From Hydrolagus affinis (lineage: Eukaryota), in the NCBI GenBank assembly GCA_012026655.1, contig JAAILG010001340.1, positions 1-64,000 of the forward strand: a stretch of 64,000 nt of DNA. Direction: 5' to 3'. A program made the position numbers and the translations under genes. How positions within the stretch are numbered: the stretch's first letter is position 1; each line of letters opens with the position of its first letter. Under the pieces are notes generated by a model. It was given only the letters and a program-made list of their open reading frames with translations, was not told where the DNA came from and ran no database searches. This document shows, one piece after another, positions 1-64,000 of the stretch.

Positions 1-329
1 GAGAGATTCAAACGTAAAAAAATAAATCCCCCCATCCTCACCCCCAACCCAGAAATCGTCTGGTTTACTTTTTGCATCTGTAACATCAGAGAGTTAGAGA
101 GTGACAAACACAAACCTGGTTTTATTTGCAGCCACTCATTCTTCATCACAACAGTGCAGAACCGGCTTGTTGTTGTTTTGTTTGTTGTTGGTGGTGGAAG
201 GCAGTGTTTCATTCAGTGCGGTTAAAACTGCCATGTTAATTACAGCCGGACAAATATAGATATAAATATATTCAATAGACAGTACACTTACTTTTGCGAT
301 ACACATTTTTTTTCCTCTCTTGGCAACAG

Positions 330-584
330 GTGTGGTTTCAGAACAGAAGGACCAAATGGAGGAAGAAACACGCGGCTGAAATGGCCACAGCCAAGAAAAA
401 ACACGATTCCGAGACGGAAAAACTAAAGGAGACGTCGGAAAACGAAGAGGACGAAGATGAATATAACAGACCCTTGGACCCAAACTCAGACGAAGAGAAA
501 ATCACACGATTACTGAACAAGCACAAATCCACCAACTCCCTCAGCATCCTGGACCCACACAGTAACAACCCGGACGTTTTGTGA
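330..584 (+). CDS. NKX6-2: NK6 homeobox 2, final coding exon (end of homeodomain helix 3 plus acidic C-terminal domain)
   Basis: Polypyrimidine tract and acceptor ttttttttcctctcttggcaacag| precede GTG at 330. Translation is [66 protein letters not shown]...PDVL*, with TGA at 582-584. The WFQNRR and EYNxPLDPNSD motifs are typical of Nkx6. Paralog assignment rests on the tail-to-tail position next to INPP5A, the known NKX6-2 synteny. Confidence 0.93.
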
Positions 585-596
585 CAAACTTTTTTC

Positions 597-633
597 TTTA
601 TTATTATTATAATTATTATTATTATTATTATTA
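597..633. repeat. (ATT)n microsatellite in the NKX6-2 3'UTR
   Basis: ttattattattataattattattattattattattat, starting 13 nt after the stop. Confidence 0.9.
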
Positions 634-892
634 TGAGCTTCAATGGCTGAATTAACCAGGGTATAAACATTTTTTTTTTAAAAATAACTCGATGTTCCAC
701 AGAAATAAGTGATACGTGTTGTACAGCCGAATGTATGTGAGATGTATATATTTTTTACAGAATAAGTTATGGAATTATCTTACAGCTCGATGATACAGTA
801 TAAAATAACTTGGGTTGAATCTGACACAGGAGAGGAAACGTTTCTGAACGAGCAGGTCGTTCGCACACAGTTTCCATAATCCAGTATTATTT

Positions 893-912
893 TCTCTCTC
901 TCTCTCTCTCTC
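893..912. repeat. (TC)n microsatellite
   Basis: Seen directly. Confidence 0.9.
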
Positions 913-1231
913 CGTTTAGGATTTTCAGTGTTATGAACTAAGGAGTAACAATCAGATGTCATCCTTTTTTTTTGTATAACTTGCGGATTAAAACTGTAAC
1001 TGTTTGTACATATTTGAGATGCACGTTTGTGTTGTAAGATTTTTAAATGTAAAGTTTTTTTTGGTGGGAGAAGGGGTGTAGGTGTATTTACACTCAGAAA
1101 AAAAACTATTATACCCTCTTCCCCTTCTTCCCCCCCCACCCACCCACTCCCCACCCCCACCCCCCAGTGCCATCCCATCCCATCCCGTGATGACGGTAAA
1201 TTTCTTTCGAGGAGGTTTTGAGTTCAGCGCC

Positions 1232-1237
1232 AATAAA
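1232..1237 (+). terminator. Candidate polyadenylation signal of NKX6-2 (second candidate at 1326-1331)
   Basis: AATAAA hexamer about 650 nt after the stop codon. Confidence 0.5.
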
Positions 1238-1586
1238 ACCTCAAAGAATCTCTGGACATTTTGATGAAGAAGGTTTAAAGGAAATATGATTGCGTCCACA
1301 AAAATTGGAAGACCTTTGTATTACCAATAAATTATTTAACAATATGACATTTAGAATCGGTCAAGTTTTTGCAAGTACCCAGATTTTGAACACAGGAGGT
1401 TCAGTGATACTCTTGATTTTTAATCTGTTGAAAGATGATCTCTCTTTATCAACAATCCAACTCCACAACTACCCACAGTAATTTACAACAGTTTGATAAA
1501 AAGCGGGTCATTACACTAAAATGAAGATAAACTGTATGTAAAGATACCAATCAGATCATTATAAAACTGCAAAAATATTTACTCTT

Positions 1587-1650
1587 CAACAACAACAACA
1601 AATTACATTTATAGAGCGCCTTTCACGTCGGGAGGACGTCCCAAGGCGTC
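1587..1650 (-). mobile_element. Isolated L2 LINE 3' tail fragment
   Basis: caacaacaacaacaaattacatttatagagcgcctttcacgtcgggaggacgtcccaaggcg closely matches the tail of the longer L2 copies at 10453 and 56088. Confidence 0.75.
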
Positions 1651-2724
1651 CTATTAATATTAATTTAATCCGAATTGGGATATTAACGAGACATTGATAA
1701 ACCTGGTTTTACAGAACACTTGTTGCGGTGTTGTAGCACATCAAACTAAAACCCACAGTCCAGTTCAAGTGAAGGTATGTTCAATTTGGATGAAGGAAGT
1801 TTCGACTCGTGTATTCCCGATTGGAAATGAAGTGTAATAATCACCTATTGTAGCGAAAACTTCACTGGAGAGTTTTGCAGGACAACACAGCGCAAATAAC
1901 AAGAAAGAGCGAGAATAACAAGAAATGTGTGTAAGCCATCGACTGGTTTAAAAATGTGCTTTTTAAATAATAATAATAATAATAATAGTACCTCAACCAA
2001 GACCATATCCAGCGACATGTTAGCAGTTCCAATACTCGTGCAACCGCATTTATTAAAGAGCTGAGATTTTTTTTAATTAGGCTTACAATTTCAAAACGTG
2101 ATGTTTAGGGCCCGTTTTTGTGTTGGACTAAATCTGTTATTAAAAGCAAAGCGATTTAGTGCTACTATACTGTAACACAGTCAATAAGAAATAATGTAGG
2201 AAGATACAATGTGCCTTGGCCAGGTCCAGAATGTCTGCCCAAGAATGTCGACAGTTTGTTATCGTGTGGTCTAAAGGTTCGATGCCCTACAGTCACTGTG
2301 TATAATATATTATACATGTGTGCAATATATTTTAATGGCTGGTTTGGTTTGCTTGTATTTGATGAATCTACTTATGGTTTGTCCAGAGCGTCCAGATAAT
2401 TCAATAATTCACATCCATTGAGTGATTCAAACAGTGGCAGAGAATTTCACTCTAAAACATACCAACCAATGTTTTACTCGCCAGACAAACCTTCCTCACA
2501 TATCTGCTACCTGAGAAGCCAGTTACAATGACACGGCTAAATCAACCCAGGAGAGAGAGAGAGAGATTCCCAGAACGAGTTAAGACTTTTTAGAAATACA
2601 GTAGATATGAGTTCATTTTTATGTTCTTCCAATAATTCATTTTACAAGAACTTTTTAACAAATATATATATATACACGAGGATTTTATATTATATTTAAA
2701 TGGAGTGCCCGCGACATGTGTGTC

Positions 2725-2960
2725 TTCAGTGACATTTCAAATGAATGGAGAGAAAATAATCAGCCTTGTTAATTGTTGATAAAGGATCTATCTTTTTCAT
2801 CTCGACAAATAGGGAGCAGATCCATAAATTGTTTCTGATTGTAGTCAATTAATCACCGGAACAAAATATTATTCATTTATACTGCCAACAACGTGGAAAG
2901 TACAGGCGGCTTCAATGAAGCATTTGTGCGAATAGAAATGAATCAATCAGCCGGCGTCCA
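2725..2960. promoter_or_regulatory. Candidate conserved non-coding element or enhancer downstream of NKX6-2
   Basis: Repeat-free block dense in homeodomain (ttaattg, caattaat, ccataaat), Pbx-like (atcaatca) and Sox-like (attgtt) motifs. Conservation not verified. Confidence 0.4.
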
Positions 2961-3677
2961 AACTTTTTTTTTGAAATGAAAAGTTACAAAACACAGTTTT
3001 CAGAGCACGCCCTACCATCGCATGCAATGGAAATATCGTCTATTCCAATAAAAAATAAAACAAAGCAGAAACATTTGGGAGGTTTGATCAGATTATGGCC
3101 ATGATAACAATAAGGTAACACTCACACACACTCACACAAACACACACTCACACACAGACATACACACACAAACCAAGAGAAATCATCCAGCATGTGAGCT
3201 GAAGCAGCTCGTGAAAAGAAATGAAGGAAGGAAGGAAAAAGAACATCTCGATGAACGATAACCACTGGGCTGTGGGGTTTAATGCCAATGGCAGCTGATG
3301 GAAACACCCGGCCACATGTTCTGTGTTTCTTTCCTGAAACCCAACAGAGTAAAGTGCCTCAGCACCGTGTCCACTGGCCTGTGGTTATTTATATAAAGCT
3401 GCAGTGTATACAGGCTGTATATAAGCAGCCTGCACAGTAAGGTAACTAACTACCTTCAACTCAAAAGTTTCTCCCACATGTTGCACTGACTCCCCCCTTT
3501 TACCAGCGAATGATTTCGGCGCCTTCACTTTCCAAGTTGAATTGGACAACACCTTATTAAGAAATGATGTGTGTTTAAAAGGGCAACGCAACGTTTTATT
3601 TCTCCACCCTACCTTCCTGTTATTTTAGGACTGAATAATTCAAGGGGTTCCCCAGCGGCATCGTCTCGTCCTACATT

Positions 3678-3703
3678 TGTGTGTGTGTGTGTGTGTGTGT
3701 GTG
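3678..3703. repeat. (GT)n microsatellite
   Basis: Seen directly. Confidence 0.9.
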
Positions 3704-4577
3704 TTTTTCCTTTAGATTTTGAAGAAAGATTAACTGGCCAGTAGGTGGGCCCCACCAAAAGGCAATGGACTTAACTCGAAACAGCGACCACTGAGCCAAG
3801 TGGGTTTACCTTGTGCTGACATTCACTGCAATCAACAAATTATTCTTCAACTTATTCGCATAATCAGTCTCACGCGGTGTCTCTTTTTGTTAATGTACTA
3901 AAAACACGGTCCATTCGGGTTTAAATCAGTGTAACCAGCTAACCATATAATCAATTAGACGTGGACAATAAAAAAAAAGTTCATTTGGGGGGCGGGGAGT
4001 ATTTTGGTAATAATGTTGATTGCAAAACGACAGCTACATCTTCTGCGCACACACACACACAAACTTATTAATATCCCCGTTCAAACAGTTCAATTTTTAA
4101 TTCTTAATGAAAGGCACTTCAAACAATACAAGCAACAGATACTAGACACTGAGCAACTCTCTGCAAGTCAGTCAGTCAGTCAGTCATCTGGTGTCTTCTA
4201 GGGCTGTGGAGACTGAGTTTCTTCTGACTGGAGGATGGTGGAGTTTGGAGTAATTTCTCTGTACTTTTCTCCCCCCATCAAACTTATTAGACGCTGAAAC
4301 ACCGTAGATCAGTGAGTGAGTGAGTGAGTGAGGAGTGAGTGTGAGGCTGCCTGATTTTCTGATCGCCGATGAAAAATGCTGGCTGATTCATGTCGAGGGT
4401 AAAATGTTTTTTTGTTTTCTTTTTTTAAACCCCCCTCCCCACAAAAAACACACACACAAAAAAGTTTTCAACTGAAGCTTAAAGAGTTTTCAAAGTAGGA
4501 TCAGACAGTCAGTCAGACAGACACAGGTCGGAAAAAGGTTGCTCGAGTCTCTTGAAATTGTTTGAGAAACAAAGAAG

Positions 4578-4583
4578 TTTATT
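4578..4583 (-). terminator. Candidate distal polyadenylation signal of INPP5A (proximal candidate at 4703-4708)
   Basis: tttatt on + is AATAAA on -. U/GU-rich sequence follows on the - strand. Confidence 0.55.
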
Positions 4584-5915
4584 TCTATGGCCCATAAACG
4601 TCACATAAGTTGAATCTCTGATTTAATAAAATAGTTTACAGTGTACGGCTATTTGATACTGGGCACATTGGTACAGTTTATCTGCACACTGGCGTTTTAC
4701 TCTTTATTGTCTACAAACGAGAATGATCTCACGGTCACAGCCACATAAATTCTGCTGGCAGACACAAAATCATTTCCAACCGTAGTGATTTATACGAAAA
4801 CACGCATCAATCCACTGCTATCAAGTAGCTTGTGAACTTTGTAGTGTACTAAATTAAATCGATAGAGGAAACGTTTAGGCATTGGCTGTGTTCTCCATCT
4901 TCAGATCTAATCACCTTTTAATGCTGTAAGAAGCAGCGTGTAAAATTTGCAATATTAGCGCTGGCTGGAGATTAAATATAGGTGATACAATTTTTACCAA
5001 ATTTGCAATTTGCATCTTCAGGTTTGAGGGCTTTATATACAATCCATTAAAGCACAATTAGCAAGCTAATACCAGAAGGAAATATCCTCCATTATAATGT
5101 GTCCATAGATACTTGGCACTATATGCAGTAACAAAAATAGACAGAAATAGTTTACAAAAAAATCTTATAAGATATCCATCCTATTAAACTTCACATTCTG
5201 AAACTTGGCATCACATAGGAATAAGTTACAATAGAAGTACTTAACACAGACAGACTGCTATTCACGTGTGGTGATTATAGTAAATTAGATATTTCATCAA
5301 CAATGACAGTCAAAGCTATCTATAGTATAGTTTGGGTGAGAAAATATATAGTTTTGTATATTCAATCAGCTAGGTATAGGAACTAAAAGTTGATATGTCA
5401 GACCATGAGCAGCCAGTCCTTCTGAAAGGAATTTCATTTAGGGGCTTTGGAAAGATTATATTATAAATTAGTTTGTTTTAAGTAGATATAAAAATGAAGA
5501 GAGCAGCTAATTTGTGATTCGAAATCGGATAAAATGTGGCAGTATGTAGTATATAACATGAAAATACCTAGCTAGCCTAACACAGACATACAATAAAAAT
5601 CTTAAAGGTAAAGAAAATATCAATAAAACCATCACTAAAAGTGAAATTTCACTCCTATACAATCCAATGTACAAAAAACTCTCTAGTACAGTATAGATAT
5701 ACAATTTCAGCATTGCACTTCATGAGTTTTACATAAGGAAACAGTTTCTTACATTGAATAGGGACACTGTATCAGTTAAAATTATAAATGTGAGATATTT
5801 AAAATGTGTAGTATATTCTACTCTTAGCGTTTGGCAACAAAACTGTGACACGTTTTAAAATTGTCCCACATTTAATTCAAGTGTCACAGGAACATATGAA
5901 ATGGTGAGGTATGTG

Positions 5916-5949
5916 TGGCTGTCTTGTATAGATGGCTGTCTTGTATAGA
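5916..5949. repeat. Perfect 2 x 17-bp tandem duplication in the INPP5A 3'UTR
   Basis: tggctgtcttgtataga at 5916-5932 and 5933-5949. Confidence 0.9.
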
Positions 5950-6093
5950 CTTCAGACATCAAAGCAGAATGGATGATGAGCAGTCTGAAATGCGGCACTA
6001 AGAAATACAGTATCAACATCAGTTGAATTACAAGGATGTTTGCAAGTTCTCCTGTCCTGCTCCCGCACCTTTCGTTCGCTTGCCTCAAATAGA

Positions 6094-6143
6094 CTAGAAG
6101 GCAGGTTCTCGAAAGATCTTCTCATTTCTTTGACATCTTTTGC
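6094..6143 (-). CDS. INPP5A: INPP5A putative alternative C-terminus (G)KRCQRNEKIFREPAF*, lacking the CaaX box
   Basis: Internal donor GGGGCAG|gtaaac (exon end 6334, phase 1) plus the acceptor at 6143 gives G|GC AAA AGA TGT CAA AGA AAT GAG AAG ATC TTT CGA GAA CCT GCC TTC TAG in frame. Confidence 0.6.
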
Positions 6144-6289
6144 CTGTGAATGTCACACAAAAATATTCAACACAGCATGTTAGGTAATAAAACTGACAAA
6201 AATATAAGAGTGTTAACATGTCAATTAAATACTGAAAAGAACATGGATGAATAGTAAAAGAAAATAAAACATTAATATTTACCACCACA

Positions 6290-6370
6290 TCACTGCACCA
6301 CACAACAGTTGCGCATATTTGCATTAGGTTTACCTGCCCCAGCAGCTATTCGAAAGAACAGGAAGACAGG
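6290..6370 (-). CDS. INPP5A: INPP5A last coding exon of the CaaX isoform: PVFLFFRIAAGAGKPNANMRNCCVVQ*
   Basis: Acceptor ttttgtacag|CCT. 81 nt including TGA at 6292-6290. Matches the human C-terminus PVFLAFRIMPGAGKPHAHVHKCCVVQ (recalled) with the farnesylation motif CVVQ. Confidence 0.95.
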   Translation of the reverse strand, partial: PVFLFFRIAAGAGKPNANMRNCCVVQ

Positions 6371-7817
6371 CTGTACAAAAATAAAACACATTGCTGGGTC
6401 AGTGATAACTATTAAAATACAAGATCTATTCTACAAAGTAATTTCACTTGCATCTTTTACTGACACTACTTCTGAATCAATTTAAACAAACCTGTATGAT
6501 GGGTTGAAATGCTAGTCATTTCAAAATGTGCAAAACAGTAGTAAGGAGAAGTTGTTCTCACATGAACATTTTGGTTTTGTTGTTCATCATATCTTGTTAA
6601 TGGGACATTAGAACTTAGTTCCAACGTTAGTCCACAAACTAAATGTCGCACATTTATAACTACCAAAACAGTATTGAACAAGTATGTATTGACATAAATT
6701 TGTTGGATATTATATATTTATTGATATTTAGAGTTGTAAATCTGTCAGCACAACCCTTAAAGATGTTTTTTTCACTCACTTTTTCCTATTTTCCTCCCTT
6801 GTGGCTGTTCACTACAAATGCATTAGTTCTGCACAGGAAAACAAAATTGTGTGGCTGCAGACTTCGCCATAGAAGCTACCAATTACCAGGTGGGCAGATA
6901 ACACTGATCAATAATTGAGCTATAAATGCTAGTTTCTCCAATCTTTCAAATGTAACACCTCAGTTTCATCCAATGGTTTGAGTCAGGTGGCATATATTTA
7001 TAAAATTAATATAAACACTAAATACTAAACAAACATGCAGAGTTGGGCATAACCATTTTATTTTAACATTAAATGTAGAAAATATAAAGATTAATTTAAG
7101 TAAAATGCATCACAACAATAACAACACCATTGCATTTACAGAGCGTCTTTACTATAAATATCTCAAATATTGGTACACAGTTGGAAATATATTAAATTTA
7201 CATGTCATTTTTATATTCCTTTTTATGAGCAAAGATATCTGCTCTATTGTGGCACACTGTAATTCAGGTGGCTGTCTTTCAACAAAAGTTATAGAAAAAT
7301 TTGCTAAAAGATTCCATTAACAGGTATCCATATCTTGCTATTGTCTTTGTTTAAAAGAGGTAGGGCCAAGACTTATTCAATATTCCAACTTGTCTTATTT
7401 GTATGTGAACTCAATATACCTATCTGTAAAATGCATCCAAAACATACTTGTACCTAAATTATTTTTTCGTCACCAATTATTCAAACAACTGATATAGGGA
7501 TTATTGTTGCTTCTTAAATTCCCCATATCTTTCACTATGAACCCCTGTCGACAGTATACCCCCATTTTCGGGAAAGCAGTGCCTATTGAAGGGCCTTCCA
7601 AACAATCATTTCAATTTAGTTCTATAGTTATTCAGTGAAAAACATCTAAATAAACAACATCTTGAATTCTTTAGGTGTATATCGTTTGGTGAACAAATCA
7701 TGGATGAAACCAAAATAGTTTATACCACATGCCATACAGTAATGTTACCAGTAAAAAGAGACAATAGCATTCAATGCATTCAAAAACTGTTGAATTTAAC
7801 AACAAAGTACTCTTTAC

Positions 7818-7886
7818 CTTGTGGTCCCCCATGCAAACATTTGGTCCCATGTTGTCATAGATAACTGACTTCTCATCATTTTCTGC
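7818..7886 (-). CDS. INPP5A: INPP5A exon: AENDEKSVIYDNMGPNVCMGDHK
   Basis: ttttacag|GCA...AAG|gtaaag, 69 nt, phase 0/0. Contains the GDHK of the catalytic 5-phosphatase motif (DHKPV once spliced). Confidence 0.95.
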
Positions 7887-8210
7887 CTGTAAAACAGAGA
7901 TCACTTTCTTTACAGACAGAGTGGCTATTCACATAAAGATCCCTTCACAATTGCTCAGCTGCAAAGACAAATATTTAGTGCCAGTGAGAAAGCAATCTAC
8001 AAGAGTTTCAACAAACAAGAGGAGATGGAAGGCCAACCTTTATGTGGATCTCTGCAGAATGCCACAAACTACATACAATTTGCTGCAGCTTTTGTACACT
8101 TGGGATAATGCACTATGTGGAAATAAAATGCCCTCAACCCTAAACTGGAGTAACCTTCATAGCATCAATTATACAAAACGATATATAGCACACAAAAAAA
8201 TCTTTAGGAT

Positions 8211-8600
8211 TAATAATATTAATAATATCAATAATCCTTACATTTGATATAGTGCCTAACCACATTTTCTAGACGGATCAAAGCACTTCACAGAGTAAAG
8301 TGAATTGGCTGCATACTTTGTGGGCGAAACGTGTTGCCAATTGTGCACAGTAGTGTCCCACCAAACAATTGTGGATTGAATGAGCAAATTATTATTTATG
8401 TATATTTATCTTGTGAAGGGATTATTATCCCTGGAAAAGTGACCTGCCAATCAACTAACAACCGTGTTTCTACTGACTGCGAGGTAAACAGAGATGTGTA
8501 AAATAAGGAACCTTGCCTAACATTTCGTCTTGTGCAGGAATCGAACCCAAGTCCTCTCACTTGAGAGACGAGTGTGCTAACTACTACACTACAGAACTCC
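8211..8600 (-). mobile_element. tRNA-derived SINE, long form
   Basis: On -: head ggagttctgtagtgtagtagttagc with B box gggttcgattcc, body aggcaaggttccttattttacacatctctgtttacctcgcag, then the shared tail gtgaagtgctttga...aaatgtaaggattatt. Confidence 0.8.
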
Positions 8601-8869
8601 CTGTAATGGTTTCCTTGCCCTAACTTCTGCAGTGGCTTATTCATTGCTTATTCAATCTCTACAAAATACATTACAATCTTTACAAAATATACAGTCACTA
8701 CACTTTACAACAAAATTCCAGATTTGAAAAGAGTTGTTTAAATTAATTGTTGTACCATATTAAAGTTGGGATTCTATTTGCAGCATATCATTGTTTTAAA
8801 TTCTACTACTTTCTACTATTCAAAGTGATCTAAACTTAATTTAAAAAAAAGTAATTTTGTGTGCTAGCA

Positions 8870-9240
8870 AAGATAATCATTTGATTTGGTATTGCACCAT
8901 TCACGTCGGGAAGACTTGTCAAAGCGAAGGATTTACTGTAAAGTGAAGCGATTGTGCATCCTGTAGGTAAATGTGGCAGTCAATTTGTGCATAGCAAAAT
9001 TTCACAATTTTGAAGAAAAGGACCAATTTTATTGCATAGATTTCTGACCAGGACTCTAGGCAAAACTCCCTTCTATATTAAAATAGGCTTATGGGATCTT
9101 TGACATCTATCTGAATAAACAAACAGGACCTCATCCAACGGACATGATCTCTGACAATGTAGCACTCCCCCAGCATTGGACTAGAATGTTAAAATCCAAA
9201 TCCACAACCTTCTGACTAAAAATGCTACCAACAAAACCAG
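8870..9240 (-). mobile_element. Degenerate Deu-domain SINE (SacSINE1/AmnSINE1-like)
   Basis: atgggatctttgacatc...cctcatccaacggac...tctctgacaatgtagcactccc is the reverse complement of the Deu core seen at 41080-41200. Confidence 0.6.
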
Positions 9241-10214
9241 GCTGAAACTTTATAGTGGTCTCTGTTATATTAAAATAAGTGGATGTAACTAATCAATATT
9301 TACTCCTCTTTCCCTCCTCATAGTACATTCGCATTCACCTGAGTAATAAAAATGTAAGTGAGAATGAATAAACTAATCCTCCTACAAACGTCGTAAAACA
9401 TAACATCCTATCAAAACTATCAAAATCTCTGGAAAGAAACAATTATTACTCTATTATTGTACATCAACAGTGGAAAACCGACATCACTAGTGTGCATCAA
9501 TATTCTACATGATATTTTTGAAGTAAATTCAGCACAGGCTTTTTAAAAAAAGATATTATTCTTACTAATATTCCTGTCAATATTTGCCCTCAGCAGCAGT
9601 GTTTCTGCTACAGTAATGTGACAGTTTTTCCCCCTATTCCAGCTGTCAAATGGGAGGAACTATAGAGGGAATGTGTGTTATGCCATCAACGCCATATTGT
9701 CTCATAAACATAACTCAAGAATAGAAAGGTTAGTCTTGCAAAATTCATGTAATGTTCCTAAAAATACCACCTACTTTTAGAAGTTAACATTGTAACATGA
9801 TGATATTAGTTCTGCTTGTACTCCATCCAATTTTTGAAATTCACACCCTGGTATTTAAGACAGAAATGCCCAGCATGCTTATCTTTGAAAATGAACAGTT
9901 TAAACAGAAGGCGAAAATGCCCAGACTAAAAGTTAGGTCTTGCAGCAAATTCAGTACGATGGAAGATTGGCTGAAGGCACATCCACAAAGGGGCACCAGA
10001 ACTGGGGAATGGATGGGGATGGGGGGGTGGGGGTGGATGGCATGAAGAAGACCAATGTAAATATTGAAGAAAGCAAACATATGTGTATGGAACACCCAAC
10101 TGAAGCATCTAGAAAAACAACAATTTGCACGTTTATAGTGCCCCCCAAGCCAATTAATTAAGCATAAGGTGTTTCCAAAAAGGCCAAAAGCTTTTAAATA
10201 TTGGGATTTTTTTT

Positions 10215-10405
10215 ACTACAACAGAGCAAGTTAAAGGGGATCAGATGGAGCTTTTCAAAATTCTGAGTGGTATTGATAGGATAAATCAAGAGTGAAATTT
10301 TTCTGATCAGCAACAATTAACAATGGAGCATCAATTAAAAATTATCAGGAGAAGAAAAAGAGGGGTAGTTAGATTGTTGTTCCACATAGAAAGTTGTTCA
10401 ACTTG
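10215..10405 (+). mobile_element. CR1 LINE ORF2 C-terminal fragment
   Basis: Translates as GDQMELFKILSGIDRIN...EHQLKI, resembling the CR1 ORF2 end motif RGDLIEVFKI...GH.LK. Confidence 0.65.
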
Positions 10406-10925
10406 TGTGTCAGCCAGACAAAGTGGTAGCACACTTGACTCTAAGTCAGAAACAACAACAAATTGCACTTATAGAGCGCCTTTCACGTTGGGAGGACGTC
10501 CCAAGGCGCTGCACAGGAGGCGTGTGACCCGAGCTGGGAGGGGAGTATTCGGGAGGGGGTAAGAAACGTAGGGGAGGTCGAAGAATTAGGGGGGGAACAG
10601 AAGGCACGGTCGAAAAGGAAAGTCTTCAAACCGGCCTTGAAAGAGGAAAGGGAGGAAACAAGGCGGAGGGATTTAGGGATGGAGTTCCAAAGGGTGGGAG
10701 CGGAAAAACTGAAGGCCCGGCCTTCGATGGTGGAGGGTCCGGGTGGGCTTGTAGGGGGAGAGTAGGTCAGAAAGAAAGTTGTGAGTTCAAGCCCCACATC
10801 AAGATTTGGAATTACATCGTCTAAACTACACTCCATTGCACTGCTGAAGGTGTGTTGCATTGTTGGGAATTGCTGGATGAGACATTAAACCAAAGTCCCC
10901 AGTATCCTGGCCAACAAATCCCCCA
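10406..10925 (+). mobile_element. Deu-domain SINE split by an L2 insertion
   Basis: Head agtggtagcacacttgactctaagtcagaa, then the L2, then gttgtgagttcaagcccc (B box)...acactccattgcactgctgaaggtgtgttgcattgt...gatgagacattaaaccaaagtc (Deu core). Confidence 0.65.
10453..10765 (-). mobile_element. 5'-truncated L2 LINE 3' end with an 8-bp TSD
   Basis: (TTG)n tail. - strand translation EGRAFSFSAPTLWNSIPKSLRLVSSLSSFKAGLKTFLF is the typical L2 ORF2 C-terminus. Flanked by gtcagaaa at 10445-10452 and 10766-10773. Confidence 0.88.
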
Positions 10926-10928
10926 AAT

Positions 10929-11130
10929 ATAATAATAATAATCCTTGCATTTAATATAGCGCTTTTCACATCTTCTAAACATCTCAAAGCGCTTCACAGA
11001 ATATAGTGTAAAGTGAATTGACTGTATATTTGTGGGTGAAATGCATCAGCCAATTGAGCACAGCATTGTCCCACAAACAGTTGTGGACTAAAGTAACCAA
11101 TTTGTCATAGTTTTTTTTGAGGGATTATTA
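10929..11130 (-). mobile_element. SINE 3' half
   Basis: aataataataatccttgcatttaatatagcgcttttcacatcttc...gtcccacaaacagttgtgg is the reverse complement of the SINE tail. Confidence 0.8.
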
Positions 11131-11571
11131 GAATAGTTTGGGAATGGGGCCTTACAACTGATGATGTACATTTGTCCTTCTTAAACGTGTGAAACTTGAA
11201 TTTAATGCATTGAATAACATGCACAATTTCTCAGTTTACTTTATTAGTGCATCCATTGATCTAGTATTATTTGAATTTCTGATACCTTTGTTCCTGGTAT
11301 GCATACTGAGCATAGGTATCTTGTTCTGAATGGATTGATTGTAGTCAAATGGGTGATGTCAGAGGCTTCAAATAACCAGACACTTGGAAATGGAAATTGG
11401 TCGCTCACTCCATGGCTTATTTTTAGGACATTGTGATGCACCACATTTCACCCTCAAAATACATAGTCAACTCACTTTACGGTATATCCTGTGAAGTGTG
11501 TGATAAGGCGTTATATCAAATGCAACGAGTGTTATTATGACTATTAATACTTCACCCCCAAATTTATGTCA

Positions 11572-11755
11572 AAGCTGAGTCCACAACATAATTCAAAAGG
11601 GAATTGGATAAATACTGCAGAAAAAAATAGTATTGAAGGATGTGGACAAAGAGCAGGGAATTGACATAGCTTTAATAGGCAGATAACACCAGCACAGACA
11701 CAAAGGGCTGAATGGCCCCCTTCTGTGCTGTAAACATTGTATGATTCTATTCTAG
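11572..11755 (+). mobile_element. CR1 LINE 3' end
   Basis: attcaaaagggaattggataaatac...gggctgaatggcccccttctgtgctgtaaacattgtatgattctattcta, ending in the CR1-type attctrt repeat. Confidence 0.7.
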
Positions 11756-13064
11756 ATGTTCAAATTTGGATCCAGGTCCATTGTGCAGCTGTGATTTATT
11801 GTTTGTTCTCATGGTCTATAACCCACAGCCTTCAGTTCAGATCCAGCTGCCCACCCTCTTTTTTTTTACAATACTTGTCTTTATCACATTCACCTTAAGA
11901 AGAATTGTTTTTGCACTCATTTAAATTTTGCAAAATTCTGAACCAACAATAACGTTTGATAATCAACTTTGATTTGACTCTATTTAAAAAAATAATTGAC
12001 ATTTCATCCAATTCTGTGCCAACACCAAGCTGAGCACACAGCAACAATGTCTAGCTGCAATTACAGGGGAGCGTTTCCTTCTCTTGACTCACCCCACTGG
12101 GAAACACAGAAAATATCGAGATAAACAGTACAAGGTATGGAGGAGAGAATTCAACTGGAGAAGCTGCTTTAAAATAATCCAACGTTGTAAAAAACATTTG
12201 TCAAAAACACTCTATTTCATGCTTGTGATGTACAGTTAATGGGACACTTTAGAAAATTACGCAAAGGCACCCATAAAACACCAGAAATCAACAACCTTCT
12301 AATTATCTTTAAATGCAATGAGCTGCTTTAAGGTCAGACACATTATTTTAAAGCACTGTTGCCTACAATCAAAAATGTAACCTTTTATATTTATGCATGG
12401 ACACTCTCCAATATTCCAAGATCATCATGCAGTCATACCCGGAAGTTCAAGTGCATTCATCAAATTCAAAATGATAATTTTCAAAAGCAGCATAAAATTG
12501 TAGATTTTCAGATACATAATCTTGAGACAGATAAACAAATTACAGCAGCACACAAGCAGAAACAAAACTACACTTCGCTGAGCATTCATTATCACATGCT
12601 ATCAAGCAGATATGCAGCTCCATAACAGTGACCAACCTTTGGTATGTTAGGGCTCAGGAAGCATAAAATAACATGATGGTGAGGTAACGGACCATGGCAT
12701 GATAGATGATGTTGCATAGTGGCTGTTTACAGCTCCATGTCTGTACAATCTGTAACGGCTGGTGCATTGTGTTCAACATGCCGTTTGCTAATGTGAAACG
12801 ATTCACACATTAGCTAGGCCTCTATCTACCTATCCCAGCGCACACACTGAATTGCAGTGAGCTCTCTATCTAGCTCGTGTTAAGTAGCCAGGCAATCACC
12901 ACAGGCAATAAAAATTAATGTGAAAAAATAATAAAACCGAATTACAATTCAAAGAGTGTTTTATGGTTTGTCTTTTCTCTGCCTTGTTTTTTTTACCAGG
13001 AAGGTGCACTATGCAAGGTCAGGGCAGTAAGAGATGACTGCAGGACCAATTCAACACTGATAAG

Positions 13065-13190
13065 TTTGACTGCATATTTCTCCCACAAAAGATACAGTCA
13101 ATTCACTTTATAGTATATCCTGTGAAGCGCTTTGAGACATCTAGAAGATGTGATAAGACACTATATCAAATGCAAGGGTTATCTTATTAT
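13065..13190 (+). mobile_element. SINE 3' tail fragment (similar fragments at 11430-11540 +, 18440-18600 -, 21478-21585 -, 24750-24940 +)
   Basis: cagtcaattcactttatagtatatcctgtgaagcgctttgagacatctagaagatgtgataag...caaatgcaagg. Confidence 0.75.
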
Positions 13191-16100
13191 AAGGAAAAGA
13201 CAGAACAAGTTAAAGGCAACAAAGTTCTACCAGCTAAAAAAAAGAGAAAAGTAGAAATAAATTAGCTGAGCTATACAAAAGCAGATTAGTGGTGAGCTCA
13301 CATTTGTCATTTTTATGGAAATTAAATTATCAGCCTGACATCTACATCATTTCTCAATGCATTGCTTGTTTGAACACAATGAAATACAATTCAGACAATC
13401 CAAACTTTCAAACGCTAATACGGTTTGGAAGACAAATTGGTGCAAATTCTTCAGAGTACACTAGCACTTTACCAAATCCAAATATATTACAAGGTTGAAA
13501 GATTCCACTTTAAAGACTGATAAAAATGCATGGACTGAGTTCAATTGTACTTCTCAGCATTCAACATTCGAAATCTGCCCCGTGCTGTTTTACAGTCAAC
13601 AAAAGAAGTTTGTTTTTTTAAAACCTTGACAGAAACCATAACTCAATGAGTTAATTGAGAATTCAGTCTGGCATTAAGTATTCTTGTCCATTTAATGTTC
13701 CCAGAAAAAAAAACTGAGGGGGCACTGAATGGATGTCAGTGCGTCACTGAATCCATGACAATGCGCTAGTGCTATTCTGGAGTGATGAAGGCTCATGACA
13801 GGTTAGAAAGGTTCTTCTTGCTGAGTGAAGGAAAGTCGGCAGCACAACGTCAATGTCAATATTTTTTTGAAAAAAAACAAGAGAGGAAGCACAACAATGT
13901 TATTGATGTCTCTTTATACATCTTCAATGGGAAATATAGAATTACTCTGAAGATTTACCTAAAGGTAATGAACTGGCATAGGCTGTAGTCATTCTTATTA
14001 GATTTATTGTAAAATTCTAATGTTTCAGTTGTGTATGGAATAGCTGCTTATGTTACTTGGCAATAGAGGCACTGATTAAGTTAATGCACATGTACACTTT
14101 GATGACCCGACTGTGTGACAGATAGATGGTGCTGTTTTGGTAAAAGCGGAACCGTGACAAAGAATTATGATTGAGATTGACTGATGACGGAAGTGAGGAT
14201 ATGGAAATTCTGAAGGGGTAAGAGAGAGAGAGAGAGAGAGGATTGGATCAGGTTTAGGACGTTTGTATTGCACACACTGCTTTTAGTGGGGGCATTAAAA
14301 TGTAAATGAGGCAAGGATGCTGCCTCCAGATATACTGACTATTGTGTGCAATGGTGACATTTGTTTCTGCTTCTGTTGCTAAGAGTGCTAGAGACAGAAA
14401 GGGAAACCCTGCTTCCCACTATGCTATTGGTTGCCATTACCTTCTGGCCATTGGTAGACTAAAACGTGTAAAGACCAGTGATATGCTTTCCATATTGCTG
14501 GGCATCAAGGACACAGCGAAGAGGGTGTATCATCAGAAAATAAAATTGTAATATGTAATTCTAGAAATATTGGTCCACGTCCAAATTTGTTTCTGGGACG
14601 CAACTCTGCTTGATGGCTGCCACATAAATGCAAGTTGTTGTTGTTGTTATTATCATGCGGTAGATTATGCCTACAGTGTAAATGATGTGATCTTTCGCAC
14701 AATCGGTGGACTACTTAAATATCTTATAATAAACCCAGCAAGATGGATTCCTTTTATGTGGATAAGAACACATCATGATTTATTTTCTGTTGAAAACTGT
14801 TTTGAATCAAGCCAAATAAAATCATCCTAAAAGTCCTAAAAGACAACAAGTGTTAGAATTTAATTAGAACTGGGATTAAAACAATTGGTCCTATTTTTTA
14901 AAAAAAATCCAAATACAGTACTACTAGTGCAGACTTATTTGATCTATAGATAATTCCTGTTGTGATCAATCTGCTTAGTTTTTCATGCTTATATATTCAT
15001 GAGAAAACCACCAACAAAGAGGAAGGAAACGGTTGCAGTCTGTGAATAAGAATAGGTCATTTTCCTCATTCCATCCCCAGGAGCGCTGAGCTCAAATTTT
15101 AAACTCACTCTGCAGGGAATCATTGGGGAGAACATTGACATGATCCATGGTGCAGTACATTAGCGTCCAAGTGCACACGACCTCTGACCTTTTTGTGAAT
15201 GGATGTCTAATACAAATCAATATTGAAAGTTTTAATAAACAGTATTGAAGTTGAATTCCAAGGCCACATGTCCCCTCATACTTCGGACAAAGCCGAGAGA
15301 GGTCTTAGGGCAGAAACATAGTAGTTAAAGGCTTGGGAAAGATCATCTTGATTCATGTAGCCAGTCCCAGTGTAAATAATAAAAATGACTATTGTTCATA
15401 CCCTTCATTTGTTTTTTTTCAATCAAAATTAATCAAATTATGTGTAATGCATCATTTCCCTCTCCGTAAACTGTGATGAATGCCTCCCGAAATTATACAT
15501 TTCTCCAGGTGTTTCATCATTTTGGATGCACCAATAGCTTCCCTACAACAGATGTCAAACTCATGAGGCCGTAGTTTCCCGTGTTAATTATTTGTCTTTT
15601 TTCCAATATCAGTGGTACAAGCTTTTATATTCATTGAAGTAAAAACTCCATACCTCAAGTGGCAGCATACATTGAAAATGATGATGTATTGGGACAACTT
15701 AGGTGAGTGATAGGAATTAAGGGAGAAATGTAAAAATGAACCAAAAAAGAATGCAGTATGAACTAATCATTGAGAAAGTTGGTCAGTCATGAAAATGAGC
15801 ACTTTATGTCAGTAGGCAAATGTAATGCCACGTTTTGATCCTTTGTCCATACATCTCACCAAATGATTTTCCTCCATTTGTTTTGTTGCTGTGCAGAGTT
15901 GGCAAAGGTACAGTGGAGCCTCGATTATGTGCTATACACATAATCCCACATGTAATTGGAGCCAGAGTATAATCGAGAGTCTAAAAATGGATTAAATCCA
16001 ACTTCAACGAATAATACATCTTTGTCTCTTCTCCCGGTGACAAAGATTTCTTTGCTTGCAATGAGACACAATCTTTTCCTCATCCAATTTTTTTTTGTAT

Positions 16101-16416
16101 CTGTAATTTGTTTAGTTTTCATTTTGACCAAATATGACCAAAATTGCTGAATTGAGAATGATGATGATCAAGTCCTGCAGGTTAAGTGCAGGATTAGATG
16201 GATTTCTGAAATCATGCCATTCTATCTTGCAGAACAATTCAGTGATTAAAACTCCACTGTCGTAAACAAACCTACATGCATCGCATTCACCTACAAATTT
16301 CTAATTGTAATACTTTGCAACATTCCTGTGAAGAGCTTTGAGAAGACATGAAATGTCATCAAATGATAACTTTATTTATACAGCATGGAATAAATAAATT
16401 GAGGTTACACACTCAC

Positions 16417-16528
16417 CTTGTGAATAAGATCCTTTGCAGAGTATGACAAAAGGATGCGATCGCACCAAGAAGGACACCTTGTGTTCATATACTGCTTTCC
16501 CTGACTAGAGTCCTCACTGTATGGGTAA
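16417..16528 (-). CDS. INPP5A: INPP5A exon: (S)YPYSEDSSQGKQYMNTRCPSWCDRILLSYSAKDLIHK
   Basis: ctttttttcag|T TAC CCA...AAG|gtgagt, 112 nt, phase 2/0. Contains the 5-phosphatase signature R-x-P-x-W-C-D-R-I-L. Confidence 0.96.
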
Positions 16529-16973
16529 CTGAAAAAAAAGTAATTAGATTCAATAAATGGTCATTTTATTCAATAGGGAGTGGCAATAGAAAGGGGAAAC
16601 TGTATACCAACATTTGTACTAAGTCTTTTCTAGAAATATGTTTGAAAACCATCAGCCTTATAGCTTTTGGGGGACAGGATACTATTTCTTGTTGTGTATG
16701 TCAAAGGAATACTTAAATTTAATGGAGAGTAAACCCCTCCTTAGCTATAATAAGCACACATCACCAAACTTGGGCAGTCCATTGGTGCTTGCCACATGAC
16801 GTTGTTAAAAAGGATCTAATTTGCCAATTAAAGTGACTCAGTTAACTAAAGTGGAATTTGCAATTAGCTAACATAGTTATTTGCACATACCAGTTAGTTA
16901 GGATGTCCTCTTGATGTGAAAGGCGCTCTATAAATGTAATTTTATTATTGTTGTTGTTGACCAAAATTTAGCT

Positions 16974-17009
16974 AAATATCATCTAATCTTGAAATATCAT
17001 CTAATCTTG
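16974..17009. repeat. Perfect 2 x 18-bp tandem duplication, next to an L2 tail fragment (16900-16960, +)
   Basis: aaatatcatctaatcttg occurs twice. Confidence 0.85.
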
Positions 17010-20000
17010 AAAGAAAGTACAGTACTTGCCTCAGTAATTTTTCTGGCTTTCTGGCTTCAAGTATATATAAATACACACACATAAAGATAGGGTATGTACA
17101 TGAACTACAGAATAAGCAGTTATTAATTACGTGAAACAATTTATGAGGCTCCAGAACTAGATTCAGCTCATTTTATATCTGATCACTCTTGCCTAAAAGC
17201 TGTTGGATTTTATTATAAATTGAAATGTTACATTTTTGAAAGGTTTCTGGCTCGTTAATAGGTCACCGATCGTTGTTAGAACAGCCCTTCTCTTTAAGCA
17301 TTACCTTTCGAATAAAATTTGGCAACAAAAATGCCTGAGATTTCACGGATCCTTTGCTAGCTTTTTCCTGAATTACCGGTAAGCAGAGATGTTTTGCAAC
17401 TTTTTTTTAAAATCAAGATGGCAAACATTACAGTTGAAGTACAATGTGTTAAACAGATGCTACTTGCAAATGTTACAATAACACCATGGTGACCAAACTA
17501 ACAATGAGGTCAAAGGTCTAAGAAGAAAAGGAGGTCAATCAGGCAATTCATGGGGGTTGCAGTAGCAAAAGACAAGAAGTGCAAATATTACTTGAGTCGT
17601 AGGCTGCAGAGCAGATCAGATCATGTAGAATGGTTCCCAACAATGCATTCGCCATCTAAAATCCCTGTGTAGAGTGTAATTTAAACTGATAGGTGTTCTT
17701 TATTGTAAGACTGTGGAGAAAACCGCCACTAAATAGCATGAAAAAGCTGAATTGTAAAAGTTAACTCTTAAAAGGTATCACTGTGACACTAATTTCTATT
17801 TGCCAGAGGAGGTGTAAAATAAATACTCTCTTTACCATTCGGAGCTTTCAGTGATATTCCCTGACTTTGCCTCAACACATTTGCAGTCATTTGCTAAGGA
17901 CAAATAAAATGTGACACTGGAAACAAAAAGCCACAGGAACTCAACTGGCCGCAATGTTAAGGACCCAGTGAATGTCTTGGTAGATACGAACATCTTACAT
18001 AGCTCAGCATATTGCGCGGCAACCCCAGTACAATGATAAACACGAGCAGGACACTGCAGCACGCTGATTCATATCTCCCGAGTAGTATTCGGAAACGTTT
18101 TTCAGAATGCAAACTTTTGCAATGGGGTGTGCGCAGTGGTGGGGGGGAGAAGGGGATTCAGCTTTAAACAATGCCACATTCCAACCTTCCAGAGTCAATA
18201 TTACAAATAATGAATCGGTTCATGAAGCAACAAGGAAATGACTTATACATTTGCTGTACTTTATGAAGTCTTCATTTAGCACTGCTCTGTGTTTACTGAT
18301 TGAGTACATATTCAAAATTACAGGTGGTTCTAGCTTCACGGATGATACAGTGGATAGGACTGCCCAGACTATGTAATGTGACAAATTTTTAATGCGACAG
18401 ATTTGTACCTCATGACTAAATTTCCCTTGCATTTCATATAACACATAATCAAACCATCTTAAAATGCTTCACAGGATTTGTTTTAAACTATTAAGTGTAG
18501 CAACTGTGTATTTGTGTGCAAATTTATCAATTGTACCCAATTTGCACACAGCAATATCTATTAAACAGCCATGAAGTGAATGACCAATTTTATCAGGGGA
18601 ACACTAGGGGAATAGGCAGAGAAAACCTCAGTTTAATGTTTATTCTAAAGGCTGGTATGATGTGATGCCAATTGAAAGGATTCATAGCAAGTGCCTGGCT
18701 AAGCGAATGACTTTGTATTGTACTGCTGCACCTAAAAAATACACATTCACTAACAATTCATAGAAACTTTGTGAAGCACTTTGATACTGATGTTACAGGT
18801 GATGATATAGGTGCTATATGAAATGCAAGGGTTATAATTCTTCATATGTAATTTATGTTAATATATCAGTACCCATCCTTAAAGCACATACAGTATAGAA
18901 TTTCAAATATTTTCCAGCATCAAATCAATATTCTGATAGGCTATAAGTTATTTCCAATGTAATGAAAAACAACAGGCTAATTGTAAAACAATTTGCATAA
19001 TGACATTTTACAAATTACTACAACGCAATTGATTGTACATAGAATTGTACTGTGTGATTTATGATTCATGTAATGCAGAAATGTACCCAAACCAAAGCTG
19101 TCACAAGAATACAAATCACTCCATGCTGATTCTCTCAAAATATTTATTTTCTAAGTCCTTGAAAGAGTCAAATTTTTTATACAAAAGAGGAATTTTTATT
19201 AAAGGTGAATTTGGCACACTCAAAGAATTGAATATTCCCATTTTGTGGTTGTTTCTAACCAATGATAATGATTATTGTGCAGTTCCAGGCCAGGACCTAA
19301 GACAGGTATAATTAATCCAATTGATTTATTGCGTCTAATTTCTATAATTGAAAATACAATGTGATATCTTGATCCCAACTTTTTCTAATTTTTTTTTAAA
19401 AAAAGCTCATTATTAAATGTAACCTCATGACAGAATCCCTTTTTTTAAACAATATTTTTTAAGCAGTGTATCCTTTCTATTCAGTCTGTTGCCACCATAT
19501 CTCATCTCACAAGCGTTACTTCTTCTCAAACATTTCAAGACAAGTACTTTTTGACCTGCCTTTCTAGACCTGCAGTACCTAGGAGGAATGCTAACTTGCC
19601 AAGGCAGGCTTCAGCCTAGTCTCGGTCTACTATTAAACAGCAAACGGTGAAGAGACAACTGTATATCATTCCCTTCTCCCATCGATGCTGTCTAGACTTG
19701 GCAAACACTTCGATGTGGGAAAGGAGCCATTCATTTAATCACTGTAGCCTCAACTACAGTGTATTCTTCTGCTGTACACTTTAGCAATCTCAAACTTAAT
19801 CAATGCCTAATGGCTTCATAAATAATATAACTAGGGCTCTTAACAAATTATCATTTACTTTTATGAACTGTGGAAGACAAATACTTCATTAGCTAACATT
19901 TAGTGCCTGTCCTTAACATTTTCCTCCTGCCTCACCACCTCCACTCACAAAACAGTAGACATACCACAAACACACAACATGAGTTTAACACGCTTGAAAA

Positions 20001-22239
20001 AAAAATTTGAGCTCTTTTCGAGGGCAAAAGAATCTGGAATGATTAGTCCAGATAATAATTAGTCCAAAAAGAGTTAATTTTGTGTCAGGTAAATATTTTG
20101 ATTGGCTTTCAGTGTGAAAACCAATGACTCAGACCTTGTTAAATTCTGGTCCAACACATCCTATAGAGCCTGACATTTTTACAAATAAATCTCAATGTTG
20201 GGGCAATTTCACAGTTATTCTTCAGATGCTGCTTGACTTTAATTTTATGAAGGATAATATCAACACAAGGGTAAACTATCAAAATAAAGAGAACAAAATA
20301 AAGGCAGGAACTGCAAGAGAAAAGTGTTTTGTGATGGATGATGCGAATATGGGGGGGAAAATTTACTATCACAGATGTTGAAACAAGAAACTACAAAGAG
20401 TTTCAAAAAGAATTAGACAAGTGCTTGTTAACTAAAATGATTCAATGTTGTTATAGATTTAGAAATAAACACATCAACGGAATATTGTGGGAAATTGGAT
20501 TGGAAGGTCTACATGGAGTGAATCCCTGTTTGGAATTTACTTTGTAACCTTGTATTAAAAGGAGGTGTAACTGTTTGCAGCGAATTATGATTCTATGAAA
20601 TTCATTCACATTCTTTCTAACATGAGTTTGCCATCATAAGTTGCTTGAAAATGTCCAGTCAAGAGCATACCACTCCATCATTTCCATGTTATGCCTCTCT
20701 GGCTCCAGAACGACCACTAACATGGGAAAGCCAAATTCAGCACAAGTATGTGTAGTGTTCAGACTTGTCACACCTGACCTGATGGATGACTTCTTGAGCG
20801 TAAGCAATATGAATTTACAGCTTGTATTGCATTCTTTAAATCTAAACACAAGACATGATAATGTAACTTTCTCCATTTCAACCCTGATGTGTTAAGGTTG
20901 AGGTTCGCTCAACTATAGTTTGGAATGTAAAAATTAAAGGGAAAAGGATTGCGATCAGTTCATACAACTGACTGTCAATCAAAAATAACCGGAATCAATC
21001 AATATTGCACATAAGGAGTCTCTGCTTCCAGAATAAGATTCCTGGTGTAATTTAATTAGTTAATGAATCTATGGGTGTGTAATACCAATGAGTTGCATAT
21101 CGGCAATTTTGGAGGATTTCAGTCTGACGCCAATTGTAATGAGGAGGGGAACAAAATCTTTATAATTAACAGAAAGCCACGTAATTTCACAAGTTTTAAA
21201 ATTCTATTGAACTTGGACTCACTTACCATGACTATAGGAATGAGACAGGATGATGCTTTGCGTTCAAACAAGATATGTTGGTTCGGGGTTACAAGTTCAA
21301 AGTCAATCTTGTTTGATGGGACTAACTCCACTCTGATCATGAAATGGGATTTGTCGTATCAAACTAGAACCCTATAGTTACAATTCCAGAGCTCCTTCCC
21401 TTTATAGTAATGGACAATTAACCAAAGGCCCAATAAGAAGAAAGACACAAAGTACAAAAGGATACGGAGAGTAATAAATAATAATAATCCTTGTATTTCA
21501 TATAGCCCTTATCATGTCTTCAACACATCTCACAAAGTGCTTCACAGGATATACTGTAAAGTGAATTGACTGTATTTTGTGGGACAATGTGAGTGGTTTG
21601 GAGTGAGGATTTCTGAGAGTTTGGATTTACAAATAAAGGAGCTTAAGAACACACCACTGATTTGTACCGAGCTGTATTACACCCATGAATCAGGAATTAT
21701 AGCATGGTGGTTTGGTGTACTACATCACCAATAAGGGTCCACCATCCCAGTGGTGGGATACAGCTTTGACCCCCTCACACTGTGTGTACAGTTCATCAAG
21801 AGTGACAGAGAAAAAGTTGAACAGTTCATCTAATCCTCATCTTTATGTGCTGCAGATTGCACATTTTAATGCCTTTGGTTTTAATTGTAAATTCCTTTAT
21901 AAAGGAGACAGTTAACAAGAGTTTTAGTTTTTACCTGTGTATAATATCCTGGTGAATGTCATCCAGGGACATTCCAATAAAGAGATTCAATAAACTATGA
22001 AAGCAAAGTTTGCTTCAATTAATATCATCTGAAATCCTCAATAGGATTAACATTTAAAATTTATTTTGAATTACAGGTTAATTGTAATTTGAGGTACAGG
22101 TTGAATGCATTTTTGTCGCCTCATGTTCACATGGCATTTACATAGCCTGTTGAAAACCATAGTCCTTCTCACTTTCAAATACAACTCACTTTCAAATAAA
22201 TGCATTCAGAGGAACAATGAATCCTTAGAGATGTCATAC

Positions 22240-22313
22240 CTGGGTGGAAATGATATTTCTTGTTCACTCAGCTTGTCTTTAAATACGGAAATCTCCCTGT
22301 CAAATTCTAAAAG
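22240..22313 (-). CDS. INPP5A: INPP5A exon: LLEFDREISVFKDKLSEQEISFPP(S)
   Basis: tttttcag|CTT...CCC AG|gtatga, 74 nt, phase 0/2. Joins the next exon in frame to give FPPSYPY. Confidence 0.95.
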
Positions 22314-25300
22314 CTGAAAAAGAAATTAAAGTCAATCATAATACAAAAAATGATTGCGCATTGTTATGGCATTTCATTGATTTATTTATCAACATTTTAA
22401 TGGGTAGTTTGTCCTGATTTAACTTAACAAAATCTGCAAAGGTAAAAGTAAATGCTTGAGTAACTGTAGCTCGAAAAAAAATTCACAAGTTTTATGATAA
22501 TTTCTGAATGTGCTAGATTTTCAAATGAATAATTTTATTGAATATTCTAACAGAATCATCTCCTAAATGTCTAGAAGGAGCAATGTCAGGAAAGTGAAGT
22601 GTGCAGTGACTAAGCAAGCACTACCTCATTTCAGTGCCTCCATTATGGTGGCGCTTTGCTTACACCCTTCGGTGCCACAACTAAAACCAGGCCTTGAATT
22701 GAATATGTATAGCTTTTATAATTGATGTCTCTCAGTGCATGAAGTAACCAGTGAAAAGGACTGTTCTTACCTTAAACTCAGGAAGAAACAGAACTATTTA
22801 TATGTGTGCATGCATGTGTGCATTATGTGTGTGGGTGGTGGGGGGGAGGTGGTATCTTAGGAGCACTGCCTGGTCTGGGAACAAATGGGCATTCAAATTG
22901 TTTGTAGCATTTCTTTGCATCAATATTTGTTTTTAGCACAGGGACTTATTCACCTACAAAATTCTTCAAATAATCTCTTTTGCTACTGACCATCACTCTT
23001 TGTAAGTACCATTTCCTATTCTGACAAGTATGTCATCAAAATAACACCTTTTATGACTACAGCATGTTTACTTGGCTGCCCATTAATCATCTCTCATCTC
23101 ACAGCTGTGTTGATATCATTGTATGGGTGGCAGAGGTTCTGATCTAAATTAGATTATGTCCCTCTATCCCATGCCACCTCATAAATCATTCCTGAAATGC
23201 AAAATTAGCAGCTACTTGTACACATTAATTATCTATGTGAAACTAGTCACCTGAAGCACCTGCAAAGATGACCACCTCTTCCCACATTTTCATTCAGAAG
23301 CAGGAAACACCCAAATTGCCTCGCTCAAACAGTCTCACCATGACCTCAAACATGGAGAGCTTCATCCAATTCACAGTGTCACCTATTTTATGGTTAGATT
23401 TCAAATTTGCAATAAAAGTCCAGCTTAAATTTAGCTGAAAACGAACCAATTTACATTCTCATTTATAACTTGCCCTTCGATTCAAACATGATTTCACCTC
23501 GAATTTACTTGATAGGAAAATGAACAGAATCTCATTTCTGTCTCTTTGATGTACAAGTGGGCTTCATGACATAAATGACATGTGTGACTAGTCATGAATC
23601 ACTACTGACTTTGACCTTAAATACCTCCAATTTTCGATAGCAAACTAAGGTATGAATGGAGTAATATACTGCTGGAGTTCATTCATATTACAGATATAGG
23701 CTCCTATAAACCTTTGCCATTACAGATCATACAGATCACTGAAGATGGCATCAGAGTGCCTTTGAGGTCTGGAAAAGTCACTCATTCATCAGATCTTTTA
23801 TTTAAAGAATTATGAATGAGTCATTGAATGCAGATATAGTGGGATACTGCATCATAGGTTTCCCTCAATGGGATGAAGCTAAAAATTATATTTAGGACAG
23901 AAAATAAACAACTCTATCACCAATCTTTTTTTAAAAAAAATTAATGTCACATTTACATTATAAAATAATCTATGAATTAGTAAATATTCCCATTAAGAAT
24001 GCAAGCCACACAAAATTCCCTGTGGTCATATGACAGGAATTTGCAAAGTTTCCTACTATTTCTTGAATCGCTGATTTCTTTAACACACTACAGTCAGTGA
24101 AAGTGCAACTATTACTCTTCAGGATTCAAAGCCCAAATCTGCAGTGAGCCAGATCAAGAGGTGATACTACTTGCATTTATCACACTCATTGGCAGCATTC
24201 ACTGGAGGTTTTGCAGATGCAAACGTTAAATGATGTTTGGAAGAAGAGAAAAAATGTGATCAGCATTTTGGAAATGGTCATAAATAACACCAATTCTACA
24301 CTGAATTAAAAATATTATGCCATTCATGTTAAGTCAATGTAAAATAAAGATATGAAAGCCAGTGCTAATATTAATTTAACCTTTGGGGTCTGTTAGCATG
24401 TTTATAACCTATTCCAAAGCACAACCCACCCTCATTTGAAAGCTCTTAGTTTTAAATTAACACTCGCTTGGTTCTCATAGGTGCCAGAATTTGGAACTCA
24501 TGCTACTTATTGTAAAGAAAGATCTTGTTTTATGACATTGATATGTTGTTTCCCAAGTGTTTCGTAATTGCTGTCAAGTATCTTGACTGTTTAGTAAGAG
24601 AATACTATAGACATTTATGCAAGCAAGCAAGACCAATTCATTTTTAGGAATGTTGGCAAGGACATTGGGAGAAAACACCCATTTATTTTTGAATAGTCTT
24701 ATTCAAGTGGATGTCAAAGTTTCTGTTTAATTTTAAAAAAGAGAGTTTCTCCTAGAATCCTTGCCACCAATCCCCAATTAAAATTGTTGATTCACTTGAT
24801 GGCTATTTGTGGAATATTTTGTGCACAAATTGGGGCCATGTTATCCCACAAAATACAATCATTCTACAATATATCCTGAGAATACTTTGAGATAACTTCT
24901 TAATGTGTAAGCACTATTTCAAATGTAAGGATTATTATTAGCACATTAAAATGTAACTGGTGTTATAATATTTAAATGCACATACATATACAGTATTAAC
25001 TTTAATATTAGAGATAGCATATGTACAATACAGTACTAATTAACACTTTATGGTTTCATCCTCTTTAGAATGTAACTTCACAAAATGTTACTCCAATAGT
25101 TCTTGCTGAGAAAACCATCAAAATTTAGAAGGTGATGCATCAAGAAGTTAAAAAGCAAAGCAACGTGAATTCCAATTAATTGCAAATCACCTCCAGTAAC
25201 AAAACATGTTCTATTTTGTGTATGGTGCACTTAATAAAGAATGTATCAAAAGTAATACAAGGCTAAGAATGTGCTTTAGTAGACTGTGTGTGAGAGAGAC

Positions 25301-27496
25301 TAAGAGGACAGTGACAAAGCAGTTTACTGACAAGAAAGTTTGTCAGTGATTGTTCAGTTCAAATAGATTCCAGTGTTACTGGAGAGACATCACACAGATA
25401 AAACCCAAAAATCAATGGCACTTCAACATGCAGCAAGTCAGAGCCTAAATAAGCAGGCAGCGAGCACAACTCTATCCAGCAGCAGGTCTGTGAAATTCCC
25501 AATTCTACATCTGTATGGCAAAGGAAAATTTAATCTTCCCAAATACTCATCAGTGCATTCCATCCTCTGACTTGACAGCTACACTTATAATTAATTATAC
25601 AATTTAGATGGGAATATCGACTAAACAAACCTATAAATCATAGAAAAAGTCAATAGGCATGGACACATTCAATCATGTCCAAACCAATGATTACTGCTCT
25701 CAAAATACAATAATTATTTTCAAGAGCTGACTTGAATTAAATTTCTGTCAACCTGGTACAAGACTAGTGGTTGATGAAGGATGCAATAGATTTTTTTTTG
25801 GAGTGGGGGAGGGAATTTGGTATAAGAACATTCATCCTGAAGAAGGGCAGTTTGTTTTTAGTGATCACACCGCTCTGTGTATAACTAGACCATGAAGATT
25901 AGATTATCTCAAATGGCTCATTAAATCATTTATCTTTCTCATGAAGTTGATCTGGCGAAGTCGCACACCTTCTTGCATTGCAATGAATTCAAATATAATG
26001 AATTCTACTGCAACACAGGGAATGTTAAAACACGAAGCGTTGGGTTTACAGGCCGGAAAACAGGCAGCCTGCGGAATGCATTGACTCAATGTCAAAGTCT
26101 TTAGAAAATATTTGACTTCAGGGCAGAGACGCCATCTTAAACAAACACAAAAATAGGATATTAGTCAATTTTTTGGTTTATATCAGATCAGGCAAAATCA
26201 TAAAGTTATACAGTACTCCCACTTGCACAACAACATCAAACACTAAGCATGAGGTTGACAAAGGGCTCCTCAGGAAAACTAGAGATTTAGTGCTATTTTG
26301 GGATGTAAATTATATCTCCAGCAGAGAATTTCATGTACACCACACCGACAAGCAAGACCATACGCCAAGGTTACCCTGGATCAGGCTAAGGTTCCATAAG
26401 GCATTGTGACACACGTGGGGATCCCTGAAGTAGTTAAGAGTTCATCCCATAGGTTGTTTTTCTCCAATGTCAATGTCTCAGAAATGGTACTACTTTTCTG
26501 AGAATGGCACTTTCAACTCCACTATACGATCAAGAAAACGTCATTTACCCATCTAATTTTCTTATCCCAAGCTTGATTTGGCCATAAAATATTTTAAAAC
26601 TCTTATTAGGAAACTATGATTTATAAATATTTTGAAAACAAGATAGAATATGAGTGTATTCATTTCAAGCATATAATCTATAGCTTTTCAGCGTACTTAC
26701 AAACTAAGCAAAGAAATTCATCTGAATAATTGGGGAGCACAAAACATTAAATACTCCTCAATGCAATTAAATGAAGTGAAAAAGTGAAAAGTGAAAAAGT
26801 TGACATGGTATTATGTTTAAAGATAATCGCTCCTTGAAACAATGCTTTATTCTTGGAATGTCTTAAGTGCATCTTTCTCACTTATGGAATAATTGGCTGT
26901 TTTGAGCCTCCCTGATGTAATCATTGCAGAAAATTTCTTACTATGCTGATTCAAAGATAGAACAAGAGGAGACACTCATGCACTTTAACCTCATTTATAC
27001 AACAGTGCAATCTATGTTTACTCTCAATTTGGAAATGTTTCACATTATAACCTTTGGTGAAAATTCTCTAGACTTATTTACTCAGATATTTGTTCAGATA
27101 AAAACTCCCACCTCCTGATGCAGCTTTAAAGTCGGTTGGGATTCATTGTGATTAAATTCAGAGTGGTGTAAACAGTCAGCTTTGAATCCCTGCTCACTTG
27201 CTGCTCCTGAGGGAAACCTCAGTGCATGAGTTAGGGGTTGATGTTTGATATCATCTGGCATGTGAATTATGTCAGGGCAGAGGTGAGTGTAAGTGCTGAG
27301 ATATCACTTCAGTTTGGATCAACTCTGATTTGATATGAATGTGACCGCCCATGGTAAAAGAGTCTTTAGACCATTTGACCATTCTCCATCCCACAGAAGC
27401 TTTATATCGCAGTCATCTACTAACGTCCCCAAAGTCACTTTTCTAGTATATGCTAGCTCTTCACTAATATAATGTGCGTGACTTAGATCTATAATA

Positions 27497-28985
27497 CAAC
27501 AACAAAATTACACTTGTACAGCACCTTTCGCGTTGGGAGGATGAGTGAGGCAGAGGGATTGAGGGATGGAATTCCAAAGGTTGGGGGCAGAGTAGCTGAA
27601 GGCTTGCCCACCGATGGTGGGGTGGGTGGGTCGGGGGACATGGAGCAGGCCAGAGCCCTCTAAGCGGAGGGAGTGGTTAAGAGGTCGCAGAGGTAAGGTG
27701 GGGCAAGGCCATGGAGGGCTTTAAAGGTGAGGACCAGGATTTTGAATTGAATCCTCTTAGTGATGGGAAGCCAGTGGGGTTGGGTGAGGATGGGGATGAT
27801 ACGGTCGCAGAGCTTGGTATGGGAGAGGACACGGGGTACAGAGTTATGGTTGATCTGAGATGCTGTCCGGCGTGGAGGGCGCTATATAAATCGAAGTTGT
27901 TGTTGTTGTTGATCTGCAGCCTATGGAGGGAAGAATTGGGGAGACTGACAAGCAGAGCATTGGCATAATTGAGCCCGGATGTGATGAAAGCATGGATGAG
28001 AGTTTCAGCAGCCTGAGGGGTGAGGTAGTGGCAGAGTCAGGTAATGTTGTAGAGATGAGAGAAGGCAGAGTGGGTCATGGCATGGATGTGGGGGAGAAAA
28101 GACAGTTGAGGATTAAACAAGACACCTCGGTGCCTGACTGGCTTCGTGAGGTGGAGTGTGCATCCATGGAAGTTGATGCTGCTAATGCCTGAGGTGCGGA
28201 CGTGCTGGCGTGAGCCAATCAGGAGGCCCTCAGTCTTGTTGACATTCAACTATAGAAAGTTGGCTGTCATTCAGGACTTGATGTCTGAGAGGCAGTCTGT
28301 CAGGGCAGCAGTGGTCCTGAAATCAAGAGTGGAGGCAGAAAGATAGTGTTGGGGGTCATCTGCATACATATGGAAGTTGAACTCATGTCTGTGGATGATG
28401 TCACCAAGGAGGTGCATATAGATGTTAAAAAGGAGAGGGCCAAGGATAGAGTCCTGGGGGATGCCACACGTGACAATGCAGGGGTTGGAGAAGTCATTAG
28501 TGGTGACAAAGTGGAGATGGTGGGAGAGATAAGATTCAAACCGCGAAGAATGAGCTGAGAGGACAGGCGGTGTAGGAGGACGGAGTGGTCGACAGTGTTG
28601 AAAGCGGCCGAGAGGTCGAGGTGGACCAAGAGGCAGAAAGAGCCCTGATCGCAGATGTTTAGAATGTCATTAGAGACTTTGACCAGGACTGTTTACGAAA
28701 TGTGGGCAGCTGGATTGGATGGGTTCAAAGAGGGAATTGCGAGAAAGATGTATGAAGCGGTTTGGGAGGCAAGGAGGGCAAGTGAATCAAAGATGGAGAT
28801 GGAGTTGTGAAAAAAAGAGTGCAAAGTGGGTAGATGAGTCTGAGTCTCTTCAGAGAGGCAGAAGTTCAGATGACTCCAGGGCAGCGGAAAGGGAGAGGGA
28901 GATTTCTTTCCAGGTGATAGTGGAGGACCAAGTAGGGGGAAGGAGTACGGAGGTGTTAAGGGAGATGAAGTGGTGGTCTGAAAAC
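27497..28985 (-). mobile_element. Degenerate L2 LINE with reverse-transcriptase remnants
   Basis: - strand frames give LDLSAAFNTVDHSVLLHRL, PQDSILGPLLFNIYMHLLGDIIHRHEFNFHMYADDPQHY (YADD catalytic motif) and NVNKTEGLLIGS. Frameshifted and internally deleted. L2 tail at 27497-27540. Confidence 0.9.
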
Positions 28986-29224
28986 CCAGACTTTACAAAT
29001 ATGCGTTTTATATGACTCCCAATTGTAGGGGGAATAGTTTAGCCTTATGTCACTGCGGAAGTTAAAAAAGAAAGTAATAGCATTACATAGCAGAAAATGT
29101 AACTTATTTAAAAAATTATTTGGGGCCAATTGAACTTATACATATGCTTTGGCCCATTTGATCTCATCAACCCCAAATAATAGCCATACCTACTTTCAAT
29201 GACACTATCAAGATTTATAAATAT

Positions 29225-29500
29225 ACAGCGAGGAAACAGGCAATTCACCAAATCGGTCCATTCCGGTATTTATACTCAACATGAGTCTCTACCTATTCCT
29301 CTTTACTCCCTCCAATACCCTTCCCCTTGAATGGATCTATACAATTTGATTCAACCACTACTCCAGGCAGTGACTTCCACAAACTCACTGCCCTCATGCG
29401 TGAAGTAATTCCTTCTAAATTCCCTTTTTGATTCCTAGTCACTATCCTATATTTGTGACCCCAGGTTATGAACTTCACAACCAATGGAAACAGCCTACTT
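29225..29500 (-). mobile_element. CR1 LINE 3' fragment
   Basis: - strand translation GHKYRIVTRNQKGNLEGITSRMRAVSLWKSLPGVVVES is a CR1 ORF2 C-terminal pattern. Confidence 0.7.
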
Positions 29501-32500
29501 TATGTTAAACAGATGATTCTTGAATAAGTCTTGGCTACTGACTTTAGCCTTCCAAGTAACTTGTTGGCTATTGATTATCCTCTGTATAAATAAATATTTC
29601 CTGGTGGCTACTCTAAAATTACCCTTCAATCCAGAGCCTGTAAACTCTTGTCATATCTGAAAGTTGGGTTGACCAATTGTAGCACTACAAATGCCATATC
29701 AACTGAGATCAACTAACTCAGCCCAGCCCTGCAAGCAACATGTGTACTAACTAGTCGGTATGACATATTGCTACCCAGTGCAGTGCCACTACCCTTCAGA
29801 TATCAAACAACAAAATATATTTCTAATTTGTGTAAAGTGACGAGGGACAATAATTGGACAAGAGGGAGCTGAGTTAAAAACAGTTAAGACAATAAAAAAA
29901 AAGCCACCTACAAGAGCAACTCCTTAACAAGGTAGGTTATTTCAGGGGTAGGTAAGGCCAAGCACTGATTGCTAGATAATATTTTAAGAGTTTCTCTATA
30001 GAGCTCCTACTGAATCCATTTACCGAGCTAAAATATTCAGCACACCAGTTATGCGATCAATAAACTTCCACTTGGCTATGTCACAAAGCCTGAACTCTAC
30101 ATTCCCCAACATGTCCTTTTCACCCAGGGGAGCTCTGCCTACCAGTAAATAACCAGTAATTTTCAAATTGAACAAATAAGAAAAACAGCATTCGTTGAGA
30201 AATACAAGTGAAATGGAATTGATGTCCATTACATAACCTGAGAGGTTAGATAATTAACAAAAAAGCATTCCCGCTTTGCTCTTATGCTTTCCTATGTCAC
30301 CTAAGCTTCTCATTTTTATTAAGGCCTTGCAATTCCCTGCTAATTTCTCATTGCTCTGTTCACATTGCTTAATTCACAAGCCTGGGCTAAAGGGCAAAGT
30401 CCTAATTTTGAACAATTTTGTTGGAATATTTTACACAATTGCTGGCTTTGTTTCTACCACCCCCCTCCCCCCCCACCCACCGTGAATATCGATCCAACCA
30501 CATTAAACATTCCTTCATAGCCATGGGAGAAAGTGGATTCAGCCTCATAGCACTGGGATTCATGCAGCTGAAAGTAACTTGAATGTGCTCTATTTCACGG
30601 TGTGAACATTTTTAATTATGAGATGCATCAGTCCAAGCAATTTATTCCAAGCAATTGGAGAAGGAAGTGAGTATTAATATGTGGTAAAAGACTACATTGC
30701 TGGAGTAAACTAAGCAGTTACACCTCAATAATTACAATACAATTGCATTTTAAACTCTAACAGTCAAAAGTAATGTTGCCATTTGATTCAGACTGGAATA
30801 GGGTAAATTAAAGCACTCAACTATTCCATCATAAAACACACCAGCATTTTCATTCAAACTAACTTTGATTATGTTTGATTAAGACGAGTTCTTTTCAAGG
30901 GAGACAACTTGTAAATGCAAGTAAATACAGCTTTACTCTGCCTTAACACCCCCATTTTTTCTGTTTCAGAACTGGTTATCGGGAGGCACATCATATCCAT
31001 TACACCACTGTCTGTATAGAGTGAATCCTGGATGTGGCATGGCCAAAACCTCTGGAACTCAAATGGAAAGCTGATCACTGTTCCAACTTCTGAACTGTAT
31101 TCTGGAGTGAGTCGGGACTCATTCAGGATTTCCCCGATTCAAATCCTTTTATAAATCTCAGAATATATTCTCTGCCATACTAAATTTAAAAAGTGCACTT
31201 TCTTACTACTGTATTGCCAAATAAGGCTAAAAGATGCGTTGCTGGTCAGAAATACTTTTCCCTTGGAGAGGTTGGATGTGTGAAACTAGTTCAACTTCTT
31301 TTGGTCTTACCATCTGGTTAATAAACTTCCAACATGAGAAAATCAGCTTGTATCTGGTATTCAGTATGTTCACCATTGACCTTGTAAGATATCTCCAAAA
31401 AGGCACAGGACGTCATAGAACCATGTCCAGTTTAGTAGCAGTGATTTAGTGTTTAGAATAAAACTAATCAAGGGTAAATCAAGGGTAAATTCAATGTCTC
31501 AAAGTGAATTCAAAATCACAAGATAAATAAATCTTCCAAGAAGCACTCCTGTAAGTACATAACAGTAAACCCCTGGTATAATGTGCTTCATTATTTGTAT
31601 ACCCTTGGCACGCTTTTAGCATATTTGGGATGTGGTCCCCTATATTTAATTACCAATATATATTTAAATGCGCACGGAAATTTGTCCGGTTCACTTGAAA
31701 CTGTCGGTTGCCTTGTGTGCTTAAAAAACCTCTGATTTTCAGGTCATCAGATCACTAATAACATCATTTCCTGCATGTGAAGTTTACTCAGTGAACTGCT
31801 GACCAGTAATCATGACCCCTTGCAACTCTGGTTGGAACTACTTTGTTTGTACTTACCATTTTTAAATTGCTTGGCAGCATTCAAAATAAACACTATTAAA
31901 CCTTATGAATTGGAGCCTCTAATGTGGTCAAGGTCAGGGAATGATGAATGATTTATTTTATTTTTTGAATCTGCTGGGAGCCACAGAAATAGTCATACTG
32001 ACATTCAAACCAAACTACTGAAACTTTCCAAAAAGTATTAGGTGCAGGCTGGTTAAAGCCAAAATTTGGGGATGCCAGAATATACGTTAGGGAACATACA
32101 ATGTGGGATATAAATCATAAGTTCTGTTTATACAATGGTCACAGCACATAGTGTGAGATGTCTCAACAATGTTACAAGGCTCCATATTAATTGCAAGGCT
32201 TAATATTTTTATGGTTATTTTCACTTTCCCTTTATATGTGGTTGAAAAATTCATCCACAATAAATTATTTTTAAATAATGCCTTTACAGACCAGAGGCAG
32301 AGAGAAAAGAGGTTACTCATGAAACAAAGATGGGATTCAGCAATAAATGTATCTCTTGTTTAGCGTTTGTGCTGAATTATCAACACACACAACAACAAAC
32401 AGCACATTAATAAGTCACCACTGGGTTGATGTTTTGGATAAGACAGGGTACAGTCAAGAATAGTGTAGTTCATTGTTTTACTGCTTACAAGTTTTCAAAC

Positions 32501-32568
32501 CTAATAATGATCATTTGTAAACCAACTTTGCTGTAACATGCTCTACACGTGGCAAATGAAAGACTCAC

Positions 32569-32643
32569 CTCCACGCCATTGTTCTGTCGGAAAATATCTT
32601 GGTTAAAATAATCAAAAAGCTTCTTTTCTAGTTGAAGCATCAC
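32569..32643 (-). CDS. INPP5A: INPP5A exon: VMLQLEKKLFDYFNQDIFRQNNGVE
   Basis: tttacttaag|GTG...GAG|gtgagt, 75 nt, phase 0/0. Close to the human VMLQLEKKLFDYFNQEVFRDNNGTA (recalled). Confidence 0.95.
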
Positions 32644-32741
32644 CTTAAGTAAAGATAAAAGTCAATCAGAAATCAATTTCCACTTTATAGGTATGAAGAC
32701 ATACCACAAATGCATTTCATGTTTACAGAACACAGTCATAC

Positions 32742-32837
32742 CTTTCGATCGTTATTTGATTCACGGAAAATTAACTTGTTTACTTGATTTGTTTCTGGTA
32801 ATCGAATAGTTTCTATTTTTGCTGAAGGACAGAGTGC
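32742..32837 (-). CDS. INPP5A: INPP5A exon: ALCPSAKIETIRLPETNQVNKLIFRESNNDRK
   Basis: gtctttctag|GCA...AAG|gtatga, 96 nt, phase 0/0. A 98-nt intron separates it from the next exon. The KLIFRESxNDRK motif is conserved. Confidence 0.93.
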
Positions 32838-33661
32838 CTAGAAAGACAAAAAAGACATGCTTTAGTTAAGGAGGCTGCAGTACATTAAATAGACTTCCTA
32901 GTACATTTTCAACGTTTGGTATGAACCAACGTAAGGAAATAAACCATTTTATTAAGCATGTGAATAAAGTTCATTCACTCTTTTTTCAATGCAATGTCGA
33001 TTGCTTTTTGAAACACATTAAGCAAAAACCTCAATCATGATTGCAATCATGATGTTTCAGATGAATTAAAATCATTCATTTAAAGATCTGATTTATTCAG
33101 TATAAATAATCCTTTCCATTGAAACAATCAGTCAGAATGCAAAAGATTTATGTTTAAAAATATGATAACATTTCGCACCAGTTTCAAGAGCTTGAAAAAG
33201 TAAGTATTTTGAGCAACTTTCGCACTTAGTAAAAACAGGAATAGGCACTTTAACTGTACTGATTGTGAACATTTGGCACTCTGAGGTCAGGTAAAGGCAA
33301 TCTAAAAAAGGATCATCTGCTACTGCATTAGTATAGTGTTTTTGTTTCCCAAATGATCTATATGATCATTGTTATCAGTGATTCTGCCTAATTAATCAAT
33401 CACTATTTTATAAAGAAAAACACAGCTGTGGTCATACATTGTCAGCCACACATTTTACTAAGATAACAAATTGTGAACTCTTGTAAGGTCCTTGATCGAC
33501 AAAGAAAGCGAGGAGAGCAACCAAATACCTCCTGGAATTAACGTTTATAATCTCAATGGTTACTTTTGCCAACAGTTTAATCAACTGGATGATAAGATTA
33601 AACTATTCTCATTCTCCTCGCAAGTGACAACTGAAATTCTAAAAGTAATAAGTCATAATGT

Positions 33662-33972
33662 GGAGTCTTGTAGCTCAGTGGTTAGAGCATTCGCCTTACA
33701 AGCAAGAGACTTGGATTTGATTCTAGGCAGAGCGAAACCTTGAGCAAGTTTCCTTACTCCACATGCCTGATAATAATCCCTCAAAAAACCCAATTATAAA
33801 TTGGTTATTTAAATTTATCTACGACTGTTTGTGGGACACTGCTGTGCGCAATTGGCTGCCGCGTTTTGCCCACAAACATGCAGTCAATTGACTTTACAGT
33901 ATAATCCTGTGAAGCTCTTTTCTAGAAGATGTGAAAAGCACTATAACAGATGCGAGGGTTATTATTATTATT
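33662..33972 (+). mobile_element. Full-length tRNA-derived SINE, short form
   Basis: A box tagctcagtgg, cgaaaccttgagcaagtttccttactccac, conserved body and (ATT)n tail. Homologous to copies at 44070 and 45412. Confidence 0.9.
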
Positions 33973-34020
33973 CATATACATTATCTAAAATTCTGTATTT
34001 ATTTGCTAAGATATACTGTA

Positions 34021-34120
34021 CAGGGTGACCAAAAAGTCCTGATATCATTACAATGCCTAACGAGTCTTAAATTTTTTTTTAGATAGTAGGGTAAGTATCA
34101 CAACTTTTTTGGTGCCCCTG
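34021..34120. mobile_element. 100-bp Tc1/mariner-type MITE
   Basis: TA|cagggtgaccaaaaagtcctgata...tatcacaacttttttggtgcccctg|TA, with imperfect ~24-bp TIRs and TA flanks. Confidence 0.75.
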
Positions 34121-37100
34121 TACCTCTGGACTCCTGCTGGACTGTGTCTATTGTCGGCTTGTACTACCTACAGTTTGATTCAAGTGGGTATAAATTGAAA
34201 GGATCTGGCAGTCCTGGTGGAGTTAGTGTGTGTATGTTGTAAAGGTTGTGCATCCTTCTCTGGCTACCATAGCAACTTTGCTGGGCTCTATGCCGGGCTT
34301 CTGGGCGACTGAGGCAATCTGGTTTGTTGCTTCTGCTCTGGAAACAACAATAAACTGAGAACAGTAGCACTGTACTGATCATCCTTTCTACGAGAATACA
34401 ATGGAACATACACCCCGTGACTTGTGTTACTCTGCAGTTTAGTGTACTTTAATGTCTCTTAATCATAAAAAATAAATAATCTTTTTAAAAAAAACTATCC
34501 GTTAACCGTGAAAGAATGTACATATTAAACACTACCTGCTTTCTCAACTGTTTTCTGCAATCGAGTGTTAATTATGAGGGATAATGTTGCAAATAGGGCG
34601 ATTTTTAAAGTTGTTTGATTCACTCTGAATGAACATACGAGGCTATGTGAATTGCACAGAGTTTTGGGTGATCTTTATATACACATTATTGTTGTCAATT
34701 GCGGCTACCTCCTGACCAAACAATGGGAATGAGAAACAAACATTTTTCCCTTCACCTACAGTGCTGCCAGGCAACTCCTTCATTGCACTGTCAAGTTGAT
34801 AAACCACAACATATAAACAAAATCAAAAACAGCACCAAGTGTGTCCTGAAGCAATTAAAATACATCAATATCAGATCAATGTTGTGTAATATTTCTCAAA
34901 ATTGTAGTATTTTAAATTGATTCTCAGCTTATGTCAGCCACACACCACTGAACACTTCAACTAAATAATTCCCCCTTTTTTTCTTCCCCTTTTGATCAGC
35001 ACAACATTTTACCATCTGTGTTTGAAAACAGTTTTGAATGGCATAATCCACCGAAGAGCTGGTTCCCATACTGAACACTTCTGGCTCAACGTTTAAATTC
35101 AAAGCACAGATTAGTTAATCACATCAAACCAAAGAGCCCTTTAGACTCCTATGTCACAAATCAGCCTGGTTGCCGTTAAATGCTGCACCACATCAGAACA
35201 AGTACGGGAACAAACCGAAGCAGAACCTGCTAGCTTTCTAAATCCCTAACAAATCGGTCCATCTTTCAGTCATTTAAACTTTCCAATCAAGGGTCAATAT
35301 GGACCAAGCATCCAAATGCTAATGCGCTTAAGTGCGCCTAAGCTGCTTTCTCCTAAGTGAATGGGTAAAAAGGACTGGAAAGGATAGGGCAGAGTCACCG
35401 TCTAAAGTCATTGTACCAACCCCAGAGTGGGCACTGTTCAATAGTCATGATTTTAAAGCATGTACAGAGAACCTAGACTGCCCCAGTAACAAACTGATTT
35501 AACGCTTCACTGATTAACAAAAATCTCAGATAAATGAGCTATACCTCTCACGCCTTCCAAGATAAATAAATCCTACAATAATCTCACAGTAGCTCCATGT
35601 CCATTTAAAAAAAAATCCTTTTTATCATCTGCATAAAGTACTTGAAAATACCATATAGCAGAAATCAGGTCCGCATAAGATTTTAGTATCCGTTTCCAAT
35701 TTCTTTATCACAATTGGGTTTCGTCTCTGTCTCATTACATTTATTGAAAATATGTCAAGTGCATTTCATTGCTTCTCTATTTAAAATATACTGGAGCAAA
35801 GGGACTCCATTGAAGTATCTTCTGATACATAAAAATGAACATCTGAAAAAAAATTACATTTTGTGTTTTTGTCCAATATATGAATACTATATTGATTTAT
35901 GCTATCAGTACATTTCAAGTACAAGAGTTATATTTATATAGAATCAATTTAATTTAAAACATCTTCTCTTTCATAAATCATGCAGTGCAATACTACTGCT
36001 GCAATGAAAATAGACGCAGTATTTGTTAGCAGGACCACAAAACATAAATCATCTTAAAGTAAGTATACTTGAATTCTCCCTGCAGAAATATCTTTCTTCT
36101 TTATTTATATTCAATCTTTAGGGTGTATGACTGCGAATGTCAACGGAATTAACTTAACCAGAAATATGTGCGGTGTATTTGGTCACGCTGACTTCATTTA
36201 TTTCTAGAATATGTTTAATCAGGGAATCGAGAACATTCAAGGAGGCATTGAAATGCAGAGAGCTTGAAGAGTGACCACTTGAAAACTTAAAACCCCACAT
36301 GTGATCAAAGGCAAGTGGCTGGCTTCACAATCACCAGCATATCTCTAGGCATTCACGGAAATGTTGTTTAGATGCTGTAGTCTAGGTTTAAGAAAAATTA
36401 GTCGATTCCCATTTAAACAAGCAATTAACTACTAAACCTCTGATACACCCCCCACGCCCTCTCAACCCCTCCCACCCACCCAAACCCCACTCCCACCCAC
36501 CCACTCATACACACACGAGCTGCAGTAATTTCAATGAATAAATAATTTTGTAAAGTTGACGTATTAATACTGGGCTGTTATTTGTGGAGCTGAACATCTG
36601 GAACACATCCCCGATAAGTACTCTCCACCTGTTGAATTGCAATTCCTTTTCAATATTTAAAAAGGTGCCATTAAATTCATTTGTCAATCCTGTGTGGCTG
36701 AGGACCACAAATCTCCAATGTACATCTTGTGTTAAGCTCTGACAGCAGTATTCTGTTTCTCCACAGGAAGACATTTGTGTGTTCTTTTGTTCAATGTGAT
36801 ATCCACTTTTTAACTCATCTGCCATCCAATTCCCTGCCCAGAAGGACAAATTGCTCACTGTGATTCCTTTCAGAGCGAGCACAGCAAGCAGAAAATTGTG
36901 ACTGGGCAGAAACACAAGAAACAGCAGCATAAAAATTCATCACTTTGGCCTGCTGACCTCTCACCACTAGCTTGACACACCCTGTCTCGGTTAGTAGCAT
37001 CAAGGGAGAAATGTGCGGCCTGGGTGAGTAGAATTACTGACAAAAAAAACTTCGAAACAGGAAAAGCCCACCAGATGCTTCATTGTTTTGTATTCTTTCT

Positions 37101-39074
37101 AAAGAACTGGTCCAGAAAAAGGGTCTACCACATGGCATATTGGATGGAATGAGTACAGTCATTGTTTCATGGCAGTACTGTCATTTACTGACTGCAGTAC
37201 AAAGAGGTGTAATGCAAGATTAAATCCAGACTTTTAGCTAGCAGATTAAAACCAATCATGACAGATGTCCATGAGACTGTTTAACATACAAAATGCATGA
37301 CATGTCCATGAAGTAAAGGATAAAGCCCTGGGTTTTTTTCAGGAGCGCTGTTCCTTCAATTTTACTTCCAAAAAGGAAAATTCTAATGATGTGTAGTGCC
37401 CTTGCTTTAGTTTCTCAGCAATGCATGAGTCTATACGTTCATTAAATAGGATAGATTTAGCAATGGACCCATACGTTTGTTGAGCTGCGAGGTTTTGTTG
37501 TGGGATGAATGTTTTTCCATGTATTAAGAATTTGACATAAACTGTCTATCTAATTAATGTGTGGATTCTTGAACACGAATAAAGAACTACTATTGCCTTA
37601 CTTTGTTTCTCTCTCTTAAAGGTGCAGTCACTATTTCAGCTGCAATTGGCTCGTCAATATTGGTATAAATTTTTTTAAACTTGAAAAAGAAATGAATTTG
37701 GAATCATTACAGCCACAAAATGTCAACAGATTTGAAAAGAAAATCGAGTAGAATGGATGACAGAAGCTTAAACAATGGGCAAAAAAGCTTTTCAGTTTGT
37801 TGGTAAGTTTTCAATCTACCACTATAAAGATGTTCTAAATCAATCATGGTTTGCCTGCCGTTATAATGAAGCAAGGAGGTTAACGCTTAAAAAGTTTTGT
37901 GGTGTGAGGCCAGAAATGAATTTAAAAGTGGAATTGTTCAACCTGAATCTGAGCTGCTCTAAGCAACCATCAAGTGGGTGGGCTTCCGATACATTTTACC
38001 AATTTTTCATGCCCATCCCTCTAAATGTGACCCTGCTCCTTGGCTTTTATGCCTCTGACAACTTTGCAGAGGAAAACATGCGGCCTCTCTGATAGCATGA
38101 AATTGGGAACAATGGTGTAGGATAAGAAGAGGGCTACGAGGATGGATACAGCCAGAGCCCGCCTGATTTCATCTGGAAACAGATGTTAGTTAAACCCGAT
38201 GTGCGACCAACATGAAAGGAGTTCATTTTCTGGCTGTGGGAGAAGTGATATTCCAGCAATTATTTTTAATGATGAAAACAGAACAAGCAATATGATTGTC
38301 GGGAGATAAATCTGTGAAGAGCAAGGAAACCGAAGTAGGATTGAGTATTTTCACAGAGCTCCAGTTACTGTCAGAAGAATCAATTAGAACAACACAGAAC
38401 TTCTGAATAACCATTATTCTTTAAAAGAGGATCAATTAGCACAACTCATTGCACTTGACCAGAAATAGATTGACTTCATGCAATAATTTGTACTCCTTTG
38501 CTAACCGACAATCGAACTGTTTGAGCCACATAACATTAGCTTTTAGTTTTAAAACCCAAAGATAGAAATGCAGATACTTTTAAACTGTGCAAATATGTTG
38601 GTGGGTAAATTTTATCTTTATTTTGAAAAATAGAAAGAAGTTTTTAGTCTTAAAAATGGGGGAAAAAAAACTGTATTTCACTAAATAATCATCAACAGCA
38701 CAACTGGCATGTGATTATATAAAGTTAGCAGAGTGTCTGAGTGCTGCCATTGTGTAACCAAACTTCTGTTTAGGCATTTCTGCTGCTGTTAATAACATGC
38801 TCCATTTACAGCAACAGAAATCCAACGAGATAGCACTGCAGTATTAAAGTGGATAGCTCGCTACTATACAGATCAGAGATATACTGTTATCGGGTTCATA
38901 AAATGTCAGCTGGTACTTATAACCCAACATAAAGGAACGGGACCTCTGCAGAGCACTGTCCAAACCAACACTGCCATCTTCAAAATCTGGTTGCATGCTT
39001 AAGATGTCTTTCCTGCCTCTTTTATTTTTGCGTGATGAACATTTCAAATAGAGCTAGCTCAGTGACTCCTTTTA

Positions 39075-39950
39075 TAAAGTCTTAATTAATTTTGAGAATA
39101 TGACAGGCTGATTAAGATAAACCTCCAGAGAAACGAGCCTCATCTTAAAAAGCCTGGCAACAAGGCACAGCTGGTGACACTGCAAAAGTCACAGCCATTC
39201 CCTGGCAAGAAAAGCTGCAAACTGCCATCAATCATCATCAGTGTCAGTTCTGTGATGAATGGCAGGTGTGGCAGCATCCAGCGAGCGCTAGGCTCTGCGA
39301 TCAGTGACGAGTGCTACTGGTACCACTGTCTCTCTATGTCAAACCATGCCAGCTGAAACCCACAGCTGCCACTTGCCTCTGTTCAGATGCACACTCACAC
39401 TGACAGCAGCAGTTACTTTTAAACATGTTATTATTAATTACATTAATGATGCTACGGCCTATTAAAAATGCAAGATAACTGCATTCATTCTGCGTATGTT
39501 TTAATTATGTTCAGTGCTTTGGCAAATTAGATCAAAGTCTTGGCTTTTCTGTTCCACTCAGTTACCCTGTTTGTATTAATTTACATCTCAAATAGGCGGC
39601 GCTGTTAATTCCAGCTGGGAATAACCTCTCTTTTATTCTTTAACAGTGTCATCTTTCCACATAATGAAGCTTTGTAGGACCCTAGAGCTGATATAGTTTA
39701 ATCTCCTCTGTTTGCACAAATTAAAACCTGGTTTATGACCACATGCATCCACATTCTCTGGGGGGCATGAGGCTCCTGTCGCCAGTTGTGAAACAATACA
39801 GTCAGCTGCATTGATAACACAGCCCCTGCCCTCCCAGTAAATGATGGAAGGGAAAACAATTGCATCATTTAATTTACTATTTCAGTGATTATATGCCTCA
39901 TTGGCTTCTCGTTGTTTTGATGATGGATTTAATTAACCTCCAATGAATCT
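39075..39950. promoter_or_regulatory. Candidate conserved non-coding element or enhancer cluster in an INPP5A intron
   Basis: Meis TGACAG next to TGATTAA (39101-39115), atcaatca, several TAATTA and E-box CAGCTG motifs, retained CpGs, no repeats. Conservation not verified. Confidence 0.4.
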
Positions 39951-41024
39951 TTCCAGTAGCAAGGTTAGTGGCAGGGAGGAATTGAAAGTGTCAAAAAATT
40001 CCAGGAAAAAGAATGAAAGTAAGTGATAGCTGTCCAGAAAAGCTCTTGGATGTCGGTTTTCCGAACTGTATGTTGCATTAATCCTCAACATTAGAAGTCT
40101 CACATTCCGATATTACTGTCCAAACTTGATCTTTCGAAAAGTTGTGGCTAAGCTTTTCTTGTGCGCTCCACTTTTAAAAAAAATCTTAGGAGATGAGAGG
40201 ATAAAGCAAAGTTGGGAGCAAAGAAAATTATTTTTATGCCATCAGTTCAAAAACTGTCACTTCTGTACCTGAAGAGGCTTTATGACCATTGGTTTGATGG
40301 AAACGAACTGTCATTGGCCTGGCCATCCACAAGGATGCCACCAGATAAGCCATTATCACTGGTATTTCAGTGCGAAGCAAGACCACCACCAAGAAAGCAC
40401 ACTGACACCATTAGTGTCCACGTGGCTGTGCCTTTTGTATACTTTCAAAAGAAATTGGTGAATAAAGGTCAATTCAAGTCAATTCTTTATGTATGGCCTA
40501 ATTAATTATTCTGCTAATGTGAGAGTGGCTCAGGTCCGGTGACTGACCCTCCCTCAAACCTGCACCTGTAAAAATGTCATAGTTGCCACAGCCACAAACA
40601 AGTTAAAACGCTATCTTCAGGATTCCGAATATTGTACTCCTTGTGACTGGATTCAACTGAAATTCATAGTCTTGATAGGCTAAGTGAGTTAGCCTAATTC
40701 TCCAATTAACATGGCAGTAACTACAGTTTAAACAGGAGATGCACTGTGCAATCTGGATGAGAATGAATAAAACTGATAACATCTCACACATACAGTAAGG
40801 AATTCATGTTTGAATTGCTTTTCCCGTCATGGTTAGTTAGAAAAACGCTGTAAAAATACCGTTATATCATCCCCACCCTCATCTTTGTACACGATTATAA
40901 ATTATTTTACTTTCTTTAAATGTTGTTCCTTTTATAAAAAGAGAAAATTGCTCTGAGGGAAATCTTGGATTCCATGCTCACCTCCAACAAGAGATTGGGG
41001 GTGTTTATGAGCCCCCAATCGACT

Positions 41025-41440
41025 TGTGTGTCAGCCTAGCCAGTGGTAGCATTCTCACCTCTGGGTCAGGGACCAAACTGACACTCCAATGCAATGGTGG
41101 GGGGTGTTGCATTGTCAGAGGTGCTGTCCTTCCGATGAAACATTAACCCAAAGTCAAGAGTTCAGGTGGATATTTAAAATCCCATGGTACTATTCGAAAA
41201 GAGTAGGGAGTTTCTCTGGGGACCAAATCCCCCAAATAAACATTGGCCATTCACTTCACAGCGGTTTGTGAGATATTGCTATGTGGAAACTGGCTGTCAT
41301 GTTTTGCCCCCAAAACACATAGTTAAAACCACTTTGCAGTACATCCTTAAGTGCTTATCACATCATTAAGACGTCACTGCGAAGCAACCTTTTAACAACA
41401 TGATAAGACACTAAATCAAATGCAAGGATTATTATTATTA
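41025..41440 (+). mobile_element. Deu-domain SINE (SacSINE1-like), near full length
   Basis: tRNA-like head agtggtagcattctcacctctgggtcag, Deu core ctgacactccaatgcaatgg...gtgttgcattgtcagaggtgctgtccttccgatgaaacattaacc...caggtggatatttaaaatcccatggtactattcgaaaagagtaggg, then the shared tail with (ATT)n. Confidence 0.75.
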
Positions 41441-42934
41441 TACACACAAAACACGCTAAACTTTATATAGAACACAGTGCATCAGCTCCAATAACTCTGA
41501 CCTCAAACTATTATCTACAGATAAGACTTGAGCAACTCTAAACAAAATAAACTAAGTTGTTTTAGGATTTTCATCTTTCAACCATATTAAGATATATTTA
41601 GAGAATATTATTTTTGTTCTGACAAGTATGTTATTAATTTTGGTCTTTGACCTCAAGCAATCTTGCAGCCTTTTGCCCTGTGTTTCGCTGTAATGAGGCA
41701 GTCTGCAAAGGTTCTTTTGATATTTATTTGCTTATATGTAGAGGTTTTACAAGTTATTTTCATAAAAGCAAGAGGGACAGTGTAATTTAATATACAAAAG
41801 TTTCAAATCATTATTAATTTGAGATATTTAGCAAATTCCTCTTGATCTTAAAAAGAATCTACTCTTTTACAAAGCAGTTTTGTTTGAAATTATATTTGTG
41901 ATTTTTAAAACATGTCTTTTAGTGGGGGTAAACACAGAGGACACTTTAATACTCCCATGATACCATTGAGCTGCCTACCAACATTCTTTGCATTTAAGTC
42001 ACAGTCTGTTTAGGAATCTTATCATCAAGGGCTACTCTGCAGTTTGAAATTCAAGAGATCATCTCAGTCCCAAATACAGTAGCATGATTTTCATGAGTCT
42101 TTCTCATTTTCTGTGAATACTTAGTTTTGTGTCTCCATATAATCATCCAAATTTGCAATTGGTTATCAAATTTATCATTAGTACAGAATGTCTGTTCATC
42201 CCAGTTCAATGCTTTATAGTAGATGCATTTTCATACTACAGTATACTGTAACACAGCAGATTAGCTGGACTGGCAGCTGTGATATTCCTACAGCATCCCT
42301 TTAATCTGCCTGTGTTTATTAAGACACCTGCTCTGGATATATTCTACAATTGAGACAAGGAATAAGCTATGGATAACTCTTGTTTATATTTCACTATTAA
42401 GGAAGTTAACACAAGTCCTCCGTTAAGCATAAATATGTTAGTTACCTGTTGATGGGACTATTTAAACTGAGCATTTAATCATATATATTACAATAGATAT
42501 ACTTGTATTGAGGTTACATAGGATTTTAAAACTCCCAAGCAACTTCAGGCATTTTAATACTCTGCAGACCCATTTCAGCTGCTTTCAATTCTCTTTCCAG
42601 CCATTTGCCATGGCATTAAAACTCTCCAAAACAAGGATTCTAGCTAAACAATGTGGCTGTTTCAGTTCACGGATTCAGTGAAAGCTGTATGAAAAGGCCG
42701 GTGCTTTGAATATGTAGCAATTTGAATAAAAAACAGTTAGGGTTTGGGAGGGAAAGCTAGGCATACTAAATGTAGCAACAGTACATACTACTTACTGCAT
42801 TTACGCTGACGCAAAACATTCAAGAGATTTTTTTTAAGTACTATTCATTTAGAGGTAGGTTTATGCAGCTCTGTGATCAACAATAAAACCATTGCCTGCT
42901 TTGGTCCTGACAATGCTGACTCCTGCTTGGATAT

Positions 42935-43220
42935 GGTTCCATAAGCACTGGGCGCTCTCATGCACCTTACCTCAGAGGCTTTTATTCATGTGTGAGAATA
43001 GACAGTGAGTACCAGAAGGCTATTTAAATGGAGGAGGGGATAAGAAAGTCTCCACCAGAGTCAAATTCTGTCACCACACGATCACCTAACATGCATACAT
43101 TCCAGCAAGTCACTGAATAGCAATCAGGACTGCTGCATTTTCCCTTCTGGTAAACCCAAGGCACTGAAACCATTTGTTGCACTTCAAAAGATAAACTCAG
43201 TGTAGTCTATGAACTGAACT
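42935..43220 (-). mobile_element. Ancient SINE-like interspersed repeat (related pieces at 29660-29760 - and 53510-53640 +)
   Basis: ttcatgtgtgagaatagacagtgag...gctatt resembles an old fish-lineage repeat I recall. The related pieces share a ctgagttagttgatctcag...gctacaattgg-like motif. The family name is not established. Confidence 0.4.
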
Positions 43221-44069
43221 ATTGACATTCAAACCCACTTCCCCTCCCGTCCCTCCACCCTCCCTAATCCCGACCCCAACTCGGGTCTGAAATGCTGACT
43301 GCCCAGCACCTTGGGACGTCTTCCTGACATGAAAGGCGCTATACAAATGTAATTTTGTTGTTATTGTTCTGTATGGTTTACTTCTAAGATGAACAAGTCT
43401 TAGAGGAGAGCCTGGCTCTTCTTATTTGGGGTGAAATAAGCAAGTTCCCATTGGAGATGTGCTTAACATCCTAAGGCATTTTGCTTTTCAGTGTGAAGTG
43501 TTATTCTCCCTACCTATAAAGCTTTCTGATGCTGTGAAGTGGGGAGAGTTGAAGCAAGGCACATACTTGTTGCACGACTTGTGAATTTGACCTAAGAAGT
43601 TGTCAGTTAAACTCTGACCAAAATCAAATACCTTTGTCGTATAAATAGAGAATGAAGTGTAAAGAATGCAAATTTCGGTAAGAGCAACTTTCAGAGAGGA
43701 CGGTCTACAGCTGGAATAGTGCTTGAAGGACGCATTTAAGAAACAAGGAGCTGCTGTAAAGGGAAGGTGTAAGAGTAGGTACAGTATTTTGAAAGCATGA
43801 GATTAAGGGCCTTCATCATCTGTACCTCACTTGTAATCTTTGTCCATCCAAAGATATGGAGCAAGAATCAAACATCATGTGTACATGAATTGTCAGATAT
43901 AACCCAGTATACTATAAAAGAAAAGGGGGACAGTTGCTTATAGTTTATTACTACAGTAATCTGAAGATTCGGGTCCTGATCAATTATCTGCACCCCAAAC
44001 CCTAGGAAATACTACTGTGTTAGAATTCAACATTGTGGCTCCTTCACATTCACATTGAATTCACATTGA

Positions 44070-44394
44070 GGAGTCCTGTAGCTCAGTGGTTAGAGCACTT
44101 GCCTTACAAGCATGAGACCTGTGTTTGAATCCAGGCAGATCAGGTCGAAACCTTGGACAAGTTTCCTTATTCCACACATCTAATAACAATCCCTCAAAAA
44201 ATCCCACAATAAAATTGGTCATTTCAATCCACGACTGCTTGTGGGACTCTGCTGTGCGCAATTGGCTGCTGTATTTCACCCACAAATGTACAGTCAATTC
44301 ACTTTACAGTATATTCTGTGAAGTGCTTTGAAACATTGATAAGATGTGAAAAGTGCTATATCAAATGCAACGATTATTATTATTATTATTATTA
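44070..44394 (+). mobile_element. Full-length tRNA-derived SINE, short form
   Basis: gagtcctgtagctcagtggttagagcacttgccttacaagc...gtttgaatcc...(ATT)n tail. Confidence 0.92.
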
Positions 44395-45411
44395 CAACTC
44401 TAAGCTCTGCTACCATCACCAGCCTCAAATATCAAACTAGAATTGTGCAGTGTGAAAAAGGTAGAGTTGCTAGCTGTGCTATCTTTCTGTTGGGATGGAC
44501 TCATGTACAGATCAGTGATTTGTCGTCACATCACAGCAGCAGGAAATGGTCTGTTGCCAGAAAAGAAAGTTATTATCGGTGACCTTGAATGTATGTACTA
44601 CAATGAGTACTTTTTGTTCTGAATGATTTTGCAACCGTATAAAGAAGCGACTGCGATAATGTGCATTCTCTCCAGGAGACCATAAATTGCAGATTAGCTT
44701 CAGGTAGCATTCAGGAAGATACAACCCCATCTACTAAACTAAGAGCTATTGGTAAAATACAGAACAAATCCCTCCCATCCGCTCCATAGGAAGCTCCTCC
44801 CTCATGCCAAACAAATCAATCATCAGCAACATCTGCCTAGACAGCACGGGGGAAAGGGCACTGCTACATGTTAAAAGAACAAAATGACAGCAAAAAGCAA
44901 ACACTGAGCTGTGGGGAGCTTTCAAATTTATGAAAAAAGGTCACAACCTGGTCTCAGCTGCAACACATACATAGATGCATAAAAACAAAAGAATAAAGCA
45001 GCAAAAATTGCAGCACTTCATCAAACACATTTTCATGCACTATAGCACAGAAATTACCAGATTATATTTTCCGTTAAGTAAGAAAAAGCGAGACTGATAC
45101 TCATTGGGCAACAATATATTTAATGGATGGAGCTGATTTTAAAGGGACAAAGGAGTTGGCAGTGCACCCATCCACAGTATGATCCTGATCCCTGTCAAAC
45201 CAACATAAATGGGACATAAAAAGTGGAAGTCTGACACTTCCCACAATGAAAGGAGCAACCGGAGGATAAGCCTTCTTGGATTGTCTTGTGCACCTCTTAC
45301 TGGTTGGCTCTGGAAGTAGATTGCTTGGCCTGTTTCTGCCAAATGGTGCATTATATTCAGAGGAGAGTGAGGACAGTGGAGTTCCCATTTGAAATGCAAG
45401 GACTCCTAGTA

Positions 45412-45762
45412 GAGTCCTGTAGCTCAGTAGTTAGAGCACTCTCCTTACAAGCGTGAGACCTGTGTTTTGAATCCGGCCAGGTCATGGCGAAACCTTGGGC
45501 AAGTTTCCTTACTCCACACACCTAATAATAATCCGTCCAAAACCCCCCCACCCCACCAAAAAACTTATAATAAATTGATCATTTTCAATCCACAACTGTT
45601 TGTGGGACACTGCTGTGCACAATTGGCATTTCGCCTACAATTATACAATCAATTCACTTTACAGTATATTCAGTAAAGCGCTTTGAGACATCTAAAAGAC
45701 ATGAATAGCGCTATATCAAATGCAAGAATTATTATTATTATTTATTATTATTATTATTATTA
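45412..45762 (+). mobile_element. Full-length tRNA-derived SINE, short form
   Basis: Same head, body and tail as the 44070 copy, with a long (ATT)n tail. Confidence 0.92.
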
Positions 45763-46446
45763 GTGTTGTGCCAAAGGCATCTTTGATATCCACATGAACA
45801 GGCATCAACTCTGAATGATCCATCTCTGACAATGTGGCTTTCCCCCATCATCGCACTAGAGGAGAGTCGGGTTTAGACTTTCCAAACTCATAGACATTTA
45901 AGCAACATAAAGATGAGAGTTTGCTCCATCAATATGGGGTAGATTCAAACATAAGTGCCAGAATTGGGTAAACAGCTCATTGTCTAATTGTATCACCAAG
46001 TCCTCTGTAAAATTATACATAAAATACAAATATGGTAGGCAGATAACTAGACTCAAGGCTTCAACAAATTAGTTTTAAAAATCTCCTTTTGGAGCAGAAT
46101 ATGGATTCAGCCATCCACAATTCATATAAATCTACAGCCCTTCTAATTTTGTGAATGAAATATAATTATGAGAAAATTAATTCACCTGCAGTATTCATAA
46201 TTATTCACAACAATCCATAAACAACTGTATTCCATTTTACAACCTTTTCTTTCCTGCTTTTAGGCCTCCCTTCCTCCTATGTGTCCTTCCTTCAATTACA
46301 CATGTTTATCTTTACCCTGGTTTACATTTTCACATCTACCGACTGCAGGCTTCCTCAATACAATGGGAAAATTCATATTATTTCCTTCTGAAGTTCTCTC
46401 CATCCCAGCGCCCCAACATAAAGTTATCTGCTACCTACCACAAGAT

Positions 46447-46462
46447 GCTCCATCTAGTGGCC
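46447..46462 (-). promoter_or_regulatory. Candidate CTCF core motif
   Basis: - strand GGCCACTAGATGGAGC, one mismatch to the core consensus. Motif match only. Confidence 0.4.
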
Positions 46463-46666
46463 CAGCTCAAAACCACCCAGATTTATTTTTACAATTGGTT
46501 AAATTTGTTTGATAAATCTCTATATTCATTTGTACATTTCTCTCTCTTCCACTTACTCTCATAACTTTACACCCCCAGTCTACCAAGAATTAGTTTACTA
46601 TTCGGCCATGTATGTCTTTTTATAATCTACAATATTCTGATTGCATGGGCTAGATTCCGTACAATC

Positions 46667-46712
46667 TGAGGTTTAGAGGTTTTGAGGTTAGAGGTTTTGA
46701 GATTAGAGGTTT
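46667..46712. repeat. Short tandem repeat with a 7-8 bp unit (gaggttt[t/a])
   Basis: gaggtttagaggttttgaggttagaggttttgagattagaggtttt. Confidence 0.8.
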
Positions 46713-47796
46713 TATTCCACTAAATGTTCCTTTATTATGATCACCAAACCCTTAAGAGCCCTCACATTTCTTCCTTGGGTAAGTCTGTGTGTCTGATAGA
46801 TGCACAAGAGCTAGCTGATTCGTTTAGCGAGCTGAGGTGGTTACCCTCCCACGCTCATTAAGAAATTTCCTCTTTTATTGCCGGATTGTCCTGCATTTCC
46901 CTTTTGTTCACAGGGTAAGATAGGGCTTCTTTCAAACTAGCATTCTCTCCATCTGACTTTTTAAATGAATTGTATCCCCATTCTAACCACCACTATAATG
47001 GGCATAAACAGCACTGGCAACAATGCACTTTCAGAATAAACACAGCTGTGATGGCTGTGATTATGTGAATAATGAGCTTGAAATCTGCATTATCTAAGTA
47101 GTGACAAAGAAACACCAATTACAAGTAGTGTGGTGGCTCCAGCAATTGGTGCTGATTAGGTGCTCAGGGCAACAAAGCGATGAAGTGATGTTTGCTCTGC
47201 AGTCCTTAAATGTAGCAAGGAGACAAAACATACAACACTAAACCTCTAAATCCCTGCACTGGTTTGCTCAGATGTAATAAATATAAGCAATATAATCAAT
47301 TTGATGTGGTGTGTAAAGAATCCTTTCCATATCCAGGTTGCTTAAATCCAAGCATGCCATAAACACAGATTTTATTTCAGGAAACATTCTATTTGACTCA
47401 ATGATGAGTTGGGAGCGGAGTTGACACACAGCAGCCCAAATGGTCATATTTTAGTCAAAGCACAGGTGAAGGGTCAAAGCCCATAGCGCAGTTCACTATC
47501 AACGTTAAACAAGAGTTGGGAGACAAGAGGAGATAAATCAAGAAGCAGTGGTTAGGTGACACCAAGCTTGAATTTTAAAGGCTTGTAAAATGCAAGAGGA
47601 GGAAAGACTCAAAAGAACAAGGAGTTGCTGTCTTGATTTCCAAGAGCATTGGAGACATTGTTTTGAACATTATGAGGATACGAGGAGGAAGAGTGTGTTG
47701 GACAGTGGTACAGTCTAAACTTAGGGGGATATGAGAGGAAAGTTCAGAGAAGAAATGACAACAGTTGTGTTCAATCTAGAATAGTTTCTAAAATAG

Positions 47797-48060
47797 AACA
47801 ACAAAATTACACTTGTTTAGCGCTTTTCACATCAGGAGGAAGTCCCAAGGCGCTGGCAGTCATTGTTTCAGACCAAAGCTGGGGTCGGGGATGGGGAGGA
47901 TGGAGGGAAAGGGAGAGATTTAGGGTGACCAACGGGACCGTCGAGGAGGAGGTTCTTGAGGCGGATGTGAAGGAAGCCAGGGAAGCAGCGAGGCAGAGGC
48001 AAGAAGAGACAAGAATAAAGAAATTAGAGGCCAGAGTTGAGAGAAGGATCGCCAAGCTGT
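47797..48060 (-). mobile_element. L2 LINE 3' fragment of a different subfamily
   Basis: Tail aacaacaaaattacacttgtttagcgcttttcacatcaggaggaagtcccaaggcgctg followed by purine-rich L2-like sequence. Confidence 0.7.
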
Positions 48061-48960
48061 TGATGATTTTTGGGGGGGATTGTTTTCAAGAATGCAAAAG
48101 AAAAGCTATTAGGATATCCTGTACTTATCTTAATTTTACCTCTTCTCTGGCCCAATGGAATTTATTAAAATGTTTCCAGTATCCAGCTCTCTACTTCTCT
48201 AGATTTAGTAGCATTATCATGGATTGTGTTATACTGCGGTTGGTTACAGATGAGGAATCCCAATGAAGGCTTTCCAGTACATAACATGTTTATGCCATGG
48301 AAAATTGCAAAGAGCAAAAACACTGGAACATTTATGAAAAAAGTTTGTTTGAAACAAAAACTGACATGTGCAGTGGTTATATCAAGTATGGTATAACTGG
48401 TTTTGTAGTACCCGTCAAACAGTTTGATTTTTCAAGTAAGAAACATCTATTCTGATTGCATAACTTTACACCTTCTGTGATATTTCTCCTCTGTGAGCTT
48501 GTACCGTATCCATAGTGAATACTATGCAAATGGAATAAGATTCCAATCACAGTTACAGAGACATTGTTTCTAATCGATGTGTTGTTAGAAAATCAATTGT
48601 TCTTCTGTGGGAAGTGTTTTGTTTGGGGGCCAGCACTTCAAAAAATTTGGAATAGCTAAATATTTTCTTTCCAACCCAGAAATGGCTGAGGAACCCTTGC
48701 CCCCAATACATTCCGTACAGTACTGAAAACACAGTACTGAAGGCAAAAAATTTCAGCACCAGGTGACAGTGTGGCCACACCAGGAACTACAAGCAGCTGT
48801 TCCTAGTTTCAAGAGATTTGCCGACATCGGGAAAAATCTGATTATGTATGTTGAAATCTTGCCTGTTTTAGGGAGTTGATGAATTTTGGATTATTGAGGT
48901 TTTACTGTACCAGTGACCATGGACAACCAGATTCATTGCAGATGCATAGTTAACACTTAC

Positions 48961-49045
48961 CTCTATAACACCTTTAGAATCCAACCTGAAGTTGAAGTCA
49001 CCAAATACGAAATGAGGCACCTTCTCGTATCGTTGGTCTGTAATC
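48961..49045 (-). CDS. INPP5A: INPP5A exon: (R)ITDQRYEKVPHFVFGDFNFRLDSKGVIE
   Basis: ccttactgcag|G ATT...GAG|gtaagt, 85 nt, phase 2/0. Contains the catalytic motif GDFNFR. Upstream exons were not found, so they probably lie beyond 64000. Confidence 0.96.
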
Positions 49046-50044
49046 CTGCAGTAAGGAAAGGAAAATGGATGAGAAATATTGCATACATTTCTATTTGAAC
49101 ACTCCTAAAGGAAATTAATGAGACAAGAACATATTCAATAGAGATTGGAGTGAGCCAACTAACCCTACGGATAACGCCACAAAAAAAAATTCTATTTAAT
49201 TGTTTTACTTAAAAAAAATAGATTGGCACAAGTCAGCATGAAGAACCAATGTGATTCTTCATTTTGTTTGCAATTCATATCATATGTTGGTCAGGGGCTG
49301 AGGATAAATATATGTTTCCCATAAATTGCTGGAAGTTTTAGATTAAATCACAGCTTCAGATTGGCATCTGATCTAAATGGGAAATGAAAGACCAGCTTCA
49401 TCTGCCTTTTAAAAGAACTTAGTCAACAATCACTTTGCATTGAATCTACCATTAAATTTGTTGAAGAATTTGTTAATGATAGTACTTAAATAGAAATAAC
49501 TGAGTGGGTTGTAATATTTTACTCTAGCTGATTCCAAACAAACTTTTAAACTTTAACAAAATCCGCGTCTTAGACACCCATCTGACCACTTTTAAACTGT
49601 TTTAATGTCACAATCTTATTTCTTTAATAATATTTTTTGAAAAAATAGCAAGCATTTCAGTACAGTGAACAATGCTCTGAACATGTACAGAAAACTCCTC
49701 AGCTCTTGCCAGGAATGATTCAGAATTGGAAATATAAATCCCGTTTCTCACTCCTAAATTGCTTCAATATTTTAGATGGAGAACAGCATATTTATTTGTG
49801 GATTGCATCCCTATTTGAAAAAAGAGTTATGGTATGATATTTGAACTCTAATGGCCATCTTCACCTTTAACATAAATACATTTTTGTTTTTCTATGTAAG
49901 CACAATGCGTTGTAAAATGTCTCTGCTTAGCAAAAAGAATAAATGAAGTTAGTGGGTGATTGACGTGCACTGCAAGATAGCGACAATCTCCCGTTTAAAT
50001 CTACAATTAAATTTGTTTAAAAATCACTTCATAATAGTATTTAA

Positions 50045-50270
50045 ATAGAGGAACTGGGTTTGGACAGTGGGTTGTAATATGCTCCCCTTTCACTTCTGAG
50101 ACTGGAGTATAAATCCAGGCCAGAATAATGGGATTGAAAGTCTCTTTTCTGCCAACTGAATGTTAAGTGAAATTTGTTTGGGCTGCCTTAACCCCATTGT
50201 AACTACAGCTCTGTTCCCCAAAGTGCCCAAATTTAGAACAACTGGAACTTCATTGCCGATTGGACTCATG
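50045..50270 (+). mobile_element. LF-SINE-like ancient SINE remnant
   Basis: cctttcacttctgagactggagtataaatccaggccag...gaaagtc...gtgaaatttgtttgg follows the order of LF-SINE consensus motifs as I recall them. Confidence 0.45.
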
Positions 50271-52968
50271 CTCTTTTGTTTACTGGTTGCCGTTGGTAAA
50301 GTAGATTAAATAATCCTTCGTCGCTCTTGGCAGCCAAACTGCAATAGTCCAGAAAAAGACCTTCTTTGAAGATTTTTAAAAAACATTTATCTTATATCTG
50401 ACTGTTTTATGGCTGGTGGGCATAGAGGGCATGGCAGTGGGTTAAATATACACACAGTCCTTTTCCCATGTTTAAATTCCTTGCTTTAATAAGAACAAAA
50501 AAAAGTAAAACCGAAACAGTTTACTGTGGTTAAATTCCAATTTGAATGCAAATTTAAGAGAGACTGAAAACTTTAAAGGAGCCCTCAGGCAGGTAGGTGT
50601 CTACAGTCAGGCCTGGCATCTCTATTATGCAAAATAAATAATGAACTCTACATCATTTAGAAAGAATTCTCCAGGACCATCTATCAAAAGCCAGAGCCCT
50701 TGCTGCTGGGATAATGGAAGAGTTTACAGCCTTATGGTTTCCTCTCATTTCAATACTGGTCTTACCACAAGCTTGAGAGAAGTCAAAACTAGGACAAAAA
50801 CAGGCCTGTCCGACAGCACAGCAGTAAAATGACAAGAGGCCGACAGTACCCTGATTTGCCATAACATTTCTCAGCTATTCTGTGAGGAGGATCAGTTGCC
50901 TTTTCATTTAATTGCCATGCCTAATACGGTAGCCTGTATCATTCAATTGTTCTAAGTCAAGGTATCAGCTGCAGGTCAGAAGGTAACATTTTGTTTACAA
51001 GATTATTTCCTAAAGTACTTATCTCACATTCCCTGTGAAAGTTGACTTTGCTTTTTGTGGGGAGAGAATTGGGGATAGAAAATTAGCCACAGTGGCTGGA
51101 GCTGAATGGGTTTAGGTGGGAGGTCTGAGAACTGCCTGCCGTGACACCCAGCAGGACGCCTTATTAGCCGCGTCATCACAGTTCATTCAAGCAAACCATA
51201 ACAGTGTCACCAACATTCCCACACAAAGACAAAGTTCTTCACACAGTCTATAAACATGCTTCTCCTGGCCAATTCATCCCAAGCTGACAGCAGTGAAAAG
51301 ATTTAAAAAATAAGCTTCGTCAAGCAGACTGAATGAGGTGACTATTCCTCAGGCTTCCTGGGAAGAGACGTTCTGGGGGTCAGCGAATAATTTATCACTG
51401 ATGAGAACACTTCATTCTTCCAGCCATTCTTATCGTGTATGATTTTAGGCAAAGTGCTATTTGCCATTAAAGATTTCCAAATGCAATATGAAGCTGTTAA
51501 AAAGAGAGGGTTTTGTCAAACCTGTCACAAAATTTTATAAAGCACTCGTAACCTGGAATGTTCAAACAAAAGGCAAATTTACATACTTTCCATATGAAAT
51601 AAAAGTCTTTGTAACCTCCCAAAGCGCAGAATCTAGAATAGGAGTCACTAGGAGCACTGCGAAGTAGCAATAAAGGTCACAGAAAGGTTACCGGACACAG
51701 GAGAGAATGACAGATACAGTCACACAAATAGCTTCTCTTCTGTCAGTTATCTGAGTGGCGAGTTTTTGACAGTTAAGCTGAATGCTGAAAAGGCAGCACT
51801 GACAAGATTTATCATTCACTGGGCCAATCAACACCTAGTGACATAGCAATATCCCGATCACTGGTCATTTTCAGTGTCATTATTCAGCCTTGGGAGCAAA
51901 AGCAATAACAGTCATTTTATTCCATCTATGTTTTGGTAGAAATCACAAAATATTTTGATCAAACCTCGATGTGAAAGTTTTAAGCAGATAGCTGATCCGG
52001 TTAACGTTACTTTATGTCGCAGCTGTGCTTGTAATGCTTGTACTTTAGAAGTTATTCTAACTTTGTGCATTGACTACAGGCCAGATTTCTCCAACCTCCC
52101 ACCCCCATCACCAACACCATTTTACACACACATAAATAATAGTGATTACAGGAAACAGCAACTTTGCTACGATGTGATGAATAAAGTATATTGTTGACTG
52201 ACAGCTAATCCAACCACTTGTCAAACTGAGAACGATAACTAGATTGTAATATCACTTTAATGGAGGAACATGGGTTCCAATAATACCTGTCTTCTTTTGC
52301 TGTAACACAGTTAAACCCCTCATTTTGAAAAGTCAGGCTACGCTCAAGGTTGCTCAGAGCCTGTTAAAGTGTCAAACCAGTATTGAGAATCTCGCTCATA
52401 CATTCCAAAAGTGTTGTGTGAAGAGATTTGCTCGCTGTATTTTACATTTATGTTCTTCAAACGTTAAAAAAAAATTGATACCATTCACTTGCTAAGCAAA
52501 TGCACCAGAATGCCGGGAGGATGATGGAAGGCAGATTGAAGTTGAAGTTTCCTCAGCTACACATACAAAGCAACTCGTAAGCAAATTTAGGAAGCATCAA
52601 AAAGCTTTACGAGCATCCAACATCAACAATGTTTCAGAAGCAACTCTGCGCACACAACTTAGTGAGCAAAGCACTGCTTTGGGAATGTTTAATATTTGTT
52701 GGCAATATTATCAACCCTTGCAGCATTGTGAATATGAATCTTCTAAAAAAAAAACAGCTTACAATGGTAGCTGCGATACAATGTACATGCATGAAGTGGG
52801 AGCAATTCCATTGAGTGCTTCTAATGAAATTATAAGGGAAATTCAACTGCTGTATGAACATCACCAGGACAAAGAGATTAACATTTGTGTTTTTTAATGT
52901 CTGATTAGGATGACTGTTTGCCTTAATATCATTAAATACCATTTGTAGCATTTTTTTTAAAACAGTTT

Positions 52969-52982
52969 CCAGCAGGGGGCAT
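52969..52982 (+). promoter_or_regulatory. Candidate CTCF core motif
   Basis: CCAGCAGGGGGCAT versus consensus CCASYAGRKGGCRS. Motif match only. Confidence 0.45.
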
Positions 52983-53649
52983 GAAGTACCCTGGAGGCAG
53001 CATGCAACAAAGGTAAAAACTAATTAAACAGACAGTGACAAGTTAGCTAAATACTTAAACATCTCATGTTTGATACTACACACCACCTGCCACAAATCCC
53101 ACCCACCCCCTCACCCCTGTTCTTTTATCAGTCGATTATTGTAAGATGTAGTACTCTATATAATATGAAGCATCATCAATTTTAACAATCCAGCCCATTA
53201 CCACATTTATTTGTGTGTTTTGAGATTGGTGGGTCAGACCTCAATACAGATTCCGATTCATTTTAACTACAGCAATCTTTTGTTGAACTGCAGCAATCTT
53301 TTATACCTCAGAAGATTTCTACCAGTACATTATGATCTCCCTCATTTTCATTAAATCAGTATTAAAGATTTAAAATCTTTAACTAAAATACTACATAAGC
53401 AGACAAAAATAGGCCCAAAAGAACATTGTGTGTTTGCTTGCCTTTTCCGTGAAAAGCTGAAAGATCTTTTGGCATTTACTCCCATGAGCTGAGAGTATAG
53501 AAGAAATCCAGGATGGATGCCCAATGCTCAGCAAATGGAATAGAACTAAGCTATAGAGACCAGGAAGGGCCAGGTTTGATTAACAAAAATTAGTTTGTTA
53601 ATCCTAAACGGGCTGATGCAATTGGCCACGGTATCAATGGGTGATATCT

Positions 53650-54570
53650 AGAAATGTCATTAGGAAACCGTGATGGAGTGTAAGTAAGCTTGTAAAAGAT
53701 CTTTGATAAAGTACCACATGAGAAATTCCTTTACACACTGATGTGAAGGGCAATCAAGGTAAGACATGAATATGGGTCGGTAGCTAGCCAAAGGGAAAGC
53801 AGCAAAATCTTAGAATGAATAGAACTAGATCAGAAGATATTAACTGGAGTGATTCGGTGGTCTAATGTTTACCTCTCCTGTAATGACTCCAGACTCAATG
53901 CAAGGTAGTTTAATTCCCCGGAAACCTCAATGCAGGGGAACTGTAGAATCAGAAACAGCAGCTAAGGTTTCATAGATTGAAAGTGCATGAACCTAGGCTG
54001 ACAAAAGACCAATTCATATAATTATAGAAAAAACTGCAACATACTATATAATAATAAATGATACTTGTGTTTGATATAGCGCCCTCTCACTTTGTTGGGA
54101 TGTCTCAAAGCACTTCACAGAACATATTCCAAAGTAAATTGACGCTATGTTTTGTTGGTGAAATGCAGCAGCCAATTGCACACAGCAGTGTCCTATAACC
54201 AGTCCTGGATTGAGTAACTAAATTATTATTATTTTTTAAAGGGAGTATCACCCCAAGAAATTGACTAATAATCAGATTCAAGCTTACTGCTATATAAACA
54301 ACCATTTGTAAAATACTTAACTGGATTGAGAAAGTAAATCTGATAAAACAAGACAGCACAGATTCAGGGGTGTGAAGGGCAAATTTAGGATAGACCTGAG
54401 AAAGATTTCCTTCCCTGTTGATGCAGTCAACAGCTGGAAGAGGCTACCACATAGCTGAGACCAGATAACTGGATTCATTTAAGATAAAGCTACGTGCTAG
54501 TTGGTATACTTGTAAGGATTAGATCAAATGAGCTGAAAGGGCTTCTTCAATCAGAACTATCCTGTTATTG
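53650..54570 (+). mobile_element. Degenerate CR1 LINE interrupted by a - strand SINE tail (54050-54250)
   Basis: tttgataaagtaccacatgag encodes FDKVPHE (CR1 RT motif AFDKVPH). A 3'-end pattern follows (aaatttaggatagacctgag...ggattcatttaagataaagct). The SINE tail is on the opposite strand inside it. Confidence 0.6.
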
Positions 54571-55619
54571 TGTAATTGCAACACCATGAAAACCTTAGCT
54601 GTTGCAAGATTATTATCCCTGGTGCTCAAGCAAAGCCAGGATTCACTACAGCATTTTCAACTTTTCACCTTGAATCTTACAAGCTATGATTGAACATCAA
54701 ACTATTAACCCTAGACTTCTGTTCGTATTTGCCATATGAAATTAGACTAAAACAGTGTTTGATGCCAGTGGTTTTGTACCACTATATTAACAAGCCATGA
54801 CTTCAATTATTAGTTCGGATATAAATCCACCATGCACCGAGCCCAGTACAGTTTTACTGTGCTTTCATACCATAAATCATTGGGTTCATCCAAACATAGG
54901 TGGAAGTAAAATATATTCATTGGAATCAGTTTGTCATCTTTTGTAGTGCATCAAAAAAGCAGACAAAAGCATTCATATGCTTCATTTTTGCAAACATTTA
55001 TAAATCTAATCAAAATAAAACCCATATTATGTTAATGGGAATACAGAAAATGAACACGGAAAATGAGCTTGTGGCTTCACTGAAATTGGTGTGATTAGGA
55101 GAATATATCTTAAAAAAAAGCACAGTCTAATCTTTAATCTAAGGTTCTATCAAATTATACTTTGCTTTCTGAGTTTTACTCCTGTTTATATTTTCAAATC
55201 ATGTTATTCCCCCTAACCAATTTTTGATCCAATTAATATATTATCATATCTTTGAGATGTCCCACTGTATTTCACAACATGGTGTATTCTATGACGGAAT
55301 GAGGATCACGGTTGTTCATTTTTATGCATATCAAAATATAGGTCAAAAAGTCGGCAAGGTATGGCACATTTCTGCAGCAAAGGGATATCGGAGCTTTTAA
55401 AGAAAAAGGAAGGAAAGACAACAATGGAGTGATATCAGGATTATTTTCCTTTCCTGTTTCTGGTAACTCTGGACTTGGAACTAGAATGCTGCAGGTTAAA
55501 TCCTGGGTTCACTCTGTACTTCACCATTTCAATAGAATAAGTAGGGATCTCCCTGGGATTGAACATTCTCTCAAGAGAATTTTCAAGGGATTCAGGGCAT
55601 AATTAGAAGTGTGGAGTCC

Positions 55620-55752
55620 TAGAACATAATAATTAGGAGCAGGAGTAGGCCATTTGGGCCCTCGAGCCGACACCACATTCAATAAGATCATGGCTGATCT
55701 TCTATTCTAACTCCACCTACCAGTCTTATCCCCATATCCCTTAATCCCTTTA
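55620..55752 (-). mobile_element. CR1-type LINE 3' end
   Basis: agaacataataattaggagcaggagtaggccatttgggccctcgagcc...aataagatcatggctgatct is the reverse complement of a CR1 3'UTR. Confidence 0.7.
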
Positions 55753-55754
55753 TG

Positions 55755-56647
55755 TCCTGTACTTCAGTGGTTGGAGTACGCGACTCGCAAGCGAGAGGAC
55801 CTGGCAATCAATGGCAATCAATGGGTTTGATTGCCAGGCAGAGCAAGATGTTAGGCAAGCTTCCTTACTCCACACGCCTCTGTTATCTAGCAGTGAGTAG
55901 GAACACGGTCGCTAAATCGCTTGGCGGATCACTTTTCCGGAAGCAATAATCCATTCCGAAAGTACACAAACGGAAATTTTTTATAATTTGGTTATTATTT
56001 GGAACACCACTGAGTGCAATTGGCTGCCACATTTCACCCACAAAATATTCACTTCATTTTACAGTGTATTCTGTGAAGAGCTTTGAAACAACAACAACTT
56101 AAACTTATAAAGCAACTTTCATGTCGGGAGGACGTCCCAAGGCGCTGCACAGGAGGCGTGTGACCCGAGCTAGGAGGCGAGTGTTCGGGAAGGGATGAAA
56201 CACGTAGGGGAGGTCGAAAAATTCGGGGGGGAACAAAAGGCACGGTCGAAGAGGAAAGTCTTCAAACCGGCCTTGAAAGAGGAAAGGGAGGAAACAAGGC
56301 GGAGGGATTGAGGGATGGAATTCCACAAGGTGGGAGTGGAGAAACTGAAGGCCAGGCCTCCGATGGTGGGGCGGTTCGGGCGGGGGGCTTGGAGCAGGCC
56401 AAGTCCAGCTGAACGGAGGGTCCGGGTGGGCTTATAGGGAGAGAGTAAATCGGTTAAATAGGGCGGGGCAAGGCCGTGTAAGGCCTTGAAGGTGAGGACG
56501 AGGATCTTGAACTCGATCCTCTGGAGGATGGGGAGCCAGTGGAGATGGGCGAGGGTGGGGGTTATGTGGTCGCGGAGGCAGGTGCGGGATAGTACACATC
56601 ACAAAGATGTGATAAGGCGCTACATCAATTGCAAGGATTATTATTAT
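55755..56647 (+). mobile_element. tRNA-derived SINE, long form, split by an L2 insertion at 56088-56594
   Basis: Head tcctgtacttcagtggttggag, body aggcaagcttccttactccacacgcctctg. The tail is broken at gaagagctttgaaaca and resumes acatcacaaagatgtgataaggcgctac...gcaaggattattattat. Confidence 0.8.
56088..56594 (-). mobile_element. 5'-truncated L2 LINE 3' end
   Basis: Highly similar to the 10453 copy. - strand frames give L2 ORF2 C-terminal residues (HITPTLAHLHWLPILQRIEFKILVLTFKALHGLAP). Confidence 0.9.
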
Positions 56648-58869
56648 GGCATAAATATGTTCAAAACCCTGTACAAAGTCCATCCGGACAAATACTATGT
56701 CTAACATGATACTTTTTGTTTAAGACTGTCATCTTAAAGAGTAATGAATGAGTTACAAATACTATATCCAACACTTTCTTTTTCTGTTGAATTCCAAATT
56801 CAGTGTAGCATGGGAAATAACCCCAATCTTGGGGTTAGACAGGGAAACATTTCCATATGTTTCTGCTTCTTTTCCACAATCTTTTCTGTCCTTCCTGAAA
56901 ACATTTTTTTGGAGTATATTCAATATTGCCTCACTCAGAAACTAGAAAAAATGTGACCTGGCATGTTCACACTTAAACCTAGGCTTCGGAGTAAAAAAAA
57001 TTCAGACATTTCTACTGCTTCGCCAGCAAGCGAATCCTAGTTATCAATGCAGTCAGGGTACAACGTTTGTTGGTTTGTGTGATAAATTGCAACAATTATT
57101 TAATCATTAGTCAGATAATGTATATGTTATCTCTTCTGCGCTTTCCATCATATTCATCATTTTTCATACAGTATGATGTACAACATCTCAGGATTTCAGC
57201 CATGCATGGATTATAGGAAAACAGAACGCCTATACTGCAACTAGGGCCACCCTACAAGATAAATAAAAAGCATAGGTGATTCTTTTTCTTCTATGTATGC
57301 TTTTTTTAAAAAAATTGTAGATTTTTATTAGAAGATAATTCTATAAAAAAAAAGGAATGCAATCACAATTTTTTCTTGGCAATGCAAACTTAACATAGAA
57401 AACATGTTCTCCAGTGAACAACTTCCAGACAGATTACTATAACATGAATCTTTTAAATTCCACTATAAATCATCAGATTGCAGTTCTCATACGATTCTCA
57501 AAACAACTGTGGCAGTTGTAACTTTGCATTTCAAGCCGCTCGGCTATGAAATTCTGTTCCCTTTAAAATATAACGTCTCCCTTCAGTTCGGTCTTTTAAT
57601 GAAGCGGTCCATCGTTTTCTTTTAAATGACTAGAAATCCAATCACAGATAATGCATTTCTTGTGCCATTTGAATGTTGTCTGTCTTGCTGCCAGGTCTTC
57701 TTTGTAAACTAGCCGTTGGGACTAAATGGGGCCAAGGCTGTTTAAAGAGGTTTTCAATTAAATAAAACAGAATAAAATCACGTCACTCCTGGCCAATCGG
57801 GAATGATGTTTACTTGCACGAGAAGACAATATTTAATTGTCGATAGCTGCAACTCATGGAACTTTTCAAGCAGCTGAACGCTGCATATTCAACCATCAAC
57901 TGCCAACTGCAACAATGCACTTGGCAAATGGAAATCTTCTCCAAAGGGTTACACATTCATGTTGGCTGTTGAGACATTTTCTTTTTCATGGAATGCAATA
58001 ATGACTTATAAAAGCATTTTATTTAAATATGAGGTTTATTGAGCCAGTAAGAGAGAGAACTATTTTTGAACAAACGACTCAATTTGGGTCACGCAAGACA
58101 AACATTTTTCCCTCCCAGCAAAAGAGAGCATCAATCTCATTTTAGAAATTCGGCCCTAAACTCTCTATACAAAAGCAGGCTGGCGATAAAGCAAGAATTT
58201 GCAATGGTGAATGAAAATGTATTCTTGATCATAAAATCTAAATAGGGAAAGGAAATGATTACATGTTACCAACCAGATAAAGTCTTTCTGCTGGCTGAAA
58301 GAATGAGCTTGGGCAATCTTAATGCAATTCGTTATTAGTATTGGGGCCCCAAGCAGTAAACCATCCCATAATTTTGTCATATCAGAAATGCCACAAGGCT
58401 AACTCATGTGACAAAATGAAGTGTCATCATAGGGAATTCTTTTCTGAGGTTGGAAATAATGCAAAACGTTGGAGCAAACTGGTTGGAGCTTTCTTTATGC
58501 AGCTATTTAGGTAGGTACCTAAATTGGGAAGCGCTCAACACCGCACTCCTATTGTTCCTTACCTTTGAGAGCAAGAACGACAAATTACATTGAGCATAAT
58601 TACCAACAATAACAACTTTGATCTGTATAGCGCCCTCCACGCCGGACGGCATCTCAGAGCGCTTCAAAGGTGACCATGTCAGCGGCAGACACCGACAGAA
58701 AATGCTATATTTCTGCATTTTTTGCATCAATACTTAAACACATTTTTATTTAAAAGCATTGCATTTATCAACAATTCAAATACCACAAATGAGTTGCAAA
58801 GTCACAAAGCTCACCAACAAGTGCATTGTCCTTAGATACTTGACTCACATTTACTTCTAATCCTTTTAA

Positions 58870-59085
58870 GGGCAAAACCTTGCACATGTTTCCTTACTCC
58901 ACATGCCTGATAATAATCCCTTAAGAAAAAACCCCTCAATAATAATCATTTCAATCCATAACTTTTTTATGGGACATTGCTGTGCACAATTAGCTGCCGC
59001 GTATTCTATGAAGAGCTTTGAAACGTCTCGAAAATGTGAAAAGTGTCGTATCAAATGCAAGAATTATTCTTATTCTTATTCTTAT
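58870..59085 (+). mobile_element. SINE short form, 5'-truncated and internally deleted
   Basis: aaaaccttgcacatgtttccttactccacatgcctgataataatccc...caaatgcaagaattatt. Confidence 0.75.
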
Positions 59086-59148
59086 TGGGTACAATTTCAC
59101 AGTATGCTATGCCCATCATTCAAACATACCAATGCATCCTACACACTA

Positions 59149-60064
59149 CAGTAGAAGCCCGTTTATCCAGCATCCGTGAGACCTGGCCATTGCCGGTTAA
59201 AGTGCCTGCCGGATATTTGGGTGGCCCACGGCCGAAAACCCACTACAAAAAAATTAAAGTTCTTTTAATACACACCATACACACCAGACTAAGTAATGGC
59301 AGATAGTGACAGAATGTCATGTTGGTGCTTGTTGTTGGGGTTGCTCTCTTGTGCTTCTCACCTTTGCTGGTTGGGATTTGCAGTCCAGCAATTCTTTTTT
59401 GAATGGGGGGCGCAGGCGGGTGAAAAAGGCGGCAGCGCAATTTTAAAGTCGCGCGACTTTACTAGCTGCAAGCCGAAGCTCTAGACTCTGCTAGCAGCAA
59501 ATCAAAATACTGCACCTGCGCGACAATGTGGGTTATCGGCTAGTGTTATCGGCTTGCCGCTAGTATAACTTTAAAGTCATATGCGCTCCATACCCGCTTG
59601 GTGTGCTCCATTTTGGGGGGAGTCGCTGTACTGTAAACCTCAACTGCAGTGTTACAGCTTCAAGCACAGCAACCAGTGGGGGTGGGAGGCGCAGGAGAGT
59701 AGTTTTGACGGTGAGTGCCAATGTAGTATTCTGTTGTTATGTTATTATTTATGCACTTACAAATGCTCCACTTCTATTGTTCTGGATAATAATAATAATC
59801 CTTGCATTTGATATAGCGCTTTTCACATCTTATTGACGTCCCAAAGCACTTCACAGAATATACTGTAAAGTGAATTGACTGTATATTTGTGGGCGAATCG
59901 CGGCAGCCAATTGCGCACAGCAGTGTCCCACAAACTGTCATGGATTGAAATGACCAATTTTATTATTGGATAAGTTCTGGTTTATCGAATGGGGACTTTT
60001 TTTTGGCGTGCCGGTTATATGGAAGCGCCGGTGCATCGAGTCACGGATAAACGGGCTTCTACTG
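59149..60064. mobile_element. Non-autonomous Tc1/mariner (pogo/Tigger-like) DNA transposon containing a SINE
   Basis: Perfect 20-bp TIRs CAGTAGAAGCCCGTTTATCC (59149-59168) and GGATAAACGGGCTTCTACTG (60045-60064), with TA on both sides. No transposase ORF. Confidence 0.88.
59787..59965 (-). mobile_element. SINE 3' half inserted into the DNA transposon
   Basis: ataataataataatccttgcatttgatatagcgcttttcacatc...gaaatgaccaatttt. Confidence 0.85.
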
Positions 60065-63000
60065 TACTTGGTGCTGCTTCCGAGTTTAATTCTTCCAAGG
60101 TTCAAATTCAATTTGCTCACAATGATTTCAATGCAAGATTCTGATTGACCAAATCTCAGAGTGAAAACATCGCACTTCCTGACATTCCAACAGTCCGTGC
60201 ATGACTTGCAGACACAATAGATAGGCACACCACTTGGGCTCAGGTCTATTCCTATAAGATTTTGCAGCTACTTGCTAGGAGGTGTGAGAGATCACCCCCA
60301 TGTTGACTTGCCCCTGTTTGCCCAGCCCCCCACCCACCCACCCCCACCCCCCCAACCACCACCGTGTGTGGTACAGTGTGGAAATACACCCACTCCTGAC
60401 ACGGACCTCATAACTCACTCGTGCCTGTTGCTCTTGTCAGCCTCATTCAGACAGATATTTTCCATCGACCACGGATTCCTATTGTGTGTCCTCTGCATAT
60501 AGAGAAGTCAACCATGCTGCAGTGATATCTAGAGATTCAGAATTCTCTCGTTCATTGCAGTCTTTGGATCCTGAGTAAAATATAGTGTTATATTCCATTT
60601 GGTTTTTTTTTGGCGTGGGGGGTGGGGGTTGGAGGGAGGGAAGAATAATTTTTTTCTTCAACCATAGAATCAAAAATGAAGTGGGAGAGAAACCAAAATC
60701 TATCAAATGTACATCATCGTCCCCCCAAAATGCTCTGGTGAAAGCAGGATCCTTAAGGCCGCCTGTGTCTTTGCCTAGAAACTGAGCCGCTTTTCTTTCC
60801 TCATTCAGCTACTCATTCTGGGAAAAGCCAAAAGGGAAACATTTAGATTGGAGGGTCTTTGAAATGTGGTGACAGTTGACTGATGAGCATCTATAAAATG
60901 ACAAAGAATTGTTGTGTGTAGCCTGTGCATCACATAGCCTCTCCCTGGGAAACTAATTGCTTTGAATTGTTAATAGTAACATTGTTTTTCTGGCAATCAT
61001 TTCTTTAGAATACGCAAAATGAGCATGAAACAGCTCTTTTGACTAGACATAAAAGTTAAATGTCCCAATGTTGATCAAATTAACTTCAGCTATGTGACAA
61101 TGGACTATATTTGTGAGACAATAATGGCAGGAACAAAGGGCTGCTTTATGCCAAGATTTCACAGTTGTAATGTAAAAATGTTGCAGTTGAACTAGGCCAG
61201 AGAACATTTCAAAAGGCAAACAGAAGAGTACTGTCACTTTTAGAAATCTGGCTACTCAGACCTGAATACACAGGACAATTTCAGGAAGTTTCAATGGTTG
61301 GCACATCCAAGCGCACAAGTGTCCAGCACCGCAACCAGAATTAAACGAGAACACAGCAAGACCGCAGGTGAGAGAGCAAACTATCCCACTGCAGGGCATT
61401 TTTCAGACCCATATCTCGACTTTAGTGGTCCTTTAAACGCATACTGAAGTTTTAAAGAAAAGGTTTTAAAATAACAGCGAGAACAGTTCAACTGAACCAA
61501 TGTGCAGAAACCCAGCAGGAAGCAGAACATTTTTAGGCTGTGAATCTTATTCAGAATCTGTAAGGAAAACTGCCTCAGTAAATACAAAATGAATTAAAGC
61601 CTACTGATCTACCTTAAAACACTTTCTTTCAGTGCTGTTTATGTATACACTACTAGCTAGAAACGTTTTAGCCCTAAACACGCTTTTAAGCAAGTTGAAA
61701 GGCTTGAGAAAAGACAATCGCTACTTTTTGAATGGGGGTTAAAGCCGCCCTGATTCATACTGAGAAGTAATTCAAAAGCTCAGCTTGAAACTTCTCTTCT
61801 GTGATTATCTTACATCACATAGCTACTGTAGCTCAGTTGGAAATGTAGATCTACACAGCTTTTAAGAGAGATTAAAGCTGAAAAAGAGGTTTACACCATA
61901 GATACTCTCACTTTCTCTTTCCTTACTGTCGGCAAGAGTAATGATAGACAATGGCCAAAGATGGTTCCCAAAACCCTCTGAATGGCTACACTGTTGGTGG
62001 CAGCATTCATTCAAACTGAGCCCAGTGTATTGTCTCCTCTATCAGTGGATCAGAATAGAGTTTGCTGGTGGCTGCCAAAAGGTTAGCTGCACTGATGAAA
62101 GGAGTTTCCCATTATTCACTGCTCTACAGAGCTTCCCTATTATGCCTTCCTGCCGCCGTTCATGATGGAGGTCCGGATCTGTGGCTGGATGATCAGTCAG
62201 AATAATTGATTTGTGCAAATGAAGCCCACAATGGTGGCACAACATAAAATCTAGCTTCCCCCAAAGACAAATGATTTTGCCAGATTTGGTGTTGTCGCAT
62301 TCTAATCATATATATTATAAAACTTCTGATTAACGGTGGAGCAAACTGCAAAACTCCCAATACATTGTGGGAGGGCCCAAGTGAGAGTACCGCTTGTTTA
62401 GAAATAAGAAACACCTCATCTTCTGCGCACACCAACACTCTTCCATTAACCTTTTGTAATCTTTAACAATTCTGCTAATACACTTGATATCTTTGAGCCA
62501 TTCTTATAATGCCACTTCATTTATTCTCAAGAACTCCTCGAGTGGATCATCTACTATTTCCTAGTTATCACCATACTGCACCTCTATTATTAGAACCCCC
62601 TCCATATAATAGCAGAACGGAGCTGTACTCCACATTCGCAGTGCGCTCTGTTACATCTCAGCAATCCAGATGGGTGGTATAACGCTGCAGCTTTCTGCGG
62701 CTGAAACTGGCAGACCACCTTGAAGCATAGTCTCGGAGCACTAGCATTCCTCAGCGACTGCAATTGGGACACAGCCAACATGTTAAACGCTGACGTTAAG
62801 ACACCGGGAGGACACACATGAAAGGAAAGAGCTGATTATCCCATCACCTTGTTTTTAATCACTGGCTTTTTTTAAAAACAGTTAGTCGGCCAAGAACCCT
62901 ATGAGCAAGTCTGGAGATATGGTGTTAGCTACTGCACGCTCTCCACTGCTTTATTGTGTTCCACAACTGTGCAAGCAAGCAGAACCGTGCTGCTGATTAC

Positions 63001-64000
63001 TTACACCATTCTCACTAAGTTACCACACCAAGTGCTGCAGTACAACTAGAGCATTTGCAAAATTACACAATCCGGTTTATTGATTATTGTTTAAAAACAG
63101 AAGAATTTCACTGAACATTTCATTTTTCCCGAATAAAAATACCACAATTAATAGCAAAACTATTTTTGTAAGTATTATCATTCCTGCTCATTCATCTATT
63201 TATTCATACAATGCATGAAACATAAAATGCAAAGCAGCATAGCATCAGCAAAAATTTAGAAGTGTCCTATAGATATATGTCAATGTGTAGAATGAGGTGC
63301 CAGAGATTATTTACAGTTAATCTTACATCATTTGTTTCCAAGCTACCTTTCATTGTCTTAAATGATTTTTTAAAATACATTTGATAGAGAACACTCTGTG
63401 TAGCCATAGAAAAATGTTAAGATTGCATTAGAGCTAGAATATCTCACTTGACTCAAACCCAGAATCCAATTTGGCTATTGTACAATAAGGTACAAATGAA
63501 ATGCTTAACCAGCACCTCCTTCTGGCTGCTCCACAGCCTGCATTATCAGAGGGTAGTTCAAGGAGCTTACAATGCAGAGATTCACCCACAATTGAAGAGC
63601 CTGCCAGAAATCACAGATAAAGAATGACCACTTTGGATGACGTACTTTGTGGACCCATACCTCATCAAAGACACAGTGTCTTTAATAAAGGAAAGAAAAG
63701 GGGAGAAAATGGGAAAAAAGTAAATCACTTAAAAGCAATTTTCATTGAACCATAATTAACCTGGATGCACCAATTTCTGGTTCAAATAGAATTGCTTATT
63801 AGAGTGATTTTGCTGAACAGCACATTTTGTTTTATAAAAAAAACTATTGCTACTCCTGGTAGGAATTGAATGTTCATACACATTAGCCTGTAAGATTTAC
63901 ACATTAATCATTGAAAGGAATAGGACAATTAGCTGATTGAAATAGTTTCAGTCTATTATTATAGTATATTCATTCTCTAAATTTTGTAAGTATTGTGTCA

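Follow-up and report, generated by a model that had tools for sequence, protein, structure and literature searches.

The INPP5A gene of the chimaera Hydrolagus affinis carries two splice donors, 51 nt apart, in the exon that encodes its CaaX box, and our analysis points to a real and ancient alternative C-terminus of the enzyme, probably that of a minor isoform. In the reading that we favour, and in which we place fair confidence, use of the distal donor gives the lipid-anchored enzyme ending in CCVVQ, while use of the internal donor likely gives a minor isoform with the same catalytic domain and a selected 16-residue tail, predicted to lie off membranes.

The window, meaning the whole 64,000-nt stretch of DNA analysed here, carries the 3′ half of INPP5A on its minus strand, with exons mapped from ~49045 to 6094 by tblastn with Callorhinchus milii and shark proteins. 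The tblastn segments match C. milii INPP5A at 86-100%, the lower values coming from flanking intron, and the catalytic-domain exon at 16527-16408 matches it at 100%. The 5-phosphatase domain PF22669 is present on the retrieved INPP5A proteins P0205, P0217 and P0219. The C. milii UniRef models P0001-P0003 carry intron-derived stretches (window 57873-57817, 6430-6371 and 7683-7624) that differ slightly from the window's own letters and look like annotation artefacts. The features of the locus are as follows.

~49045-48961, 32837-32739, 32646-32566, 22301-22242 and 16528-16417, minus strand: further INPP5A coding exons (tblastn, C. milii and shark proteins).
7818..7888, minus strand: upstream coding exon ending GDHK, joined to 6370 (tblastn; 6370/7818 joint in 3/3 putative RNA contig sets).
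6334..6370, minus strand: part of the CaaX exon common to both isoforms, 37 nt, encoding the last predicted beta-strand of the phosphatase fold (sequence; strand E389-394 of the skate model; aligns to the end of the SHIP2 domain).
6328..6336, minus strand: internal donor CAG/GTAAAC, exon end 6334, use of which would excise an intron of 190 nt together with the CaaX box (sequence; use annotated in orthologues, absent from a relative's contigs).
6283..6333, minus strand: alternatively included 51-nt segment, comprising the 14-residue CaaX tail, the stop TGA at 6292-6290 and 7 nt of UTR (sequence; 51-bp difference also in mouse).
6293..6307, minus strand: codons for the CCVVQ C-terminus (sequence; in the human counterpart Cys is palmitoylated and the next Cys farnesylated, according to the portion of PMC12450637 consulted).
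6277..6285, minus strand: distal donor GTG/GTAAAT, exon end 6283, the donor used in RNA contigs (139-nt skip, 3/3 contig sets).
6144..6282, minus strand: last intron, 139 nt, with the acceptor common to both isoforms (sequence, contigs); a CTAAC near 6183-6179, picked out by eye, is presumably branch-like.
6094..6143, minus strand: dual-use start of the last exon, 3′UTR in the CaaX isoform and the 16-residue tail (EPAF end) plus TAG in the other (sequence, codon comparisons).
4534..6093, minus strand: 3′UTR common to both isoforms, with AATAAA at 4708 and 4583 (the run X1 contig covers 4534-6138).

An earlier note on this DNA had proposed the donor pair, and its coordinates all hold: an exon start at 6370, donors at 6334 and 6283 and the acceptor cacag/GC at 6143, with the distal donor lying 7 nt past the stop (TGA 6292-6290, exon end 6283). 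Both products also translate as stated there, the alternative stop being TAG at 6096-6094. Counted from 6370, the exon is 37 nt long with the internal donor and 88 nt with the distal one; the latter leads to a 14-residue tail ending CCVVQ and the former to a 16-residue tail ending EPAF, without a CaaX box. As 51 is a multiple of 3, the CaaX stop is in frame with the alternative tail, and read-through of the TGA at 6292-6290 would end at the same TAG. In a rough donor matrix, the internal donor scores 3.93 and the distal one 2.44, and they are the sole positive-scoring GT sites in 6372-6140. The upstream intron has 6 sites in 8.5 kb that are as good as the internal donor, a rate of ~0.06 per 88 nt; that donor is therefore by itself only mildly unusual, and comparative data carry the case. 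Under the rule of junction-dependent decay neither stop should trigger degradation, and both mRNAs would be expected to escape it, since the CaaX stop precedes the last junction by 7 nt and the alternative stop falls within the last exon. Two AG sites on the minus strand at 6231 and 6192, with good pyrimidine tracts, lie within the 139-nt intron and are unused in the contigs; INPP5A models in sturgeon, bowfin and char appear to take other acceptors.

The orthologue set comprised 447 proteins from three protein searches and three cluster look-ups, a tool-listed sample rich in teleosts and birds rather than a census. Within it, 228 proteins end in a CaaX box and 101 in the internal-donor tail; the exon is skipped in 20, 61 stop short of GDHK and the rest have other ends. 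Three proteins (P0278, P0357 and P0204) were removed manually before the tail count, and most isoform records are automatic models. The tail is exactly 16 residues long in 80/101 records, or 44/60 distinct sequences, from sharks, rays, teleosts, frogs, salamanders, squamates, a turtle and birds as well as from macaque, lemur, squirrel, bats, cats, sheep, deer, hare and horse among mammals. This retention of frame and stop from sharks to birds bears out the suggestion that the switch is ancient. RefSeq X1/X2 pairs with both tails are found in catshark, skate, frogs, axolotl, lizard, cuckoo and tilapia. All three human INPP5A entries retrieved end in the CaaX box, and none of the four C. milii proteins retrieved has the alternative tail. 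The first 13 residues of the window's tail are the commonest residue at each position (a tie at position 7).

Tail length is altered in the other 21 of the 101 records: 11-12 residues in salmonids, 20 in lungfish, 24 in cricetids, 25 in goat, 36 in whales and 40 in pig, with two others. Cricetid rodents and one bird-like record (P0147, P0164, P0088) shift frame at about the same late point of the tail; in rodents the result exceeds the CaaX tail by 10 residues, in agreement with mouse proteins of 422 versus 412 aa. GAGK, which had been thought a maintained junction, is not universal: the first two tail residues are GK in 80 records, GR in 10, GN in 5, AK in 4, DI in 1 and DK in 1, and sharks have GAAK. 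The mammalian isoform with GAGKRCQR that the earlier note mentioned does exist in database models, namely P0156 of macaque, P0403 of mouse lemur and P0164 of hamster, although the tail runs on beyond those residues. P0127 (Monopterus) and P0128 (Clarias), which share 53% and 47% identity with skate, represent a divergent INPP5A-like protein that ends a few residues past the last strand without a CaaX box and is possibly a permanently unprenylated paralogue.

For codon comparisons, the 50 nt of DNA were read back from two frames of one species, the alternative tail and the exon-skip model one base out of frame, which left 2-4 solutions; 11/572 combinations of the two were compatible, all within one clade. 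Differences from the window are mostly synonymous in the tail frame for crow (synonymous 8.0/10.7, or 0.74 per site; non-synonymous 5.0/37.2, 0.13; Fisher p 4e-4), chicken (9.0/10.2, 0.89; 6.0/37.8, 0.16; p 3e-5) and mullet (9.3/10.0, 0.93; 8.7/38.0, 0.23; p 2e-4), the crow and chicken comparisons being mutually non-independent. The terminal exon thus passes the test of codon-level conservation that the earlier note had set. Read in either of the remaining frames, all three pairs give a pS lower than pN. Third positions take 8/13, 10/15 and 14/20 of the differences from crow, chicken and mullet (p 0.035, 0.009 and 0.0009), and when the differences were scattered at random, at an unchanged transition share, so few residue changes arose with p from 0.013 to 5e-5 over all 8 solutions. 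The signal is weaker in pairs that do not include the window (p 0.013, 0.054 and 0.072).

The exon-skip frame of the same DNA provides a comparison. Skipping of the whole CaaX exon (7818 to 6143) is annotated in birds, turtles, crocodile and mullet, and its products run for 24-71 residues in that frame (20 records). Their identity to the window is 5-10/17 before the tail's stop and 1-3 after it (16 sauropsid proteins). Because differences are mostly synonymous in the tail frame only, similarity ends at the stop and skip-frame lengths scatter, the tail is coding and under purifying selection, summed over deep branches; selection in present-day chimaeras does not follow from it. The isoform itself is already in databases and in one mouse paper, and what is new is the evidence of protein-level selection.

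Structural models place the switch outside the catalytic domain. The model of the skate alternative isoform, of mediocre quality (mean pLDDT 62.7), puts the last strand at 389-394 and the junction at 399, with residues 403-414 at pLDDT <50, and SHIP2 aligns up to residue 394; solved structures include only distant 5-phosphatases and no INPP5A entry. Because the last strand precedes the junction and the SHIP2 alignment ends at 394, both donors fall after the phosphatase fold in this model and the exon skip removes its last strand. Given that loss and its variable length, the exon-skip product is likely non-functional. In human INPP5A, the accessible part of PMC12450637 reports farnesylation at C409 and palmitoylation at C408, and describes the unprenylated C409S mutant as leaving membranes, becoming nucleoplasmic and damping Ca2+ oscillations poorly. 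As the alternative isoform loses both lipidated cysteines, an active, unanchored enzyme is the default prediction for it by analogy.

The earlier note had stressed the basic character of the tail, which does not survive as a conserved property, the net charge ranging from -1 to +5 over the 44 distinct 16-residue tails; in the window a hand count gives +3 for the alternative tail versus +2 for the CaaX tail. Polybasic membrane anchors of the KRAS4B type rely on a strongly basic cluster, and with such a range of charge the INPP5A tail, unlike them, has no conserved cluster of this kind. Better kept, and overlooked by that note, is the very end of the tail: Glu at -3 and Leu at 0, each retained in 40/44 tails, are among the best-kept positions and point to a candidate C-terminal ligand. 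A class I PDZ ligand, defined as C-terminal X-S/T-X-hydrophobic in the sections of PMC7138185 consulted, fits 23/44 distinct tails, those of elasmobranchs, amphibians, sauropsids, squirrel, lemur and horse (ETTL, ETAL, ESSL). The motif is lacking in the tails of teleosts, which have EAPL ends, and in those of macaque, bats, cats, sheep and hare, and the window's own tail fails it with EPAF, which has Pro at -2. Because the motif spans elasmobranchs, amphibians, sauropsids and three mammals, with a T-to-S exchange in squamate tail ends, its distribution across taxa, read without a tree, suggests that an ETTL end is probably ancestral. An ETTL end would also agree with the third-frame proteins of sturgeon, which do not by themselves establish it.

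These patterns allow a bolder but tentative reading, which as a whole we think doubtful: that the 51-nt donor shift has, since the origin of jawed vertebrates, been a regulated toggle by which INPP5A receives either a lipid anchor, made of farnesyl and palmitate, or a PDZ-scaffold anchor, ETTL, and that this PDZ end was lost later in chimaeras, teleosts and many mammals. If true, the enzyme would be directed either to bulk membrane or to a soluble pool or PDZ-built receptor-PLC-IP3R complexes, and farnesyltransferase inhibitors would not act on whatever CaaX-less form is left.

Transcript evidence is dominated by the CaaX form. In a close relative (organism A, with 53 differences from the window in 1605 nt of the last exon), all three putative RNA contig sets show the 7818/6370 joint and a single 139-nt skip, the CaaX junction. 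These sets come from runs X1, X3 and X6, which are guessed to be RNA and whose contigs skip both introns. The skip is drawn by the alignment at 6138/6278, and its sole GT-AG placement is 6282-6144, which would imply a T at 6142 in organism A, a change synonymous in the tail frame. A DNA control, run X16, covered none of the exons. The 190-nt skip (6334^6143) was found in 0/3 of these contig sets. The contigs show that the CaaX form dominates in organism A; because contigs drop rare forms, absence of the alternative form does not follow. In mouse, primers across the site yield 272 bp (CaaX) or 221 bp, the same 51-bp difference as in the window (PMC7046734, supplementary file 1), and RT-PCR of cerebellum and prefrontal cortex, in the part of that report consulted, gave the 272-bp product only, the 221-bp product being undetected. 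The idea that the mouse AAV rescue used the CaaX-less form, its reverse primer ending at the B-isoform stop, was rejected on the same portion of the paper: this primer sits in the last exon, which both isoforms have, and the 272-bp product was the only one observed (PMC7046734). Proteins called on run assemblies, independent of annotation, do carry the alternative tail (bullfrog P0249, passerine P0234 and the Logan-only P0418). In bullfrog, P0249 occurs on 18 contigs versus 100 for the CaaX protein P0248, a hint only, as these are counts of contigs and not reads; by hand count, 23 Logan-flagged proteins reaching this region end in the CaaX box and 3 in the alternative tail.

By tally, 7 differences between the window and organism A that are not displayed probably fall within 6072-6138 (67 nt), or ~10% versus 3.3% overall, and there are none in 6278-6370 and 7818-7888. 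The codons concerned are not placeable, and the probable excess would count against strong present constraint in chimaeras. It is among the points that would fit a vestige, an isoform that was functional in early jawed vertebrates and still is in elasmobranchs, amphibians and sauropsids, whereas in chimaeras and many mammals it is decaying, so that the internal donor here gives little or no useful protein. The window tail has lost S/T at -2 (EPAF), the internal junction is absent from organism A's 3 contig sets, rodents, whales, pig and goat show a frameshift or stop loss, and in the part of PMC7046734 available the short form is undetected in mouse brain. Against this, the internal donor outscores the distal one, and the window keeps the commonest first 13 tail residues and the stop in place even though its synonymous sites differ by 74-93% from those of birds and mullet. 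We consider decay of this extent in the chimaera unlikely.

It is highly improbable that the tail reflects splicing noise together with a conserved RNA element, such that the Ala-Gly-Lys codons bring the GT with them, annotation picks up rare reads and the 50 nt are kept for a non-coding reason. The dominance of the CaaX form in all the transcript evidence seen here would agree with this, as would the frequency of donors this strong, which at 0.06 per 88 nt are not very rare; an RNA element, however, predicts neither the concentration of differences at third positions in the tail frame alone nor the end of conservation at the stop, and the codon pattern largely refutes it. Least credible of all is stop read-through, in which ribosomes on the CaaX mRNA pass its TGA and continue in the tail frame up to the TAG and this, not splicing, keeps the tail, for the context TGA TGT GG is no strong read-through motif, no plain read-through product is among the retrieved proteins and spliced internal-donor products are widely annotated and present on run assemblies (P0249, P0234, P0418). 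The in-frame continuation found in the window, the 51-nt spacing that mouse also keeps according to the accessible part of PMC7046734 and the missing short RT-PCR product there would be compatible with it.

Under the favoured reading of a minor, selected isoform, distal donor use yields the lipid-anchored CCVVQ enzyme, the form seen in RNA, and internal donor use would exchange the CaaX box for the 16-residue tail, with the product predicted in cytosol or nucleoplasm. Catalytic activity would be kept because the tail lies outside the fold, and loss of farnesyl and palmitate would weaken IP3 removal at the plasma membrane. The ancestral tail, with its probable ETTL end, could dock on PDZ scaffolds, an end that the chimaera would have lost. 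IP3/Ca2+ signals are terminated by INPP5A, whose lipid anchor determines where it acts; the enzyme matters in cerebellar ataxia and, in the portions of the literature consulted, is a proposed farnesyltransferase-inhibitor target in GNAQ/11 melanoma. A CaaX-less isoform selected across jawed vertebrates would give cells a genetic route to move the enzyme off membranes, and a 16-residue tail with a candidate PDZ end is directly testable. Frog, chicken or catshark would be better models for this tail than mouse, a poor choice given the frameshift in rodents. That the isoform is already in databases limits the surprise.

Among the entries listed, the literature on INPP5A yielded no study of the alternative tail's conservation, selection, PDZ-like end or PDZ interaction, though most subscription journals lay outside the search and the supplements of other splicing or proteomics papers may list the event; the parts of PMC7555182, PMC10834251, PMC9683706 and PMC4832260 consulted hold nothing on the alternative tail. 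Two products, with and without the CaaX box, as in a splice-controlled prenylation switch, are present in the window sequence, in paired orthologue models and in mouse. Among the closest described cases is mouse Inpp5a with its isoforms A (412 aa) and B (422 aa; PMC7046734, in the part consulted), in which, as in the window, one gene gives two C-termini through a 51-bp difference; because this difference is identical, the mouse donor pair is presumably the same as the window's. The rodent tail differs in having 24 residues through a frameshift (hamster P0164) versus the ancestral 16. The paper did not tie the isoforms to prenylation in the part consulted, the word 'farnesyl' occurring nowhere in its main text (PMC7046734). 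The RefSeq/Ensembl 'isoform X1' entries of INPP5A (414-415 aa; sharks, skate, frogs, salamanders, lizards, birds and teleosts) represent exactly this event with equal tail length; they are automatic models, and no functional study of them was found.

Other genes make a similar choice by different means; the descriptions that follow draw on excerpts of the papers cited. Lamin A/C, like INPP5A, is one gene in which a splice choice gives a CaaX or a CaaX-less product with different membrane association (PMC13296569). Lamin C, however, takes its tail from the following intron and both lamin proteins are abundant and proven (PMC13296569), whereas in INPP5A a 51-nt donor shift opens a frame in the 3′UTR exon and the second protein is putative. 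In OAS1 p46/p42 the splice form likewise decides the enzyme's prenylation and endomembrane targeting, but through a human splice-site SNP and geranylgeranylation (PMC8357416), whereas INPP5A would form both products from one allele, across jawed vertebrates. The behaviour predicted for the CaaX-less isoform resembles that of INPP5A C409S, which is off membranes, nucleoplasmic and weaker on Ca2+ oscillations, although that mutant is engineered, overexpressed and without the alternative tail (PMC12450637).
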